A DNA stretch of 64,000 bases from Candidatus Latescibacterota bacterium (lineage in GTDB: Bacteria; Latescibacterota; UBA2968; UBA8231): NCBI GenBank assembly GCA_965197905.1, contig CBDAOB010000005.1:1984001-2048000 (forward strand), written 5' to 3'. A model generated the notes under the pieces. That model saw nothing but the letters and a program-made list of their open reading frames with translations, was not told where the DNA came from and made no database searches. How positions within the stretch are numbered: position 1 is the first letter of the stretch; each line of letters starts with the position of its first letter. This document shows positions 1-64,000 of this stretch, in pieces. Both the position numbers and the translations under genes were made by a program.

Positions 1-534
1 GCGCTGCATTATATTGGTGGACTACTTCGTCACGCGCGCGCCGTCATCGCCTTCACCAACCCGACCACCAACTCCTACAAACGTCTGGTCCCCGGATATG
101 AAGCTCCGGTGAATCTGGCATATTCGCAGCGCAATCGCTCGGCTGCCATTCGCATTCCGATGTATTCCTCCTCGCCCAAGGCCAAGCGAGTGGAGTTTCG
201 CTGTCCCGATCCCAGCTGCAATCTGTATCTCGCTATGAGTGCCATGCTAATGGCCGGAATTGACGGCATCGAGAACCGTATCGATCCCGGCGATCCAATG
301 GACAAGGACATCTATGATCTGCCGCCGGAAGAGCGGGCTTCCGTGCCACTCACACCCGGTTCGCTCGACGAAGCGCTGGAGGCGCTGGAGGAGGACCACG
401 AGTTTCTGCTGAAAGGCGACGTCTTCACCGAGGATGTCATCGAAGCGTGGATAGACTACAAGCGGGAAACTGAAGTCGATGCGGTTCGCCTCAGACCTCA
501 CCCCCACGAGTTCGAGCTCTACTTCGACATTTAG
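1..534 (+). CDS. glnA: Glutamine synthetase type I, C-terminal part (5'-truncated by window edge)
   Basis: Frame 1 is open from base 1: [12 protein letters not shown]...[36 protein letters not shown], adenylylation motif [12 protein letters not shown]-terminus [13 protein letters not shown]. Confidence 0.97.
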
Positions 535-581
535 GGGGCGCCCACAAAAAATTCGTCGGGCGTAGAACTGGTTAGAACGGA

Positions 582-617
582 AAACGGGGATGATACCTAC
601 CGGTATCATCCCCGTTT
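582..617. terminator. Intrinsic, probably bidirectional terminator between convergent glnA and flgM
   Basis: Perfect 16-bp inverted repeat AAACGGGGATGATACC-tacc-GGTATCATCCCCGTTT with T-rich tails. Confidence 0.85.
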
Positions 618-638
618 CTGTTTCTGGACAATCTTGGA

Positions 639-1094
639 TCAGGCCATTTCGTCGATCATGCGCTGCGCGGTATTCACCAGCGCCTCGCGCGTGTCGAAAG
701 CCCCCGATTCTACTTTGCCTCGTGCGCTCGCAACAGCATCTTCGCGAAAGTCCGGCACTTCGGCCAGCTTCTCCAGCGCAACCCTGAACTGACCGATATC
801 GTCGACCACGGTTCGGACGCCGCTGGACTCAAGCACCGAATCTGCAATTTTTTCACGCGCGTCGCGCGTGTCATAGAATCCTGAATCGATCCGTTCTCGA
901 ATCTCCCTAAGGCGGGGATTGAACTCTTCTGGTGCCGTCTTTGCAAGCTGTGAAAGGCCTGATAGTTCGGATGCATCCCGCGAGATCTCTACGGAATCTG
1001 CAGGACGAGCGCCTTCCTTATTAGGCCGTGCAGCGGCACTTCGCTGATTTGCCTGGGAAACCTTGGGCTGCTCGGGCAACCCGTCAATGCGCAT
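639..1094 (-). CDS. flgM: Anti-sigma28 factor FlgM-like protein with duplicated C-terminal module
   Basis: DSVEIS motif, RLREIRERIDSGFY...KIADSVL and a second copy VPDFREDAVASARGKVESGAF; sigma28 promoter directly upstream. Confidence 0.8.
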   Translation of the reverse strand: MRIDGLPEQPKVSQANQRSAAARPNKEGARPADSVEISRDASELSGLSQLAKTAPEEFNPRLREIRERIDSGFYDTRDAREKIADSVLESSGVRTVVDDIGQFRVALEKLAEVPDFREDAVASARGKVESGAFDTREALVNTAQRMIDEMA

Positions 1095-1140
1095 CGAATA
1101 TCACCCCTGCTCTGTATGGTTTTTCCCGCTTCTACTCTTA

Positions 1141-1167
1141 CTATCGGCTGATTCAGTAGATACTTTA
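1141..1167 (-). promoter_or_regulatory. Sigma28 (FliA) promoter of flgM
   Basis: Minus strand TAAA-N15-GCCGATAG. Confidence 0.85.
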
Positions 1168-1249
1168 GCACCCAAATCTGAAAGGTTGTCTGAATTTCTC
1201 TGAATATAGCAAAAACGCGACATTTATTCAATTCCGCTAGAATCAGATA

Positions 1250-1666
1250 CTACCGTCGGCTGTCGAGAAATCGGGACTCTCGAACGCGCACATTCGTGTA
1301 CCCCTTGGCCGCCCGTCGCCCCTGCCCCAGCCTGCCGAGATCCCGTTTCGTGCGATCGAGCAGAATGTACAGTGCACGTTCGTTCAGGTTCCGAATCTCC
1401 TCCACCTTAATGATGATTTGCTTCACCGAGGCCTTGGAATCCAGTAACGCCCGGTCGCCTCTCTCGCCCTCCTTCAGATCTGGCATCTCGGCCTGTCGCA
1501 GCTCGATCTCGACCATGGCATGGTGCATACCCCGGAACGCCGATTCCAATCCGGGCAAGTCCTCGTTTTCGATAAAGGACTTCTGTTCCAAACCCAACTG
1601 CAACATATCGCCGTAGGCGATTCTCTGACGCTCAAGAAGGTCTAACGCTCTCTTCAATTCAGCCAT
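1250..1666 (-). CDS. FliT/FlgN-like flagellar export chaperone
   Basis: 138-aa helical protein directly after fliS; C-terminal GY...RFLDSRR pattern resembles FlgN/FliT-type chaperones. Confidence 0.6.
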   Translation of the reverse strand: MAELKRALDLLERQRIAYGDMLQLGLEQKSFIENEDLPGLESAFRGMHHAMVEIELRQAEMPDLKEGERGDRALLDSKASVKQIIIKVEEIRNLNERALYILLDRTKRDLGRLGQGRRAAKGYTNVRVRESRFLDSRR

Positions 1667-1670
1667 TTGC

Positions 1671-2102
1671 TCAGCCCGTAAACACTACTCCAGTCGCTGC
1701 CGAACTCGGTTCCGAGTCCTTGCCCTCGGTAGCGATGACGTTTTCCCAGGCCTCCAGCAGATTCTCCATTATGCCGATCACATCTTCGATGGGTTTCGGG
1801 TCCATCTTCACGTTCGCCTGGACCAGCTGGCGATAGGAGAAGAGGTAGAGACGCTGGAGGTTCCGAGCGAGGTCGTTGCCGCTGTCCAGCATCTCTTGGT
1901 CCAGGGCGTAGAGCAACTCCAGGATTATGTCCTGTGAGCGAATGAGGCAGTTCCCTTTACCCTCCATGTCCTTCTTTTCCATGAGCAGGAGCGCCTTTTT
2001 CATAAACTTGATGGCACCCTGGTAGAGCATGACAATCAGTTTGCCCTTGTTCGCCGTCTTGATCTGCACCTGGTTGTACTGCTTGTAGTTCGAGTTATTC
2101 AT
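1671..2102 (-). CDS. fliS: Flagellin chaperone FliS
   Basis: YKQ..IKTANKGKLIVMLYQGAIKF, QDIILEL..ALD, LARNLQRLYLF, LLEAW. Confidence 0.95.
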   Translation of the reverse strand: MNNSNYKQYNQVQIKTANKGKLIVMLYQGAIKFMKKALLLMEKKDMEGKGNCLIRSQDIILELLYALDQEMLDSGNDLARNLQRLYLFSYRQLVQANVKMDPKPIEDVIGIMENLLEAWENVIATEGKDSEPSSAATGVVFTG

Positions 2103-2127
2103 TTGTCCTCAGGCTGTGTTCCTGTCC

Positions 2128-5100
2128 TTATCTAGTAAACGCGGCCAACTGGCTGGAAAGAAAATCGCCTTGCGATTGGAGGGTAGCAAGACTGCCTTCC
2201 AGAGCGGCGAATTTGTTGACAAGCCCGAGTCGGGTCTGCTCTATACGTCGATTCATGGAAGCGATCTGGTCGTCTAGATCGTCGATGGTGTCTTCGATCG
2301 CATCCCGACGGCTCTTCAGCGAGCCGTCGAATTCGTCGGTGATGAATCCCAGCGCGTCGCTCAACAAACGCCCGATGCCGTAGACCAGTTGCACATCCCC
2401 GAGACTTCCCCCTGACGCGGCTAGCTCGTCGGCGCTGAGGTCGACGCGCAAAGACAGACCTTCCACATTTTCGGAATTGAGTTTCCCCGTCAGAATGCGG
2501 CCGAAACCATCGGTCTCCTCACCATTGATGGTGCCTTGCACATCGGTGCCCGCCACTTCGGTCTGGGCCAAACCCAGTTCGGTGATCGCGTTGCCGATAC
2601 TGAACCCGTTTCTTTCCCCGGGGGAATTGTGATCGAAGGCCAAACGGCCGCCGCTGTTCGAAGCGGTGATATCGATGGCAAATCTACCCTCGTCCTCGAC
2701 GTCGATGCTGCCGAAGTTCAGATTGCCGCCCCCTTCGTTCTCTTCGATCAACGTTACCGTCAACCGACTAGGTCCGACTTGATTATCGGTGACCACGATG
2801 CGCCCGTTGGAATCGACGGACGTACTTAAGTTTCCGTTGAAGGTGTTGCGCACGGAGGTCAAGAGATCGGCCACCGTACTGTTCGCCGTATCTCCAATAG
2901 TAAATATATTGGTTACACTGTTGCCATCGTGTGTAGTACCGTTGATGCGTATGGTGTCACCGGTCGTCACATCGGCGCCGAAGATGTCCGCAAGGGCCGT
3001 ACCCCCGGTCACAGCGGTAGTGCCGTTCGTCGTGTTGGCTATGCTCGCCCGGCGGACCTCGGCCACATCGCTGTTGAGAGTGGTGTTTATCTTCGACACT
3101 ACCTGATCGAGCGACTCGCCGGCTTTCAGCTCGATGATCGCCGGGCTGTCCGTAGCTTTGTCCGTCACGGTCAAGGTGTGGTCTTCCGACAGACTTCCCA
3201 GAAGCTCCTGATCGCTTATCAGTGAAGCTTTGCTGGCCGCCTGGGTTACCGAAACGGCGTAGCTTCCCTGATTCGTGTTTCTGTTTGACGATATGAACTC
3301 GAGGCTGCTGTTCGTCGTGGAACCCTGCGCCACGAACAATCTGCGCACATTCTCGAGGTTCTCGTTCAGGGCCTCGGTCAGACGCTCGTCCTCGATGTTT
3401 AGGCGGCCGCTGCGGTCGAAGGTGATGCCGATGAGCACGAGGGCGTTGAATCCTTCATCTAGACCGGGAATCTGCGTAGTTACGATCGATCTCAACCTCG
3501 ACTGCAACGCTATGATAGTGGAATCTCCCGCCAACGGTCCACCCCGCTGCGTCGCTTCGTCGACGGCGAACTGCTGATCGATCAGGTCCATCGCCGAATT
3601 GAAGTCGGAGACGAACTGAGTGATGTTTTCCCGCAGCTCGGTGGTATCGTCTTTGGTGACATTAATCTCGACGCTGCTGCCGACCTCTGCCTCTTTCAGG
3701 TCGAGGGTGATGCCCTGCACTGCGTCTGTGACGGTGTTGGTAGCGCGACTCAAGGTTATGCCGTTGATGCTGAACGAAGAGTCTTGACCCGATTGCAGTA
3801 CCGACGATTTCGCTTCGATGCCCTGCGTGGTCACTGACAGCTCGCCCAGGCTCAGGCTTCCGCCCCCCTCGTTGTTGGCCTGCAGAGACAAGCTGATGGA
3901 ACTGGACCCTGCCTCGTCATCCGCAAGGACGATACGGCCGGAAGCGTCGACAGAGGCGGTGACGGCGTTGCCGAACGTCTGCTCGATCGAGTTCAGGAGG
4001 TTACTGACCTTGAGGTTGGCACTGGAGATTGTGAAGCTTCCGCTAACCTGGTCTCCGTCGTGATCGACCCCGGAGATGGATATCGTGTCCCCGGCTTGCA
4101 CGCCGGCATCGAGGATGTCCGCTAGTCGCGTGTCTGCGGTGAGCGTCGTGGGCGCCGCCAAGACACCCAGCTCCTCCAACACCCCACCGTCGTCAGAGAA
4201 TTCCGTCGTGCCGTCGATTTGCAGTTCGAACTCGGTTGGTCCGATCGCGTTTATGGATGCGGTGACACCTGTGGGTGCCGCCGCGTTGATGTTGTCGCGA
4301 ATAGCGGCCAGGGTGTCCGTCGTGAAATCGATGGCAACCGTCTGATCGCCAATGGTGACCGTGCCGGCGGCAGAGGATCCCAACAAGGTTTCGATCGTGT
4401 CTGCATCGCTACTCTGTAGATCGCTTTTCGCGCCATTGGTTATTGCGTTCTTGACGGCACCCTTGGCGAGATTGGTTCCGTTAGAGGTCAGGACCCGTGC
4501 AACGCTCTCGAAAGCGCTGTTGGAGCCGATGACAATGCCGGCGGTTTCGAGCACGTTGTTGTCGTCGATGAAGTCGCTGGTACCGTCCACTCTCAGCGCA
4601 AAGAGGGAGTTGTCATCCTCGTCAGTGCTGCTGACAATCGAAGTGGTCACCCCGGTAAGTCCGGCTGCGTCGATCTTGGCCTGAATGTCAGCCAGGGAAT
4701 CTTCCGCCAGGTCGATATCTACGTTCTGTCCGCCCACGACCACGGTTCCAGACTGCGCTCCGCTCAGACCCAGCAGGGATCCTATCGACGTGGTAGTGCT
4801 GCGGAACTGGTCGGTCTCAACGCCGGATGTAATGCCGTCGGCGGTGTCCCCATCGGTATCCAGAATACCCATGCTGGTGAGGACACCGCTCCCGTCAGCG
4901 AAGGTGATAGTGCCGGAAATCTCCAGCTGAAAGCGATCGAGCCCGCCCTGATTGCTGGTGACCACGTCGGCTGTTACGCCGGTAGGAGCTGCTGTGTTGA
5001 TCTTGTCGCGGACATCAGCCAGGGTATCAACGGCCAGATCGATCGCGATCTCCTGATCCCCAATGGTGACCGTGCTGGACGGGGGCGAACTGAGATTCAG

Positions 5101-5607
5101 CAGGCTCCCCAGCGATTCATCTTCGGCGAGGAATTGGGCGCTGCGAGCGCCGTTTACAAAAGCATTTTTGATGGAAACGTCACTGGAGGTGAACCCAAGC
5201 CCCTGCCCAATGAGGCAGCTGCCGGCACCTTCAACGTCGAGGTGCTCGAGCTGGCCCAGGCGCAGTCGATTTCCTCCCGTTCCTTTTCAAATCTTACAGA
5301 TGCGCTGAATCTCAACGGCGAAATCGTCATCAACGGCAACGGCGTTGAGATCGACAACCTTGGCGGTATCGGAGGAGCGGGCACTGACGATCGAAAACAG
5401 GTCGTCGTCCTCCAGCTTCTCTACCGAACCCTTGAGGTTGAGAAGATTGGAGTTGATCGCTTGAATCAAGCCCCGCTGCTGCTCCAGGCGGACTTGCCGC
5501 TGTTGGATCAGGACTACGGGCCGCCGTTCAATATCGACCAGCTGGCTTATGATGAGATCCGTATCGAGACCGGATCCGAGGCCAGAAAAGGACACTCCTT
5601 GGGACAT
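2128..5607 (-). pseudogene. fliD: Large flagellar cap protein FliD, interrupted as assembled by an internal inversion (~5207-5355) and a probable deletion
   Basis: FliD N-terminus FSGLGSGLDTDLIISQLVDIERRP at 5607 and C-terminus KFAALEGSLATLQSQGDFL at 2128 share one minus-strand frame; the intervening FliD-like peptide NEAAAGTFNVEVLELAQAQSISS...INGNGVEID is on the + strand. Confidence 0.85.
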
Positions 5608-5666
5608 AAAGCGCTATCCTTCAGACCACAATGTAATAGTGAAGACGAAGCCTGAGAGTTGCTCTC

Positions 5667-6014
5667 TTAGGCTTCGTCGTTCACTAACAATCCGATAATC
5701 TTTTGCACACTCACACTGGCATCCAGGACCTGCTGCGGGGGAATCTGTTTGACGACCTCCCCAGCCGAATCTTTGATACGCAGGAGCAGCATTCCGGTCG
5801 CGTCATCTACCGAGACCGAATAGTCACCATCGAACCGGCTGAGGGCTTCGTTCAGTTCCTCGGCCAGCACTTCCACATCCTTTGCTGACAGTTCCGCGGG
5901 CTTTTGCTGTTCTACTTTTCTCTCAGCTTCAGCCTGCCCGGTTCCCTGTCGGGATTTCGCGCTCTCCTGGAGAGCCAAGTGCGATAAATTTTGGGAACCA
6001 ATTCCTTCAATCAT
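5667..6014 (-). CDS. flaG: Flagellar protein FlaG
   Basis: SVSVDDATGMLLLRIKD..GEVVKQIPPQQVL...GLLVNDEA; located between flagellin and fliD. Confidence 0.9.
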   Translation of the reverse strand: MIEGIGSQNLSHLALQESAKSRQGTGQAEAERKVEQQKPAELSAKDVEVLAEELNEALSRFDGDYSVSVDDATGMLLLRIKDSAGEVVKQIPPQQVLDASVSVQKIIGLLVNDEA

Positions 6015-6100
6015 TTTTGATCACCTCTCCGAGAGAGATGCTTTCCATTCTCAGTTTACCGTGTCATCGCTCCTCGCGGTAGAATTCCCGTAATTGAGCC

Positions 6101-6160
6101 GTGGACGACGGCGCGTTTCAACCCGGTAACTACCGAACCTGAAATCCACGCCATCTCCAC
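6101..6160 (-). other. Long imperfect RNA stem-loop 3' of flagellin 1 (stabiliser or attenuator before flaG-fliD)
   Basis: Minus strand GTGGA-GATGGCGTG-..TTTCAG-GTTCGGT-agtt-ACCGGGT-TGAAA-CGCGCCGTC-.TCCAC pairs end to end using G-U pairs. Confidence 0.55.
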
Positions 6161-6186
6161 TTTACTAGCTCCTTTTACCGGGTCTC

Positions 6187-7383
6187 TTACTGCAGCAGCG
6201 CAAGCGCGTTCTGCGGCAGTACATTTGCCTGTGCCAGCATGGCCGTGGCCGCCTGCGACAGGATCTGTGCCCGCGTAAAGGACGTTACTTCGGCAGCGAT
6301 GTCGGCATCGCTGATCGATGCTTCCGAGGCCTGGATGTTCTCGATCTCGTTTTCGGTATACGAGATGGAGAAGGCCAGGCGGTTCTGAAACGCGCCCACG
6401 TCACCGCGTTGCTGTGCAACCGCGGTAATCGCCTGATCGAGCGCCGTAATCGCGGTGCGCGAGTCGCCTATCGTGGCAACAGTAGCGGTGGTCAGGTTCA
6501 GATTTACGCCGGTGGCCGACATGTCGAGGATGTTCACCTCGATGCGATTGAACGCTTTGTCGGTCGGTCCAACCTGAAATGAGCCGCCGGTGCCCGTATT
6601 GATGACGATGGTCTGTGCCTCGAGCGCGCCGTCGGCGTAGGAACCCGTCGCAGTGCTGACATTGCGGCCGGCCAACGTAACCTGAATCCCGAGGCGGTCG
6701 AAGTTCGCTACGATCTGAGTACCCGTGGCGACAAAATTGCCGTCCAACAGGGTGCCCACGCGAATCGTCTGCGAGACTATGCCGTTACCCAGGGTGATCT
6801 CGCTGTCATCGGTCGTGGTGCCGGTGCCCTGGGCGTTGGCAGCCCCGTTGTCCTGGAACGTATAGGTTCCCGAAGCGGCACCCGAGATCTTGGTATCGGT
6901 GACTCCGCTGGTATTGCTGGCCGTCACGGTCGTCGACGTGCTTGAGTCAACTATGTTCCCGTATCCCTGCAACAATGTCTGATTGTTGTAGGTCGTAGCG
7001 CTCGCTATACGGTCGATCTCCTGCGACAGCTGTGTGAATTCAGCCTGAATCGATTCACGATTCCCGTCGTTGACGGTACTCGAAGACGATTGCACCGACA
7101 GCTCCCGCATCCGAATGAGGATGGCATTGACCTCGTTCAGGGAGCCTTCGGCCACCTGCAACAGATTTGAAGCCTGCTCGGCGTTGAGCACATTCATCTT
7201 GAGACCTGAGATCTCGGCTCGCATTCCTTCACGGACCGACAAGCCTGCGGCGTCGTCGGCTGCCCGGTTTACCCGCAACCCGGAAGCTAATCGTTCCAGT
7301 CTAATTCCCAGCGTGCGGTTGTTCTCGTTTAAGTGCCGCCTCGAATTGATGGCGGCTATGTTGTTGTTAACACGGAGTGGCAT
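6187..7383 (-). CDS. fliC: Flagellin (copy 1, 398 aa, likely major)
   Basis: ERLASGLRVNRAADDAAGL, RGDVGAFQNRL, ISDADIAAEV...QAATAMLAQAN. Confidence 0.97.
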   Translation of the reverse strand: MPLRVNNNIAAINSRRHLNENNRTLGIRLERLASGLRVNRAADDAAGLSVREGMRAEISGLKMNVLNAEQASNLLQVAEGSLNEVNAILIRMRELSVQSSSSTVNDGNRESIQAEFTQLSQEIDRIASATTYNNQTLLQGYGNIVDSSTSTTVTASNTSGVTDTKISGAASGTYTFQDNGAANAQGTGTTTDDSEITLGNGIVSQTIRVGTLLDGNFVATGTQIVANFDRLGIQVTLAGRNVSTATGSYADGALEAQTIVINTGTGGSFQVGPTDKAFNRIEVNILDMSATGVNLNLTTATVATIGDSRTAITALDQAITAVAQQRGDVGAFQNRLAFSISYTENEIENIQASEASISDADIAAEVTSFTRAQILSQAATAMLAQANVLPQNALALLQ

Positions 7384-7418
7384 CTAATCGAACCTCCTTG
7401 TTTGTCGAATACTTAAAT

Positions 7419-7430
7419 GGCATCCCTGCC
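7419..7430 (-). promoter_or_regulatory. CsrA-binding hairpin in the flagellin 1 leader
   Basis: Minus strand GGCA-GGGA-TGCC hairpin with GGA in the loop; a second site ACAAGGAGG overlaps the SD; csrA and fliW are in the window. Confidence 0.7.
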
Positions 7431-7568
7431 AATTATGTATGCCCTGTTCCCCAACAGGTCATGCATTTACCCGATCGATCTAAAAAAGTGTTTAAACTAG
7501 AGACGTTGTTTCAAACCTCCTTCTCAACGAAACTGATGCTGCCTAGACTTTGGCCATCTTGTAATAAC

Positions 7569-7596
7569 TTATCGGCAATCCACGTCGTAATCTTTA
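7569..7596 (-). promoter_or_regulatory. Sigma28 promoter of flagellin 1
   Basis: Minus strand TAAA-N16-GCCGATAA. Confidence 0.8.
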
Positions 7597-7620
7597 GTAC
7601 TTTTCTGCTTTTGCTCGCAA

Positions 7621-7659
7621 ACGAGCCAAGGCCCTGACCGAAGGCCAGGACCTGCTCGT
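7621..7659 (-). terminator. Stem-loop downstream of flagellin 2 (terminator-like)
   Basis: Minus strand AGGTCCTGGCC-ttc-GGTCAGGGCCT with outer ACGAGC/GCTCGT pairing; U-tract is weak. Confidence 0.5.
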
Positions 7660-7719
7660 GTGGTTGTTTCTTTATTATCGTCACCTACTAGGCAGATCTT
7701 AAGCTGCCAAATGCCCTTT

Positions 7720-8883
7720 CTATTGGAGCAACGACAAAACCTGTTGCGACTTTGCGTTAGACTGGGTCAGCATGGCGATCGCCGCCTGGCTCAGGATCTG
7801 ACCTCGCGTAAAGGCGGTTACCTCGGTCGCCATGTCGGCATCTCTCAACGTGCCTTCGGACGCGGTATTGCCCTCGATGGAACCGTCGGTGAAGTTGATC
7901 GTGTGCTGCAACCTATTCATTATACTACCCAGATCGCCTCTGACCTGGGCTACCTTCTCAATCGCTTGATCGACTTGGCCGATCGCCGTTCGCGCGCTCA
8001 GCTGCGTGCCCAGGGAGACGGCGTTTAGATTCAAAAAGGCACCGGAAGCGCTCAAATCCTCAATCGTTACTTCCACTCTGTCCTCTGTGGCGTTGTCGGC
8101 CCCCACCTGGAACGAACCTCCCGTGCCACCGTCAATTACGATAGTCCGGTTGTTCAGGTCTCCGTCGACGTAACTACCGGTGGCGGTGCTGACGTTGTGG
8201 CCTGCCAGGGTAACCTGAATACCGAGGCGGTCGAAGTTGGCGACCGAGGTTGTGCCGGTGGCTACCGCGCTGCCATCCAGCAAAGTGCCAATGTTTATGG
8301 TCTGGCTGACCGTGCCGTTGCCCAGCGAAATCTCGCTGTCGCCGGCTGTATCGCCGAAGGTATAGGTTCCGGAAGCGGCGCCTGAAATACGCACCTTGGT
8401 CGCCCCGGTCTGGTCGCCGGAAGTCAGGGCTGTCGAATCGGTCAACCCCACTGTATTGCCGAAACCGCTGAGCAGCGTCTGATCGTTGTAGACCGCAGAC
8501 TTCGAGATGCGATCGATTTCGGCCTTTAGCTGGTTGACTTCGGCCTCGATCGATTCTCGATTCTTGTCGTTGGTCGTGCTGCTTGACGATTGCACCGCCA
8601 GCGTGCGAATCCGAATCAACATGGCACTGACCTCGTTCAAGGCCCCTTCGGCTACCTGAACGAGATTCGACCCCATTTCGGCGTTTTTGACCCCCTGGGC
8701 TAACCCGGTGATCTGCGCCCGAAACCCCTCTGAGATCGCCAGTCCAGCGGCGTCATCGTCGGCGTTGTTGATTCGCAAACCGGATGAAAGTCGCTCGAGG
8801 CGGGTATTCAAATCCTCGTTGTTCATCCGGACGTGCCGCCTGGTGTTTATGGCGGAGATATTGTGGTTAACTTCCAGGGCCAT
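7720..8883 (-). CDS. fliC: Flagellin (copy 2, 387 aa)
   Basis: ERLSSGLRINNADDDAAGLAISE, RGDLGSIMNRL, LRDADMATEV. Confidence 0.96.
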   Translation of the reverse strand: MALEVNHNISAINTRRHVRMNNEDLNTRLERLSSGLRINNADDDAAGLAISEGFRAQITGLAQGVKNAEMGSNLVQVAEGALNEVSAMLIRIRTLAVQSSSSTTNDKNRESIEAEVNQLKAEIDRISKSAVYNDQTLLSGFGNTVGLTDSTALTSGDQTGATKVRISGAASGTYTFGDTAGDSEISLGNGTVSQTINIGTLLDGSAVATGTTSVANFDRLGIQVTLAGHNVSTATGSYVDGDLNNRTIVIDGGTGGSFQVGADNATEDRVEVTIEDLSASGAFLNLNAVSLGTQLSARTAIGQVDQAIEKVAQVRGDLGSIMNRLQHTINFTDGSIEGNTASEGTLRDADMATEVTAFTRGQILSQAAIAMLTQSNAKSQQVLSLLQ

Positions 8884-9003
8884 ACCAAAACCTCCTTGTC
8901 TTGGGGCTCTTCCATGTTACCGGAAGATTCATTCCTCCGGGACTGGACTCGAGTGCCATGTAATGTGACTTTATAGCACTTGATATTACTTTCTACACCC
9001 CTT

Positions 9004-9030
9004 TTATCGACATGGACCCAAAGGGCTTTA
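9004..9030 (-). promoter_or_regulatory. Sigma28 promoter of flagellin 2
   Basis: Minus strand TAAA-N15-GTCGATAA. Confidence 0.75.
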
Positions 9031-9052
9031 GATAATTCTTTCCGTTTTTTGC

Positions 9053-10492
9053 CTACTGTAGCAGCTGCAATGCTGCTTGTGGTATGGCATTCGCCTGGGC
9101 TACCATGGCGGTGGCCGCCTGGGTAAGTATCTGCTGCCTCGTGAATGCCGAGATTTCCTCGGCGACATCCGCATCGCGAATCGCGGATTCAGCCGCCTGG
9201 AGGTTCTCGATGGCGTTTTCCAGGTTTCGCGTCGTGAACCCAAGCCGATTCTGCACCGCGCCAAGGTCTCCACGCTGCCTCGCGACAGCGAGAATGGCGG
9301 AGTCGATGCGGGCGATGGCCGCCTTTGAGCTCTCGAGGTTGGCGACGGAGAGTCCGGTCAGGTTCAATGTGGGGCCGCTGGCACGCATATCACCGATGTT
9401 CAGCGAGATGCGGTTGGATGCTTCGTTGTTCGGCCCCACCTGTAACACACCGCCTTCCGACTTTTCAATAATGATCTGCTTTGCGTTCAGGCGGCCGTCG
9501 ATATAGGAATTGGCGGCAACGGTGTTGAGAACGTTGTCTGCCGTGTCTGTAAATATATTACCAGCTGTTTCTATCTGAATCTCGTTCAAGGTGGCGTCGA
9601 AGGTTGCCGAGCCAGGCGTTGACAGGGATGCAAGAACGGTGTTCAGGCTGGTGGCAATGTTCGCCAGGGTTTCCCCTGCGGGGATGGTAACCGATTGGTC
9701 CCCGACGATAATAGTCCCACCCGTTCCACCATTGGCAACGCGCGATTTCAGCGTCGTAGATGTCGTGTCGACCGTGGGGCCAACCATCGTGACTTGGACG
9801 CCCAACCGATCAAAATTGGCGAGAAAGGTAGTCCCGGTCGCCACCAGATTGGTTCCGTCGGAGCGATCGAGGGTTGAACCCACGTCGATAGATTGACTGA
9901 GCTGGGTCCCGTCATCGAGGGTAATGGATAGAGTAATTTGGTTGTCGTCCGTTCCCGTGTCCGAGAAGATATAGGTGCCGGGCACCGCCCCAGAGATTCC
10001 AATCTCTGTAACACCCGAGAATCCCTGTAATGCCGTAGAAACCGTACCTGTCTGGGAGACGGCGTTCCCGAATCCGGTCAGGAGCGTGGTCTTGTTATAG
10101 GTCGTGGAGAGGGCAATACGGTCGATTTCCGCCTCCAGCTGATTGAACTCAGCCGAGAGCCCCTGCCTGTTCGAGTCGTTGATGGTTGAGTTTGCCGACT
10201 GCACCGCAAGCTCGCGCATACGACGGAGCATGGTGCTTACTTCATTCAGCGATCCTTCGGCGAGCTGGATGAGACTGGTGCCCTGTTCCGCGTTGCGGAC
10301 GCCCTGGCGCATACCCAGGAGTTCGGACCGCATGCCCTCCGAGACAGAAAGGCCGGCCGCATCATCGGCGCCACGGTTGATTCGCAGACCTGACGAGAGG
10401 CGCTCGATGCGCCTCGTGAAGTCTGCGCTGTTCATGTTCAGGTTACGAGCCGCGTTGATAGCGGCAATGTTGTTACCCACTCTTATGGGCAT
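9053..10492 (-). CDS. fliC: Flagellin (copy 3, 479 aa, with an extra insert)
   Basis: ERLSSGLRINRGADDAAGL, RGDLGAVQNRL, IRDADVAEEI. Confidence 0.96.
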   Translation of the reverse strand: MPIRVGNNIAAINAARNLNMNSADFTRRIERLSSGLRINRGADDAAGLSVSEGMRSELLGMRQGVRNAEQGTSLIQLAEGSLNEVSTMLRRMRELAVQSANSTINDSNRQGLSAEFNQLEAEIDRIALSTTYNKTTLLTGFGNAVSQTGTVSTALQGFSGVTEIGISGAVPGTYIFSDTGTDDNQITLSITLDDGTQLSQSIDVGSTLDRSDGTNLVATGTTFLANFDRLGVQVTMVGPTVDTTSTTLKSRVANGGTGGTIIVGDQSVTIPAGETLANIATSLNTVLASLSTPGSATFDATLNEIQIETAGNIFTDTADNVLNTVAANSYIDGRLNAKQIIIEKSEGGVLQVGPNNEASNRISLNIGDMRASGPTLNLTGLSVANLESSKAAIARIDSAILAVARQRGDLGAVQNRLGFTTRNLENAIENLQAAESAIRDADVAEEISAFTRQQILTQAATAMVAQANAIPQAALQLLQ

Positions 10493-10606
10493 TGCTCGAC
10501 CTCCTTGCTCGCCGGACAGCCCAGGCTCTCCCTAGCGCTCCGGCCCGTATTATCTTCGAACTACCACGATGGCCAGCTCGAAGTCGCAGGTTACGAGTCT
10601 CGATTT

Positions 10607-10622
10607 AGCAAGGAGTATGCCA
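10607..10622 (-). promoter_or_regulatory. Sigma54 (-24/-12) promoter of flagellin 3
   Basis: Minus strand TGGCAT-ACTCC-TTGCT; an AT-rich IHF-like tract lies at ~10654-10680. Confidence 0.75.
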
Positions 10623-10773
10623 GCCCCGCCATCAAACCTGTGGATACATCCGTTAAGTTACTGTTTTTATTGGTTTAAAGAAGACAATTGGATGAGTCGA
10701 ACAGGTCCCTGTTGGGGTTCATAGTTGGCGATCGGACGAGGCATTTTGGGCAACCAGGCGGAAGAATTTACCA

Positions 10774-11097
10774 ATGATCCCACGTGGCGGGCGCTGCGGA
10801 ACATGCAACCAAACAATGATTTTCGGAGGGCGCTCGGCGAAGATGCTACAGCAAGCCAACGCTCAGGCCGCGCAACAACAGGTAGACGCGGAGGTTACTG
10901 AGGCGAGAGTCCTCGATCAAAGCCGTGCCGTGCCGATGGATGAAACCTCGCCTGGCCAACTTGCCGTCGGCGACCGAACCCGCACGGGCGGCCCCACCTC
11001 AAACACCGAACATCGCCGGCAACCTCCCGAGCCAGCAGCAAAGACCCCTCCCGCCGGCGATAAAAACGGATCAGAGCACATAGATTTTCTGGCGTGA
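10774..11097 (+). CDS. Small hypothetical protein divergent from the flagellins
   Basis: 107-aa ORF with N-terminal CGTC, Q/A-rich middle and C-terminal HIDFLA. Confidence 0.5.
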   Translation: MIPRGGRCGTCNQTMIFGGRSAKMLQQANAQAAQQQVDAEVTEARVLDQSRAVPMDETSPGQLAVGDRTRTGGPTSNTEHRRQPPEPAAKTPPAGDKNGSEHIDFLA

Positions 11098-11222
11098 TGC
11101 CGATCTATGATGTTGTAGGCAACCCCGTGCGCGGCTCGACGACGGTTTGCACAAGGGTGTGCCCTTCCGGACTTTCGAGGCCGGTCCGGATCCACCCCAC
11201 CTCCGATCATGGCAGGTAACGG

Positions 11223-13566
11223 ATGATATTGCGGTGTTTAACGCTGGTTCTGTCCGTGCTTGCTTCCCAACTGACTGCCCAGCCCCTCGACATCCCGGTT
11301 CCGCCAAAGTCGGGGAATCCGAAATTGGACCTGGAGGCGCTCGGAGGCGAGATGTTGGGCCGTTCCTCCCACCTGGCACGGCTTCGGTTTCGCCGATGCC
11401 GACCGCTTGAGATCACGCCATTTTCCACAAAGCCGGTCGGTAAGGGACTTCACCGGATCCGGTATCTATTCGGGCGAAAGCAAGCATGGTACTGCGTGCA
11501 CCGAGATCGCGTACGACGTCGCTCCGGATGCGGAGTATCATCTTCTGCTTATCGAAGATCTGGTCGATTTCGAGAATGCAAAAGACTACTGTCTGCAAAA
11601 CGGCATTCATGTTGTCAGCTTCTCCGGTCTGTGGCCGTCCACTGGGTACGGAGACGGCAAGGGATTGGCTTGCGACATCGTCAACGACGCAGCCGACAAC
11701 GGCATACTCTGGGTGAATGCTGCGGGGAATCTGGCGCAAAGGCAGTTTGAAAGAACATGGGTGGATGACGACGGAGATGGATGGCACGACTTCGGTCCTG
11801 GACGGGAGGTGCTTCCTCTCGAGGAGACGGAGGCGGGAGATTCGATAGCCCTCTGGCTGACATGGAACGAATGGCCGCGGTCGCAAAGTGATTACGATCT
11901 CTATCTATGTCGCCTGGGGGACGGCGAAGAGCTGGAGATTGTCGCCGAGAGCACGACGACCCAAGAAGACAGCGAACCTATCGAGTCGATCGAATTCGAG
12001 GCGCCGTCGGATGGGACCTATGCCGTCATGGTGGCGAAAAGTCCGGACGCACGTCCGCAGCGATTTAAAGTAATATCCGGCTACCAAGATCTCGGGTCCG
12101 GTTCCCAGTTCAGCACCATCGGTGTCCCAGGAGATGCCCGGGGCGCCTTGACCGTGGGAGCAGTGGATGCCTATCGGTGGCACGATGGTCCGCTCGAGCC
12201 GTACAGCTCTCGCGGACCCACTGCTGATGGCCGCCTGAAGCCAGACCTGGTGGCCCCCACCGGAATATCTACCAGTGTTTTCGGGCGCAGCGGCTTCAAG
12301 GGCACCTCCGGTGCTACCCCGAATGTCGCGGGGGCCGCCGCCGCGTTGCTCAAGTCTGCCTATCCGCACTACGGTCGAGATGAGCTCTACGCCACCCTGC
12401 TGAATTCGACATGGGAGATAGGTGAGGAGGGCTGGGACTATCTCTATGGGCGCGGGAAACTGGTGCTGACCTTAATGCCAGCCATTCCACTCATGCGCGA
12501 ACTCAACACGCCCGAGCAGGCCTTCAACCGCGCCGTCGTCATCAAAGGCTCCTTTTTCGGATCGTCCAGAAGGGACAGCAGGGTTTTGTTTTCGAACGGG
12601 GTTCGGCCTCAGCCTTGGCACTACCTAGCCTGGGGCCGCGAGGAAATCCAGGTGCGGGTTCCGGTAGGGGCGGAAAGCGGGGATATTCGAGTTTTCGTCG
12701 CCAACCGAGAGAGCAACACGCTGCCTCTAACGGTTACCTCCCCGCTGGTGAGAAGGATTTCCAACAGCTCCGTCCGTTTCGGCGACAGGCTGCGGCTATG
12801 GGGCAAAAATTTCGGCAGCCAACGCGGCACAGGGTGGGTCTTCGTGGGCGGCAGGAAAGCGCTGTCCTACGGCGCCTGGCGGGATGGCCTCATCGAGCTT
12901 GAGGTCCCCTCGGATGCGCGTTCCGGTCACATAATCGTACATACGGGAGTGGGCCCGAGCAATCCAGTGGAGATCGATGTAGTCAGCCCGGTGCTGGTCC
13001 TGCTGGCTCCCCGAACCGTCCACAACGGCGACTTGCTGACGATCTGGGGCAGCAACTTCGGCGACCAACGCCGGTCCGGATTTGTCCAGTTGGGCGATCT
13101 GCGGTTAACCGATAGCCAGTACGTGACCTGGGCCGACAAGAAGATCGTCGTACGCATTCCATGGGAAGCGCGATCAGGCGCCATAAAGGTTTGGACCGAA
13201 TCGGGCGAATCGCCGTCCAAGGAGATCGAGGTGGCTGCTCCGGAGCCGCAGACTACCGTCGCCGGCCAGCTTGCTGACGGGTTGCCACTCCGCTCGCAGT
13301 TGGGAATCCCCTTTCCCTCTCCATTCAACGCTCAGGTTGCGATCCCTTTCGAGGTCGCCACGGCGACTCCGACCACCATCCGGGTCTACAACATAGCCGG
13401 TCAGCAGATCGCCACGTTATACGACGATCTCGCTCCCGCGGGCCGGCACCAAATCGTGTGGCGAGGCCGCTCTGCCAGTGGCAGGGAAAGTGCCACCGGT
13501 CTCTATTTCGTGCAGATGACCACTGCGAAGGTCCGGAGTGTCCGCCGCATCGCACTCATTCGCTGA
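11223..13566 (+). pseudogene. Secreted S8 (subtilase) peptidase with 3 IPT/TIG domains and a C-terminal FlgD-Ig/T9SS-like sorting domain; 5' part frameshifted or deleted near 11385
   Basis: Signal peptide starts at 11223 in one frame; HGTAC, NAAGN, YSSRGPTADGRLKPDLVAP and GTSGATP are in the 11407 frame; three G.NFG..R TIG repeats; PFPSPFN...VYNIAGQQIATL...GLYFVQM; the catalytic-Asp strand is missing. Confidence 0.8.
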
Positions 13567-13699
13567 TCCCTCCAACCGCGAACCGATACACCTTATATAG
13601 TTCCCTCACTTCCACCGTTGCGAACAGAAGATTCTGGCTGTTTTTCCGTACGCGCCGATAAGAATGAATGAGAAGTCCGCGTGAAGAGGTAGCTCATTC

Positions 13700-14737
13700 A
13701 TGGCCAATGTAAAAGAAGAAGAAATCGCGTCTGTCGACGAAGAGCCGGAACTTCCGCTCGAGCAGAAGGTTGCCATCACCATGGTGGCCCTTGGCGAAGA
13801 GGCCTCGGGCGAAGTCATGAAGTTCCTGAACGACTTCGAGATCGAAGCGATTACGCAAGCGGTGGCGGGACTGAAGAACATTTCCCCCGAACTGATGGAC
13901 CGGGTCCTCGAGGAATTTGAAGCCCACCTCGCAGCGGGAAAATGGATCAGTCAAGGCGGCATCGACTTCGCGCGGTCGGCACTGGAGCGGGCGGTTGGGC
14001 CGCGCCGCGCCCAGGAGATTCTGGAGCGCGTCGGCAACAAGGTTACCTCCGGATTCTACATCCTGAAGAACGTCGCACCGGATCAGCTGGCGCCGTTCAT
14101 CTCAAACGAACATCCCCAAACCATAGCACTCATTCTTTCGCAGCTCGACCCTGCCCAATCGGCGGGAATCCTGGGACAGCTGCCCGAGCGCATGCAGGGG
14201 GACGTCGCCTACCGCGTCGCTACGATGGAGAATATTACGCCCAACGTGATCCAGCAGATCGAAGAAAGTCTGGAGCAGTCGCTAAGAGACATCTTGGGCG
14301 GGAACCAGGATGTAGGCGGTCCCAAAGTGGTAGCCGATATCCTCAACCTGACCGGCTCGACGATCGAGAAGAATATCCTGGACAACATGGACGCCCAGGA
14401 TCCAGAAACCGCGGAATCGGTGCGCAATCTGATGTTTGTATTCTCCGATATCGTCAACTTGACGGACCGCGAGATTCAGGTTCTACTGCGGGAAGCGGAT
14501 CAGAAAGACCTGGTTATCGCCCTCAAAGGCGCCGAGGATGACTTGAAGGAAAAGATCCTGAGCAATATGTCCGAAAGAGTCCGCACCTTCATAACCGAGG
14601 AAATGGACTTTCTCGGTCCGATGCGCTTGAGCGAAGTGGAGGAAGTTCAATTGCGCATCGTTCAGCAAGTGCGACAGTTGGAGGAACAGGGTCAGGTCAC
14701 CATCGTGCGCGGCGAATCGGACGATAAGTTCGTCTAA
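13700..14737 (+). CDS. fliG: Flagellar motor switch protein FliG (orphan copy)
   Basis: GGIDFAR..L, EHPQTIALILS, GGPKVVADILN, MFVFSDI, NMSER, GPMRLSEVEE.Q. Confidence 0.95.
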   Translation: MANVKEEEIASVDEEPELPLEQKVAITMVALGEEASGEVMKFLNDFEIEAITQAVAGLKNISPELMDRVLEEFEAHLAAGKWISQGGIDFARSALERAVGPRRAQEILERVGNKVTSGFYILKNVAPDQLAPFISNEHPQTIALILSQLDPAQSAGILGQLPERMQGDVAYRVATMENITPNVIQQIEESLEQSLRDILGGNQDVGGPKVVADILNLTGSTIEKNILDNMDAQDPETAESVRNLMFVFSDIVNLTDREIQVLLREADQKDLVIALKGAEDDLKEKILSNMSERVRTFITEEMDFLGPMRLSEVEEVQLRIVQQVRQLEEQGQVTIVRGESDDKFV

Positions 14738-14743
14738 CCCTAT

Positions 14744-14772
14744 TTGACCGAGTCCTCCCCGGCTGCTAAGCT
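14744..14772 (+). promoter_or_regulatory. Putative sigma70 promoter for the 14849 gene
   Basis: TTGACC-N17-TAAGCT with an extended -10 TG. Confidence 0.5.
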
Positions 14773-14848
14773 CCCCATAGCGTCTTCTTTCCCATGCCCT
14801 GCAGGTCCGTTCGCACTCTGATCCGACCTAGCGAGCGGCGCGTCGGAC

Positions 14849-15916
14849 ATGATAGTGCTCATGGACCGAAACTGGCTTCGCGTCTCAATCCTATTGCTCT
14901 TGAGCGGATTGTGGGGTATTGGCTGTGGGACAAACGACCGCTCGCCCGCCGCATCGATACAACAGGAATCGGAAGCGGAAGTCCAGACGCAGGTAGACCC
15001 CGACCTTCTTGAAAGATACGCTCATCTCTGGCCAGTGGAGATGCGCGAAATTACTATTTTCAACGACGGCAGCTCCTCCATCCTGCTCGTCAGTCCGGGG
15101 CGCGTCGGCATCAGGCTGCCGGTACACCGCTGTGCTAGTCCCCTCATTCGGGCCGGCTTCAGCGGCACACCCCCAATTCGGCCCATGCCACCCGATCTGT
15201 TCAAGAGCGTTGCGGACGAACTCCACGTGGGCGTTTCCCTGGTAGTCCTGGAGGTGGATGGCAACGGTGACCCCGTGGCTACCCTGGTTTTGCAGACTGC
15301 CGACCTGGAGGCCAACCTTCCGGCTTCATTCGGCGATGCGCTAACGATCGCCCAGCGCATGGATGCTCTGATCCTGGCCAGTCCACAGCTATTCGAGATC
15401 AAACCCGATGCGAGAAGGTCGAAACCGACGACGGGGGCGATTCCTGCTAGCGCGGCGAACGTTGCCGTCGCGGCGAAATCGCTGCAGCGCGCGCACGAGC
15501 TGATAGACATGGATGTTCTCGACGTGGTGAGTTCGAGGTTTGGCGCCCTGATCGTTCTGCTGGTGGACAGCGGACGCAATTCGGTGCTAACCATGCGCGT
15601 TGGAATATGCGAAGGCCTCGCGATCTTCGACAATCTGCACGGGGCGAGCCTGAGATCGGCGGAGACCCATCTCTTGCTTGCAGGGCTCCTGCGGGAATCA
15701 GGCGCGACCATGACCCACGCCAACATAGTTGACTGGCGCAATGAGATACTATTCGGTGAGCTCGGAATCTCTTACCGTGGCGAGCGGATATCGATCGACT
15801 CGAGACCTAGTGACGCCATAGCTTTGGCGCTGCTCACGGGGGCTCAGGTGGGGGTGGTTCGTGGCCTATTGGAAGCGTTCGGGCAGAGCGCTGAACTGTA
15901 TCGATCCCTCTTGTGA
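14849..15916 (+). CDS. Predicted lipoprotein with two tandem bifunctional nuclease (DUF151/BFN) domains
   Basis: Lipobox-like LWGIGC; domain 1 has RPMPPDLF...SFGDALTIA; domain 2 has ETHLLL...IDSRPSDAIALAL (BFN signature). Confidence 0.75.
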   Translation: MIVLMDRNWLRVSILLLLSGLWGIGCGTNDRSPAASIQQESEAEVQTQVDPDLLERYAHLWPVEMREITIFNDGSSSILLVSPGRVGIRLPVHRCASPLIRAGFSGTPPIRPMPPDLFKSVADELHVGVSLVVLEVDGNGDPVATLVLQTADLEANLPASFGDALTIAQRMDALILASPQLFEIKPDARRSKPTTGAIPASAANVAVAAKSLQRAHELIDMDVLDVVSSRFGALIVLLVDSGRNSVLTMRVGICEGLAIFDNLHGASLRSAETHLLLAGLLRESGATMTHANIVDWRNEILFGELGISYRGERISIDSRPSDAIALALLTGAQVGVVRGLLEAFGQSAELYRSLL

Positions 15917-15926
15917 TCGATCTTGC

Positions 15927-18900
15927 TCAACCCCGGGAAACCTCAGCACTCTTGGCGTAACACAGGTCGGCCGCGTCCTGCACACCGAGGCGCTGGTAGC
16001 AGTCACCCAGGCGCTGAAACGCGGTGCCGTCTCGCGGGTCTGACAATAGCAGAGCTTCGTACTGCGACACGGCCTTCCAATACGCCCCTTGCTGCCAGTA
16101 GATCTCCCCGAGGCACCTCTTGGCCTGCATGTCTCCATCATCCACAAGAGTCGCCGTCGCGTAGCAGAATTCCGCGCATTTGTTCTGGCCCTCGTTGGTG
16201 AGATAGCTGCCCAGCCGGACCAGGTCCCCCCCGATCTCACTGCCGCCGGAGCGGATGCCACTGTGTTCGATGGCCCCCGCGAGCGGCTCGAGAACCTCTT
16301 GTGCCAGCTGCTTAAAGGGGACCCAATCTTCCAGGTGGGCGACGGCCAGCAACAATCCCAGGTTGATATCCAGCAGATTGGGATTGTATTGGCGTAACGT
16401 TTCGAATGTCTCTCTAGCGTCGTGAAAACGCTCCTGGTCAAGATACAGGTGCCCCAGATTGGCCCTAGCTTCGACTTCGTCAGGCGCCGCCTCTACTAAT
16501 CCTGAATAGATCTCCTCAGCGTCGTCGAACGCTCCCGTGGCTTTGGCGATGTAACCCAGATTCAATATCGCCGGTCGATAGTCCGGTCTCTGCTCCAGCA
16601 CCGCTTTGAAGTGAGTCCGGGCTTCTTCGACGTTCTTGGATTCCAGATAGTGGACGCCGATGTTGAAGTCGTGTTTGATGTTGTCGGGATCAATCTTGCG
16701 GGCGGCCAGAAGGATATCCAAGGACTCATCCCGGCGATCGAGCTCCTTCAATAGAACAGCCAGGTTTCCAAGAGCTTCAGTGCGACGAGGAGCCGGTTGT
16801 CCAAGACAATCACCGCAACTCGGGCGCCAAGGGAGGCGCTGTAGGCAGCCTCTTCCCGTCCACCGAGGGCGAGAGCGGCGGGCATAGCCGCTTGATCCGG
16901 AATCGCGTCTGTCCTCTTCTCGACCAGTTCGGACGTCGGGCGACCCACCGCCGGATCGGGCCGGCAGAGAGCCTGGAGGGTATTCACCGCTACCCTGGCA
17001 GCGTGCTGCCAGGTGCATTTGCTCCACTAACACCCCCGAATCGGGCTCCAACAACCAGGCCTGCCCTGCGGTTGGTTGTTCGAACTGAATGTCTCGACGC
17101 GTGGCGGGCACGAGGAAAGAGGTCTCTCCATCGCAGAAATCGTCACAAGCCCCTCCAGCGGTCACGATGGTTGGCAAGGCGCAGGCCATCGCTTCGGCGA
17201 CGGGCAGTCCGAATCCCTCTCCACGATAGGGGTGCACCAGGCAGTCGCATGCCGCGTACAGAGAAGCCACCGCGTCATCCTCAAGATCCTCGGTCATGTA
17301 GAGAATCTCCGGACATGATGGGTCCTGCTGCATGGCGCGAATCGTGTCGCCCGCGTGTTGATTGCGGTAGAAGGTGCTGGTGCCCATATCTTTGACTACC
17401 AGACAGACATCGTCGTCCCTGCTGAAGGCTGATCGATACGCCTGCAGGAGCAGATCGATCCCCTTGCGGTAGAGTGTGCCTCCGACGAAAAGGAACTTGA
17501 AGGATTTCTTGGTCTCCAGTGACATCGGCGTCGACTGCGGGTTGAACAACCCGGGGTCGACACCCAGGGGCACAACGGTCACGTTTTCCGGAGCTATTCC
17601 GCTGTCGAGATAACAGTTCCGAACGTAGTTCGTCGCCGTCCAAATCTGATCGACATTCTCGCCAATAGGAGCGATCCACGCACTCGGTATTCGACCGAAC
17701 TCCCAGTGCTGCATCAGCACGAGTTTGCCGCTTGCCGGTCTTGTGAAGTTCGGCGGCCAGTGATGGCGCAGATGGAAATCTGCATCGGAAAGGACGTGGC
17801 CGAAGCGCTCGGCGACCGCCTGGAAACGGGATGTCGTGGAAACAGAGCTGTTGTCCTCGAACGGAACGGCCCCGATCTCCAGGTTTCCGGTCTCGAGAAT
17901 CTCGCGAAGCAACTCGCGATTGACATGGGCCAGACTGGAGGGCAGGAAGAAGGACCCCTCGAAATTGCCGCGCAATAAGGAGGTAGTTGCGTGCTCGGTG
18001 AATCTTCCTTGGCTGTCGAATCGATTGCCCCACTTTGTCTTGAAGCGCTGTAGATTGGCGTTCACCGAATCGAAGCGGCCGGCACTCGACCCTTCCCAAT
18101 GATCCAATACGGCGTGGGGACAGTAGACGACCTTGAAGCCGTGTTCCCGAACCCGCAGACAAAAATCCACATCCTCTACCCCATTCAGGTATGCCTCGTC
18201 GAAGCCGCCCAGTTCCTCGAAGAGTTCCTTGCGAACCAGCATACAGGCACCGGTCACCATATCCATCTCGCATTGGGTTTCGACCCTGGGATCACGATAG
18301 TCGACTCCGCGATGCAGATGTTCGGGGACACCGTCATACAAAACCAGTCCAGCGTGTTGCACCTTCTCGCTTTCCGGGTACAGAAGTTTGGCACCCACGA
18401 TACCAACCTTGGGATCCGACTCCGCAACGCCGACCATCGCCTTCAACCAGCCTGGGTGTGGCAGGGTATCGTTGTTCAGAAACACCACGAAGTCGCCTTG
18501 GGCAGCCTTTGCGCCCTGGTTGCAGGCGCGGGCGAAGCCGAGGTTGGTGTCATTGGACAACACCTGAACGTCTCCCTCGAAGGAGTTTAGAAGGTACGGC
18601 GTCCAGTCGGTCGAAGCGTTGTCCACAACGACCAGCTCGTAGTTCGGCTCGGCCTCATCGTTGGCGGCCAATGCATGCAGACAACGTTCGGTATGTTCCG
18701 CCTGGTTGTAGACCGGCATGACGATGGTCGCCTGCAGGGGGATAGCATCGCGGGTCGCTTGAAAGATATACTGCATGATCCGGGATTCGTGCCGTGCGCC
18801 TTCGGCATCGCCACCGAGCGCGCCTACCGCCTTCAAGATCGGCTCCATCGCCGTTTCGACCGGTGATTGCGAAGCGGACATCCGCGCGATTTTCAATCCG

Positions 18901-21507
18901 AGGCGTTTCATCATGGCCTGGATCTCGGCCAGGGTGAAAAAGTGAATGTGGGTGCGATCCAGCAGACCCTCGTCCCGGTATTGCCAGCGGCCGTTCACCA
19001 AGAGGTCAAGCAATACGGACTGATGCCGGATATTGGGGATGCTGCACACCAATGAACCGCCGGGCTTCAGGTACGGAAGCAGCTTGTTTACCGCCGCTTC
19101 CGGATCGCGGAGGTGCTCGAGAATATCACCGCAGGTGATACAATCGAAGAATTCCACCGGGTATGGCAGCGTTTCTATCTCGTCCATATCGGCGCCGATG
19201 ACCGCGTCGAGATTCGAGCGTGCTTGGTTGGAAGCCCGCGTCTCCTTTTCGATGCCCACGACCTCTACGCCAGGCCGCTCGCTCTTGAGCAAGCGGCCCA
19301 TTTCTCCGGCAGCGCACCCCACGTCCAGGATGTGAATGGCATGGGGAGGAATCAACGCGATGATCTCCGGCCGCTGGTTCTGATAGTAGGCGGGTAGCTC
19401 GGGCTGATTCGCCGGGCCGGCTTCCGTCGCTCTCCTTGCTGGCGCCGGTGAACCGGCAACGCAGGAGGCGACCGAGTGGGGCCCGAATATCTGGGCGAGA
19501 AGCTGGTCCGCTCGGTGGCCATAGGTATGGTGGGCGAGCACTTCGGTGCGGCCGCGCTCGGCTATCTCTTCCCGCTCATCCTCGTTCTTCAGGTAGTAGG
19601 CAACCAACTCCTCCAGATCCGCGTCCTCGTAGAGCACCAGATGGCGTCGGTCTTGGAACAGCTCTTCCAGTCCAGCCGCATTGGGAAGACGGTCGGTTAT
19701 CAGCAAGCTGCCGCAGGCCATCGCCTCGAAAACCCGCATGTTTAGATCGCCGTTCAGACTGCGATTGAACACCAACTTGCCGCGGGAGAACAACAGGGCC
19801 ATCTCCTCCAGTATCTTGCTGTCGACGCGGAGGTCGAACCCCGCTTCTTCCAAGCGCTCGAGCAGCCGAACCCGATCCTTGTGCCATGCCGGCATGGTTT
19901 GCCCCACAAAGACCACGTCGTACGCCTTTGGCACGTCGAAGGTGCGGTGAATCTCGGGTTCGCAGGCGGCGGGCAGCCATCCGGCGTTACAACCGGCGGC
20001 GGTGAGCCGCGCCACGTGATCGCGATTGAACATTACGAACGCGTGTTGGAACTGACGCGCATACTCGACGCGCCAGTTGCTTTGACCCGTGTGCAGATCA
20101 CCAATCAAACAGGCGGTGGCACAGCCGAAATCCTCGGGATTGGTTATCTGGAATTCCGGCCCGGAATCGATCCAGACGACAAGGTCCGGTTTCCACTCGG
20201 AAGGTAGCGCCGCCATGACTTCCGCTGCCGAAACCTTGCCCCATGGCAGAGGGACATCGCAATTCCGCGCGAGTCGCAACAACAAACCCATCTTGTCGGC
20301 ATCTCCGGCTCCGGTTGGTTTGAACGCGTGTTGATCCTCCCATTGTTTCCACTGACCCATCGTTCTTTCGTCGACCTTGGGTCCGCAGGTAAGCAGGTCG
20401 TGAGAGCGTCGCAATGCCCGTTCGTAGTAGGCGGACGTGGTCAGCGGATTGGACGGTGCCGCCAGCAGAATTTTGAGTCGTTTGCCAGCGGCGACAGGTT
20501 GGCTCAATTCCGCCGGCTTGGCGCAGGCCGAGGCGCCGCCCGCAACGCACTGTTGAAAAATTTCGTTCCATTGGGTGGCGCAGCGCTCGATATGGAACCG
20601 TTCTTCCACCGTTCGACGCCCATTCCGCCCCAGCTCCTCCGCCGCCGCCCGGTCGCTCAAGAGAAACTGAATCTTCTGTCGCAGATACTCCAGGTCCTCG
20701 GAAACGAATCCATTGAACCCATCGATGATGGGAGAAGAACTGTTGGCGATGGACACCACCGGCATCCCCGTCGCCATCGCTTCCAGCAGAGCAAGGTTGT
20801 ACCCGTCTTCGTGTCGATCGGTAAGGGTGTTCAACAGCAACCGGTGTTGGCGGAATTGATTCTTGAGATCGTCCCATGACTGCGACGGCCTCGAGGCCGG
20901 AATAGAGGGATTGACCCCTACAAATTGAGGAGGGAAAGCGATCCCCGAGAATCTCCTCCTGAATACCGAAACCCTGCATGTGATCGCGCTCTTTCAGCAT
21001 GTTGCCGACGCGCAGAACCCGTTGCAGTTGGCCGTTGAAGTCGCCGTAATCGTCAGGATCTATGCCGGAGACCACGACCGGCGCATCCCATCCCCAGTCT
21101 GCCCTCTTCTTCTCGGAGATAAAAGCAATGTCTATCTCTTTGAAGAGCGGTCTCAAGCCCTCGACGTACTCCTCCTTACGAGCTCCTTCGAGGCCGACGT
21201 CGGTGCCGATCATGTTGAGCATCACGAACAGGCGGGGCAAACTGAGATCTTGCACCGCCTGCACGTCTTGCAGCGTCATGCAGATCAGCAGATCGAACCT
21301 GCCATCGCGCAATCCGGCTTCGGCCTGCTCGGAGGTTGCCTCGGCAACGTTCTCCGGCAGCGGCCTGAAGCCGTGATTCCAGGTTTTTTGTGGATGCTGT
21401 TTGGGCGGGGCTACAAAAAAGGAATGGCCCGTGTGGGCGAAGAGACAGATATATGGCTCGTGCCAGTTGTACACGAGCACGTTGAGCTTTGGTAGGGGAG
21501 TCTGCAT
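15927..21507 (-). pseudogene. Giant multidomain glycosyltransferase (GT4 + CgeB-like GT + SAM methyltransferase + GT2 + GT4 + TPR), frameshifted at ~20922 with apparent deletions at ~17014 and ~16797
   Basis: GYNLALLEAMATGMP; LNMRVFEAMACG; ILDVGCAAG..DILEHLRDP; VVVDNAS..FLNNDT..EDVDFCLR; EGFGLPVAEAMAC; C-terminal TPRs; the N-terminal frame (ATG 21507) joins the main frame if one T is removed from ...TCAATTTGTAGGG... Confidence 0.85.
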
Positions 21508-21581
21508 CGATCTCGGGAGCTTCTTTGGGTTAGTGGGGACATGTCGCGCCAGGAACCGTGGGGTCAATCCGTCCGGAGTGG

Positions 21582-21821
21582 CTACTTCCCTTTTTTCCCT
21601 TTCCACACCTGACTCAGAGCCTGCAGCTCTTCCCGTCCGCCCTTGACCGCACGCTCGTTCTCTTCCTTTATGCGCTCGTACACCTCGCCACGATGGACCG
21701 AGATGTCGGATGGAGCTTCAATCCCAAGCCGAATCTGCCTGCCCTGAACTTCCAATACGGTGATGCGAATATCACTGCCGACGACAATGCTTTCTCCGGC
21801 TTTTCGCGTTAATACGAGCAT
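21582..21821 (-). CDS. csrA: Carbon storage regulator CsrA
   Basis: [15 protein letters not shown]...[21 protein letters not shown]; extended C-terminus of the FliW-regulated type. Confidence 0.97.
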
Positions 21822-21872
21822 AATGATCTTCCCTGATGATAAGCTTCCGCCGTGCGGAGCTAATGGTTCCGG

Positions 21873-22325
21873 TTACTGTTTTCCCGCTGCGAGAATCGAA
21901 TGTTTTGTGTTGTATTCGTCATCGACCAGTATCATTTGCTTCGCAACCATTGTGGTGGTGTTGATGCAAATGGGACCCTTCAGATTGGCGGTAACATCCT
22001 CTGGAATCTTGCTCAACGTCACGATGCAATAGATGGCCAGATTCTCGACACTGTCGATGCCAAGCCCTTCGAACTCTTCTTCGCCGACGTTCGGCTCGTA
22101 CTCCGGCCATACCAGGACCGGGTTGACGAGCACGAAACCGAGGTTCGGTTCGTCGACGCAAAGCAATCGCAGAAAAGGGGTTTCTTCCTCCACTTCGAAA
22201 AGACCGAACCGAGTGAATCGCTCAAATCCGGGCAACCCGTGAGGAAATGTGACGACATTGCTCTTGTCCACGGTCACGTCGCCAAATTTGGCGCTTTGAA
22301 AACTTACTTTGTCATTTTCGCTCAT
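21873..22325 (-). CDS. fliW: Flagellar assembly factor FliW
   Basis: KFG...TFPHGLPGFE, TANLKGPICIN, KQMIL; adjacent to csrA. Confidence 0.95.
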   Translation of the reverse strand: MSENDKVSFQSAKFGDVTVDKSNVVTFPHGLPGFERFTRFGLFEVEEETPFLRLLCVDEPNLGFVLVNPVLVWPEYEPNVGEEEFEGLGIDSVENLAIYCIVTLSKIPEDVTANLKGPICINTTTMVAKQMILVDDEYNTKHSILAAGKQ

Positions 22326-22428
22326 CTAGTACTTCCCTCGCAGTCACGACGGTTCATGCTCGCCACTCAAAATAGATGCGGTGTCTGGTTGCCGTCATTG
22401 AGAAAACCGTGGGTGAAGGGGAGAGAAA

Positions 22429-23328
22429 TTAGATGAAATCCATCAGGGACTGGGGAATCACAACATTGCCGGAGGCCAAAGCGGCCTGAAACACATCCTG
22501 CTCCTGTTGCAGGTTTACTATCGTGGAGGTGAGGTCCACGTCTTCGTCTGCGGAAAGAATGGTGGTCATCTCCACCGATATGCGATCGAGAACGTTTCGC
22601 GTGATCTCCATGCGATTCACCCGCGCGCCGATCAAGCCGCGTACGGACGAAATGCGTTCGCGCATTTCCGCCAGCCCACTCAATGTATTCCGGACTTCGT
22701 CAGCGGAATTGTCACGCAACGCATCCCGAAGTTCGATGAGGGCAGAAAAGGCGTTGACATTGCCTTCAAACAACTCGTTCCCGGGGATATTCACTTGCAT
22801 GACGATACCGTCTGAAATCTCCCGCTCGATACTCCCATCCGTCTTCCCCCGCGGCTTGACGTCCGTGATGACACCGTTCACCCTGTTTGGCACGTAGGGG
22901 ATATCTGACGTCTGGGTGCCTGCAAAGATATAACGGCCACGATATCTGGACTCGCTGAGACTCTGAACGTGCTCGAGCAACTGATCGACCTGGTCCGCGA
23001 TCGCGTTGCGTTGATCTGCGTTGAAGGTGCTCGTCGCACCCTGAACCGCGAGGCCGCGAACCTGTACGAACAGCGCCTCCATTTCGTTGAGCGTCGCCTC
23101 GGATAGCTCGAGCCAACCAATTCCGTCACTGATGTTCTTGTGAAACTGCTCCACGTTGCGCAATTCGCCGCGTAGAGCCAGAGAGCGTTCTATGGCAGCG
23201 GGGTCGTCGGAGAGAGAGTTCAAACGCGTGCCGGAAGAAAGCTCGTTCTGAAATCGAACGATGCGTTCGTAGGATCGATCGAGGTTGTTGACCAGTGTGC
23301 CAACGGCCATTCTCGTCGTAATCCGCAT
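22429..23328 (-). CDS. flgL: Hook-associated protein 3 FlgL
   Basis: MRITT, LSSGTRLNSLSDDP, GRYIFAGTQT, SLMDFI. Confidence 0.95.
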   Translation of the reverse strand: MRITTRMAVGTLVNNLDRSYERIVRFQNELSSGTRLNSLSDDPAAIERSLALRGELRNVEQFHKNISDGIGWLELSEATLNEMEALFVQVRGLAVQGATSTFNADQRNAIADQVDQLLEHVQSLSESRYRGRYIFAGTQTSDIPYVPNRVNGVITDVKPRGKTDGSIEREISDGIVMQVNIPGNELFEGNVNAFSALIELRDALRDNSADEVRNTLSGLAEMRERISSVRGLIGARVNRMEITRNVLDRISVEMTTILSADEDVDLTSTIVNLQQEQDVFQAALASGNVVIPQSLMDFI

Positions 23329-23416
23329 ACTAGTCTCTCCTTGTGGAGACGCACCAAATATAGTGGGGGCGTATTTTTATGTCCATCACTAATCCCTTGT
23401 CGCCGTTCACTATGGC

Positions 23417-24820
23417 TCAGATGTTTATGGTGATTTCCATAAGATCATCGATGATCGAAACGGTACGCGCCGCCGCCTGATAAGCCCGCTGAAAGAGCAC
23501 CAGCTGCGCAGCCTCGTCATTCAGGGAAACCCCCTGCACACTCTGCCTGCGGTTCTCGATCTGACTTGAAAACAGGCGATGGTTCGAAGCCATGGTCTGC
23601 GCTTCCTTGCTGCGCGCGCCAACCTCGCCGATAAGCTCATAGTAGAATCCCTCAACCGTGACCGACCCCCCTGCCAGTATCTTCTCGTTGCGGAGGGCAC
23701 TTATGGCCAGGGCGGCGCCGTTGTCTCCAGAGTTCCCGTCACCCGACGCCGCGATATTGTCGAGATCGCTGCGTATGGCATCGTCCAGCACAATATTGCT
23801 GGCGCTGGTCATGTTGGCGTTGAAGAAATCGACGCCGGCGGTGCCATCGCGCCCGAATCCAGCACTGTGCCGTGCGTTGACCTCTACCACCATCGCCGCA
23901 ACCATGTCGTCCAGCCGCGCCACGATGCCAGGCACAACGTCATCGCGGACATCGATAATGCCGCGCAACCGACCTTCTCGAATGGAAGCGAGACTGCCGT
24001 CGTCCGAAAACGATATCCGCGCAGAGGTGATCCCGCCCCGACTTAGCTGCCTTGTTTCGAGGTGCACCGACTTCGCCCCCTCTACGAGATTGTGTCCGCT
24101 CAGCAGCACGGAGACCTGACCGTTTTCTCTCTCCACGGTCGAAATGTCCACCCGCAGCGAAAGATCTTCGAGAAGGCGATCTCGTTGATCCTCCAGGTCG
24201 CCTGCGTCATCGGTGCCAAATCGGGCTTGAGGAATCTCGCCATTCAGCTCGGCCAACTGATCGAGAATGTCGTTAATCTCAACCACCTCCTGCACTACCT
24301 CCGCGTCCAGCTCGAGGCGGGCATCGCGAAGCTGCGCGTGATATTGGTGCAGCGTCGTGGACAGAAACTCCGCCTCCTGCCTGAGCGCGGCACGTGCAGC
24401 ACCACTCTCCGGAACGTTGGCCAGATCCTGCCACGCGTTCCAAAAACGACTCAGCGAGCCGCTCAGGCCTACTCCGGACGGTTCATTGAAAATCGTTCCG
24501 GCTTCGCTGGATCCAGCGCCTGCAGGTTCGTTGAAGATGGCCTCCAGCCCGCCCAAAGCCCGCTCCATCGCCTCCCAACGCCCCAATAGCTGCTGCTCAA
24601 CACGGATCTGAGAGTCGAGAAACTGGCTGCGCTGGCGCACGACGCTCGACACATCCACACCCGTGCCATTGCGCGCATTCTCCAGATTGACCTGGCGACG
24701 AGAGTATCCGGGCGTGTTGACATTGGCGATGTTGTGCCCAGTGACATTCAGCGCTGCCTGCTGCGATTGCAGCGCACGCCTACCAATCTCAAGGCCCTGA
24801 TTAATTGCGGACACCGGCAT
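23417..24820 (-). CDS. flgK: Hook-associated protein 1 FlgK
   Basis: LNVTGHNIANVNTPGYSRR, GVSLNDEAAQLVLFQRAYQAAAR. Confidence 0.95.
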   Translation of the reverse strand: MPVSAINQGLEIGRRALQSQQAALNVTGHNIANVNTPGYSRRQVNLENARNGTGVDVSSVVRQRSQFLDSQIRVEQQLLGRWEAMERALGGLEAIFNEPAGAGSSEAGTIFNEPSGVGLSGSLSRFWNAWQDLANVPESGAARAALRQEAEFLSTTLHQYHAQLRDARLELDAEVVQEVVEINDILDQLAELNGEIPQARFGTDDAGDLEDQRDRLLEDLSLRVDISTVERENGQVSVLLSGHNLVEGAKSVHLETRQLSRGGITSARISFSDDGSLASIREGRLRGIIDVRDDVVPGIVARLDDMVAAMVVEVNARHSAGFGRDGTAGVDFFNANMTSASNIVLDDAIRSDLDNIAASGDGNSGDNGAALAISALRNEKILAGGSVTVEGFYYELIGEVGARSKEAQTMASNHRLFSSQIENRRQSVQGVSLNDEAAQLVLFQRAYQAAARTVSIIDDLMEITINI

Positions 24821-24835
24821 TCCTCGCCCTCACCT

Positions 24836-25339
24836 TCATCCGGTCTGATTCAATACGGATCGCCGCGAATCGCGACCCCTGGCACGTCCCGAATGGCCGT
24901 ACATACCACGGGCTATCGGTTGACCCGCCAGAATATCGAGACAGCGTTCGGTGTAACGCATCGATTGCCTGATGAGGAATGCGTTGTTGTCGTTGGTCTC
25001 GCGGATCCGCTGATTGAGCTCCAACACCGTGGCGCGCATGCGTGCCAGTTCGTCGCTGTGGGGACCTTCGAGCGCCTCCATCAGTTTGGCAAGGGTCACA
25101 CGGTCCTCGCCCAGATCCAGCTCCTCGGACAGCTCTGCAATCAGCTGAATGCGCTTCGCTTCCAGTTCTTGTGCCTGGAAAGCCAGACCTTCCTGCGCAG
25201 CAACGCTGCGTTCGATCGCCTGCATGTCGTCGTCGACGATCGCTTCCTGTTCCTCATGGAGCAGTTGCAACAGTTGGTGAAAGGTCCGTATCTCGCCGTT
25301 TATCAGGGCGATCAGTTTCACCACAAGTGAATTATTCAT
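24836..25339 (-). CDS. flgN: Flagellar export chaperone FlgN
   Basis: Helical protein with N..NAFLIRQS and Y..SG; located between flgJ and flgK. Confidence 0.85.
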   Translation of the reverse strand: MNNSLVVKLIALINGEIRTFHQLLQLLHEEQEAIVDDDMQAIERSVAAQEGLAFQAQELEAKRIQLIAELSEELDLGEDRVTLAKLMEALEGPHSDELARMRATVLELNQRIRETNDNNAFLIRQSMRYTERCLDILAGQPIARGMYGHSGRARGRDSRRSVLNQTG

Positions 25340-25808
25340 GATCCTTTTTGCTCAGTTTCAGTGAGGGTACGTCGGGCCCAAAGAACTGTAGCGCTTTGGC
25401 CGGACCACCCTCGATCTTGTCGTTTTGTTCCGGACCGGATTCTTCCAATCCGTACTGCCGGCTAAGTTGCCGATAGAGCATCGCACTAATGCTATTGGGC
25501 CCGCTCTTCGCAGCGAGCTTCTTCGCCCACTCCTCGTCCAGCATCGATTCGAAAATCTGTTCCCCGTTGCTCTTTTCTATGAGACCACCGCTGGTAATAG
25601 TCTTGCGCATCGCTTCCAGCATCTGAAAGACAAACACTGACTCCAGATCTTCCGACGCATCTTTCAGCGCCGCGCGTTGCTCCGCCGGAGTGCGAGCGGC
25701 GGCAATGGCATTCAGGCGCCCTCGCATCATTGCGTCCGGACGCTGCGCTCTGTTGCCGATTTCAATCGGCGCGTTGGTCAGTCCAAACTTCGCGGGATCC
25801 ATCTGCAA
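25332..25808 (-). CDS. flgJ: FlgJ-like rod-binding protein without a muramidase domain
   Basis: LKDASEDLESVFVFQMLEAMRKT...FESMLDEEWA...MLYRQL. Confidence 0.85.
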   Translation of the reverse strand: MQMDPAKFGLTNAPIEIGNRAQRPDAMMRGRLNAIAAARTPAEQRAALKDASEDLESVFVFQMLEAMRKTITSGGLIEKSNGEQIFESMLDEEWAKKLAAKSGPNSISAMLYRQLSRQYGLEESGPEQNDKIEGGPAKALQFFGPDVPSLKLSKKDHE

Positions 25809-25811
25809 TCC

Positions 25812-26930
25812 TTATTTGATGATCAGTTCCGCCCGCAACGCCCCAGCTGTTTTCAGAGACTGCAGGATGGCGATGAGATCCCTTGGTGTTACACCCAAGG
25901 CGTTGAGGTTGCGCACCAGTTCGCGAACCGTCGGCATTGCACCTACGTCGAAGGAGCTGATGATCGGATGAAGGCGGTCGGGCTCTTCGACAACCTCGGC
26001 CTCCCCACCGAAAACGTCGCCACCGGTGTCGCCGGCTATCTTCAGCTTCAGGCTTCCGTGAGACAGGGCCACAGCAGATACGGAAACATTCTCGCCAATA
26101 ATGACCGTGCCGGTCTTTTCGTTCACGACGACACGCGCCGGCAGGTCCGGGATTACCCGCACCTTTTCCAGGTCCGCTATGTATTCCACCAGTTGGTGCC
26201 GCTCGCCGCGCTCGGGGGGAATTCGCACTTGAATCGTGGATGGGTCCACTGCGGTCGCCAGGTTCGCTTCGCCGAAGAAGGTGTCGATTGCAAAAGCCGC
26301 GCGGGACGCTGTAGTCCAATCCTCTTGATACAGAACGACCATAACATCCTCGTCGAGCTGCTGCAGTCGCTCCGGCTCCTTGATTACAATGCCTCCGGCT
26401 GGCACATTCCCCGCCACGGCATGGTTCTTTTGCACCGTTCCGGGCCCTCCTCCACCGAGGTTGAATCCCCCGATCGAAACCGGACCCTGTGCGGTGACGT
26501 AGACCTCGCCATCAGGACCGGTGAGGTTTGTGCGCAACAAAGTGCCTCCCTGAAGCGAACTTGCGTCACCGAGCGAGGCGATATGCACGTCGATGGTGGT
26601 GCCTTCGCGGACGAACGGCGGCAGGTTCGCCGTTACCGACACACCCGCCACGTTGCGCACCCTGACCTGTTCGGGACTTACGGCCAACTTCATGTGGTGC
26701 ATCATGTTCGCCATCATCTGAAACGTGAACTCCGCTCTGCGCCCATCCCCCGTTCCTTCCAGACCGATGATCAGACCGACTCCAGTCAGCTGGATGTCCT
26801 GACCCATGCGAATGTGGCCCAGATCCTTGATGCGCACCGCGTTTGAACCCCAGACGTCACCTGGCATGCCTGCTGAGATCGTCAGCAATGCGATTGCCAC
26901 TGTCAGGTGATGAGCGGTCATTCGGAGCAT
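25812..26930 (-). CDS. flgI: Flagellar P-ring protein
   Basis: RIKDL, GLIIGLEGTGD, SLGDASSLQGGTLL, ARVVVNEKTGT, LIAILQSLKTAGAL. Confidence 0.96.
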   Translation of the reverse strand: MLRMTAHHLTVAIALLTISAGMPGDVWGSNAVRIKDLGHIRMGQDIQLTGVGLIIGLEGTGDGRRAEFTFQMMANMMHHMKLAVSPEQVRVRNVAGVSVTANLPPFVREGTTIDVHIASLGDASSLQGGTLLRTNLTGPDGEVYVTAQGPVSIGGFNLGGGGPGTVQKNHAVAGNVPAGGIVIKEPERLQQLDEDVMVVLYQEDWTTASRAAFAIDTFFGEANLATAVDPSTIQVRIPPERGERHQLVEYIADLEKVRVIPDLPARVVVNEKTGTVIIGENVSVSAVALSHGSLKLKIAGDTGGDVFGGEAEVVEEPDRLHPIISSFDVGAMPTVRELVRNLNALGVTPRDLIAILQSLKTAGALRAELIIK

Positions 26931-26931
26931 A

Positions 26932-27510
26932 TCAAAAAATCCAATTGATGAACCTGACGATTACACCCGGTCGCGCCGCTTGAGTAATCGTTCCCTTGCC
27001 GGTGTACTCGACTTGGAGATCGGCGATGTTCGACGAGAGGATCGTGTTGTCTCGACGGATGGAAGCGGGGTTTACGGAACCGCTGAGATAGATCGCCTCT
27101 GTCTCGCCATTGATTTTTACCGTCCGCACCCCTTCCACGATCAGGTCGCCGTTCGGCTTGGTGCCAACCACGGTTACCGTAATTCGAGCGGTGAGTGTTG
27201 AGTTCCTGGAGGTCGATCCCTGGGCGTCGTATTCGGTTGAGGCATCGCTTTCCAGCTGATGCAGGGGAAGGAAGCCGAGAATGTTGCCGGCGCCTGGAAT
27301 CGTGCTGCCGATGTCGATTGTGTTTTCCTTGTCCGTGGAAGTCGCGGTTCGGTTGCTGGCCGAGGCGCTTTCCTGAATCAAGACCGTGAGGACATCGCCG
27401 ATTCGACGCGCCTTGGGGTCGGCAAACAGAGACATCGGCTGCGCTTGGGATCGGGCAACGGCTATAGCCAGGACAAGCGAAATCGATATGAAGAGTTTCG
27501 AGTAGCTCAC
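26932..27510 (-). CDS. flgH: Flagellar L-ring protein
   Basis: LFADPKARRIGDVLTVLIQE, PNGDLIVEG, NTILSSNIAD. Confidence 0.93.
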   Translation of the reverse strand: MSYSKLFISISLVLAIAVARSQAQPMSLFADPKARRIGDVLTVLIQESASASNRTATSTDKENTIDIGSTIPGAGNILGFLPLHQLESDASTEYDAQGSTSRNSTLTARITVTVVGTKPNGDLIVEGVRTVKINGETEAIYLSGSVNPASIRRDNTILSSNIADLQVEYTGKGTITQAARPGVIVRFINWIF

Positions 27511-27528
27511 GTTGCTTCCAGTTCTATG

Positions 27529-28224
27529 TTATAATCCCATGTTCACAGTGCCGTTATCCATCACCGTTCCCTGTACGATCCGACCAGAATCGCGATTGCG
27601 CACGCGAATGCGGCTGCCAACGCTTCCATCTTGAATCGCCACACCGCGGGCAGACACCCAAATACCCGAGCTTGCCGCCACCAGCTCTACCTCATCGCCA
27701 CGGAAGATCACGGGCACCTGTTCGACGTGGTCGGCGGACAGGACAGCACCCAGAGCCACCGGGCGTTTGGTGCGATCGCTGGAGAGCCCTTCGAAGCTGG
27801 TGAAGTACCCTCCCCTGACCGCGGTGATGTCGCGAATCGCCAGCTCGACCATCTCCTCGCTCAAGATTTCGTGGCGGCGAATGTTGCGCTTGGCCACCAG
27901 CACTTCCATGTTGAGGCGGGTGTCGACGGTAACTGCGATCGTTTTCTGGGTCTCTCCGTCACAGCGCAAAGCAGCCCGCACCATCGTTTGCCCGCGAAAC
28001 GGCCGGGAGGAGATCGAACGTACCTGGATCCCAACCGGACCATGGCAATCGAGGGCAACCTCACCCTGCCAGCGAACGCGCACATCCATCTCCACGCCGG
28101 GCTCGGCAGTGGTTTCGGAGTGGACGTATTCCTCAACGGCGCCGTGAATGGCGCCCTCCGATACGAGCTGGAATCCGGACGCGGTCTGTGCCGCGATGAG
28201 GACGAGAAGTATTCCGAGCTTCAA
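27529..28224 (-). CDS. flgA: P-ring formation chaperone FlgA
   Basis: SAF-like region, RGDEVEL, GVAIQDGSVGSRIRVRN..SGRIV. Confidence 0.9.
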   Translation of the reverse strand: MKLGILLVLIAAQTASGFQLVSEGAIHGAVEEYVHSETTAEPGVEMDVRVRWQGEVALDCHGPVGIQVRSISSRPFRGQTMVRAALRCDGETQKTIAVTVDTRLNMEVLVAKRNIRRHEILSEEMVELAIRDITAVRGGYFTSFEGLSSDRTKRPVALGAVLSADHVEQVPVIFRGDEVELVAASSGIWVSARGVAIQDGSVGSRIRVRNRDSGRIVQGTVMDNGTVNMGL

Positions 28225-28239
28225 GCGGTATTCCCTAGC

Positions 28240-29028
28240 CTAACGTTTCAGGTTGTTGGCGTTGGAGAGCATCTCTTCTGAAGTCTGGATCGCTCTGGCG
28301 TTAATCTCGTACGCCCTCTGCGCCACAATCATGCTCACCATTTCGTCTACGACTTCGACGTTGGAAAGCTCCAGGAACCCTTGCGACAGCTTGCCGAATC
28401 CCTGATCGTCAGGTGCTCCGGAGACCGGGGTCCCGGAGGCCTGCGTCTCTAGGAAGAGGTTGCGGCCGATGCTCTTCAATCCCGCCGGATTTATGAAGCG
28501 GGCCAGTTCCAGCTGACCAACTCCCTGAACAGCGGCGCTCCCCGGAAGCTGCACGCCGATCTCACCGTTGGAGGCGATATTTATGGCCGTGGCGTCCTGG
28601 GGAATCGTGATCTGCGGTTCAAGGGAGTACCCGTCGGAGGTCACGATCGTTCCCTCCGCGGACAACTTGAGCGCACCATCCCTCGTGTAGGATACCGTGC
28701 CATCGGGCAGGGTAACCTGGAGAAACCCGTCTCCGTCGATGGATACATCCAGCGGATTGTTCGTCGGCGTCAAGGTGCCCTGCGAAAAGATCCTCTGTGT
28801 TGCCACCGGTCGGGTGCCATAGCCTATCTGCAATTCAACCGGGACCTGAGCCCCTTCGGCCTGGGTCGCGCCCGCGAGGCGCAGCTGTTGGTAGAGCAGA
28901 TCCTGGAACTCCAGCTTGCTCTTCTTGTATCCGGTCGTGTTCACATTCGCCAGATTGTTGGCGATGTTGTCCACGTTCATCTGCTGCGCTATCATGCCGG
29001 TTGCGGCGGTGTATAGTGCCCTGCTCAT
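28240..29028 (-). CDS. flgG: Distal rod protein FlgG
   Basis: ALYTAATGM.AQQ..IANNLANVNTTGYK, LELSNVEVVDEMV.MIVAQRAYE. Confidence 0.97.
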   Translation of the reverse strand: MSRALYTAATGMIAQQMNVDNIANNLANVNTTGYKKSKLEFQDLLYQQLRLAGATQAEGAQVPVELQIGYGTRPVATQRIFSQGTLTPTNNPLDVSIDGDGFLQVTLPDGTVSYTRDGALKLSAEGTIVTSDGYSLEPQITIPQDATAINIASNGEIGVQLPGSAAVQGVGQLELARFINPAGLKSIGRNLFLETQASGTPVSGAPDDQGFGKLSQGFLELSNVEVVDEMVSMIVAQRAYEINARAIQTSEEMLSNANNLKR

Positions 29029-29053
29029 TGGCTTGTAGCTCCTCTTTTAATCG

Positions 29054-29845
29054 TTATCGAACGACGCCAAGATCGTTGACCGCGCGGTCCAGGGTGCTGT
29101 CTTGGATCTGGATCGCCCGCTGGTCCGCTTCGTAGGATCTGAACACGTCAATCATTTTAACCATCTCGAGCACCGGCTCGACGTTGGCCTCCTCGAGGAA
29201 ACCCTGCGATACTTGGAAATCCTCTGCGGGAATTTGGGTGGCGCCCGGATCGGGAATAAACAGGCCGTCCTTTGATTTGTTCAGGACCGGCTGAAACGGA
29301 CTTTGCGCTTTGAAGTTGCGATCGTAGAGCTGCGGAAAATCCACCACCTGTAGACGGGCAATCCGCGTATCTTCTCCCGTCAATTCGTCACGGCCGCGTA
29401 CTACCCCGTTTCCGTCCACCAGAGGCACCTGAAAATTCTCAGGTATCGCGATCTGAGCACCGTTTTCATCAAGTACCGGGTAGCCCATCGGAGTCACCAG
29501 GGTACCCTGATTGTCCTTGGCGAAATTGCCGTTGCGGGTATACTGGACCCCTTCCGGGGTTTGAATCGTAAAAAACCCCTTACCCGAGATCGCCATGTCG
29601 AACATGTCGCCCGTGCGACGTAGCTGGGCTTGCTCGAAATCGGTCCAAATCCCTTCGAATCGATTTATGCGCCAATCTGGATAATCACCGGAGAGCCGTT
29701 TCTTGGCTTCCTGGACTTCGCGCAAAAACAGGCTGTCCCGCTTGAACCCCGGCACCTCCGTGTTGGCCAGGTTATTGGCTATAGCCTCGTGACGAGTCGA
29801 TTTTGGCAACATTCCAGATGCGGAGATGAACAACCCTTCTATCAT
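29054..29845 (-). CDS. flgF: Proximal rod protein FlgF
   Basis: IANNLANTEVPGFKRD, YTRNGNF, QGFLEEANVEPVLEMV; directly upstream of flgG. Confidence 0.9.
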   Translation of the reverse strand: MIEGLFISASGMLPKSTRHEAIANNLANTEVPGFKRDSLFLREVQEAKKRLSGDYPDWRINRFEGIWTDFEQAQLRRTGDMFDMAISGKGFFTIQTPEGVQYTRNGNFAKDNQGTLVTPMGYPVLDENGAQIAIPENFQVPLVDGNGVVRGRDELTGEDTRIARLQVVDFPQLYDRNFKAQSPFQPVLNKSKDGLFIPDPGATQIPAEDFQVSQGFLEEANVEPVLEMVKMIDVFRSYEADQRAIQIQDSTLDRAVNDLGVVR

Positions 29846-29896
29846 GATTCTCGTTCCCTTTGAAACTGACTAGACCTATAGCTCCGGCTGCTTGGT

Positions 29897-29912
29897 AGCA
29901 AGCTATGTGCCA
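29897..29912 (-). promoter_or_regulatory. Sigma54 promoter of the flgF operon
   Basis: Minus strand TGGCAC-ATAGC-TTGCT, matching the -24/-12 consensus. Confidence 0.85.
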
Positions 29913-30217
29913 CTTTCCCCCTCCCAACCTATCTTCATACGGACCAATCAGATAGCACTTGTCCGCAAGCGCCGGGCCGGAGCAGATCTCGGAAAGAATT
30001 TCCAAGCACTCTGCCTCCGTCTGCCGGCCAACGGCAGACATGGACTCCGGTTTGCTACCATCGACCTACCAAGGTTATTCCACGGGGTTACGTTTCCGCC
30101 AGACACGTCGTATGATATTGTTAATACTGTTGTTGTGATTTCTTGACCAGCGCTTTGCAGCGCCGGATATTAGAACGGTTGAGGCGATTCCATCTCGATT
30201 GTGAGCAATAGATTCTC

Positions 30218-30796
30218 GTGAGCGGCAGAGCCCTACTTTTCCTGATCGCCGGAATGAGCGCCTCCTTCCTGGTGGTACTACTCATCGTGAGTGCTGTCGT
30301 CGAGCCGGATGTGAAACGCCGTCCCAGGCGCCGCGCTCAACGGACCGGGGTCGAGATATCCCCCAGAGCACCGGCAGCCGAGACCCGGCGGGACGTGTCT
30401 CCAAAGGACGCCGTGAGTGAGACCTCTCCGCCGAGCTCCCCGGGCAGTCTGGGAACGACGGATACCCCGGTCGAAGGGAATTTGGGGAAGGCAGGCAGGA
30501 TTCGTCGGGCCGAGCAACAGGTTCGGCAGGCGGCCCAGGCGGCCCAGGAATTCAAGATTGTCCGGAATGAGCTGAAACAGCAGATCGCGGCGCTCAAACA
30601 GGAGCGCAAGCTGATGCTTGCGGAATTGGCGGGGGCTTTGGGCACGATGTCCACTAGAGAAGCGGTGGATCAGATCGAGGCGCTGGACGAAACAGCGGCT
30701 GTGGAGGTGCTACGAAGAACCTCCCAAGCGCGCCGGAAGGAAATCCTAGAAAGGCTCAGTCCGAAACGGGCACGAAGACTGCGGCGAAAGCTTTGA
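30218..30796 (+). CDS. MotE/FlbB-like flagellar membrane protein (TM, coiled coil, MgtE_N-like C-terminus)
   Basis: N-terminal TM, coiled coil, then M...EAV..IEALDE..AVEVL.....RRKEILERLSPKRA. Confidence 0.6.
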   Translation: MSGRALLFLIAGMSASFLVVLLIVSAVVEPDVKRRPRRRAQRTGVEISPRAPAAETRRDVSPKDAVSETSPPSSPGSLGTTDTPVEGNLGKAGRIRRAEQQVRQAAQAAQEFKIVRNELKQQIAALKQERKLMLAELAGALGTMSTREAVDQIEALDETAAVEVLRRTSQARRKEILERLSPKRARRLRRKL

Positions 30797-30834
30797 GGGC
30801 GGCGGAGAATTAAGGTCGGTGTGCCCGGAGAGAT

Positions 30835-31965
30835 CTATATCAAATCGTCGTAGATCGATTGTAGTTTTGTTCCTTGGGTTCCGGCGTTGTAGTTCGCCTC
30901 GACGTGTCGGCGCCCTGACTGCCCCATCGCCAACCAGAGATCGGGATGATCTGCTAGGTGGATGATACGCTCAGCCAACGCCTCGACGTCTCTTTCGGGA
31001 GCCAGTAATCCGGATTCTTCGTCGATCACGTATTCGGGAATGTCCGCGTGTCGCGTTGCTATGACTGGCATACCGGCCGCCTGCGCATCTAGGAGAATTA
31101 CCGGTGCGCCGCCCTCGCTGTCACCATCTTTTGCGGTCACGCTCGCCTGCACCAGAATGTGGCATCGTGAAATCTCCTCAAGTACCTCGGGATAGGTCAA
31201 CGCTCCGCGCATGGTGGTGATATCCCCCAGTGAAGTCTCACGCAAAACCCTTTCGATATTCTCCTGCTCGGGCCCCTCGCCAACGACTACCAGCTCGCAT
31301 GAGAGATCCCTCGCCAACCTTGCCCGTGCCAACGCTCGCAGGGCATAGGTGATCCCTTTCTTCTCGCGGAATGGAGCACAGATAAGGAAGCGGATCCGAC
31401 CAGCGTCCGGGGAACGCGTCCGAAACTCGATGTCCGGCATGCTGACTCCCAAGTGGTGCAGCTTCACCTTGTCCCGGGGACAACCCGCTTCTTCCAAACC
31501 CTCGACCATCGCTTCCCCCTCCGCCAGGAAACAGTCCCCCTCCGCGAACAGCTCCCGATAGATCCGTTGCCACCTGGGATCCCGCTGATCCCGCGAAACA
31601 TCGTAACCATAAAACGAGGTCACCAATGGCAGTCCGGTCTGCCGCTTGGCACGCAGGCATCTACATCCTTGATGACCGAAATGAGCGTGAATAAGATCGA
31701 CCCCCTCCCGTCGCAGAATCGGGGCATAAAACGGATACATTCCGGTAATGCGGCGGGCAAACCGATTGCCCAGCCGTTTCATCAAAGGGTATGCCTCCGC
31801 CGAATATACCTTGGCGGCGGCAAAACGATCGGCGTTCAGCTGCTCTTGGGTCAATACGATCGAGCGATACCGATCCAGGTGGATCAGTTGCGCATAGAGC
31901 CAGATGTTGTTCGCCTGAAGATAGGGTGTTGCACAATGAGCTACGGTATTTCGATCTTGGCTCAT
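30835..31965 (-). CDS. GT4 glycosyltransferase (WcaL/AmsK-like)
   Basis: DLIHAHFG, SFYGYD, EKKG, GDSEGGAPVILLDAQAAGMPVIATRHADIPE; start set at ATG 31965 because the longer ORF runs into the IS. Confidence 0.9.
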   Translation of the reverse strand: MSQDRNTVAHCATPYLQANNIWLYAQLIHLDRYRSIVLTQEQLNADRFAAAKVYSAEAYPLMKRLGNRFARRITGMYPFYAPILRREGVDLIHAHFGHQGCRCLRAKRQTGLPLVTSFYGYDVSRDQRDPRWQRIYRELFAEGDCFLAEGEAMVEGLEEAGCPRDKVKLHHLGVSMPDIEFRTRSPDAGRIRFLICAPFREKKGITYALRALARARLARDLSCELVVVGEGPEQENIERVLRETSLGDITTMRGALTYPEVLEEISRCHILVQASVTAKDGDSEGGAPVILLDAQAAGMPVIATRHADIPEYVIDEESGLLAPERDVEALAERIIHLADHPDLWLAMGQSGRRHVEANYNAGTQGTKLQSIYDDLI

Positions 31966-32054
31966 CGCTTCTGGCTCGCGCAAGTTGCGGCGAGACTCTT
32001 CGAGTGAATCTCCCCGAACTTGCCGGAGGCTCCATTTTTTGAGAGGATTGGAGC

Positions 32055-33277
<1,223 letters not shown>

Positions 33278-33526
33278 TGAGCCTCCGGAGAACCCGGGGC
33301 GATTCAAAGACTCGGTTGGTCCGGGACTGTTTCACCTTCGATGTTCCAAGCGACTCATCTCACAATCCAAGCTCGAATCGAGGTTCGTTTGCTTGAAAAC
33401 GCGCCAATATACCCACATCGGCAGGTAACGCCAATGGCGACGGGACAGCTCTCGTCCTTGTGAAACGATTCCCCTCCCGCCATATTATACGCCGTTTGAA
33501 CAACAAGAGTCTTTTGGAAAGTTGGC

Positions 33527-34213
33527 ATGAATCCGAAAGAGGTCGCTGCCCTCAAAGCAGTTCAGTACGTCCGCGACGGCATGGTCGTTGGTCTTGGCAC
33601 AGGCTCCACTGCGGAGTTTGCCATCAGAGCGCTTGGCGAGCGGGTCGGGGAGGGTTTGAAAGTGCAGACGATTGCCACCTCGGACGAATCGGAGCGCCTG
33701 GCGCGAGAACTCTCCATCGAGGTAGTAACCCTCGAAGACGAGCCGGTAGTCGATCTCACCATTGACGGAGCCGACGAGGTCGATCCCAACCTCGATCTCA
33801 TCAAAGGACTGGGCGGCGCACTATTGCGCGAAAAAATCGTCGCGACGGCTAGCACGAGAGAGGTTATCATCGTGGACCCTTCCAAGAAGGTGCAAAAACT
33901 TGGAACCAGATCCCCGCTTCCCATCGAGGTGATCCCGTTCGCGTGGCCGTTAGTGCACCGAGAACTCATGGAGGGTGGATTGCGATCCAAACTCAGACCG
34001 GCTAAAGACGGACAGGCCACCTACGAGACGGACAATGGAAATCTTGTTCTGGATTGCGCCTTTCCTGATGGCATCGACGATCCCTTGCAGATGGAAAGCC
34101 GGATCAATCGCATGGCCGGTGTGATCGAGAACGGATTGTTCGTCGGCTTGACCCACATCGTCATCGTGGGCAACGAAGACGGAACATGTGAGATCCTGGA
34201 GAGGTCGACGTGA
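33527..34213 (+). CDS. rpiA: Ribose-5-phosphate isomerase A
   Basis: GLGTGSTA, DGADEVD, IKGLGGALLREKIVA, TDNGN. Confidence 0.97.
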   Translation: MNPKEVAALKAVQYVRDGMVVGLGTGSTAEFAIRALGERVGEGLKVQTIATSDESERLARELSIEVVTLEDEPVVDLTIDGADEVDPNLDLIKGLGGALLREKIVATASTREVIIVDPSKKVQKLGTRSPLPIEVIPFAWPLVHRELMEGGLRSKLRPAKDGQATYETDNGNLVLDCAFPDGIDDPLQMESRINRMAGVIENGLFVGLTHIVIVGNEDGTCEILERST

Positions 34214-35325
34214 GCGAGGCGAATCGAAACGATACACGGCGGCGCTTCCTGCGCAACGCCGGGCTCGCTACCACCGGGATCGTTGCCGCCGGGGGCCTCG
34301 AAAAGAGCGCGGCCATGGCGTCTGAGCCTTACACCTGGAAGATGGTCACCACCTGGCCGAAGAATTTTCCGGGCCTTGGAACCGGCGCCAATCACCTGGC
34401 TGAAACGATAGCGCAGATGTCGGGCGGGCAGTTGCGCATTCGAGTGTATGGCGCCGGAGAGCTAGTCCCCGCCCTCGGGGTATTCGATGCTGTCAGTCGC
34501 GGCACCGCCGAGATGGGCCATGCCGCATCCTATTACTGGAAGGGTAAACACGAAGCAACCCAGCTGTTCGCAGCTGTACCGTTCGGCTTGAACGCCATGG
34601 AGATGAACGCCTGGTTGTATTTTGGTGGCGCCCAGCAGCTATGGGACCGACTCTACGGCGATTTCAATCTCAAGGGATTCCCCGCCGGCAACACCGGCGT
34701 TCAGATGGGCGGTTGGTTCAATCGGGAGATCAACGAGATCGGCGATTTCAGCGGACTCAAGATTCGCATGCCCGGCCTTGGCGGTGAGGTCCTCCGCAGC
34801 CTGGGCGCCACCGTGCAGCTGCTTCCGGGGGGAGAGATCTTTCAGGCACTCAAGACCGGAGTCATCGACGCCACCGAGTGGGTGGGACCCGACAACGATC
34901 TGGCCTTCGGCTTTCAACAGGCTGCCAGATTCTACTACTGGCCCGGCTGGCACGAGCCCGGTACCACCATCGAGGCGATGGTAAACAGGGAAGCGTTCGA
35001 AAATCTCCCGGCCCATCTGCGTGCCGTGATCGAACGCGCCTGCCAGGCCGCCAACGACCACATGCTGGCAGAGTTCACAGCCAGAAACAGCGCCGCGCTG
35101 CAAACCCTCGTAAGCAAACACAAAGTCCAGCTGCGCCGTTTTCCCGATCCTGTGTTGAAGGCCCTGGGCTCGAAGGCCGCCCGCGTCGTCGAGGAGATTG
35201 CTGCCAGCGATCCTTTCTCCAAACAGGTGTACGATTCCTTCCAGAACTTCCGCAAAGATTCCGCGGGTTATACGCGCATCACCGAGCAGGCCTACTCCCA
35301 CGCTCGTGCCCTCACATTCGGATAG
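34210..35325 (+). CDS. dctP: TRAP transporter substrate-binding protein (TakP/keto-acid type, Tat signal)
   Basis: TRRRFL Tat motif, WKMVTTWPKNFPGLG, GNTGVQMGGWFNREI, PGWHEP. Confidence 0.92.
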   Translation: MSEANRNDTRRRFLRNAGLATTGIVAAGGLEKSAAMASEPYTWKMVTTWPKNFPGLGTGANHLAETIAQMSGGQLRIRVYGAGELVPALGVFDAVSRGTAEMGHAASYYWKGKHEATQLFAAVPFGLNAMEMNAWLYFGGAQQLWDRLYGDFNLKGFPAGNTGVQMGGWFNREINEIGDFSGLKIRMPGLGGEVLRSLGATVQLLPGGEIFQALKTGVIDATEWVGPDNDLAFGFQQAARFYYWPGWHEPGTTIEAMVNREAFENLPAHLRAVIERACQAANDHMLAEFTARNSAALQTLVSKHKVQLRRFPDPVLKALGSKAARVVEEIAASDPFSKQVYDSFQNFRKDSAGYTRITEQAYSHARALTFG

Positions 35326-35337
35326 ACAACCCGTACC

Positions 35338-35811
35338 TTGAGGGTCGCCGATAAATGGGTATCGCGCACCCTGCCGTGGCTTACGCTTGCCATGGTCCTG
35401 GTGACTTTCACGATCGTCATACTGCGGTACGGGTTCGAGCTGGGATGGGTCTGGATGCAAGAGATCGTGCTGTATATGCACGCTTTCGTTTTTCTTCTCG
35501 GTTCGGCCTACGCCCTGGGCCGCGACGCTCACGTTCGTGTCGACATCCTGTATCGCCCGCTGTCTGAACGGGGCAAGGCGGTGGTCGACGGGCTCGGCTC
35601 GCTCTTGCTGCTCATCCCAATCTGTATGGTGATTTTCCATCAAGCGTATCCGTACGTCATCGACTCCTGGCTCGTCTTCGAGGGTTCGAAAGACGGAGGC
35701 GGACTCGAAGCGGTCTTCCTGCTCAAGACCGGCATACTGCTGTTCTGTCTCCTGCTCTTTCTGCAGGCGCTGGCCATCTTGCGACGAACTGTTTCAACCC
35801 TTCGAAGGTGA
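35338..35811 (+). CDS. dctQ: TRAP transporter small permease
   Basis: Four TMs, HVRVDILY; start codon uncertain (TTG). Confidence 0.88.
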   Translation: MRVADKWVSRTLPWLTLAMVLVTFTIVILRYGFELGWVWMQEIVLYMHAFVFLLGSAYALGRDAHVRVDILYRPLSERGKAVVDGLGSLLLLIPICMVIFHQAYPYVIDSWLVFEGSKDGGGLEAVFLLKTGILLFCLLLFLQALAILRRTVSTLRR

Positions 35812-37208
35812 CGAGCGTGTCCGACTATCTCCCGTTGCTGATGTTCCTGGTTACCCTTGCCGTCCTGCTCTCCGGGTACCCGGTGGCATTCTGCCTCGCC
35901 GGAACCGCCCTGTTGTTCGCTGCCCTCGGCATTCTTGGCGGTCAGTTCGACGCCGCCTTCCTATCGGCGATCCCGCCGCGAATATTCGGCATCATGGCCA
36001 ACGAGACCCTGATCGCTGTACCGCTCTTCGTATTTATGGGAGTGGTGTTGGAACGGTCGAAGATCGCCGAGGATTTGCTGGACACCATGTCGCAGCTGTT
36101 CGGAGGATTGCGCGGCGGATTGGGAATCTCGGTCTGTCTAGTGGGGGGACTGTTGGCGGCCTCCACCGGCATCGTGGGCGCTACCGTCGTAACGATGGGG
36201 CTCATTTCGCTGCCCGCCATGTTGAAGAGACGCTACTCGCCTTCTCTCTCCTCCGGTATCATCTGTGCATCTGGAACCTTGGGACAGATCATTCCCCCCA
36301 GTATCGTCCTGGTGATCCTTGGAGATGTGATCAGCTCCGCCAATCAACAAGCGCAGCTCGACCTCGGTAATTTCTCGCCAACCGGTGTGTCTGTGGGAGA
36401 CTTGTTTTTGGGCGCCTTGGTGCCTGGGCTCCTCTTGATGTGTATGTATACCGGGTATGTCGTGGTTGTCGGTCAACTGCGGCCGCACCTGGTTCCGGCG
36501 TTGTCCGCCACCGATCGCGAGCCACTCGCGAGCCGCGCATTTCTACGCAAGCTTCTTTTGGTTCTGGCGCCTCCTCTCATCTTGATTGTGGGAGTGCTGG
36601 GTTCGATCCTCACCGGCATTGCCACCCCTACCGAAGCGGCTTCGGTGGGCGCGGTGGGTGCAATCCTGTTGTCGTTGCTCAAGGGAGAGCTCAACCGGGA
36701 CGTGTTGTCTCAGGTCATGCGTACGACGACCGAGATCAACACCATGGTCTTCACGATACTCATAGGAGCCAGCGTCTTCTCCCTGGTGTTTCGCGGGTAT
36801 GGAGGAGATTTAGTCGTGGAGGAGTTTCTGCAGGGCCTCGATGGAGGTGTTGCGGGTTCGTTCGTGGCGGTGATGGTGGCGATGTTCTTTCTCGGTTTTT
36901 TTCTGGATTTCTTCGAGATCATTTTTGTCGTGGTGCCGATCGTGGGTCCCATATTATTGAAGATGGGACTAGACCCGATCTGGCTCGGGGTGATGATAGC
37001 TGTCAACCTGCAGACGTCTTTCTTAACACCTCCGTTCGGTTTCGCCCTGTTCTATCTGCGTGGAGTGGCCCCCGGAGAGATCGATACACGGCAGATTTAC
37101 GCGGGAGTAATACCCTTCATATTGATGCAACTGGCGATGCTGCTGGCTTTGTGGATCTACCCCGAACTCGCTACCGCCCTGCCGAGAATGGCGTTCCAGT
37201 ATCCCTGA
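35808..37208 (+). CDS. dctM: TRAP transporter large permease
   Basis: GTLGQIIPPSIVL, TPTEAA, NLQTSFLTPPFGFALFYLRGV. Confidence 0.94.
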   Translation: MTSVSDYLPLLMFLVTLAVLLSGYPVAFCLAGTALLFAALGILGGQFDAAFLSAIPPRIFGIMANETLIAVPLFVFMGVVLERSKIAEDLLDTMSQLFGGLRGGLGISVCLVGGLLAASTGIVGATVVTMGLISLPAMLKRRYSPSLSSGIICASGTLGQIIPPSIVLVILGDVISSANQQAQLDLGNFSPTGVSVGDLFLGALVPGLLLMCMYTGYVVVVGQLRPHLVPALSATDREPLASRAFLRKLLLVLAPPLILIVGVLGSILTGIATPTEAASVGAVGAILLSLLKGELNRDVLSQVMRTTTEINTMVFTILIGASVFSLVFRGYGGDLVVEEFLQGLDGGVAGSFVAVMVAMFFLGFFLDFFEIIFVVVPIVGPILLKMGLDPIWLGVMIAVNLQTSFLTPPFGFALFYLRGVAPGEIDTRQIYAGVIPFILMQLAMLLALWIYPELATALPRMAFQYP

Positions 37209-37236
37209 CTCGACGGTATCGTGCGGACGTAACGCC

Positions 37237-37653
37237 TCACCCGAGCCCGACTCCGACCCCGTGATCGTATACCAGCTCACCGCCGAAGTAGGCGGCGATC
37301 CACAGAACCACGCTTGCTAGCAGCGCGGCAATAGCCCAAATACGGGGGTCGCGTCCCTGCAGCTGGAACGGAAGGCGCCCCAGGGCGATGAGCAGGCAAA
37401 GAAACAAAGACGCAGTTGCCCAGTCTTCGTGTCGTTCGATCAAGATGGCGATCGAGCCGTCTGCCCGATTGGATGCAGCCGCGTCATTGCCCGAGACCAC
37501 CGAGCCGATGGCGGACAGGGTGCCCGCAACCAGAACCGCAAAAGCCAGCGGGTGCCACTCCCGCTTCCCCAATGGGCCTGCGATCAGATCGATAGCCGCG
37601 CTGAGTGGCAGCAGGACGAGCGGAAAATGAACCAGTGCCGGATGTAGCTCCAT
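37237..37653 (-). CDS. DUF2231-family membrane protein
   Basis: LHPALVHFP, ERHE, GGELVYDHGVG; start set at ATG 37653. Confidence 0.8.
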   Translation of the reverse strand: MELHPALVHFPLVLLPLSAAIDLIAGPLGKREWHPLAFAVLVAGTLSAIGSVVSGNDAAASNRADGSIAILIERHEDWATASLFLCLLIALGRLPFQLQGRDPRIWAIAALLASVVLWIAAYFGGELVYDHGVGVGLG

Positions 37654-37791
37654 ATTGCTCACCAAATTTGTGGCCGCCAAGATAGACCGGCCTCGCTGGC
37701 GCTGCAAGGCAAGTTGACAGCTACACCGCTTCGCGATATCATTCGACCCTTCGATTCTGCCTCAGGGCAATCCACTACAGGTATAAGATCG

Positions 37792-39030
37792 TTGCGAATC
37801 CAGAAAGCGATCGCTATTCCCGCGCTGGGGGGTTACTACAACGAGGACCTCAAAGCCATCCGCTCCGGCGCAAAACCGGATGGCCTGTTCTTTGCCGATC
37901 CCCCACAGTCTCCAGGGTTTCGCTCCATTCGCCAGCCCAGCGAGGCCTCATCCATCTTACTCATTCTCGATGACCATCAGGTTGCCTTCGGCGATGCGCT
38001 CAGCGTCGACTATGCCGCCGCGGGGGGCCGCTCCGGGCTCTTCTCAGCGGAACGACAGGTTCCCCTGTTGAACGAGATATGCCAGACCCTCGTTGGTCGC
38101 AGGATCGGCGGGTTCGTCGCCATGTGCGAGGAGCTAGAGGAAACCGTCGCTCGAAACGGGCTGCACCAGCCAGGAGCCATGTTCGGTTTCTCACAGGCCA
38201 TCCTCCAGGCCGTGGCGATGAAGCGGAAGATCACCTGCGCCGAGGTGGTGGCCGATGAACTGGGCACCACCATCGGAGATGAACCCACTCCACTCGGCAT
38301 TCAGAGCGGGGAGTACCGCCGGGACGCCGTGGACAAAGCGATCGCAAAAGGTGTGGATGTCTTGCCCCACGGATTGATCAACGACCTGGAGACAACGGTC
38401 GGCACCGAGGGAGTAAAGCTGAAGGAATATGTGTTGTGGATCGCCGACCGCATACGGAAGTACGGGGTTGAGGGATACGCACCGCGGATCCACTTGGATC
38501 TCTATGGCCAGCTAGGCGCCACGTTCGATCACGACCTCGAGAGAATGACCAAGTTCTTGAGTGATCTCGAGCATACTGCCCGACCTTACCAGCTGTGCAT
38601 CGAGACACCGGTGCTGATGGAAAGCCTGGAGTCTCAGCTCGCGCTATTGACGACACTGCGCGCTGCGCTGGATAAATGCGGATCAACGGTTCAGCTTATA
38701 GTCGACGAATGGGCGAACGACCTGCACGACATCCGCCGTTTCCTCAATGCCGCAGCGGCGCATATGATCCACATCAAAACTCCCGATCTCGGTTCTCTTC
38801 ACCGCAGCGCCCAGGCCGTTCTCGAATGCCGCGCCGCCGGGGTCGCACCGGTTCTGGGCGGCTCTTGTGCCGAGACCGACCAGTCTGCGCGGCTGGTGGC
38901 CCACATTGCGCTTGCAACCTCACCGGAGTGGGTGCTGGCGCGCCCCGGGATGGGTGTGGACGAGGGTGTGCAGCTCCTGCACAACGAGATGGCTCGAACT
39001 CTAGCTCTCATCAAGGCGAGGACCCGATGA
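37792..39030 (+). CDS. Methylaspartate ammonia-lyase-like protein (enolase superfamily), divergent
   Basis: DVLPHGLIN, HLDLYG, IETP, VDEW, IKTPDLG, GGSC.ETD, LARPGMGVDEG; start set at TTG 37792 by similarity to the MAL N-terminus (ORF is open from 37714). Confidence 0.85.
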   Translation: MRIQKAIAIPALGGYYNEDLKAIRSGAKPDGLFFADPPQSPGFRSIRQPSEASSILLILDDHQVAFGDALSVDYAAAGGRSGLFSAERQVPLLNEICQTLVGRRIGGFVAMCEELEETVARNGLHQPGAMFGFSQAILQAVAMKRKITCAEVVADELGTTIGDEPTPLGIQSGEYRRDAVDKAIAKGVDVLPHGLINDLETTVGTEGVKLKEYVLWIADRIRKYGVEGYAPRIHLDLYGQLGATFDHDLERMTKFLSDLEHTARPYQLCIETPVLMESLESQLALLTTLRAALDKCGSTVQLIVDEWANDLHDIRRFLNAAAAHMIHIKTPDLGSLHRSAQAVLECRAAGVAPVLGGSCAETDQSARLVAHIALATSPEWVLARPGMGVDEGVQLLHNEMARTLALIKARTR

Positions 39031-40154
39031 GCGGCATCCTCCAGTGTGCTAGGTGCGGCTTTGATTGCGGACCCGAATCGACCAACTATTGCTGTCCCAA
39101 ATGCCAGAGCAAGCTGATCTACCGAGGGACAAAACCGAGGTTCCCGGAACGGTCGATTTGTCAGCGCAACGCCGATATGTGGCGTTATGCCGAGGCGCTC
39201 CCCCACTTCGAACAACGCGTCTCTCTCGGGGAAGGTTTTACTCCCCTTGTGCCGTTGACCGTCGACGGCATCCAGACCCTCGCCAAGTGCGAGTTCAGCC
39301 TGCCCAGCGGATCCTACAAGGATCGCGGCTCGGCCACCCTGATGAGCTACCTGCGGTCTATTGGCGCGGGGGAAGTCGTGGAGGATTCTTCGGGCAATGC
39401 CGGCGCCTCCCTGGCCGCTTATGCGGCGCGCGCGGGCATGCCGTTGAAGATCTTCTGCCCCGCCGACGCGCCGTCGGGAAAGCTTATGCAGATTCGCCTT
39501 GCCGGGGCCGACCTGGTCAAGGTGCCCGGTCCCAGACCGCGCGCGACCGAGGCGCTTTTGGAATACATAACCCAATACAATGCCGTCTACGCCTCCCACC
39601 TGTGGCACCCTATGTTCGTCGAAGGCATAAAAACCATCGCTTTCGAGCTCGCTGAGCAACTTTCCTGGCGCGCGCCGGCAGCCGTTGTTTTTCCGGTGGG
39701 AGCCGGGAGTATCCTGCTCGGCCTATATCGAGGATTTAAGGAGTTGTTGGAGGCGGACATGATTCCGTCACTCCCGATTCTCGTTGCCGTGCAAGCGGAG
39801 AAGAACTGTGCACTCCACAACGCTTTCGTAAACAATGCCGAGGAGATCTCTCAGATTCCCCCGCCCCAACCCAGCCTTGCCGATGGCCTCGCCGCCAGTC
39901 CAGGTGTTCACGGCCCCGAGCTACTTCAGGGGGTGCGGGAATCGCAGGGAACCGTCGTTACCGTTTCCGAGGCGGAGATAGCCGAGGGTGTCCATGCCCT
40001 GGGACGACTTGGTTTTTGTGTGGAGCCCACCACCGCTGTGGTTTGGCACGGAACGAGGCACGCCCGCGAGTTGTTGGCCGGTGAAGGTGCTGTGGTGGTG
40101 GTCCTGTCGGGCAATGGCCTGAAGGCGGCGCAGACCATCGACGGTATTCTTTGA
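39027..40154 (+). CDS. Threonine synthase-like PLP enzyme (fold type II) with N-terminal Zn ribbon
   Basis: CARC...CPKC, SLGEGFTPL, PSGSYKDRG (PLP Lys), EDSSGNAGASLAAY, VEPT, LSGNGLK; ATGA overlap with the upstream gene. Confidence 0.88.
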   Translation: MSGILQCARCGFDCGPESTNYCCPKCQSKLIYRGTKPRFPERSICQRNADMWRYAEALPHFEQRVSLGEGFTPLVPLTVDGIQTLAKCEFSLPSGSYKDRGSATLMSYLRSIGAGEVVEDSSGNAGASLAAYAARAGMPLKIFCPADAPSGKLMQIRLAGADLVKVPGPRPRATEALLEYITQYNAVYASHLWHPMFVEGIKTIAFELAEQLSWRAPAAVVFPVGAGSILLGLYRGFKELLEADMIPSLPILVAVQAEKNCALHNAFVNNAEEISQIPPPQPSLADGLAASPGVHGPELLQGVRESQGTVVTVSEAEIAEGVHALGRLGFCVEPTTAVVWHGTRHARELLAGEGAVVVVLSGNGLKAAQTIDGIL

Positions 40155-40167
40155 ATCGAGTCGTGGC

Positions 40168-40794
40168 ATGAAGCGAGTCCTCGTTCTTTTTGCACATCCG
40201 GCGTTTCAAAAGTCGAGGGCCAGCAAGATACTGATCGAGGCGTACCGCGGAATGGAAATGCTTACGTTTCGCGACCTCTACGAGGAATACCCCGATTTCA
40301 ATATCGATATAGCGATGGAGCAGCGCCTGTTGGTGGAGAACGATATCGTGATCCTCCATCACCCATTCTACTGGTATAGCAGCCCCGCGCTCTTGAAGGA
40401 GTGGCTCGACCTGGTTCTCGAAGTCGGGTTCGCCTACGGCAAAGGCGGCACGGCTCTTCAGGGAAAGAGTTTGCTCACCGTGATTACGACGGGAGGCAAT
40501 CTGGAGGCGTATCGGGAAGATGGCTACAATCGTTTCTCCATCCGCGAATTTCTGATTCCCTTCGAACAGACGGCCACCCTTTGCGGCATGACTTACCTGC
40601 CGCCGTTCGTCGCCTGCGGGATGCATTCCGCTCAGCCGGCTCAGTCGATGGAGGAGCACACCGCGTCGCTGCGACAGATTCTGATCGCACTGCGAGATGG
40701 TGGATTGGAGGTCGCCCAGTTGCTACGGTACACATTCCTGAACGAGGCCTTGAAACTTCTAAACAACGGAAGCAGGGACGAGCATGCACGGTGA
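40168..40794 (+). CDS. Kef ancillary NAD(P)H oxidoreductase (KefF/KefG)
   Basis: VLFAHP, DLYEEYPDFNID, HPFYWYSSPALLKEWLD, PFEQTA.LCGM. Confidence 0.92.
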   Translation: MKRVLVLFAHPAFQKSRASKILIEAYRGMEMLTFRDLYEEYPDFNIDIAMEQRLLVENDIVILHHPFYWYSSPALLKEWLDLVLEVGFAYGKGGTALQGKSLLTVITTGGNLEAYREDGYNRFSIREFLIPFEQTATLCGMTYLPPFVACGMHSAQPAQSMEEHTASLRQILIALRDGGLEVAQLLRYTFLNEALKLLNNGSRDEHAR

Positions 40795-42670
40795 CGGATT
40801 TTTCTATCAAGCTTTCGTCTATCTGTTGGCCGCAGTGGTTTCGGTCCCCATCGCCAAGAAGCTTGGCCTCGGCTCGGTCCTTGGCTACCTGACTGCCGGC
40901 GTCGTGATCGGTCCATTCGCCCTTGGTTTGGTTGGAGCCGAAGGACAGGATGTGATGCACTTCGCCGAATTCGGCGTCGTCATGATGTTGTTTCTGGTCG
41001 GCCTGGAGTTGCAGCCATCTCTACTGTGGAAGCTGAAAGCTCCCATCCTGGGTATGGGAGGGCTTCAGGTAGGCGCAACCGCCGGTGTCATCGCGGTGGT
41101 CGGATTGGCACTTGGGTTCGCGTGGCAAGTAACAGTTGCCGTCGGGTTGATCCTGGCCTTGTCTTCCACCGCGATCGTGCTCCAGAGTCTGGCCGAAAAA
41201 GGTTTGATGAAAACTCCTGGAGGTGAGCGTTGTTTCTCAGTCCTCCTGTTCCAGGACATCTCGGTCATCCCCGTGTTGGCGATTCTCCCCATGCTCGCCG
41301 TGAGCACCATCGCTGGCGCCGACGGCAGTCATGACGGCATTGGCGCTTTGCCCGGGTGGCAACAGGCGTTGATCGTAGCGGCACTTATCGGACTCATCGT
41401 CGTGGGCGGCAAGCTTCTGGTACGCCCGGCTTTTCGATTGATCGCCGCCACCCGGTTGCGAGAGGTCTTCACCGCGGCTGCCCTTCTGCTGGTTATCGGC
41501 ATCGCCCTCGCCATGCAAAAGGTTGGGCTTTCTCCTGCCCTTGGCACCTTCCTCGCGGGAGTGGTGCTTGCCGAAAGCGAATATCGACACGAGTTGGAAT
41601 CGGATATCGAGCCGTTCAAAGGGCTCCTTCTGGGGCTCTTCTTCATCGCCGTCGGCGCGAGTATCGACTTCACGTTCTTGCGCGAGAACCCGCAATTGGT
41701 GACCCAGCTGGTTGTCGGGCTGGTGGCTGTGAAGTTGCTCGTACTCGCAGTGGTCGGGCGTCTGTTCCGACTCGAGTGGTCGCAGAATTTCCTGTTCACC
41801 TTCGCCCTTGCCCAGGGAGGAGAGTTCGCCTTCGTCCTGTTTTCTTTTGCGACCCAGAATGGGGTGCTTTCCCCGGAGATCGCCAACCCGCTTGTCGCTA
41901 CGGTAGCACTTTCCATGGCGACCACGCCGCTGCTCATGATCCTGAACGAGAAGTTTATCCAGCCCCGCTTCGCCGTTCCAAAACAGCAGGAAGCAGACCT
42001 CATCGAGGAACAGCACCCGGTGATCATCGCCGGATACGGTCGTTTTGGCCACATCGTTGGCCGCATGCTCAAAGCGAATGGGATCAACGCAACCGTGTTG
42101 GATCTGGACCCGGAGCAGATCGAAACCTTGGCCCGCTTCGGCATGAAGGTGTTTTACGGCGATGCAGCACGCCTAGACCTGTTGCACACCGCCGGATTGG
42201 ACAGGGCGAAGCTGCTTATTCTGGCCATCGACGATCCGGAAAAGTGCAATGGGTTGGTGGAGGCTGTGCGCCAGAGGCACCCCGAAATCGTGATCCTTGC
42301 TCGAGCGCATAGTTTGCACCACGCCTACGAGCTCACCCAAACCGGCGCCGACCAGGTCTTTCGAGAGACCCTGGACAGCGCCATAACGATGGGGGAAGAA
42401 GCCCTGAAGGCCGTCGGATTCCGTTCCTACCAAGCGCACCGTGCCGGCCGGATCTTCCGGAAACACGAACGGACGGCCATGGGGTCTCTGTTCAATTTGT
42501 GGGCGGAGGGAGAGTCGTTCTGGGATCATGCCCGTGAGCACGTGAGCGAGCTGGAGCGCATGATGCAGCAGGATCAACTCGACTTTGCCGAGGCAATGGA
42601 TCACGCCTGGGAAGCCGCCTCGCCGGAAACCGAAGAGGGTTCAGACGGCTCTACCGCTCCGTCTTCTTGA
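40784..42670 (+). CDS. Glutathione-regulated K+ efflux antiporter (KefB/KefC, CPA2 + KTN)
   Basis: [52 protein letters not shown]. Confidence 0.94.
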
Positions 42671-44123
42671 GGCCTTTCAGCTCGAGCGCTTGAGGGTGAT
42701 CCTTGTAGAACGGATCCAACGGATAACAACCCGAGAGGAGCCCGTTTCGGGGCGCGGTCGTACAATCGCTGAAGGTCCGGCAGATTCGTTTTCGTTCCAC
42801 CTTGCCCTCCCCCAGCACATGGGCGGGCAGGTCCCAATACGATAGGATCATTCGCCCCAACCCTACGAAGTCGACGTTTCCGGCCCTAACTTCAGCCTGC
42901 GCCACGTGCGGCAGATACTCCTGCAGATAGCTGTACCCCGAACCAACGACCCCCATCTCTGGAAAGTTTTGTTTGATCTCGGCCGTCGCCCACAGCTGGC
43001 GCACGACTCCGGTTAACGGATCCTCGGGTGGCTGATAACCATCTGAAGGCGGGAAGAGCGCCGGCCGTTGAATATGGGGGTTGTAATACGGGCTGCCGGC
43101 CGAAACATTGAGCAGTTCGACGCCCCAATCCTGTAGCGCTCGAACAAAACGCAGGGTTTCGGACAGGTCGATCTGCAGCGGGTCGTCGGGCGACACGCCG
43201 AATCCCCAGTCATAGGGCAGCGAGCGGTCGTATCGTTCGGGGATGCCGGGACCCAACCCGTGTTTCCTGTTTGCTTCCGGATCGGGGCGGAAGGGAATGA
43301 AATCAAAAGCACTCAGCCTGACACCCAAACACAGTTGGGGTGCAACAGCGCGAATGCCCTGGAGAATCTCGCGGCAGAACCGGGTCCGGTTCTCGAACGA
43401 TCCACCAAACTCACCGGGCCGGTCTCGAGCGCTGAGGAATTCGTGGCCCAGATAGCCGTGGCAATGTTTCACATCCACGAATTGATATCCCTCTTCGTGG
43501 GCAATGCGAGCCGCCTCGATATAGCGCTCGATCAGGCGTCGTATGTAGTCGTCGTCGAGTAGGGGATAATCGGCGGGGAGATTGAACTTCTGATCGAGAA
43601 TGGGATGGTGATACAGGATCGCCGGCTCCATCCGGTCCTTGCGAAAGGGTCGGCAAAATCGACCAGAATGAGTCAACTGCAGCCCGATCAACAAATCGTC
43701 CGTATTGCCGAAGGCTTCCCTGTGGGCTCCCAGCAGGATCTGCCGCAGTTCGGCCAAACCACTCCGGGTTTCAGGGGTGGCCAAGAGTTGATTGGGGTTG
43801 GCCCGGCCTTCTGGGCAAACGGCAAACGCTTCCCCACCCCAGACCAACTTCGCCCCACTCAACCCGAAATTGTGCCACCTTCTTCGTACGTACTCGGTTG
43901 GCAGACCGTCTTCCGTCCCGTCCCACCCCTCCATCGGTTGGACGGCGAAGCGGTTGCCGATAGCGAGGTCGCCAAGGCGGTAGGGCTGGGCAAGAGGAGA
44001 CTCAGGCGCCCGAAGGATGCGGTCGTCACAGTCCAGATCGACTCCCAAGTCTTGGGTATGAGCCAGTAGGTCCGCGCTCTGTTTGAAACTGGAGATGCGC
44101 CGAAAACGGACGCCGTCAGGCAT
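42651..44123 (-). CDS. NADH:flavin oxidoreductase (Old Yellow Enzyme family)
   Basis: [47 protein letters not shown]-terminal CRTFSDC; start set at ATG 44123. Confidence 0.9.
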
Positions 44124-44889
44124 TTCGCTGTGCTGCCGCTTCCGACCCGCGAAGGAGAGAATATCCGAGGCCGAATCCAACGAGAATCAGACAAAGGCTG
44201 ATCAGCTGGGCCGCGGTCAGGATGCCGACCACCTTGGGATTGATGCGCACGAACTCGACGACGAACCGGGCGCCCCCCGCAAGAATCAGATAGAGACAGA
44301 ACGAAACGCCCGGCGTTGTGATGCGTACGCGAGTAGACCACAACAACGAAAAGATACCAAGACCCATTAGAGTTTCATAGACCGGCGCCGGATGAACCAG
44401 CTCCAGGGTGGGCACGACCCCGTTGGGATAAGCCATCGCCCATGGTAGATCCGTCGGGCCGCCGTAGTCCCCGTCCCCCGCCAATTGGCACCCAATGCGA
44501 CCGACGGCATACGCCAGCGCTAGGGCGATTCCGATCGCATCCGCGACCGGCGCAATCGGCACCCCTCGGCGACGGATGATGGCGATAGCTGTTATCGCGG
44601 CAACGGCAAATCCCCCGTAGAAGGTCACGCCGCTGCCGGAAAAGAGCACGTCGAGGGTTTGTCGCCAGGTGTAGTCCGAGGGGGTCTCGAATAGAACGAA
44701 ATAGATCTTGGCCCCGACCAGGCCGCCTATCATTGCTCCGGTTATGAGCGACTCCGCCAACTCGGGCTCAAGCTCTTTGCGGCGAAATTCTGCTTTTAGA
44801 ACGAGGAGCGCCGACAAAAAAGCGAGGGCCACCATAACCCCGAAACTGCCAATGGTGACCGGCCCGATCTCCGCGAGGTAGGGATACAT
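44116..44889 (-). CDS. lgt: Prolipoprotein diacylglyceryl transferase family protein
   Basis: MYP.L...[42 protein letters not shown]. Confidence 0.88.
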
Positions 44890-44895
44890 ACGATG

Positions 44896-46560
44896 TCAGC
44901 CGGCAGGCGTTGCCTCTGCCGATTCGTCCGCGAGGAGAGGATCAGTGCCGTTCCCCTCCTTCAACACGTGCTTTCTGAGCCCGGGAAGGTGAATCTCTTT
45001 GTAATACTGCTCCCAGCGAATGCATCTCACGTCCATGTTGAAGTGCTGTTGCTCCTGGGCCGGAAGCGATTCGAAAAGCGCAAGGAGCGATTTGGTTTCG
45101 AAACGACAGTCCAGAAAGGTGTACGGGCTGAAGAGGTTTGTGTAATACAGAACCCGCTCCAGGCGTTTTTTCTGCGCGTTCAGACGACGCCTGACGCGGT
45201 TTGATGTCGGCCCGCTTGGCAATCGGTCAATCAACCACTGCCCCACAGCCACCGGAAACTGGTATTTCACAAACATCTTTCTGCTGAATCGGCGTCGGCT
45301 AGGCAAGGTCAGCGGTTTCAGCACCGGCACCTTGCCCTTCTTGTTGTGCATGGGATGATCGAGAAAGTACTCCCGTACATAGGAGAACATGGTGGCGTTT
45401 AGGAGTGGATTCTCGCCGCTGGTTGCTACCTGATAGACGCGGACCTGGTCAGCCGTCGCCTGGGTAGCCGACCCGACCACGGCATTGACGACGATATCGA
45501 CGGGAATCATGTCCAGAGCAGAATCGGGACTCGCCGGGAAATCGGGCAAAACTCCCTTGCCGTAGGCGACTACTAGTGGATCGCCCACCTTTAATCCGCT
45601 TATCCACCCGGGTTCTGGGTCTTCCAGGCTGCTTTCGATAATGCTGGGCCGGACGATTACAACCGGAATGGAGTCGCGCTTCTTTACCAACATCTGTTCA
45701 CCCATCGCCTTGGTAAAGGTGTAGATGTCGTTCCAGCCGTAGGCTTTCGCCCGACGCATTCCTTCGCCCACCAGCCGATCGTGAATCCAACGTTGAGCTT
45801 TGCCCTCGATAAGCTTTTCACGTCTTGAATCGCTGACCTTACGCGCGCCGTTCTGCTGTAGCACCTCCCGCTCGAATACCTTTCGTATCGGCGCTGAAGA
45901 GGCTTCCCGGCGAACCCCGACACAGAAATCGAAACAGGTCTTGATTTCGGCCTCCGGATCAAAGGTGTCTGCATTGGAATTGGCCTTGAGTTGAGCAATC
46001 GTGCGGTCCAACGGCAACGGCTCTTCAGGGATGCTTCCGGTGAGACAGCCGTTGACGTAGGCGGTCGAGACGTGCACGAGCACGGGATCCTTCCGGCATC
46101 CATGGATGAACTCAAGGATGCGCTGCGGCCCCAGGGTATTCAATTCGATGGAGAGATCTAGGGGCGCATCGAACTCCACTGTCGCCGCCACGTTTAACAC
46201 GAGATCGACATCGGATTGAAGATCGGCGTAGAGGCTGTCGTCGATACCAAGTCGATGCTGGGAGATATCCCCCTGCACCGCCACAACCTTCGCTCGTACC
46301 CGCTGATACTCCTCGGGCTCCGAGCGTTTGAATCCCTCCAACACGCTAGAATTGAAGAATTCCTCTTCGAGGCGCTCGGTCGCCGACAAGGTAGCACCAC
46401 CGCGGCCCTTCTTGGACCTTACCAGGACGTAGAGACGCCGCACCTGGGACAGGTCGCGCAGAATCTTGGAAGCGATCGCCTGGCCCAGGAAACCGGTAAC
46501 CCCGGTTAGCAGGATGGTGCGATTCTGGTAGAATTCGGTTATCACGTTACAATCTAGCAC
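44896..46560 (-). CDS. Fatty acyl-CoA reductase (male-sterility NAD-binding domain + Sterile C-domain)
   Basis: LLTGVTGFLG, AATVEFD, HVSTAYV, YTFTK (YxxxK), IVRPSIIES, IPVDIVVN, HLPGL. Confidence 0.9.
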   Translation of the reverse strand: MLDCNVITEFYQNRTILLTGVTGFLGQAIASKILRDLSQVRRLYVLVRSKKGRGGATLSATERLEEEFFNSSVLEGFKRSEPEEYQRVRAKVVAVQGDISQHRLGIDDSLYADLQSDVDLVLNVAATVEFDAPLDLSIELNTLGPQRILEFIHGCRKDPVLVHVSTAYVNGCLTGSIPEEPLPLDRTIAQLKANSNADTFDPEAEIKTCFDFCVGVRREASSAPIRKVFEREVLQQNGARKVSDSRREKLIEGKAQRWIHDRLVGEGMRRAKAYGWNDIYTFTKAMGEQMLVKKRDSIPVVIVRPSIIESSLEDPEPGWISGLKVGDPLVVAYGKGVLPDFPASPDSALDMIPVDIVVNAVVGSATQATADQVRVYQVATSGENPLLNATMFSYVREYFLDHPMHNKKGKVPVLKPLTLPSRRRFSRKMFVKYQFPVAVGQWLIDRLPSGPTSNRVRRRLNAQKKRLERVLYYTNLFSPYTFLDCRFETKSLLALFESLPAQEQQHFNMDVRCIRWEQYYKEIHLPGLRKHVLKEGNGTDPLLADESAEATPAG

Positions 46561-47049
46561 TGGAGAGCCCCTGTTGCATCATCTGGCAACAGGGGCTCCT
46601 CGGCGAATTCAAACAACGCCTAAGGTGTCGTTTAGATTGGACTTAAAGATAGTTGCGCTAGGCTTCAGCCACAAGGTGATGCCAGAGACTCCGACTCATT
46701 GTTTTCGGCCTCCGATCCTGATTCAGCCGCGTTTGGCTCCGCCGACAACCCCTGGTAGGTGATGTACGGATGGGGCCAAGAGGCTTTGATTTCGGCGCGA
46801 AGATCCGCTGCCTCGCGGCTGACCGGCGACCTTCGCTTTTCGGAATTCCCGCTCATGTCGACAAAGATAGGAGGTGGGGGCGGGCACAGCAATTCCGTTG
46901 GCGCTGGTTGCCCCACTTGCATACGTCGTAGATCGCCGGCAATGGCGGCAACTGACGCCCAGGACGGCATTTACTTGATCCTGAACGGCGTATTGGCCAT
47001 ATTCCAAATCTCGAATCACGTCCCCTAACTCCTGCTCATACCAGACCTC

Positions 47050-48018
47050 ATGGCTACGAAAGCACAGAGAGTACGCTTAGCTCTCTTTTTTGTCGTTTCC
47101 GGAGGTGTGCTTGCCCTATTCCTCATAGTCGTTGGAGGGGCACACCTGTTGGAAGAGCGGGAAAAATACCTAGTCGAGTTCGCCGGCATCTCCGTCGGTG
47201 GTCTGCGCAAAGGGTCGAAGGTAAAATACCAGGGCATCGACGTTGGACGCGTCGAGAGGACCTACATATCTGCCGTGGATCTGACCACGGTCGTGGTCGA
47301 GATAACGGTCGAGGTCGACAAGGTACCCAGCGTCATCAGAGTGGACACGGAGGCCAGCCTGCATTCTCAGGGAATAACCGGGATCAAGTATATCGAGCTC
47401 ATCGCCGGAACCCCGGACGCGGCGCTGCTACCGCCGGGTTCCAGAATTCGGGCGAGCGACTCATTCCTGGCCAATCTGGAAGAGCGGGCGGATCTGCTTA
47501 CCCAGAAGGTTGAGCATACCCTCAACAACGTCATCCAGCTGACGGGCGGGGAAAATCGTCGGCATTTCTCGCGTTTTCTGTCCAACGGTGGTGATTTCAT
47601 GTCAACCGCCAACCAGCTGGCCACGGAGAATCGCGAGTCGCTCAACAGGACCTTCGAGAATCTCGCCGCAATGACCGAATCCCTGGCCAGCGCGACCTTA
47701 ACCTTTGCCGCCACCATGGAAGCGGTTCACGGATTGGTAGCCGGTGAAGGGCTCGCGGCGGCGGCCACCGATCTTCAGGTGAGCGCACGTCAGCTCCGCC
47801 TCCAGATGGAAGGGCCGGTACCACAGCTGATAACGAATCTCAACGAGACCGTGAAGCAGGCGAATCTGGCTTTCTCCCACGTCGACCGCACAGTGGTGCA
47901 AAGCCGCTCGAATATTCTTCGCGCCATGCAGGACCTGGAGGAAACCCTGCAGAACATCCGCCAGACGACGGAGGTGATTCGCGAGAATCCTTCCGTGCTC
48001 ATTCGGGGTAAGCAGTGA
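47050..48018 (+). CDS. MCE/MlaD-family protein with long helical C-terminus
   Basis: TM, GLRKGSKVKYQGIDVGRV, QGITGIKYIEL, ENPSVLIRG. Confidence 0.9.
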   Translation: MATKAQRVRLALFFVVSGGVLALFLIVVGGAHLLEEREKYLVEFAGISVGGLRKGSKVKYQGIDVGRVERTYISAVDLTTVVVEITVEVDKVPSVIRVDTEASLHSQGITGIKYIELIAGTPDAALLPPGSRIRASDSFLANLEERADLLTQKVEHTLNNVIQLTGGENRRHFSRFLSNGGDFMSTANQLATENRESLNRTFENLAAMTESLASATLTFAATMEAVHGLVAGEGLAAAATDLQVSARQLRLQMEGPVPQLITNLNETVKQANLAFSHVDRTVVQSRSNILRAMQDLEETLQNIRQTTEVIRENPSVLIRGKQ

Positions 48019-48809
48019 AGATGGCGAAATCGACGGATCGGCCTCGGATTCGACGCTGTGTGGCGTTGGTCTCGCTTCTGGCCTTGCTGGGGATTGGTTG
48101 CACCCAGCTGATCGGAGGCAAGGCAGAGATCCGGCAGAATCGGCTCTATCTGATCGAGGCGAAGACGATCAGGAGCTTTCTCGAAGGCTCGGAAAGACCC
48201 TACCCCCTGGTGGTCGAAATCGAGACGTTCAGCGTAGCCCGCGCGTACAACCGGAACGAGATCATCTTTCGTCGGAACGAACTGGAGATCCAGCTGGACA
48301 AGGGCCATACCTGGGCGGTGCGCCCCGCGGACATGATCACCGACGCGGTGGGGCAGTATCTGAAAGACTCCAATCTGTTCTCGCTGGTCGGACGCGATTT
48401 CATCGAACAGGAAGCGGACTTCACCTTGAGCGGCACGGTGAAAACCATCGAACGTTACGACAGTGGCGACATCTGGTTCGCACGATTGGCAATCTCCATG
48501 CGCCTGGTGAGACGTTCCGACTCGAGGGTAATTTGGCGCAAGGACTTCGACGAGGAACGCCAGGTCTACAACGCCGATATGACCTTCACCATTGAAGCCA
48601 TGCGCGAGATTCTCCGGCAGCAGATGGAGATCACGATCAAAGAAATCGATCTGGCCTTCCTGAACCAGAGACGGCAGAAGGAAGGTCGTCCGCTTATCGA
48701 GCTTTCCGCCTTCGCAAACGGACGTCCCGTCAAAACTCTCAACGACACCCTAGACATCGTCGACGAGCCGGTACACTTCGAGCTCATTCCCGGCAAACGA
48801 GTGGAATAA
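48015..48809 (+). CDS. PqiC-like ABC auxiliary lipoprotein
   Basis: Lipobox LGIGC, Y....IIFR, W...PADMI; position within an MCE operon. Confidence 0.8.
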   Translation: MKMAKSTDRPRIRRCVALVSLLALLGIGCTQLIGGKAEIRQNRLYLIEAKTIRSFLEGSERPYPLVVEIETFSVARAYNRNEIIFRRNELEIQLDKGHTWAVRPADMITDAVGQYLKDSNLFSLVGRDFIEQEADFTLSGTVKTIERYDSGDIWFARLAISMRLVRRSDSRVIWRKDFDEERQVYNADMTFTIEAMREILRQQMEITIKEIDLAFLNQRRQKEGRPLIELSAFANGRPVKTLNDTLDIVDEPVHFELIPGKRVE

Positions 48810-48811
48810 CC

Positions 48812-50323
48812 ATGGTCAACCGCCTGACTATCTCCTCGTTGATCTTGTTGTTCGCTACCCTTCTGCCCCTCGGGGCTGACGAGGGCACCTGGATTGCCCC
48901 CCCATCCCGCGGTCAGCTCGAAAGGGATACGACCCTGATGCCCAAAGGGAAGGGGTTTCTGTTTGTACCGTACATGACGAGCCCGCTGACCGAGCCGAAT
49001 TACCTGGTGTATCAAGAGGGCAAAAAGATCGCAGAAGAGAAGATGGGCTTGGGCGTGCTTTTGTCGCCGGGCGAGTACGATATCCTGGTCGGATCCGGTC
49101 CAATTCCGCAGATGATGAGCACCCAGGTGAGAGTCGTGGAGGGATTCACCTCCCTGCTCAAGTCCTTCTGGGGCGGTCTGATCATCGAGGTTATTGACCA
49201 GAACCGAACCTCCATAAACGAGTCGTACGAGCTCTTCGGAGTGAGCAGCCAGGAAAACTACGGCATTGGATTCGGGATAGAGGAGGAGCGCGGCGAGGCA
49301 GTGCGCACCTGGTTGCTCCCCGCCGGCACCTACGAAGTCGTTCGCGTTGGTGACAACATCTCTACCACCCGAAAGTTCAGCGTGCGTTTGGAGCCGGGTG
49401 AGCTCGTTCAACGCAACCTGGTGGTGGACGAAGACAACTTCGTCGGCTTCTACCCGCCCAGCCTGCAACTGCGTACCGATCGCTCGAAATCAGCGTGGAA
49501 AAGCGCCGTTGAGTTGAGTGGATCAACCCTGTTCAACACTACCCAGAACACAGCGGGTGAGGATCGGTCCAGCGTTTCGTTTTCGGGTCAGGTTCTGACC
49601 AGCAGCCGCTACCTGTCAGAGCGGCACCTGGCGTTGCTTCGAGTTATCCTGGAGGAGGGCCTCACCAAAGAGGGCAACGACGACTTCCGCAAGTCCATCG
49701 ACGAGCTGGAGGTACGCGGCACATACATATACCGGCTTTCACAACGCCTGGGACCGTATCTCCGCGGCGTCGTGAACACCAAGGTTTTTGCCACCGACGT
49801 GCGCTACGACCAGCCCGCAACCCTACATCTGGTAAATACAGAGGGCGATACGACGAGCACCCTGACCGAGATATCCGATTTTACCTTGTCGAAATCGCTA
49901 ACGCCCATGCGATTGCGCCAGGGCATGGGCATCAACTCCGACCTGTATCAGAGCTTTCCATTGAACGTCGATGTTCGCATCGGCTTGGGTGCGCGCCAGA
50001 CCTCTTACCCCTCCGACGCATACGACCTGCGCGCCGATCGCGGCAGCGCACAGCTCCTGAAGAGTGCCTCCAGCACCGGATTGGAGGCTGTCATCGTGAT
50101 GGACGCTCGTTTGAGCACGAATCTAAGCCTGGACGCTGAATTCGAGATTCTCATGCCGTCTGCCACGACCAGCTCGTGGGAATTCACTTGGGAAAACCGC
50201 CTGCGGGTAAATCTCTCGCGCTATATCAATATGGATATCGTGTTGGATTTCGCCCGTGAAAAACCGCTCAAGCGAATTCAGTCCCGGCAGCAGGTGCTGC
50301 TGCGTTTCGTTTGGCTGCTCTAA
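48812..50323 (+). CDS. Secreted protein with two N-terminal beta domains and a probable C-terminal outer-membrane beta-barrel
   Basis: Signal peptide; repeated LLSPGEYDILVG / LLPAGTYEVVRVG; amphipathic beta strands ending QQVLLRFVWLL. Confidence 0.6.
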   Translation: MVNRLTISSLILLFATLLPLGADEGTWIAPPSRGQLERDTTLMPKGKGFLFVPYMTSPLTEPNYLVYQEGKKIAEEKMGLGVLLSPGEYDILVGSGPIPQMMSTQVRVVEGFTSLLKSFWGGLIIEVIDQNRTSINESYELFGVSSQENYGIGFGIEEERGEAVRTWLLPAGTYEVVRVGDNISTTRKFSVRLEPGELVQRNLVVDEDNFVGFYPPSLQLRTDRSKSAWKSAVELSGSTLFNTTQNTAGEDRSSVSFSGQVLTSSRYLSERHLALLRVILEEGLTKEGNDDFRKSIDELEVRGTYIYRLSQRLGPYLRGVVNTKVFATDVRYDQPATLHLVNTEGDTTSTLTEISDFTLSKSLTPMRLRQGMGINSDLYQSFPLNVDVRIGLGARQTSYPSDAYDLRADRGSAQLLKSASSTGLEAVIVMDARLSTNLSLDAEFEILMPSATTSSWEFTWENRLRVNLSRYINMDIVLDFAREKPLKRIQSRQQVLLRFVWLL

Positions 50324-50351
50324 GAGCCGGTGGTGAAAGGGCACGAGCTCA

Positions 50352-51446
50352 ATGAATCAGGTTCTCTGCGACGGGTCGGGCATTAGGCTCCTGGGGAATC
50401 TGGATCTCGACACCGTGGGATCCGTCGAACGGCGGCTCACCGAACTCTTCCAGACCACCCCCCACAACACCTTCAACGCCGATGTCAGCGAACTGACCGG
50501 GCTGGATACGGCGGGCGCCGTCTTCCTGCAGCGACTTCCGGATTTGGCGGGTCGATGCGGGAAACAGATCGTGCTCACAGAGTTGCCGGACCAGCTGCGG
50601 GGGTTCTTCGAATTCATGCGGACCCCGGAGCGGCCGGCAACCGTGGAAGCTGTCCAACCAGAGTTCCTCGAACGGCTGGGGGAACGGTTGGAAAAGACAT
50701 TCCAGCGCGTGGCGGTGTTTCTCTACCTGATGACCGACCTCACCTGGTCGGCCGCCACGGGCCTGGTCAGGAAGTCCGGCGTTCGCCGTGGCAGCTTCGT
50801 CGAGCAAGGTTGGGCGATCGGCTCACAGGGGTTACCGATTATCGCCCTGATACTCTTTCTCGTGGGGGCGGTGTCTGCTCTGCAAGCGGCGGCGCAACTA
50901 CGCAAGTTCGGGGCCAACATCTTCGTAGCCGACCTCCTCGCCATCGGCGTTTGCCGCGAGCTCGGCCCGCTGATGACTGCCATCATCGTTTCCGGCCGCA
51001 GCGGTTCCGCCATCGCCGCCGAGGTCGCGACCATGAAGTTCACTGAGGAACTGGATGCCCTGCAGACCATGGCGCTGGACCCTCTACGATTTGTTGCAGT
51101 GCCGAAGCTCTGGGCGATGCTCATCTGCGTGCCCCTGCTGACCATCATGGCGAACCTGGCCGGCATCATGGGCGGCACCCTCGTCGGGGTGACCTACCTC
51201 GAAGTCGCTATGGGAGCTTTTGTCAATCAGATAGTCGAAGCGCTCGTTCTCAAGGACATTCTCACAGGGTTGGTAAAAAGCGTCTCATTCGCCTGGATGA
51301 TAACGATCATCGCCGTCTACCGGGGTTTGGCCTTCAGCGGCGGCGCGGCGGGTGTGGGAAACGCCACCACGTCCGCGGTAGTCTCTTCCATCTTTGGCAT
51401 AATCATACTCGACTCCTTCTGGGGTCTGCTGTTCTACATGCGATGA
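50352..51446 (+). CDS. MlaE-family ABC permease with N-terminal STAS domain
   Basis: LDTAGA (STAS), RELGPLMTAIIVSGRSGSAIAAE, VG.ATT.AVV. Confidence 0.93.
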   Translation: MNQVLCDGSGIRLLGNLDLDTVGSVERRLTELFQTTPHNTFNADVSELTGLDTAGAVFLQRLPDLAGRCGKQIVLTELPDQLRGFFEFMRTPERPATVEAVQPEFLERLGERLEKTFQRVAVFLYLMTDLTWSAATGLVRKSGVRRGSFVEQGWAIGSQGLPIIALILFLVGAVSALQAAAQLRKFGANIFVADLLAIGVCRELGPLMTAIIVSGRSGSAIAAEVATMKFTEELDALQTMALDPLRFVAVPKLWAMLICVPLLTIMANLAGIMGGTLVGVTYLEVAMGAFVNQIVEALVLKDILTGLVKSVSFAWMITIIAVYRGLAFSGGAAGVGNATTSAVVSSIFGIIILDSFWGLLFYMR

Positions 51447-52177
51447 AACCGGCCATCGATGTCGCCGACCTGAAGGTCAGCTACGGCGAGCAAACGATCC
51501 TGGACGGGATTACCATGCAGGTGGCCCCGGGCGACGTTGCCATTGTTCTTGGCGGTAGCGGTTGCGGTAAGAGCACCCTGTTAAAGACGATCATCGGACT
51601 GGTCGAACCGGTCTCCGGGAAGGTGTCGTTGTTCGGCGAGGTTCGGCAGGAGGAGGGGCCCCCTCCCTCTCTCAAACGGGTGGGCGTCATGTTTCAGTAC
51701 GGGGCCCTGCTCAACTCGATTACCGTTGGCGAAAACGTGGCACTGCCGCTGGAGATGCATTCCGACTTGAGCGGCGCACTGATCGAGGAGGTGGTGCGCA
51801 CACGCCTGCATCTCGTAGGGTTGGATCACGCGTACGCACTTTTTCCAAACGAGCTGTCGGGAGGCATGCGAAAGCGGGCCGCTCTGGCGCGCGCGATGGC
51901 GCTGGATCCGGAGATCCTGTTTTGCGACGAGCCGGGCGCCGGCCTAGACCCACTTACCGCCGCCGAGATAGACAACTTGCTCTTGACCTTGAACGGCAGC
52001 CTTGGGACGACTCTGGTCATCGTGACCCACGAGCTGCTGAGCATCGAACGCATGAACGGGAAGCTGATCATGCTGGATGCCGGCCGGGTCGTTTTTACCG
52101 GATCGGTGGCGGAGGCGAAGGTGTCGGAGCTGCCTGCCGTTTCTCGCTTTTTCCATCCGGGCGCAGCGCGCTCTTGA
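51443..52177 (+). CDS. MlaF-family ABC ATPase
   Basis: GGSGCGKST, LSGGMRKRAALARA, FCDEP.AGLDP, VTHE. Confidence 0.94.
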   Translation: MKPAIDVADLKVSYGEQTILDGITMQVAPGDVAIVLGGSGCGKSTLLKTIIGLVEPVSGKVSLFGEVRQEEGPPPSLKRVGVMFQYGALLNSITVGENVALPLEMHSDLSGALIEEVVRTRLHLVGLDHAYALFPNELSGGMRKRAALARAMALDPEILFCDEPGAGLDPLTAAEIDNLLLTLNGSLGTTLVIVTHELLSIERMNGKLIMLDAGRVVFTGSVAEAKVSELPAVSRFFHPGAARS

Positions 52178-52677
52178 AAACCGTAATCATCGTCGCCCTT
52201 GCCGCCAACGGGGTCATCGGCAAGGATGGAGATCTGGTTCAACGCCATCCCGCCGATCTGCGCCATTTCATCCGCACCACCAAGGGGTATCCGTTTGTTG
52301 CGGGTCGCAAGACCTTCGAATCCTTTAAGAAGATCCCCCTGCCCGAACGCGAGAATATGGTTCTCACAAGGGATCGCGAATATGACGTTCCCGATGGGGT
52401 CCGAGTTGTGCACTCCTTCGATGACGCGCTTGAGCACTGCATTCGCGGCGGGGCGGAAAAGATGTTTGTGCTGGGCGGTGGCGAGGTGTATCGCATCGCC
52501 CTTCCCCTGACCGACGAGATGATCATTACCCACTTCCCCGAGCCAGCGGAAGGAGACACCTTCTTCCCCGAATGGAAAGCCAACGAGTGGGACGTCGTTG
52601 ACACTCGTCGAGAAGAGGGTCTAACTTTTGCGGTCTACCGGCGCAACGCCGGGCAGCCAACGAGGAGCAAATGCTAG
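52174..52677 (+). CDS. folA: Dihydrofolate reductase (divergent)
   Basis: ALAANGVIG, DLRHF, GRKTFES, PLPER.N.VLTR, GGGEVY, EGDTFFP; TTG start overlaps the stop of the ATPase gene. Confidence 0.9.
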   Translation: MKTVIIVALAANGVIGKDGDLVQRHPADLRHFIRTTKGYPFVAGRKTFESFKKIPLPERENMVLTRDREYDVPDGVRVVHSFDDALEHCIRGGAEKMFVLGGGEVYRIALPLTDEMIITHFPEPAEGDTFFPEWKANEWDVVDTRREEGLTFAVYRRNAGQPTRSKC

Positions 52678-53867
52678 AAACCCTGAACAAGGCCCCGCCT
52701 GACCCGATCATCGGCTTGACGGAGGCATTCGGCAAGGATCCCAATCCGGAGAAGATCAACCTCGGGGTGGGCGTGTACAAGGACGAACACGGCAACACTC
52801 CGGTTTTTGCGACCGTTCGCGAAACCCAGGAGCGGTTGCTGCAAGCCGAAAAGACCAAAAACTACACGCCCATCGAAGGCACCGGGGAATTCTCCCGTGC
52901 CGTTCAGGGTCTCCTCTTTGGTGAAGACCACGAAATTATTGGCACCTCCAGGGCGGCGACCGTGCAGTCTCCCGGTGGAACGGGGGCGCTGCGCATAGCC
53001 GCCGATTTCGTTCACAAGCTCTTTCCCGGAACCCGGGTGTGGATTAGTGACCCCTCTTGGGCGAATCACCCGAAGGTGTTCGAAGCGGCGGGGATCAAGG
53101 TAGGCACCTACGCGTATTTCGACGACACGCGCAACGAGCTCGACCTCGACGCCATGCTGGCTTCGCTCAATGAGCTTTCTGCGGGCGAAGTCGTGCTGCT
53201 GCACGGCTGCTGCCACAACCCCACCGGAGTAGATCCCGACCCCGAGGAATGGAAGCGGATCGGCGATGTGGTGCAGGATCGAGGATTGATTCCGCTGGTG
53301 GATTTCGCCTACCAGGGCATGGGGGACGGGATCGACGCGGACGGAGTTGGGCTTCGTGAGCTTTGTCGTCCCGGTGTCGAGCTCTTCGTCGCCAGCTCCT
53401 TTTCGAAGAACTTCGGACTCTACAACGAACGCGTCGGCGCCTTGACCATCATTGGCGGTAGTGCGGAGGCAGCGGCAGCCGCATTGAGCCACGCCAAGAT
53501 CTGTATTCGGACCAACTACTCCAATCCGCCGGCGCACGGGGCGGCCCTGGTGACGGCGATTCTTGCGGACGCCGACCGGCGAATGAGGTGGGAAGGCGAG
53601 GTTGCCGGCATGCGGGACCGCATTGTGGAGATGCGATCGCTATTCGTTGAAACCCTCAAGAAGAAGGGTATCGAGCGCGATTTCTCGTTCATCGCCAGAC
53701 AACGGGGCATGTTTTCATTTTCCGGGTTGACCGGCGCCCAGGTCGATGCCCTGCGCGGCAGATATTCGATCTACGTGGTGTCGTCGGGCCGCATCAACGT
53801 TGCCGGTATGACCCATGACAATATGGATCACCTTTGCGAAGCCATCGCGGAGGTTCTGATCGGTTGA
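52671..53867 (+). CDS. aspC: Aspartate/aromatic aminotransferase (class Ia)
   Basis: NLGVGVYKD, GGTGAL, HGCCHNPTG, DFAYQG, SFSKNFGLYNERVG, GRINVAG. Confidence 0.95.
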   Translation: MLETLNKAPPDPIIGLTEAFGKDPNPEKINLGVGVYKDEHGNTPVFATVRETQERLLQAEKTKNYTPIEGTGEFSRAVQGLLFGEDHEIIGTSRAATVQSPGGTGALRIAADFVHKLFPGTRVWISDPSWANHPKVFEAAGIKVGTYAYFDDTRNELDLDAMLASLNELSAGEVVLLHGCCHNPTGVDPDPEEWKRIGDVVQDRGLIPLVDFAYQGMGDGIDADGVGLRELCRPGVELFVASSFSKNFGLYNERVGALTIIGGSAEAAAAALSHAKICIRTNYSNPPAHGAALVTAILADADRRMRWEGEVAGMRDRIVEMRSLFVETLKKKGIERDFSFIARQRGMFSFSGLTGAQVDALRGRYSIYVVSSGRINVAGMTHDNMDHLCEAIAEVLIG

Positions 53868-53900
53868 GGCGTGGAGGTGCCTGCCGCTGGCGGAACGCAC

Positions 53901-55010
53901 TTACCGGACGCTGAATCGCAGCACCCGGAAGACACCCGGGGTGCCGCGAAGTTTCTCCGATCGATTCTCCAGAACGGTCCCGTCCGCCAACAGGAATCGC
54001 TCCGATTCCCCTCTTGGAGGCCCCCCCTGAATCAACATCGCCTCTCCATCTCCAGAAAATAGGTGTTGTTCAACAGATTTATCTACGGGATTCCAATCGT
54101 GTATTTCACCCGCGCGACCGTTTGAGAATTCGTCGATGGCAATGAACATCTCCTCACTGTCCTCGAGCCTGCCTGCAGCTGCGAAGTAGAGAGTGAATTC
54201 GCCTTTTTCCGTGGCATTGTAGCCGAAGGTTCCCCCGTAAACTTGCGTCGGGTTCGTGTCGTCCAGCCGAAACCAGAGGCTTTCATACGGTCGGTATCGG
54301 GACCTGCCCCCGAAAACAGTACGCTTGAATATAGTCCAGGTGTTTCCGCTCGAACTGAGCAGAAAGGCGAAGATGTCGCATTCCACTGCAACGCGAAATC
54401 TGATTTGCAGTTCGTCACCCTTCTCCAGCACCGCGCCGTCCGCTACCTCGACCTGGTCGGCGAACCCCACGTCGCGACGCAGCCCGAGAATATGGAGCTC
54501 GATTTCGAGCGGAGCTCCTTGCGGTTCCCCGTTTGCGGATGCCCGTGCCAACCGCTGCAACGATTTGGTCGACACTCGCTGAAGATCGGCAAGCTGCATC
54601 GTGCCCGTCCGCCGGTCAACAAATGCCAGTTGCAGGTAAGACCACCGTTCGTCGGTGTACAGCCGGCCTCCCAACAGATGCGAGAATCCCTGGTGCACAT
54701 CGTCGAACAGGGGCAACACTCCCTGGGTTGACCAAGGCACCTTGGCCGTCTCCTCGTCGACTTCAAGGTGAAACCCGGCATCGCCGAGGGTCTCGATCAG
54801 GAGCCGGTCCACCACCTTTGTTTCGGGCGTTGCTTTCCCATCGCCTCCCCGCGTCCCGGGGAAGGCGAGATTTCGCGGCAGATCAAGGCGGGCGATATCA
54901 ACGGCAAGGGCATCGACGGTGTGGTCCAGCTCGGCAGCGGATCGGGTTTCCTGGTGCATAAATGCACACCCGTTGAGAACAACCAGAACTGCAGGCAATA
55001 ACGCAGTCAT
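53901..55010 (-). CDS. Hypothetical lipoprotein, possibly with a DUF4384-like C-domain
   Basis: Lipobox VLNGC; VLEKGDELQIRFRV..C.IFAF; continuous 369-aa ORF. Confidence 0.55.
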   Translation of the reverse strand: MTALLPAVLVVLNGCAFMHQETRSAAELDHTVDALAVDIARLDLPRNLAFPGTRGGDGKATPETKVVDRLLIETLGDAGFHLEVDEETAKVPWSTQGVLPLFDDVHQGFSHLLGGRLYTDERWSYLQLAFVDRRTGTMQLADLQRVSTKSLQRLARASANGEPQGAPLEIELHILGLRRDVGFADQVEVADGAVLEKGDELQIRFRVAVECDIFAFLLSSSGNTWTIFKRTVFGGRSRYRPYESLWFRLDDTNPTQVYGGTFGYNATEKGEFTLYFAAAGRLEDSEEMFIAIDEFSNGRAGEIHDWNPVDKSVEQHLFSGDGEAMLIQGGPPRGESERFLLADGTVLENRSEKLRGTPGVFRVLRFSVR

Positions 55011-55019
55011 GTGGGGGAG

Positions 55020-56687
55020 TCAGCCAGAAGCCACACGGGAGCCGGCGTCGGACAACAAGCGCGTTTCGGCCACCATCTTGGACCACAGAATTCGGGCTTG
55101 CACGAGAATCTCACGGCGCTTCTGATCGCGCTCGGGGATATTTTCGAGAACGCTGTACAGCGCCGAAAAGGCCGGTGTGCCCATGGAGTGGATCAACTCG
55201 ATCAGCTCGCCGTACTCCTCCGACTGATCCAGCCTGATAAGGACGCAAGCAAGCAGGAAATCGGTGTCCGGGTCCGTGGGCCCGAACTGTTTGAGCGAAC
55301 GCTGATACGATCTCAAGTACATCAGTACTCCACTGGGATCGGACGTCAGTCGGTGGGGTCCATTGGACAGCAACTTTAACACCTTAGGATCTTGGTGCAG
55401 CTCCGCTCTCCGTTTGCGCGCCGCCGTGGCCTTGCCCGATCCACCAGAGAGCACCTCAAGCAGTTCGTAGGCGCGGGTTACAATACCCTGCTTTCGCCCT
55501 TTAAAGACCTCCCACTCATCCTCCTCCTGAAGTTTTTGTTGTTGGATGAGTTCCACGATCTCCTCCCGTGCGGGTGCACCCATCGACGTCAATTCGTTAG
55601 AGAGCTCCTCGTAGTTGACGGCTTTGTCGAGCCGGACGAAGAGACCCGCCAGTGCCCGTTCCATGCCTTCGCCCGCACCTTCGCGACCCAGCGCGCGACA
55701 GCGACCGGCACGTGAAAATACGCCGGCAGGATCGGAGGTGAGGGTGCACAGATACATCCAGAGTGGATGCATCAGCTGCGCTACGCTCTCGTCTCCCTCT
55801 CTATAGGCCGTGAAGAATCCACGTAGAGACTCAGGGCCAAGGGAAACGACCTGCCGCAGGAACTCCGCCCGGGGCTTAGGCACGACGCCTTTGCAAAAGG
55901 CCGTCATCAACGGTTGCGGATCGAAACGCAGCGCGTCCTCGTAGTCGTGGAGCAGATCGGCGAAGGATTGAGGAGCCGTTTCCTGTCCTTTTCGCTCCGC
56001 CGTCTTTCTCGCTACGCTGTGTATTATATCCCGATCAAACAGAAAAATGCGAGGGTAATTGAATATCTTCGCGATCCGTTCCATCTTGTCGCGGGACCAC
56101 TTCTCCTCTAGTTCGGAGTCGAAAACTGTTCGCGCGAGCTCGAACGGGTCGGCGTGAACCGCCTGCTTGGGGGAGACTCTCAGCAACCGTTGTTTGTACC
56201 CGGTCACGAACTCACCAAGCTCCGATCTTCCCGAATCTATACTGTCCCGACGATGGCGATTGTGTTCGCCCACGAGCTTCAGCAGAAGGGGTTCCCCCAG
56301 CCTGTAGTTAGGAAGGTCGGAGACGACGGTGATATAGGATTGCAGAACGTCGACCAGTAACAGGTAGTCGAACAGTGTCCAGGAAGCGAAGATGACCCCC
56401 TCGGCGACGGCCCAGTGGTCATACCCTTTCTCGGCCGCCTCCGACAGCAGCGCTTCGGACAGATAGACCGTGCGCCGACGTCGACCGATATGCACCGCCT
56501 GGTGGCAGCGAAAGTCCCGAAAGAAAGGGAGGTCGCCGGTCCGAGTCAGCGTGATGCTGATCGGTAGATCCAGCAGCGCCTCGCGGAGGCTGTCGGGAAT
56601 CTTCTCGAGAACCTTCCAGAATTGCAGGACCAGGGACTCGCCCGCGTGAAGCTTGGGAAGGCGCTGGTCGTCGGGGAAGTAGGGCAA
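55020..56687 (-). CDS. Hypothetical helical protein with an internal duplication; true start may be upstream (~56751)
   Basis: 555-aa ORF; LTSDPAGV...RLDKAVNYEEL...SMG and LTSDPSGV...RLDQSEEYGEL...SMG. Confidence 0.7.
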   Translation of the reverse strand: MPYFPDDQRLPKLHAGESLVLQFWKVLEKIPDSLREALLDLPISITLTRTGDLPFFRDFRCHQAVHIGRRRRTVYLSEALLSEAAEKGYDHWAVAEGVIFASWTLFDYLLLVDVLQSYITVVSDLPNYRLGEPLLLKLVGEHNRHRRDSIDSGRSELGEFVTGYKQRLLRVSPKQAVHADPFELARTVFDSELEEKWSRDKMERIAKIFNYPRIFLFDRDIIHSVARKTAERKGQETAPQSFADLLHDYEDALRFDPQPLMTAFCKGVVPKPRAEFLRQVVSLGPESLRGFFTAYREGDESVAQLMHPLWMYLCTLTSDPAGVFSRAGRCRALGREGAGEGMERALAGLFVRLDKAVNYEELSNELTSMGAPAREEIVELIQQQKLQEEDEWEVFKGRKQGIVTRAYELLEVLSGGSGKATAARKRRAELHQDPKVLKLLSNGPHRLTSDPSGVLMYLRSYQRSLKQFGPTDPDTDFLLACVLIRLDQSEEYGELIELIHSMGTPAFSALYSVLENIPERDQKRREILVQARILWSKMVAETRLLSDAGSRVASG

Positions 56688-56905
56688 TCGGGTCTGTTCC
56701 CCGAAAAGGATCTCCTTGGGAGCAACGCGTACCGCATCGTTATATTCTCATGGCTTACACACCCGTCCCATATGCCAAGATTTGCGTCGGGTGCGGTCGT
56801 TGCAAGCAAGTTGGTCTCTCCGTTGGTCCTACGTTGATCTTTCGTCAATATACGCGTGGCATTTTCGTTTGTCATCTCGAGAACAGAGTCGACCTTTTGT
56901 GTCGA

Positions 56906-56934
56906 TTGACAGCTAGTGTTGGCGCGGTTATTAT
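56906..56934 (+). promoter_or_regulatory. Sigma70 promoter
   Basis: TTGACA-N17-TATTAT, 66 nt upstream of 57001. Confidence 0.7.
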
Positions 56935-57000
56935 AGCATGCAGCGACCCTCCCTGCCTCCTGTACTCCTTATCTCCCTGTCTGTTCAAAATCTATATTGA

Positions 57001-58632
57001 ATGCGCATGTCGAGCCGGGTTTCCAGGATTCTGCTCATTTCTATTCTCGCCGGGTGCAGTTCGCCCCCGGCTCCATCACCACCCAATGAGCTGCCGCTAG
57101 CAAACGCCGGCCCCGACCAAACGGTGACACCGGGGGCTCAGGTGCAGATCGATGGCTCTGCCAGCTCTGATCCGGAGGGTGAGGTTCTCACGTATGCGTG
57201 GACTGCCAATCCCGAGAACCCCGCCCACTTTCCGCTTCCACAAAACAGTGCCTCATTCGCCTTCACGCCGGACCAGGGCGGTGTCTACCGATTTGCGCTG
57301 CAGGTCAACGATGGCAAGGCAACCAGCATCGCGGATTCGATCGCAATCACGGTGATGGTTTCTGATAACAGTCCACCTGTCGCCGCCGCGGGGCCGAATC
57401 TGAGTCACACCCTCGGTTCGGTCATATTGCTGAGCGCCGTCACCAGCAGCGATCCTGACGGCGATGATCTTTCCTACAGCTGGATCATCGTTGCGGCTCC
57501 GACCGAGATCTCGCTGGAGGATTCTACCGCCGACCAGATTAGCTTCACCCCGCCTGCGGTCGGGTCGTATCACGTGCGCCTGATCGTAAGTGACGGGCTA
57601 GACGAATCGACCGACGACGTGCTGATTATCATCACTCCGGCCGACAACATAGCGCCCATCGCCAACGCCGGACCTGACCAGGAGGTCTTTTCCGGCAATC
57701 TCGTCACCCTCGATGGCAGCCTTAGCAGCGATCCCGACGGCAGCGAGACATTGCTTTTTCAATGGATCGTCGCGCGGACGCCAGGAGCCGCGGTCGACCT
57801 TTCGGACGCCAGCTCAGCTCAACCCACCTTTATTCCTTCCGAACCAGGTGAATACGTCTTCGGCCTCGTGGTCAGTGACAGCGACAGCACCAGCATTCAA
57901 GATGTGACAACAGTTGTCGCGCTGGCCCCTATCTTCGCCAAGCAGGCCGGTATGATCGAGGTGCCCCCTGGCCCGTACATCATGGGATCGGACCAGGGCC
58001 CCCCCGATGAGAACCCGCCCCACCGCGTCGACGTCAGCTCCTTCTGGATCGACGAACTGGAGGTTACAGCAGGCCAATATCAGCTCTGCGTCGACGCGGA
58101 AGCCTGTGCCGCGGCGGCAGCCTCCGCCGGCTGCAACGGCAGTGTTGCGGACAGAGCGAATCACCCGATCAATTGCATCGATTGGATCCAGGCTCAGTCG
58201 TTTTGCACCTGGGCGGACAAGAGGCTGCCGACTGAAGCGGAGTGGGAGAAGGCGGCTCGAGGCACCGATGGGCGGCGTTTCCCGTGGGGCCAGACGCGAC
58301 CGACTCCACAGTTATTGAACTACGGCAACAATATCGGGTCGACGACTCTGGTGGGCATCTACCCGGACGGAACGAGCTTCTACGGGATCCACGATATGGG
58401 AGGAAACGTGTCGGAGTGGACTGCGGATTTTTACGCCGCCGATTATTACGGCCGCAGCCCAGATGCAGACCCCACCGGCCCAGCGTCGGGAGATTCCCGA
58501 GTCGCTCGTGGCAGCAGCTGGAAAATCGGGGTTCCTGAGGAGGCTCTTACGGCGACGGTTCGCATCCGCTTGTTGGAATCCTCGCTAGACAACTCCATCG
58601 GCGTCCGGTGCGCCCGCACCGAAGCTCCATAA
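57001..58632 (+). CDS. Lipoprotein with 3 PKD/K319L-like Ig repeats and a C-terminal FGE-sulfatase (SUMF1-like) domain
   Basis: Lipobox LAGC; three N..P.A.AGP...S.DP.G repeats; RLPTEAEWEKAARG, DMGGNVSEW, RGSSW. Confidence 0.88.
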   Translation: MRMSSRVSRILLISILAGCSSPPAPSPPNELPLANAGPDQTVTPGAQVQIDGSASSDPEGEVLTYAWTANPENPAHFPLPQNSASFAFTPDQGGVYRFALQVNDGKATSIADSIAITVMVSDNSPPVAAAGPNLSHTLGSVILLSAVTSSDPDGDDLSYSWIIVAAPTEISLEDSTADQISFTPPAVGSYHVRLIVSDGLDESTDDVLIIITPADNIAPIANAGPDQEVFSGNLVTLDGSLSSDPDGSETLLFQWIVARTPGAAVDLSDASSAQPTFIPSEPGEYVFGLVVSDSDSTSIQDVTTVVALAPIFAKQAGMIEVPPGPYIMGSDQGPPDENPPHRVDVSSFWIDELEVTAGQYQLCVDAEACAAAAASAGCNGSVADRANHPINCIDWIQAQSFCTWADKRLPTEAEWEKAARGTDGRRFPWGQTRPTPQLLNYGNNIGSTTLVGIYPDGTSFYGIHDMGGNVSEWTADFYAADYYGRSPDADPTGPASGDSRVARGSSWKIGVPEEALTATVRIRLLESSLDNSIGVRCARTEAP

Positions 58633-58709
58633 TAGACATAACCTATTGTCTAACAACTATTTGCGGATTAAGTTCTGAGGTTTAACATCAACCCACAGCC
58701 GGTACCGCG

Positions 58710-59075
58710 TTGACGCGCAAGATCCTCGTTGTCGAAGATGAAGAACCGGTGCGAACCTTGTTTATTCGCCTTCTCGAACGCGCGAGTTACGAGCCGATTC
58801 CGGCGGAGAATGCCGAAGAGGCGCTGAGCCTGCTCGATCGCGAGACCGTCGATCTAGTGCTTCTCGATCTGCACATGCCGGGGCCGGTCAGCGGCGAGGA
58901 TCTTCTCTTTCGACTGCGTGACAAGGGAGATCAGGTGCCTATTATCGTAATTTCTGGTTGGGTCGACGATGAAATCGCGGCCAATAAACCGGACTGTGTT
59001 CACGCCGTGCTCAAGAAGCCAGTCCATGCCGTCAGCTTCATCGAAACGGTGCGGCAGGCCCTTCGCTCGACATAA
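58710..59075 (+). CDS. Single-domain response regulator
   Basis: ILVVEDE, LLDLHMP, IISG, KP. Confidence 0.92.
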   Translation: MTRKILVVEDEEPVRTLFIRLLERASYEPIPAENAEEALSLLDRETVDLVLLDLHMPGPVSGEDLLFRLRDKGDQVPIIVISGWVDDEIAANKPDCVHAVLKKPVHAVSFIETVRQALRST

Positions 59076-59102
59076 AAAAGAGTCCGGCAAAAAGCCGGAC
59101 TC
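59073..59102 (-). terminator. Intrinsic terminator oriented for a minus-strand transcript
   Basis: Minus strand GAGTCCGGC-ttttt-GCCGGACTC followed by TTTTTT. Confidence 0.75.
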
Positions 59103-59335
59103 CAAGCCTAGGGTGAGGCATTCCACAAGGACTGTCGTTTGGGATCAAAACGATGGTCCACTCCAGATATCGGCCTCCACTCCATTCTCGTTACTTTTTT
59201 CTGTTTTCCGGGGCAGTGACGCCCCGTCCTCCGTCGATTGCTGAACCTGTTCAATCGCCGTGACTTGAGTCACCGATCCCAAAATTGAGGTATATTAGAG
59301 TATGGTTAGGGTAACCTGCAGAGTGAAAACGTGAA

Positions 59336-61690
59336 ATGACTGCGACGATTGCACATATGCGAGAACCGGCGGGGGTCCGGAGGACCTCCTGGCCCGTGAC
59401 CGCCGGAATGCCGTTTGCAAAGGGAGTCCTGCGACCACCGGGCCACCTGAGGATATGGGGTCCGGACCGCCAACCGCTACCCGTAGATACCTCCGTCCGC
59501 GCACGCTGGCCGGATGGATCCGTGAAGTGGCTTCTCATCGATACGCAGGTATCGATGGAACCCATGGCCCGGATCGAGTTGCTCGTCGAGTATGCCGACG
59601 GCATTGAAGTAGAGGAGATCAATTCCCGGCTCCAGTGGCGAGAATCGATGGATTCGGTCGAGATCGACACGGGTCCGCTAAAGATGTCCATTGCCCGAAC
59701 CGGACCCATTCTATTCCGCAACATCGCTTGGAACGGGATTGAGATCTTACGCGACTCCGCCAACAGCGAGTTTACCGCAACCGACGACGACGGCACGCGG
59801 TTCGAGAGCCACATCGATGCCGTTGAAATCGAGGAACACAATCCGCTGCGAATCGTACTTCTGGTAAAGGGTCGGTATCGCGACGGAAACGGCGCCCCGT
59901 TCATGAGCTGGATCACCCGTTTGTACTGCTTTGCGGGGAAACCGTTCGTCAAGCTCTATCACACCTTCGTGCAGGATACGCCCACGCAGTCGATTGGGCT
60001 CCGGCGCATGAGCATCGGTCTCACGCCCGACCTCGGGGGTGAAATCGATGCTGCGTTGGGCGCGAAATCCGCCAAGTCGCCTCACGGGTACGAATTCGGT
60101 GGCATCACCGAACCGATCACCCTCACCCAACTGCTGGTCGGACAGCACGTCCTGGACGACGGCAACCGAACCGCCATTGACGGCAACGCACATGGATGGG
60201 CGGGCATCGGCAACCGCAACGCTACGGTGGTAATCAAGCTCCGGAGGCCGTGGCAAAACTACCCGAAGGCGTATCGGGTCGGCGCCGAAGAGTTGTCGCT
60301 CGATCTCTATCCGGATACGACGACGGACTCCGGCCGAGAGACCATGTGGTCTGGAAATCAAGCTGGCGCTCTCTACGAAGGGCCACTGCGCATTCCCCAG
60401 GGGATGGCCAAGACCCACGAACTGTTCATACAGGTTGGACCCGCCGCCACCGATGCCCGCGGCATCGACTATCAAACGCTGGCACTCGAGCAGCCATTGC
60501 TGCTGAATCTGCCGTCCGAACACTACGCAACGTCCGGCGCACTCGGGTCGTTCCCCCCGATGTCCGATTCCTATTGGCCGCTAGAGCTGAAACTCCGAGA
60601 GATCTGCAAACCTCCTGGGGGTTTGGGCATCCTGAACTACGGTGACGAAGTCAGTCTGCGATTAGTGGACGGACGGCTGCAGACCAGGACTACCGAGAAT
60701 CTGGCGTATGATCTGCCGAGCTCCTTGTTGCGGCAATCTCTTCGAACCCGCGATCAACACCTTTTCTCGGAGGCGGAGGCAGCGGTCTTTCATCTGATGG
60801 ATGTGGACACAGTGCATTTCGACACAACACACCCGGAATGGATCGGCGGACCGCGCTGCGCCTGGTCACAGAACCACCACTACACCACCTCAGCCAGTGT
60901 CTCGCTTGCAGGCCCTCGGGTGAGTCACGCCTGGTTGGGAGGTCTGCTCGACTACTACTTCATCACCGGTTACCACCGCGCCCGCGAGGTAGCGGAATCA
61001 TGCGCCGACTACTGCCGCCGTTCCGCCCCCTACAAATGGAAGGACAAACTGTCCGAGCAGGTTCGCCGACGAGCCCTTGACCCGGATGTGGAGTGGCCTT
61101 TCAATGCCCGCGATGTCGGGTGGTCGCTGACGACCATGGGCACCTTCTTCAACGCCTTTCCGGAGGAGCGCTTTCTGCGGGCCATGGAAGCGCTCGTCGA
61201 CCTTGCGGAGATGTGGCAGGATGAGGACGGACGTTGGCGGCAATCGATCGGAAGCTTCAACCGCGGCTCAGATCCGTCGGCGAGCGCCGCCATTCTCCAG
61301 GGAATGCAACTCTACTTTGAGGCCACGGGCGACCGGCGCGCGTACGAGGTGTTGCTGCGCGGGGTCTCCTTCCTCGTCCATCACGGCTGTACCGCGGAGG
61401 GTCTTTTCTATTGCTACGAGAGTCCGGTGGCCGACCGCCCGCACGCCCCTGCCGCCGAGTTGTTCGGCCCGCTCGCGTTTGCGTTCGAGGCCACCGAGGA
61501 TGTGGAGATTCTCGAATCCGCGTTTCGGTTCTTCCGCTGGCTAATGGATTCTGGAGAAGTGAAGCCGTGCATGCTGCGGGAAATTTTCGCGATGATACCC
61601 CTTCTGGATCGCATGAATCTCCTGGAGTCGTATCGCGGACCAGATATAACGGGGCAGATTGGCGACCCTTCCGCCCACCGGGAAGGATAG
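59336..61690 (+). CDS. Exo-rhamnogalacturonan lyase-like (PcRGLX/YetA-type) protein: RIFT barrel, beta-sandwich, alpha/alpha toroid
   Basis: WPVTAGMPF..G, ARWPDGSVKW, G.AKTHE, G..NYGD, HLMDVD, GLLDYY.ITG. Confidence 0.65.
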   Translation: MTATIAHMREPAGVRRTSWPVTAGMPFAKGVLRPPGHLRIWGPDRQPLPVDTSVRARWPDGSVKWLLIDTQVSMEPMARIELLVEYADGIEVEEINSRLQWRESMDSVEIDTGPLKMSIARTGPILFRNIAWNGIEILRDSANSEFTATDDDGTRFESHIDAVEIEEHNPLRIVLLVKGRYRDGNGAPFMSWITRLYCFAGKPFVKLYHTFVQDTPTQSIGLRRMSIGLTPDLGGEIDAALGAKSAKSPHGYEFGGITEPITLTQLLVGQHVLDDGNRTAIDGNAHGWAGIGNRNATVVIKLRRPWQNYPKAYRVGAEELSLDLYPDTTTDSGRETMWSGNQAGALYEGPLRIPQGMAKTHELFIQVGPAATDARGIDYQTLALEQPLLLNLPSEHYATSGALGSFPPMSDSYWPLELKLREICKPPGGLGILNYGDEVSLRLVDGRLQTRTTENLAYDLPSSLLRQSLRTRDQHLFSEAEAAVFHLMDVDTVHFDTTHPEWIGGPRCAWSQNHHYTTSASVSLAGPRVSHAWLGGLLDYYFITGYHRAREVAESCADYCRRSAPYKWKDKLSEQVRRRALDPDVEWPFNARDVGWSLTTMGTFFNAFPEERFLRAMEALVDLAEMWQDEDGRWRQSIGSFNRGSDPSASAAILQGMQLYFEATGDRRAYEVLLRGVSFLVHHGCTAEGLFYCYESPVADRPHAPAAELFGPLAFAFEATEDVEILESAFRFFRWLMDSGEVKPCMLREIFAMIPLLDRMNLLESYRGPDITGQIGDPSAHREG

Positions 61691-61705
61691 ATCCGAGGCA
61701 CAGCT

Positions 61706-62542
61706 ATGTACCTGGGGATTGCTGCGGCACTGAGTGGCATTGTATACGCCTTCGTAAAATTCCTAACCATGGCGAGCTTCAGAAGGTTGCGCAGCCGGGT
61801 GGCGAGTTGTCAGACAGAAGTGCATCGCTCGGAACATAGGATTCAAATTCTCGAGCAGCGTCTCGAGTTTGAACGCACGAAAAAGCGGGGATTGGAACGC
61901 GAGACGAGGGAGGCTCGCAAGGCTGCGGGAGAGATCCACACCGAACTGAGGTCGTCTTTGCCGAAAGCGCTTGGCTCGGAGCTGGAGGAGTGCTGCACCC
62001 TGGCGCGGGTGTCGGAATTCGAGGACCGCAGAATGCTGCACGAGTTGAAGGTCACCGACAAGATTGCCGGGGCGTTGCAAGCGCACTCCTTGCTCCTGAT
62101 CGAGTTCCTCAGCGAGGAAGAGTCCGATCGTGCCATGATGACAGGCATCCTGACCGATATCATCGAACGCCAGGAGATAAATTACAGCAATCCGGAGCGA
62201 TCGATGCTGCTCTGCTCCTTTGACGCTCCGCAGCCGGCCCTGGAGCTCGTCCGCGAGTATATTCAGCAGGTGCCCGACAGCAGACGTGATTCGGTTCGCA
62301 CCAGTTTGAGCGCCGGGGTCGATATGGAGGATGAGCGCACCGACATCACCCAGCTGTTTGCCCGCGTGTTGCAGAGCAACAGGAATCTGTTGAGCCGCAC
62401 CGCCGCTGGCACGATGATCATGAACGGGTCGGCTTATGACCGCCTCGAGGGAGATAATCGGGATATGGTGTTGTTCGAAAAAGACGAACTGCTCTACGTT
62501 TTGGATTGGAATGAGGCAGATTCCACCGCCGGCAATAGCTGA
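61706..62542 (+). CDS. Membrane-anchored coiled-coil protein with a degenerate class III nucleotide cyclase-like domain
   Basis: TM and coiled coil, then LLCSFDAP..AL...IQ...VRTSLSAG...AGTMIMN.SAY..L. Confidence 0.5.
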   Translation: MYLGIAAALSGIVYAFVKFLTMASFRRLRSRVASCQTEVHRSEHRIQILEQRLEFERTKKRGLERETREARKAAGEIHTELRSSLPKALGSELEECCTLARVSEFEDRRMLHELKVTDKIAGALQAHSLLLIEFLSEEESDRAMMTGILTDIIERQEINYSNPERSMLLCSFDAPQPALELVREYIQQVPDSRRDSVRTSLSAGVDMEDERTDITQLFARVLQSNRNLLSRTAAGTMIMNGSAYDRLEGDNRDMVLFEKDELLYVLDWNEADSTAGNS

Positions 62543-62847
62543 TGCTCGAGATTTTTTATATCGTACTGCTGATCGTGTTCGGGGCCCTGGCTGCGGTGAC
62601 CTTTTTTAGCTCTACCGTCCGCTCCGTGCCCTACAAGGAGGAGCTGGGTCGCCTTTTGGAGCGCCAGGTACAATTGGACGGGCAAGTTCAAACGATGCGC
62701 CGGGAGCTGCGTAATCTGGAACTGGATATGAGCATTCTGACCGACGAGAAACAGGCGCTTCATGAGCAGGTATCTTGCATGAGAAGGGTGGAAGATTCGC
62801 ATTTGACGAGTCGGCTGGCCGAACAATCGGAAGAGTCCGAGATCTAG
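62542..62847 (+). CDS. Small TM + coiled-coil hypothetical protein
   Basis: N-terminal TM and heptad-rich remainder; TGATG coupling with the upstream gene. Confidence 0.65.
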   Translation: MLEIFYIVLLIVFGALAAVTFFSSTVRSVPYKEELGRLLERQVQLDGQVQTMRRELRNLELDMSILTDEKQALHEQVSCMRRVEDSHLTSRLAEQSEESEI

Positions 62848-62853
62848 GACCCG

Positions 62854-63768
62854 ATGAGTGTCGCACAAGAAAAACCCGCGTCAGATCCAAGGCTCGAGCT
62901 GGAACAGATTGTCTCAAGAGCACTGGAGGAGGACTTGGGAAACCTTGACCCCACCTCCGACTTGACCACGCGATGGACAGTGCCGGTTGAAGCTCGATCT
63001 GAAGCCAGGATCGTCGCAAAGGCCAGCGGCGCCGTATCAGGAGTCGATGTAGCCGGTGCCGTATTTCGACGCCTCGACGCTTCCTTGAGCCTGGACTACC
63101 TCGCCGAGGACGGGCAGTCCGTGGAGTCAGGGGATGTGATACTGCGGGTTCGCGGACGAACCCACCCCATCCTGATCGGCGAACGCCCGGCGTTGAATTT
63201 TCTTCAACACCTATGCGGCGTCGCCACCTTGACCCGCGCGTTTGTGTCAGCGGTCGAGTTCTCGGGGGTTCGAATCACCGACACGCGCAAGACAATTCCC
63301 GGTTTGAGAAGATTGGAGAAACTGGCGGTTGTGCATGGGGGTGGCGTCAACCACCGGCTCGGCCTGTTCGATGCGGTATTGATCAAGGAAAACCACGCCG
63401 CGATGGCGGGAGGGATCGGTGAGGCGGTGCGAATCGCTCGCCACCAGGCGGTCGTGGAGGACGCAGGAGGCGTCAGAATCTATGCGGAAGCCAGAAATCT
63501 CGAGGAGGTGGATGCCCTGCTGGCCTGCGTCCCCGATCGCATCTTGCTGGACAATATGGAACCCGGAGCGCTCGAGGAAGCGGTCCGACGCATTCGCTCA
63601 ACGCCCGACCCTATCGAGATCGAAGCGACCGGGGGGATCACCTTGACCAACGTCAAAGCAGTTGCCCGCATCGGCGTTGACCTCATTTCGATCGGCGCAT
63701 TGACTCATTCCGCGCCCGCCCTCGACCTCAGTTTGCTCCTGGGTGATACGCGCTCCAACGCCGGCTAG
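62854..63768 (+). CDS. nadC: Quinolinate phosphoribosyltransferase
   Basis: ALEED, ER.ALNFLQ, DTRKT.PG, HRLGLFDAVLIKENH, LLDNM, ISIGALTHS. Confidence 0.96.
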   Translation: MSVAQEKPASDPRLELEQIVSRALEEDLGNLDPTSDLTTRWTVPVEARSEARIVAKASGAVSGVDVAGAVFRRLDASLSLDYLAEDGQSVESGDVILRVRGRTHPILIGERPALNFLQHLCGVATLTRAFVSAVEFSGVRITDTRKTIPGLRRLEKLAVVHGGGVNHRLGLFDAVLIKENHAAMAGGIGEAVRIARHQAVVEDAGGVRIYAEARNLEEVDALLACVPDRILLDNMEPGALEEAVRRIRSTPDPIEIEATGGITLTNVKAVARIGVDLISIGALTHSAPALDLSLLLGDTRSNAG

Positions 63769-64000
63769 TCGCTGACCCCGCCAGTCGTCGCCATCACCGC
63801 CGATGTTTCCGACTGGATCGCTACCAGATTGTGAAACAGCCCTTCCCGCGCAATCAACTCTTCGTGTGTACCGATCTCCATGACGCTGCCTTCGTCGAGA
63901 ACGACCAATCGGTTGGCGTAGCGCAGGGTCGACAGTCGATGAGCAATGGCGAAGGTGGTGCGCCCTCTAACCAGCCGCGCGATGGCCTGCTGAAGTTTCT
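63765..64000 (-). CDS. ABC transporter ATP-binding/permease, C-terminal end (truncated by window edge)
   Basis: Manual translation of the minus strand: QQAIARLVRGRTTFAIAHRLSTLRYANRLVVLDEG...GTHEEL, stop at 63765-63767. Confidence 0.9.
   Translation of the reverse strand, partial: KLQQAIARLVRGRTTFAIAHRLSTLRYANRLVVLDEGSVMEIGTHEELIAREGLFHNLVAIQSETSAVMATTGGVSD

What the first reader, a model, noticed from the sequence alone, without database searches (positions are those of the whole stretch)
37792..40154. Remodelled methylaspartate ammonia-lyase coupled to a threonine-synthase-like enzyme: candidate new amino-acid pathway
Seen: the two genes overlap (ATGA) and no glutamate mutase gene is in the window. 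I aligned by eye to Clostridium tetanomorphum MAL as I recall it. The metal ligands (D238, E273, D307), the base K331 and H194 appear kept. Pocket residues differ: Q73 to D (VDYAAAGGR), F170 to G (LGIQSG), Q329 to H (HIKTPDLG) and Y356 to V (PVLGGSC). Known: Q73, F170 and Y356 line the amine pocket, and Q73 substitution broadens amine scope in engineered MAL. Inference: a natural C-N lyase for a bulkier or cationic N-substituted aspartate-like substrate, working with a PLP elimination/replacement enzyme. The upstream TRAP transporter may or may not be linked.
Basis: partly seen in the sequence, partly recalled or inferred. Interest (0 to 1): 0.7.

Follow-up and report, generated by a model that had tools for sequence, protein, structure and literature searches.

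The report
Methylaspartase-like lyase with amidohydrolase partner
This gene is labelled methylaspartate ammonia-lyase but belongs to an unstudied branch with a changed substrate pocket that travels with one particular amide-splitting enzyme, not with the neighbouring threonine-synthase-like gene, so the two likely break down a modified aspartate that is still unidentified.

Summary
The gene at 37792-39030 is MAL-like: it keeps the Mg ligands, K331, H194 and Q172, and carries Q73D, F170G, Q329H and Y356V. It overlaps a thrC-like gene (ATGA), and no glutamate mutase E was found in the 91%-complete genome. The proposed coupling is not supported. The thrC-like gene is in 55 of 76 family genomes, the lyase in 4, and its upstream neighbour varies. 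The lyase belongs to a well-supported clade of 75 uncultured-microbe proteins (Y356I/V in all, Q329N/H in 73). Position 73 is variable there, so the 'cationic substrate' reading is weak. The consistent partner is one binuclear amidohydrolase family. It is present in all 7 lyase-bearing genomes tested and in 1 of 270 without the lyase; it is often the adjacent gene and lies on another contig here. Most likely the amidohydrolase frees a modified aspartate and the lyase eliminates its amine; the substrate is unknown. The scan has noted other remodelled MAL branches on other DNA, but a sequence look-up found none for this clade. New variant of a known kind.

The parts
37792..39030 (+). MAL-like lyase of the uncharacterised clade 'X' (412 aa). 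In its own numbering: D73, G169, Q171, H193, D236, E271, D305, H327, K329, V354, S358, C359, L382, R384.
   Evidence: dN/dS 0.14 against the same-genus copy in L001
37714..37742 (+). sigma70-like promoter match (TTGACA-17-TATCAT, 11 of 12) about 50 nt before the lyase start; both hexamers are kept in L001
   Evidence: (1 found, 0.2 expected); a consensus match only
39027..40154 (+). Threonine-synthase-like PLP enzyme with an N-terminal CxxC..CxxC motif. A family-wide gene, probably co-transcribed here but not the lyase's functional partner.
37237..37707 (-). DUF2231 membrane protein; part of the family's gene block at this site
34210..37208 (+). TRAP transporter dctPQM; present at this site in relatives that lack the lyase, so not shown to be linked

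Best explanation
The gene encodes a Mg-binding, MAL-fold enzyme with a changed substrate pocket that likely acts as the second step of a two-enzyme breakdown module: a co-inherited binuclear amidohydrolase (encoded elsewhere in this genome, G000:C3:593275-594492) would free a modified aspartate from an N-acyl or peptide bond, and the lyase would then eliminate its amine. Predicted chemistry, by analogy with MAL: K331 removes the proton next to the Mg-bound carboxylate, and S360/C361 hold the far carboxylate. Q172 holds the leaving nitrogen, and a fumarate-type diacid is released. I lean to an N-alkyl or cyclic (imino) aspartate that gives fumarate or a ring-opened fumarate, over a C3-substituted aspartate (about 3:2). 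The thrC-like gene is an old family gene that the lyase came to abut, likely after the genes between them were lost or moved. Shown: residues, clade, gene distributions, adjacency. Inferred: the reaction, the order of steps and the substrate class.
For: Catalytic core invariant in 75 of 75 clade proteins (Q172, H194, D238, E273, D307, K331), while Y356 is I/V in 75 of 75, Q329 is N/H in 73 of 75 and F170 is never F. The clade is one side of a branch with SH-aLRT 100 (quick tree, 65 rows). A model of the 92%-identical P0003 matches 1KKO at TM 0.96. Amidohydrolase (AH1) co-occurrence in the window's family: lyase in 4 of 76, AH1 in 5 of 76, including all 4. In a Planctomycetota family sample: lyase in 3 of 201 and AH1 in the same 3. 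In a class sample: 1 of 401 for both, the same genome. AH1 is directly upstream of the lyase in G005, G569, G635 and L026. Ten longest-contig lengths are shared between the 74 clade hits and 120 AH1 hits, against 0 for 46 non-clade MAL hits (0.3 expected, indirect). AH1 keeps HxH, K, H, H and D in 6 of 6 aligned copies (ligand roles recalled). Its closest solved relatives are carboxypeptidase, prolidase and ochratoxinase-type amidases, and its best NCBIfam hit is Xaa-Pro dipeptidase, below cut-off. A second amidase (C45) is near the lyase in 8 of 28 loci and an Fe-S fumarate/tartrate-type hydro-lyase pair in 3. Engineered Q73A accepts alkylamines (PMC7586795, passages), and 32 of 75 clade members have A, T, C or S there.
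Against: No activity data. The co-occurrence rests on few independent lineages (two Latescibacterota-type genera and three Planctomycetota genomes), so the Fisher p-values overstate it. G015 has AH1 but no MAL match (92% complete), and the AH1 family has at least 120 members at 49% identity or more, so AH1 may also work without the lyase. AH1 was seen in only 6 of 28 clade loci; a MetE-II-like gene is the commonest neighbour (12 of 28), yet no orthologue of it was found in the lyase-bearing genomes of the window's family. In the large samples only 4 to 9 candidates per genome were scored. Lack of a mutase proves little: Carboxydothermus MAL has no adjacent mutase and is a normal MAL (PMC3310078, passages). 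The window's sub-branch (D73/G170/H329/V356) differs from the clade majority (E or A / Y or N / N / I) and sits on a long branch, so its substrate may differ from the majority's.
Confidence: 0.58

Rival explanations
1. It is still a 3-methylaspartate (or erythro-isomer, or aspartate) ammonia-lyase with a rebuilt but equivalent pocket, scavenging methylaspartate that AH1 frees from peptides or conjugates.
For: Scores above the TIGR01502 equivalog cut-off (428 against 286). Mutase-less MALs exist: Carboxydothermus, and rhizobial plasmid copies next to peptidases, a CoA transferase, a CoA-ester lyase and fumarate hydratase. L384, Q172 and C361 are kept, and T360S is neutral in CaMAL.
Against: The mutase-less rhizobial and Haloferax copies keep Q73, Q329 and Y356, and ChMAL keeps 9 of 10 site residues; this enzyme changes four. 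Y356A raises Km. No CoA transferase came up among the 52 neighbour proteins that I picked from clade loci for a Pfam scan.
Confidence: 0.14
2. The leaving group is not an amine. The enzyme would cleave a C-S or C-O bond of a 2-substituted succinate (for example a succinated thiol or a sulfonate), with the MetE-II-like Zn enzyme handling the released thiol.
For: A highly conserved MetE-II-like protein (77% mean column identity; HxC..C motifs) is the commonest neighbour (12 of 28 loci). Q73, which bonds to the amine through water, is not conserved.
Against: Q172, the direct amine contact, is invariant (75 of 75). No MetE-like orthologue was found in the window's genome (best 36%) or in G001, G002 and G005 (199-377 bits against over 620 for orthologues).
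Confidence: 0.13
3. One reading: the lyase and the overlapping threonine-synthase-like PLP enzyme form one new amino-acid pathway fed by the TRAP transporter.
For: The stop and start overlap in all three genomes of the genus. In G005 the two genes lie 3 kb apart on one strand. Both are under purifying selection (dN/dS 0.14 and 0.15). The PLP enzyme is not a plain ThrC, so its substrate is open.
Against: The thrC-like gene is in 55 of 76 family genomes, 51 of them without the lyase (Fisher p 0.57). In 15 lyase-free loci its upstream neighbour is ilvD (7), another amidohydrolase (3), DUF2231 (3) or something else (2). It is absent from 22 of 22 clade loci outside this lineage (six of these have under 2.6 kb downstream). 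G168 has no match at E 1e-20 and G569 only 33-35% paralogues.
Confidence: 0.07
4. The enzyme is a racemase or epimerase of an aspartate derivative or N-acyl amino acid that prepares the substrate for AH1, not a lyase.
For: It keeps both stereospecific bases, K331 and H194 (roles from PMC3310078). Pairing of enolase-superfamily N-acyl amino acid racemases with amidohydrolases is recalled from the literature, not checked here.
Against: Fold and sequence are MAL-type, far from the MLE-type racemases (TM 0.96 against 0.73 or less). The hydro-lyase neighbours in 3 loci suit an unsaturated diacid product.
Confidence: 0.08

Closest known systems
3-Methylaspartate ammonia-lyase, EC 4.3.1.2 (C. tetanomorphum 1KCZ, C. 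amalonaticus 1KKO/1KKR; TIGR01502)
   Same: Fold (TM 0.93-0.96, 42-43% identity for the model of P0003); Mg ligands; K331, H194, Q172, C361, L384.
   Different: Q73D, F170G, Q329H, Y356V; a separate clade; no glutamate mutase E found; co-inherited amidohydrolase.
Engineered CtMAL-Q73A (3ZVH) and L384A (3ZVI)
   Same: Q73 is lost in 66 of 74 clade members with a residue there, and Q73A widens amine scope (PMC7586795).
   Different: Natural enzyme; D rather than A at 73 in this gene; L384 kept; three further pocket changes.
Mutase-less MALs of Carboxydothermus hydrogenoformans, rhizobial plasmids and Haloferax
   Same: No adjacent glutamate mutase.
   Different: They keep Q73, Q329 and Y356. The rhizobial ones sit with a CoA transferase, a CoA-ester lyase and fumarate hydratase.
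Threonine synthase ThrC (PDB 6CGQ; TIGR00260, PRK06450 and PRK08197 groups), for the second gene
   Same: Fold-type II PLP enzyme with the Schiff-base lysine motif GSYKDRG.
   Different: Below every threonine-synthase cut-off; the NSVNPYRLEG segment reads SHLWHPMFVEG. The genome holds a copy with the canonical motifs elsewhere (L013).
Carboxypeptidase/prolidase group of binuclear amidohydrolases (Cc2672 3MTW, 3BE7, ochratoxinase), for the partner AH1
   Same: Profile match E 3e-46 to 6e-27; the metal-ligand pattern is kept.
   Different: Far below the Xaa-Pro dipeptidase cut-off (200 against 500 bits); an uncharacterised family of its own.

Membership tests
3-methylaspartate ammonia-lyase (EC 4.3.1.2) | Score above the TIGR01502 cut-off; MAAL_N and MAAL_C domains | tested here: met
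   428.4 against 286.15 bits; Pfam
3-methylaspartate ammonia-lyase (EC 4.3.1.2) | MAL fold | tested here: met
   Model of P0003 (92% identical; not the window protein itself), pLDDT 92, TM 0.96 to 1KKO
3-methylaspartate ammonia-lyase (EC 4.3.1.2) | Mg ligands D238, E273, D307 and bases K331, H194 | tested here: met
3-methylaspartate ammonia-lyase (EC 4.3.1.2) | Q329 stabilising the enolate | tested here: not met
   H here; N in 66, H in 7, Q in 2 of 75 clade members; Q in 46 of 46 other hits. H also occurs in many other MAL-family clusters.
3-methylaspartate ammonia-lyase (EC 4.3.1.2) | 3-methyl pocket F170/Y356/L384 | tested here: not met
   G, V, L; pocket assignment from PMC7241714
3-methylaspartate ammonia-lyase (EC 4.3.1.2) | Amine contacts Q73 and Q172 | tested here: not met
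   Q172 kept, Q73 is D
3-methylaspartate ammonia-lyase (EC 4.3.1.2) | Far-carboxylate site T360/C361 | tested here: met
   S/C; T360S is natural in ChMAL and neutral in CaMAL
3-methylaspartate ammonia-lyase (EC 4.3.1.2) | Turns 3-methylaspartate into mesaconate | not testable with these tools
   needs an assay
Glutamate mutase-MAL (mesaconate) pathway | Glutamate mutase E subunit in the genome | tested here: not met
   Not found in G000, G001, G002, G005, G168 or G569 (genomes incomplete); found in G023 beside a canonical MAL
Threonine synthase ThrC (second gene) | Score above a threonine-synthase cut-off | tested here: not met
   245 against 301, 230 against 303, 111 against 167 bits
Threonine synthase ThrC (second gene) | PLP lysine motif | tested here: met
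   GSYKDRG
Threonine synthase ThrC (second gene) | Arg of the NSVNPYRLEG segment (phosphate binding; role recalled) | tested here: not met
   F or M at the aligned place in the window protein; none of 9 orthologues aligned has R there
Cysteate synthase (second gene) | TIGR03844 cut-off | tested here: not met
   39 against 324.9 bits for the G005 orthologue; not among the best 25 families listed for the window protein

The most novel reading that the evidence does not exclude
A natural amine-lyase of the MAL fold that, with a prolidase-like amidohydrolase, breaks down an N-alkyl or cyclic aspartate (for example N-methylaspartate or a ring imino-diacid) in uncultured marine and soil bacteria. 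It would be a second natural reaction in the MAL subgroup and a ready-made catalyst for N-substituted aspartates.
Probability: 0.35. Interest if true: 0.72.

Novelty: new variant of a known kind. Interest (0 to 1): 0.5.

Why it matters
A curated table of the enolase superfamily lists one family, MAL, in the MAL subgroup (PMC5368075, passages). These proteins pass the curated cut-off and are named 'methylaspartate ammonia-lyase' by their sources. If the clade does another reaction, those annotations and the metabolic models built on them are wrong. The wider family also looks diverse: only 4 of 81 aligned proteins (78 full-length representatives of 50% clusters plus 3 references) show the exact Q/F/Q/Y pocket, and 2 more show F/Q/Y but lack position 73. 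The amidohydrolase partner makes the question testable with two enzymes. MAL variants with wider amine scope are sought as biocatalysts (PMC7586795).

Tried and rejected
Coupling to the thrC-like gene and to the TRAP transporter: rejected on distribution. 'Cationic substrate' from Q73D: rejected as a clade property. An upstream start at 37714: that TTG is the -35 box of the promoter-like site, and relatives start at 37792. T360S, N362A, K386R and G274 changes as markers of new function: dropped because a Haloferax MAL has them too. A cultured member of the clade: none among 18 plasmid records (all 37-43% identity). Atlas look-ups of two unknown neighbours (L028:10425-11450, L030:8303-8905) gave no named family. 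Expression: no RNA holder listed. Literature: nine searches with MAL terms showed no paper describing this clade, its amidohydrolase partner or a natural N-alkylaspartate lyase of this fold. The library is open-access only, and most hits were seen as listings. The mutagenesis paper of Raj and Poelarends 2013 was not held and Raj 2012 was not read, so I quote no kinetics for Q73, F170 or Q329 mutants. No supplements were read. The tree is the quick one (SH-aLRT only). It does not join the window's branch with the syntenic G005 copy, and I ran no clade test. No complex prediction was run because no binding is claimed.
Full report
Observation. The window holds a 412-aa MAL-like gene at 37792-39030, followed with an ATGA overlap by a 375-aa PLP enzyme at 39027-40154. 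The first scores 428 bits on TIGR01502 (cut-off 286) and aligns over its whole length with 1KCZ and 1KKO. A model of a 92%-identical relative superposes on 1KKO at TM 0.96. No glutamate mutase E subunit was found in the genome (91% complete). According to passages of PMC7241714, F170, Y356 and L384 hold the 3-methyl group, Q73 and Q172 contact the amine, and Q329 and H194 stabilise the enolate. The changes therefore touch the methyl pocket, the amine site and the enolate site. The genome's genus includes a record titled Candidatus Latescibacterota (L001; the same place as G002). Another member of the genus is titled Gemmatimonadaceae (L004).

The enzyme belongs to a clade. Of the 120 best hits listed (1998 found), 74 share a signature with the window protein. 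I defined this set by that signature and by identity (46-92%). Among these 75 proteins Q172, H194, D238, E273, D307 and K331 are invariant, Y356 is I (72) or V (3), Q329 is N (66), H (7) or Q (2), and F170 is Y (38), N (30), G (6) or Q (1). K386 is R in all 75. Position 73 varies: E 29, A 18, Q 8, T 7, C 6, D 5, S 1, gap 1. The other 46 hits all keep Q73 and Q329. In a quick tree of 65 chosen rows the 31 clade rows form one side of a branch with SH-aLRT 100. A profile search of all 50% clusters gives one representative at 685 bits and the next at 473. Members with a label come from Latescibacterota-type, Planctomycetota and Spirochaetaceae genomes. None of 18 plasmid records is a member. The gene is under purifying selection like its neighbours (dN/dS 0.14 against 0.09-0.15). 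As controls, mutase-less MALs from rhizobia and Haloferax keep Q73, Q329 and Y356. Carboxydothermus MAL has no adjacent mutase, keeps 9 of 10 site residues and works as a MAL (PMC3310078, passages). So the missing mutase counts for little, and the pocket changes carry the argument.

The threonine-synthase-like gene is not the partner. Its orthologue is in 55 of 76 genomes of the family. The lyase is in 4: G000, G001, G002 and G005, also 4 of 168 in the phylum; a fifth hit, G023, is a canonical MAL beside a mutase. I fetched 15 of the 51 lyase-free loci, spread over genera. They show a shared block: rpiA, TRAP, DUF2231 on the other strand, optionally an amidohydrolase and ilvD, the thrC-like gene, then OYE, lgt and a fatty-acyl reductase on the other strand. 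The gene just upstream of the thrC-like gene is ilvD in 7, the amidohydrolase in 3, DUF2231 in 3 and something else in 2, and the TRAP genes are there in 4. In G005 the order is DUF2231, amidohydrolase AH1, lyase, a second amidohydrolase, ilvD, thrC-like. The simplest reading, an inference, is that AH1 and the lyase entered this block together and that in the window's genus the genes between moved or were lost, leaving the overlap. Among 28 clade loci (several are near-duplicates) the thrC-like gene appears in 5, all of this lineage, and in 0 of 22 from elsewhere (six are short downstream). Two Planctomycetota genomes with the lyase have no orthologue. The PLP enzyme is itself odd: it is below all ThrC cut-offs and lacks the Arg of the NSVNPYRLEG segment, while a canonical-looking ThrC exists elsewhere in the genome. 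Its function is open but separate. A strong sigma70-like match lies at 37714-37742, behind the opposite-strand DUF2231 gene, so the TRAP genes are unlikely to share the transcript.

The partner is an amidohydrolase. AH1 is found in 5 of 76 family genomes: all four with the lyase, plus G015, which has no MAL match. In the window's genome it lies at C3:593275-594492 (58-59% identical to the G005 copy). In a sample of 201 genomes of a Planctomycetota family the lyase is in 3 and AH1 in the same 3. In 401 genomes of that class both occur once, in the same genome, on different contigs. Together this is 7 of 7 lyase genomes with AH1 and 1 of 270 without, in the two family sets. AH1 directly precedes the lyase in G005, L026, G569 and G635; the last two read MetE-like, AH1, lyase, C45 amidase. 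Ten contig lengths are shared between the clade and AH1 hit lists, against none for the other MAL hits, which is indirect support for further linkage. Kin are not independent, and only a handful of lineages stand behind these counts. AH1 keeps the HxH, K, H, H, D pattern of binuclear amidohydrolases (roles recalled). Its nearest solved relatives are carboxypeptidases, prolidases and ochratoxin amidases. Other recurring neighbours are a conserved MetE-II-like protein (12 of 28 loci), C45 (8), PhyH dioxygenases (4, one fused to the lyase in P0067) and an Fe-S hydro-lyase pair (3). Orthologues of the MetE-like and C45 proteins were not found in the window's genome, and the MetE-like one was not found in G001, G002 or G005. 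The minimal unit therefore appears to be AH1 plus the lyase.

Mechanism. Shown: the intact Mg and base residues, the kept far-carboxylate site (S360/C361), the kept amine contact Q172, the changed pocket, and co-inheritance with an amidase. Inferred: AH1 hydrolyses an N-acyl or peptide bond and frees an aspartate derivative, and the lyase removes the C3 proton and expels the amine to give a fumarate-type diacid. An N-alkyl or cyclic aspartate is favoured for three reasons. Q73 is lost in most members, as in the engineered amine-promiscuous Q73A (PMC7586795, passages). AH1's best NCBIfam hit is a prolidase. Most loci show no gene for handling a branched product, which suits fumarate. A C3-substituted aspartate is the alternative, since F170 and Y356 shape the methyl pocket and three loci carry their own hydro-lyase.

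Comparison and novelty. It works like MAL but fails three of the pocket features, so I do not file it as EC 4.3.1.2. Nine literature searches (open-access library only) showed no description of this clade. Of PMC7241714 I read the first of seven parts and passages; of bioRxiv 583088, PMC10992142, PMC7586795, PMC3310078, PMC6946804, PMC5368075 and PMC7246345 I read passages; I read no supplements. Remodelled pockets are common across the MAL family, and a second such clade turned up here (54 loci). The scan has noted other remodelled MAL branches on other DNA (AI notes, not checked), while sequence look-ups for this clade found none. This is one of several unstudied MAL branches, distinguished by a well-supported enzyme partner. 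Verdict: new variant of a known kind, interest 0.5.

Noticed in passing
L040-L101 (54 loci, e.g. L041, L079, L088): A second uncharacterised MAL-like clade (F170H, Y356 mostly F, Q73 A/E/S, about 45-aa insert; SH-aLRT 100). Neighbours: ABC transporter genes, a CBS protein, a Zn alcohol dehydrogenase, a PRK07475 protein, a Cys/Met PLP lyase, and an unknown 337-aa gene in 24 loci.
   Followed up: partly
L033:1395-3527 (P0067): A PhyH-type dioxygenase fused to the N-terminus of a clade lyase; the two are separate neighbours in L030, L023 and L024.
   Followed up: partly
window 39027-40154 and 54 relatives: A family-wide threonine-synthase-like enzyme that lacks the ThrC Arg motif and often follows ilvD and an amidohydrolase; function unexplained.
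   Followed up: partly
L187:12034-13086, L028:8288-9307, L188:9405-10469: A tightly conserved MetE-II-like family (77% mean column identity) below all methionine-synthase cut-offs. In G015 it sits after genes that look like an aminotransferase and a gamma-glutamyltransferase (by eye), without the lyase.
   Followed up: partly
P0250-P0398: MAL-family representatives at 50% clusters show dozens of different pocket combinations, such as S/H/H/L, S/Q/H/L and I/L/Q/C at positions 73, 170, 329 and 356.
   Followed up: no
window 32055-33280: An IS3-type transposase pair (read by eye) between a glycosyltransferase and rpiA, absent from the same place in L001.
   Followed up: no
window 40168-42670: A kefF-kefC-like pair after the thrC-like gene; present in L001, only a remnant in G001.
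   Followed up: no
L160, L162 (rhizobial plasmids): Mutase-less MAL (F170Y only among the four pocket positions) with a CoA transferase, a CoA-ester lyase and fumarate hydratase, in one case next to peptidases: looks like a methylaspartate-scavenging unit.
   Followed up: no
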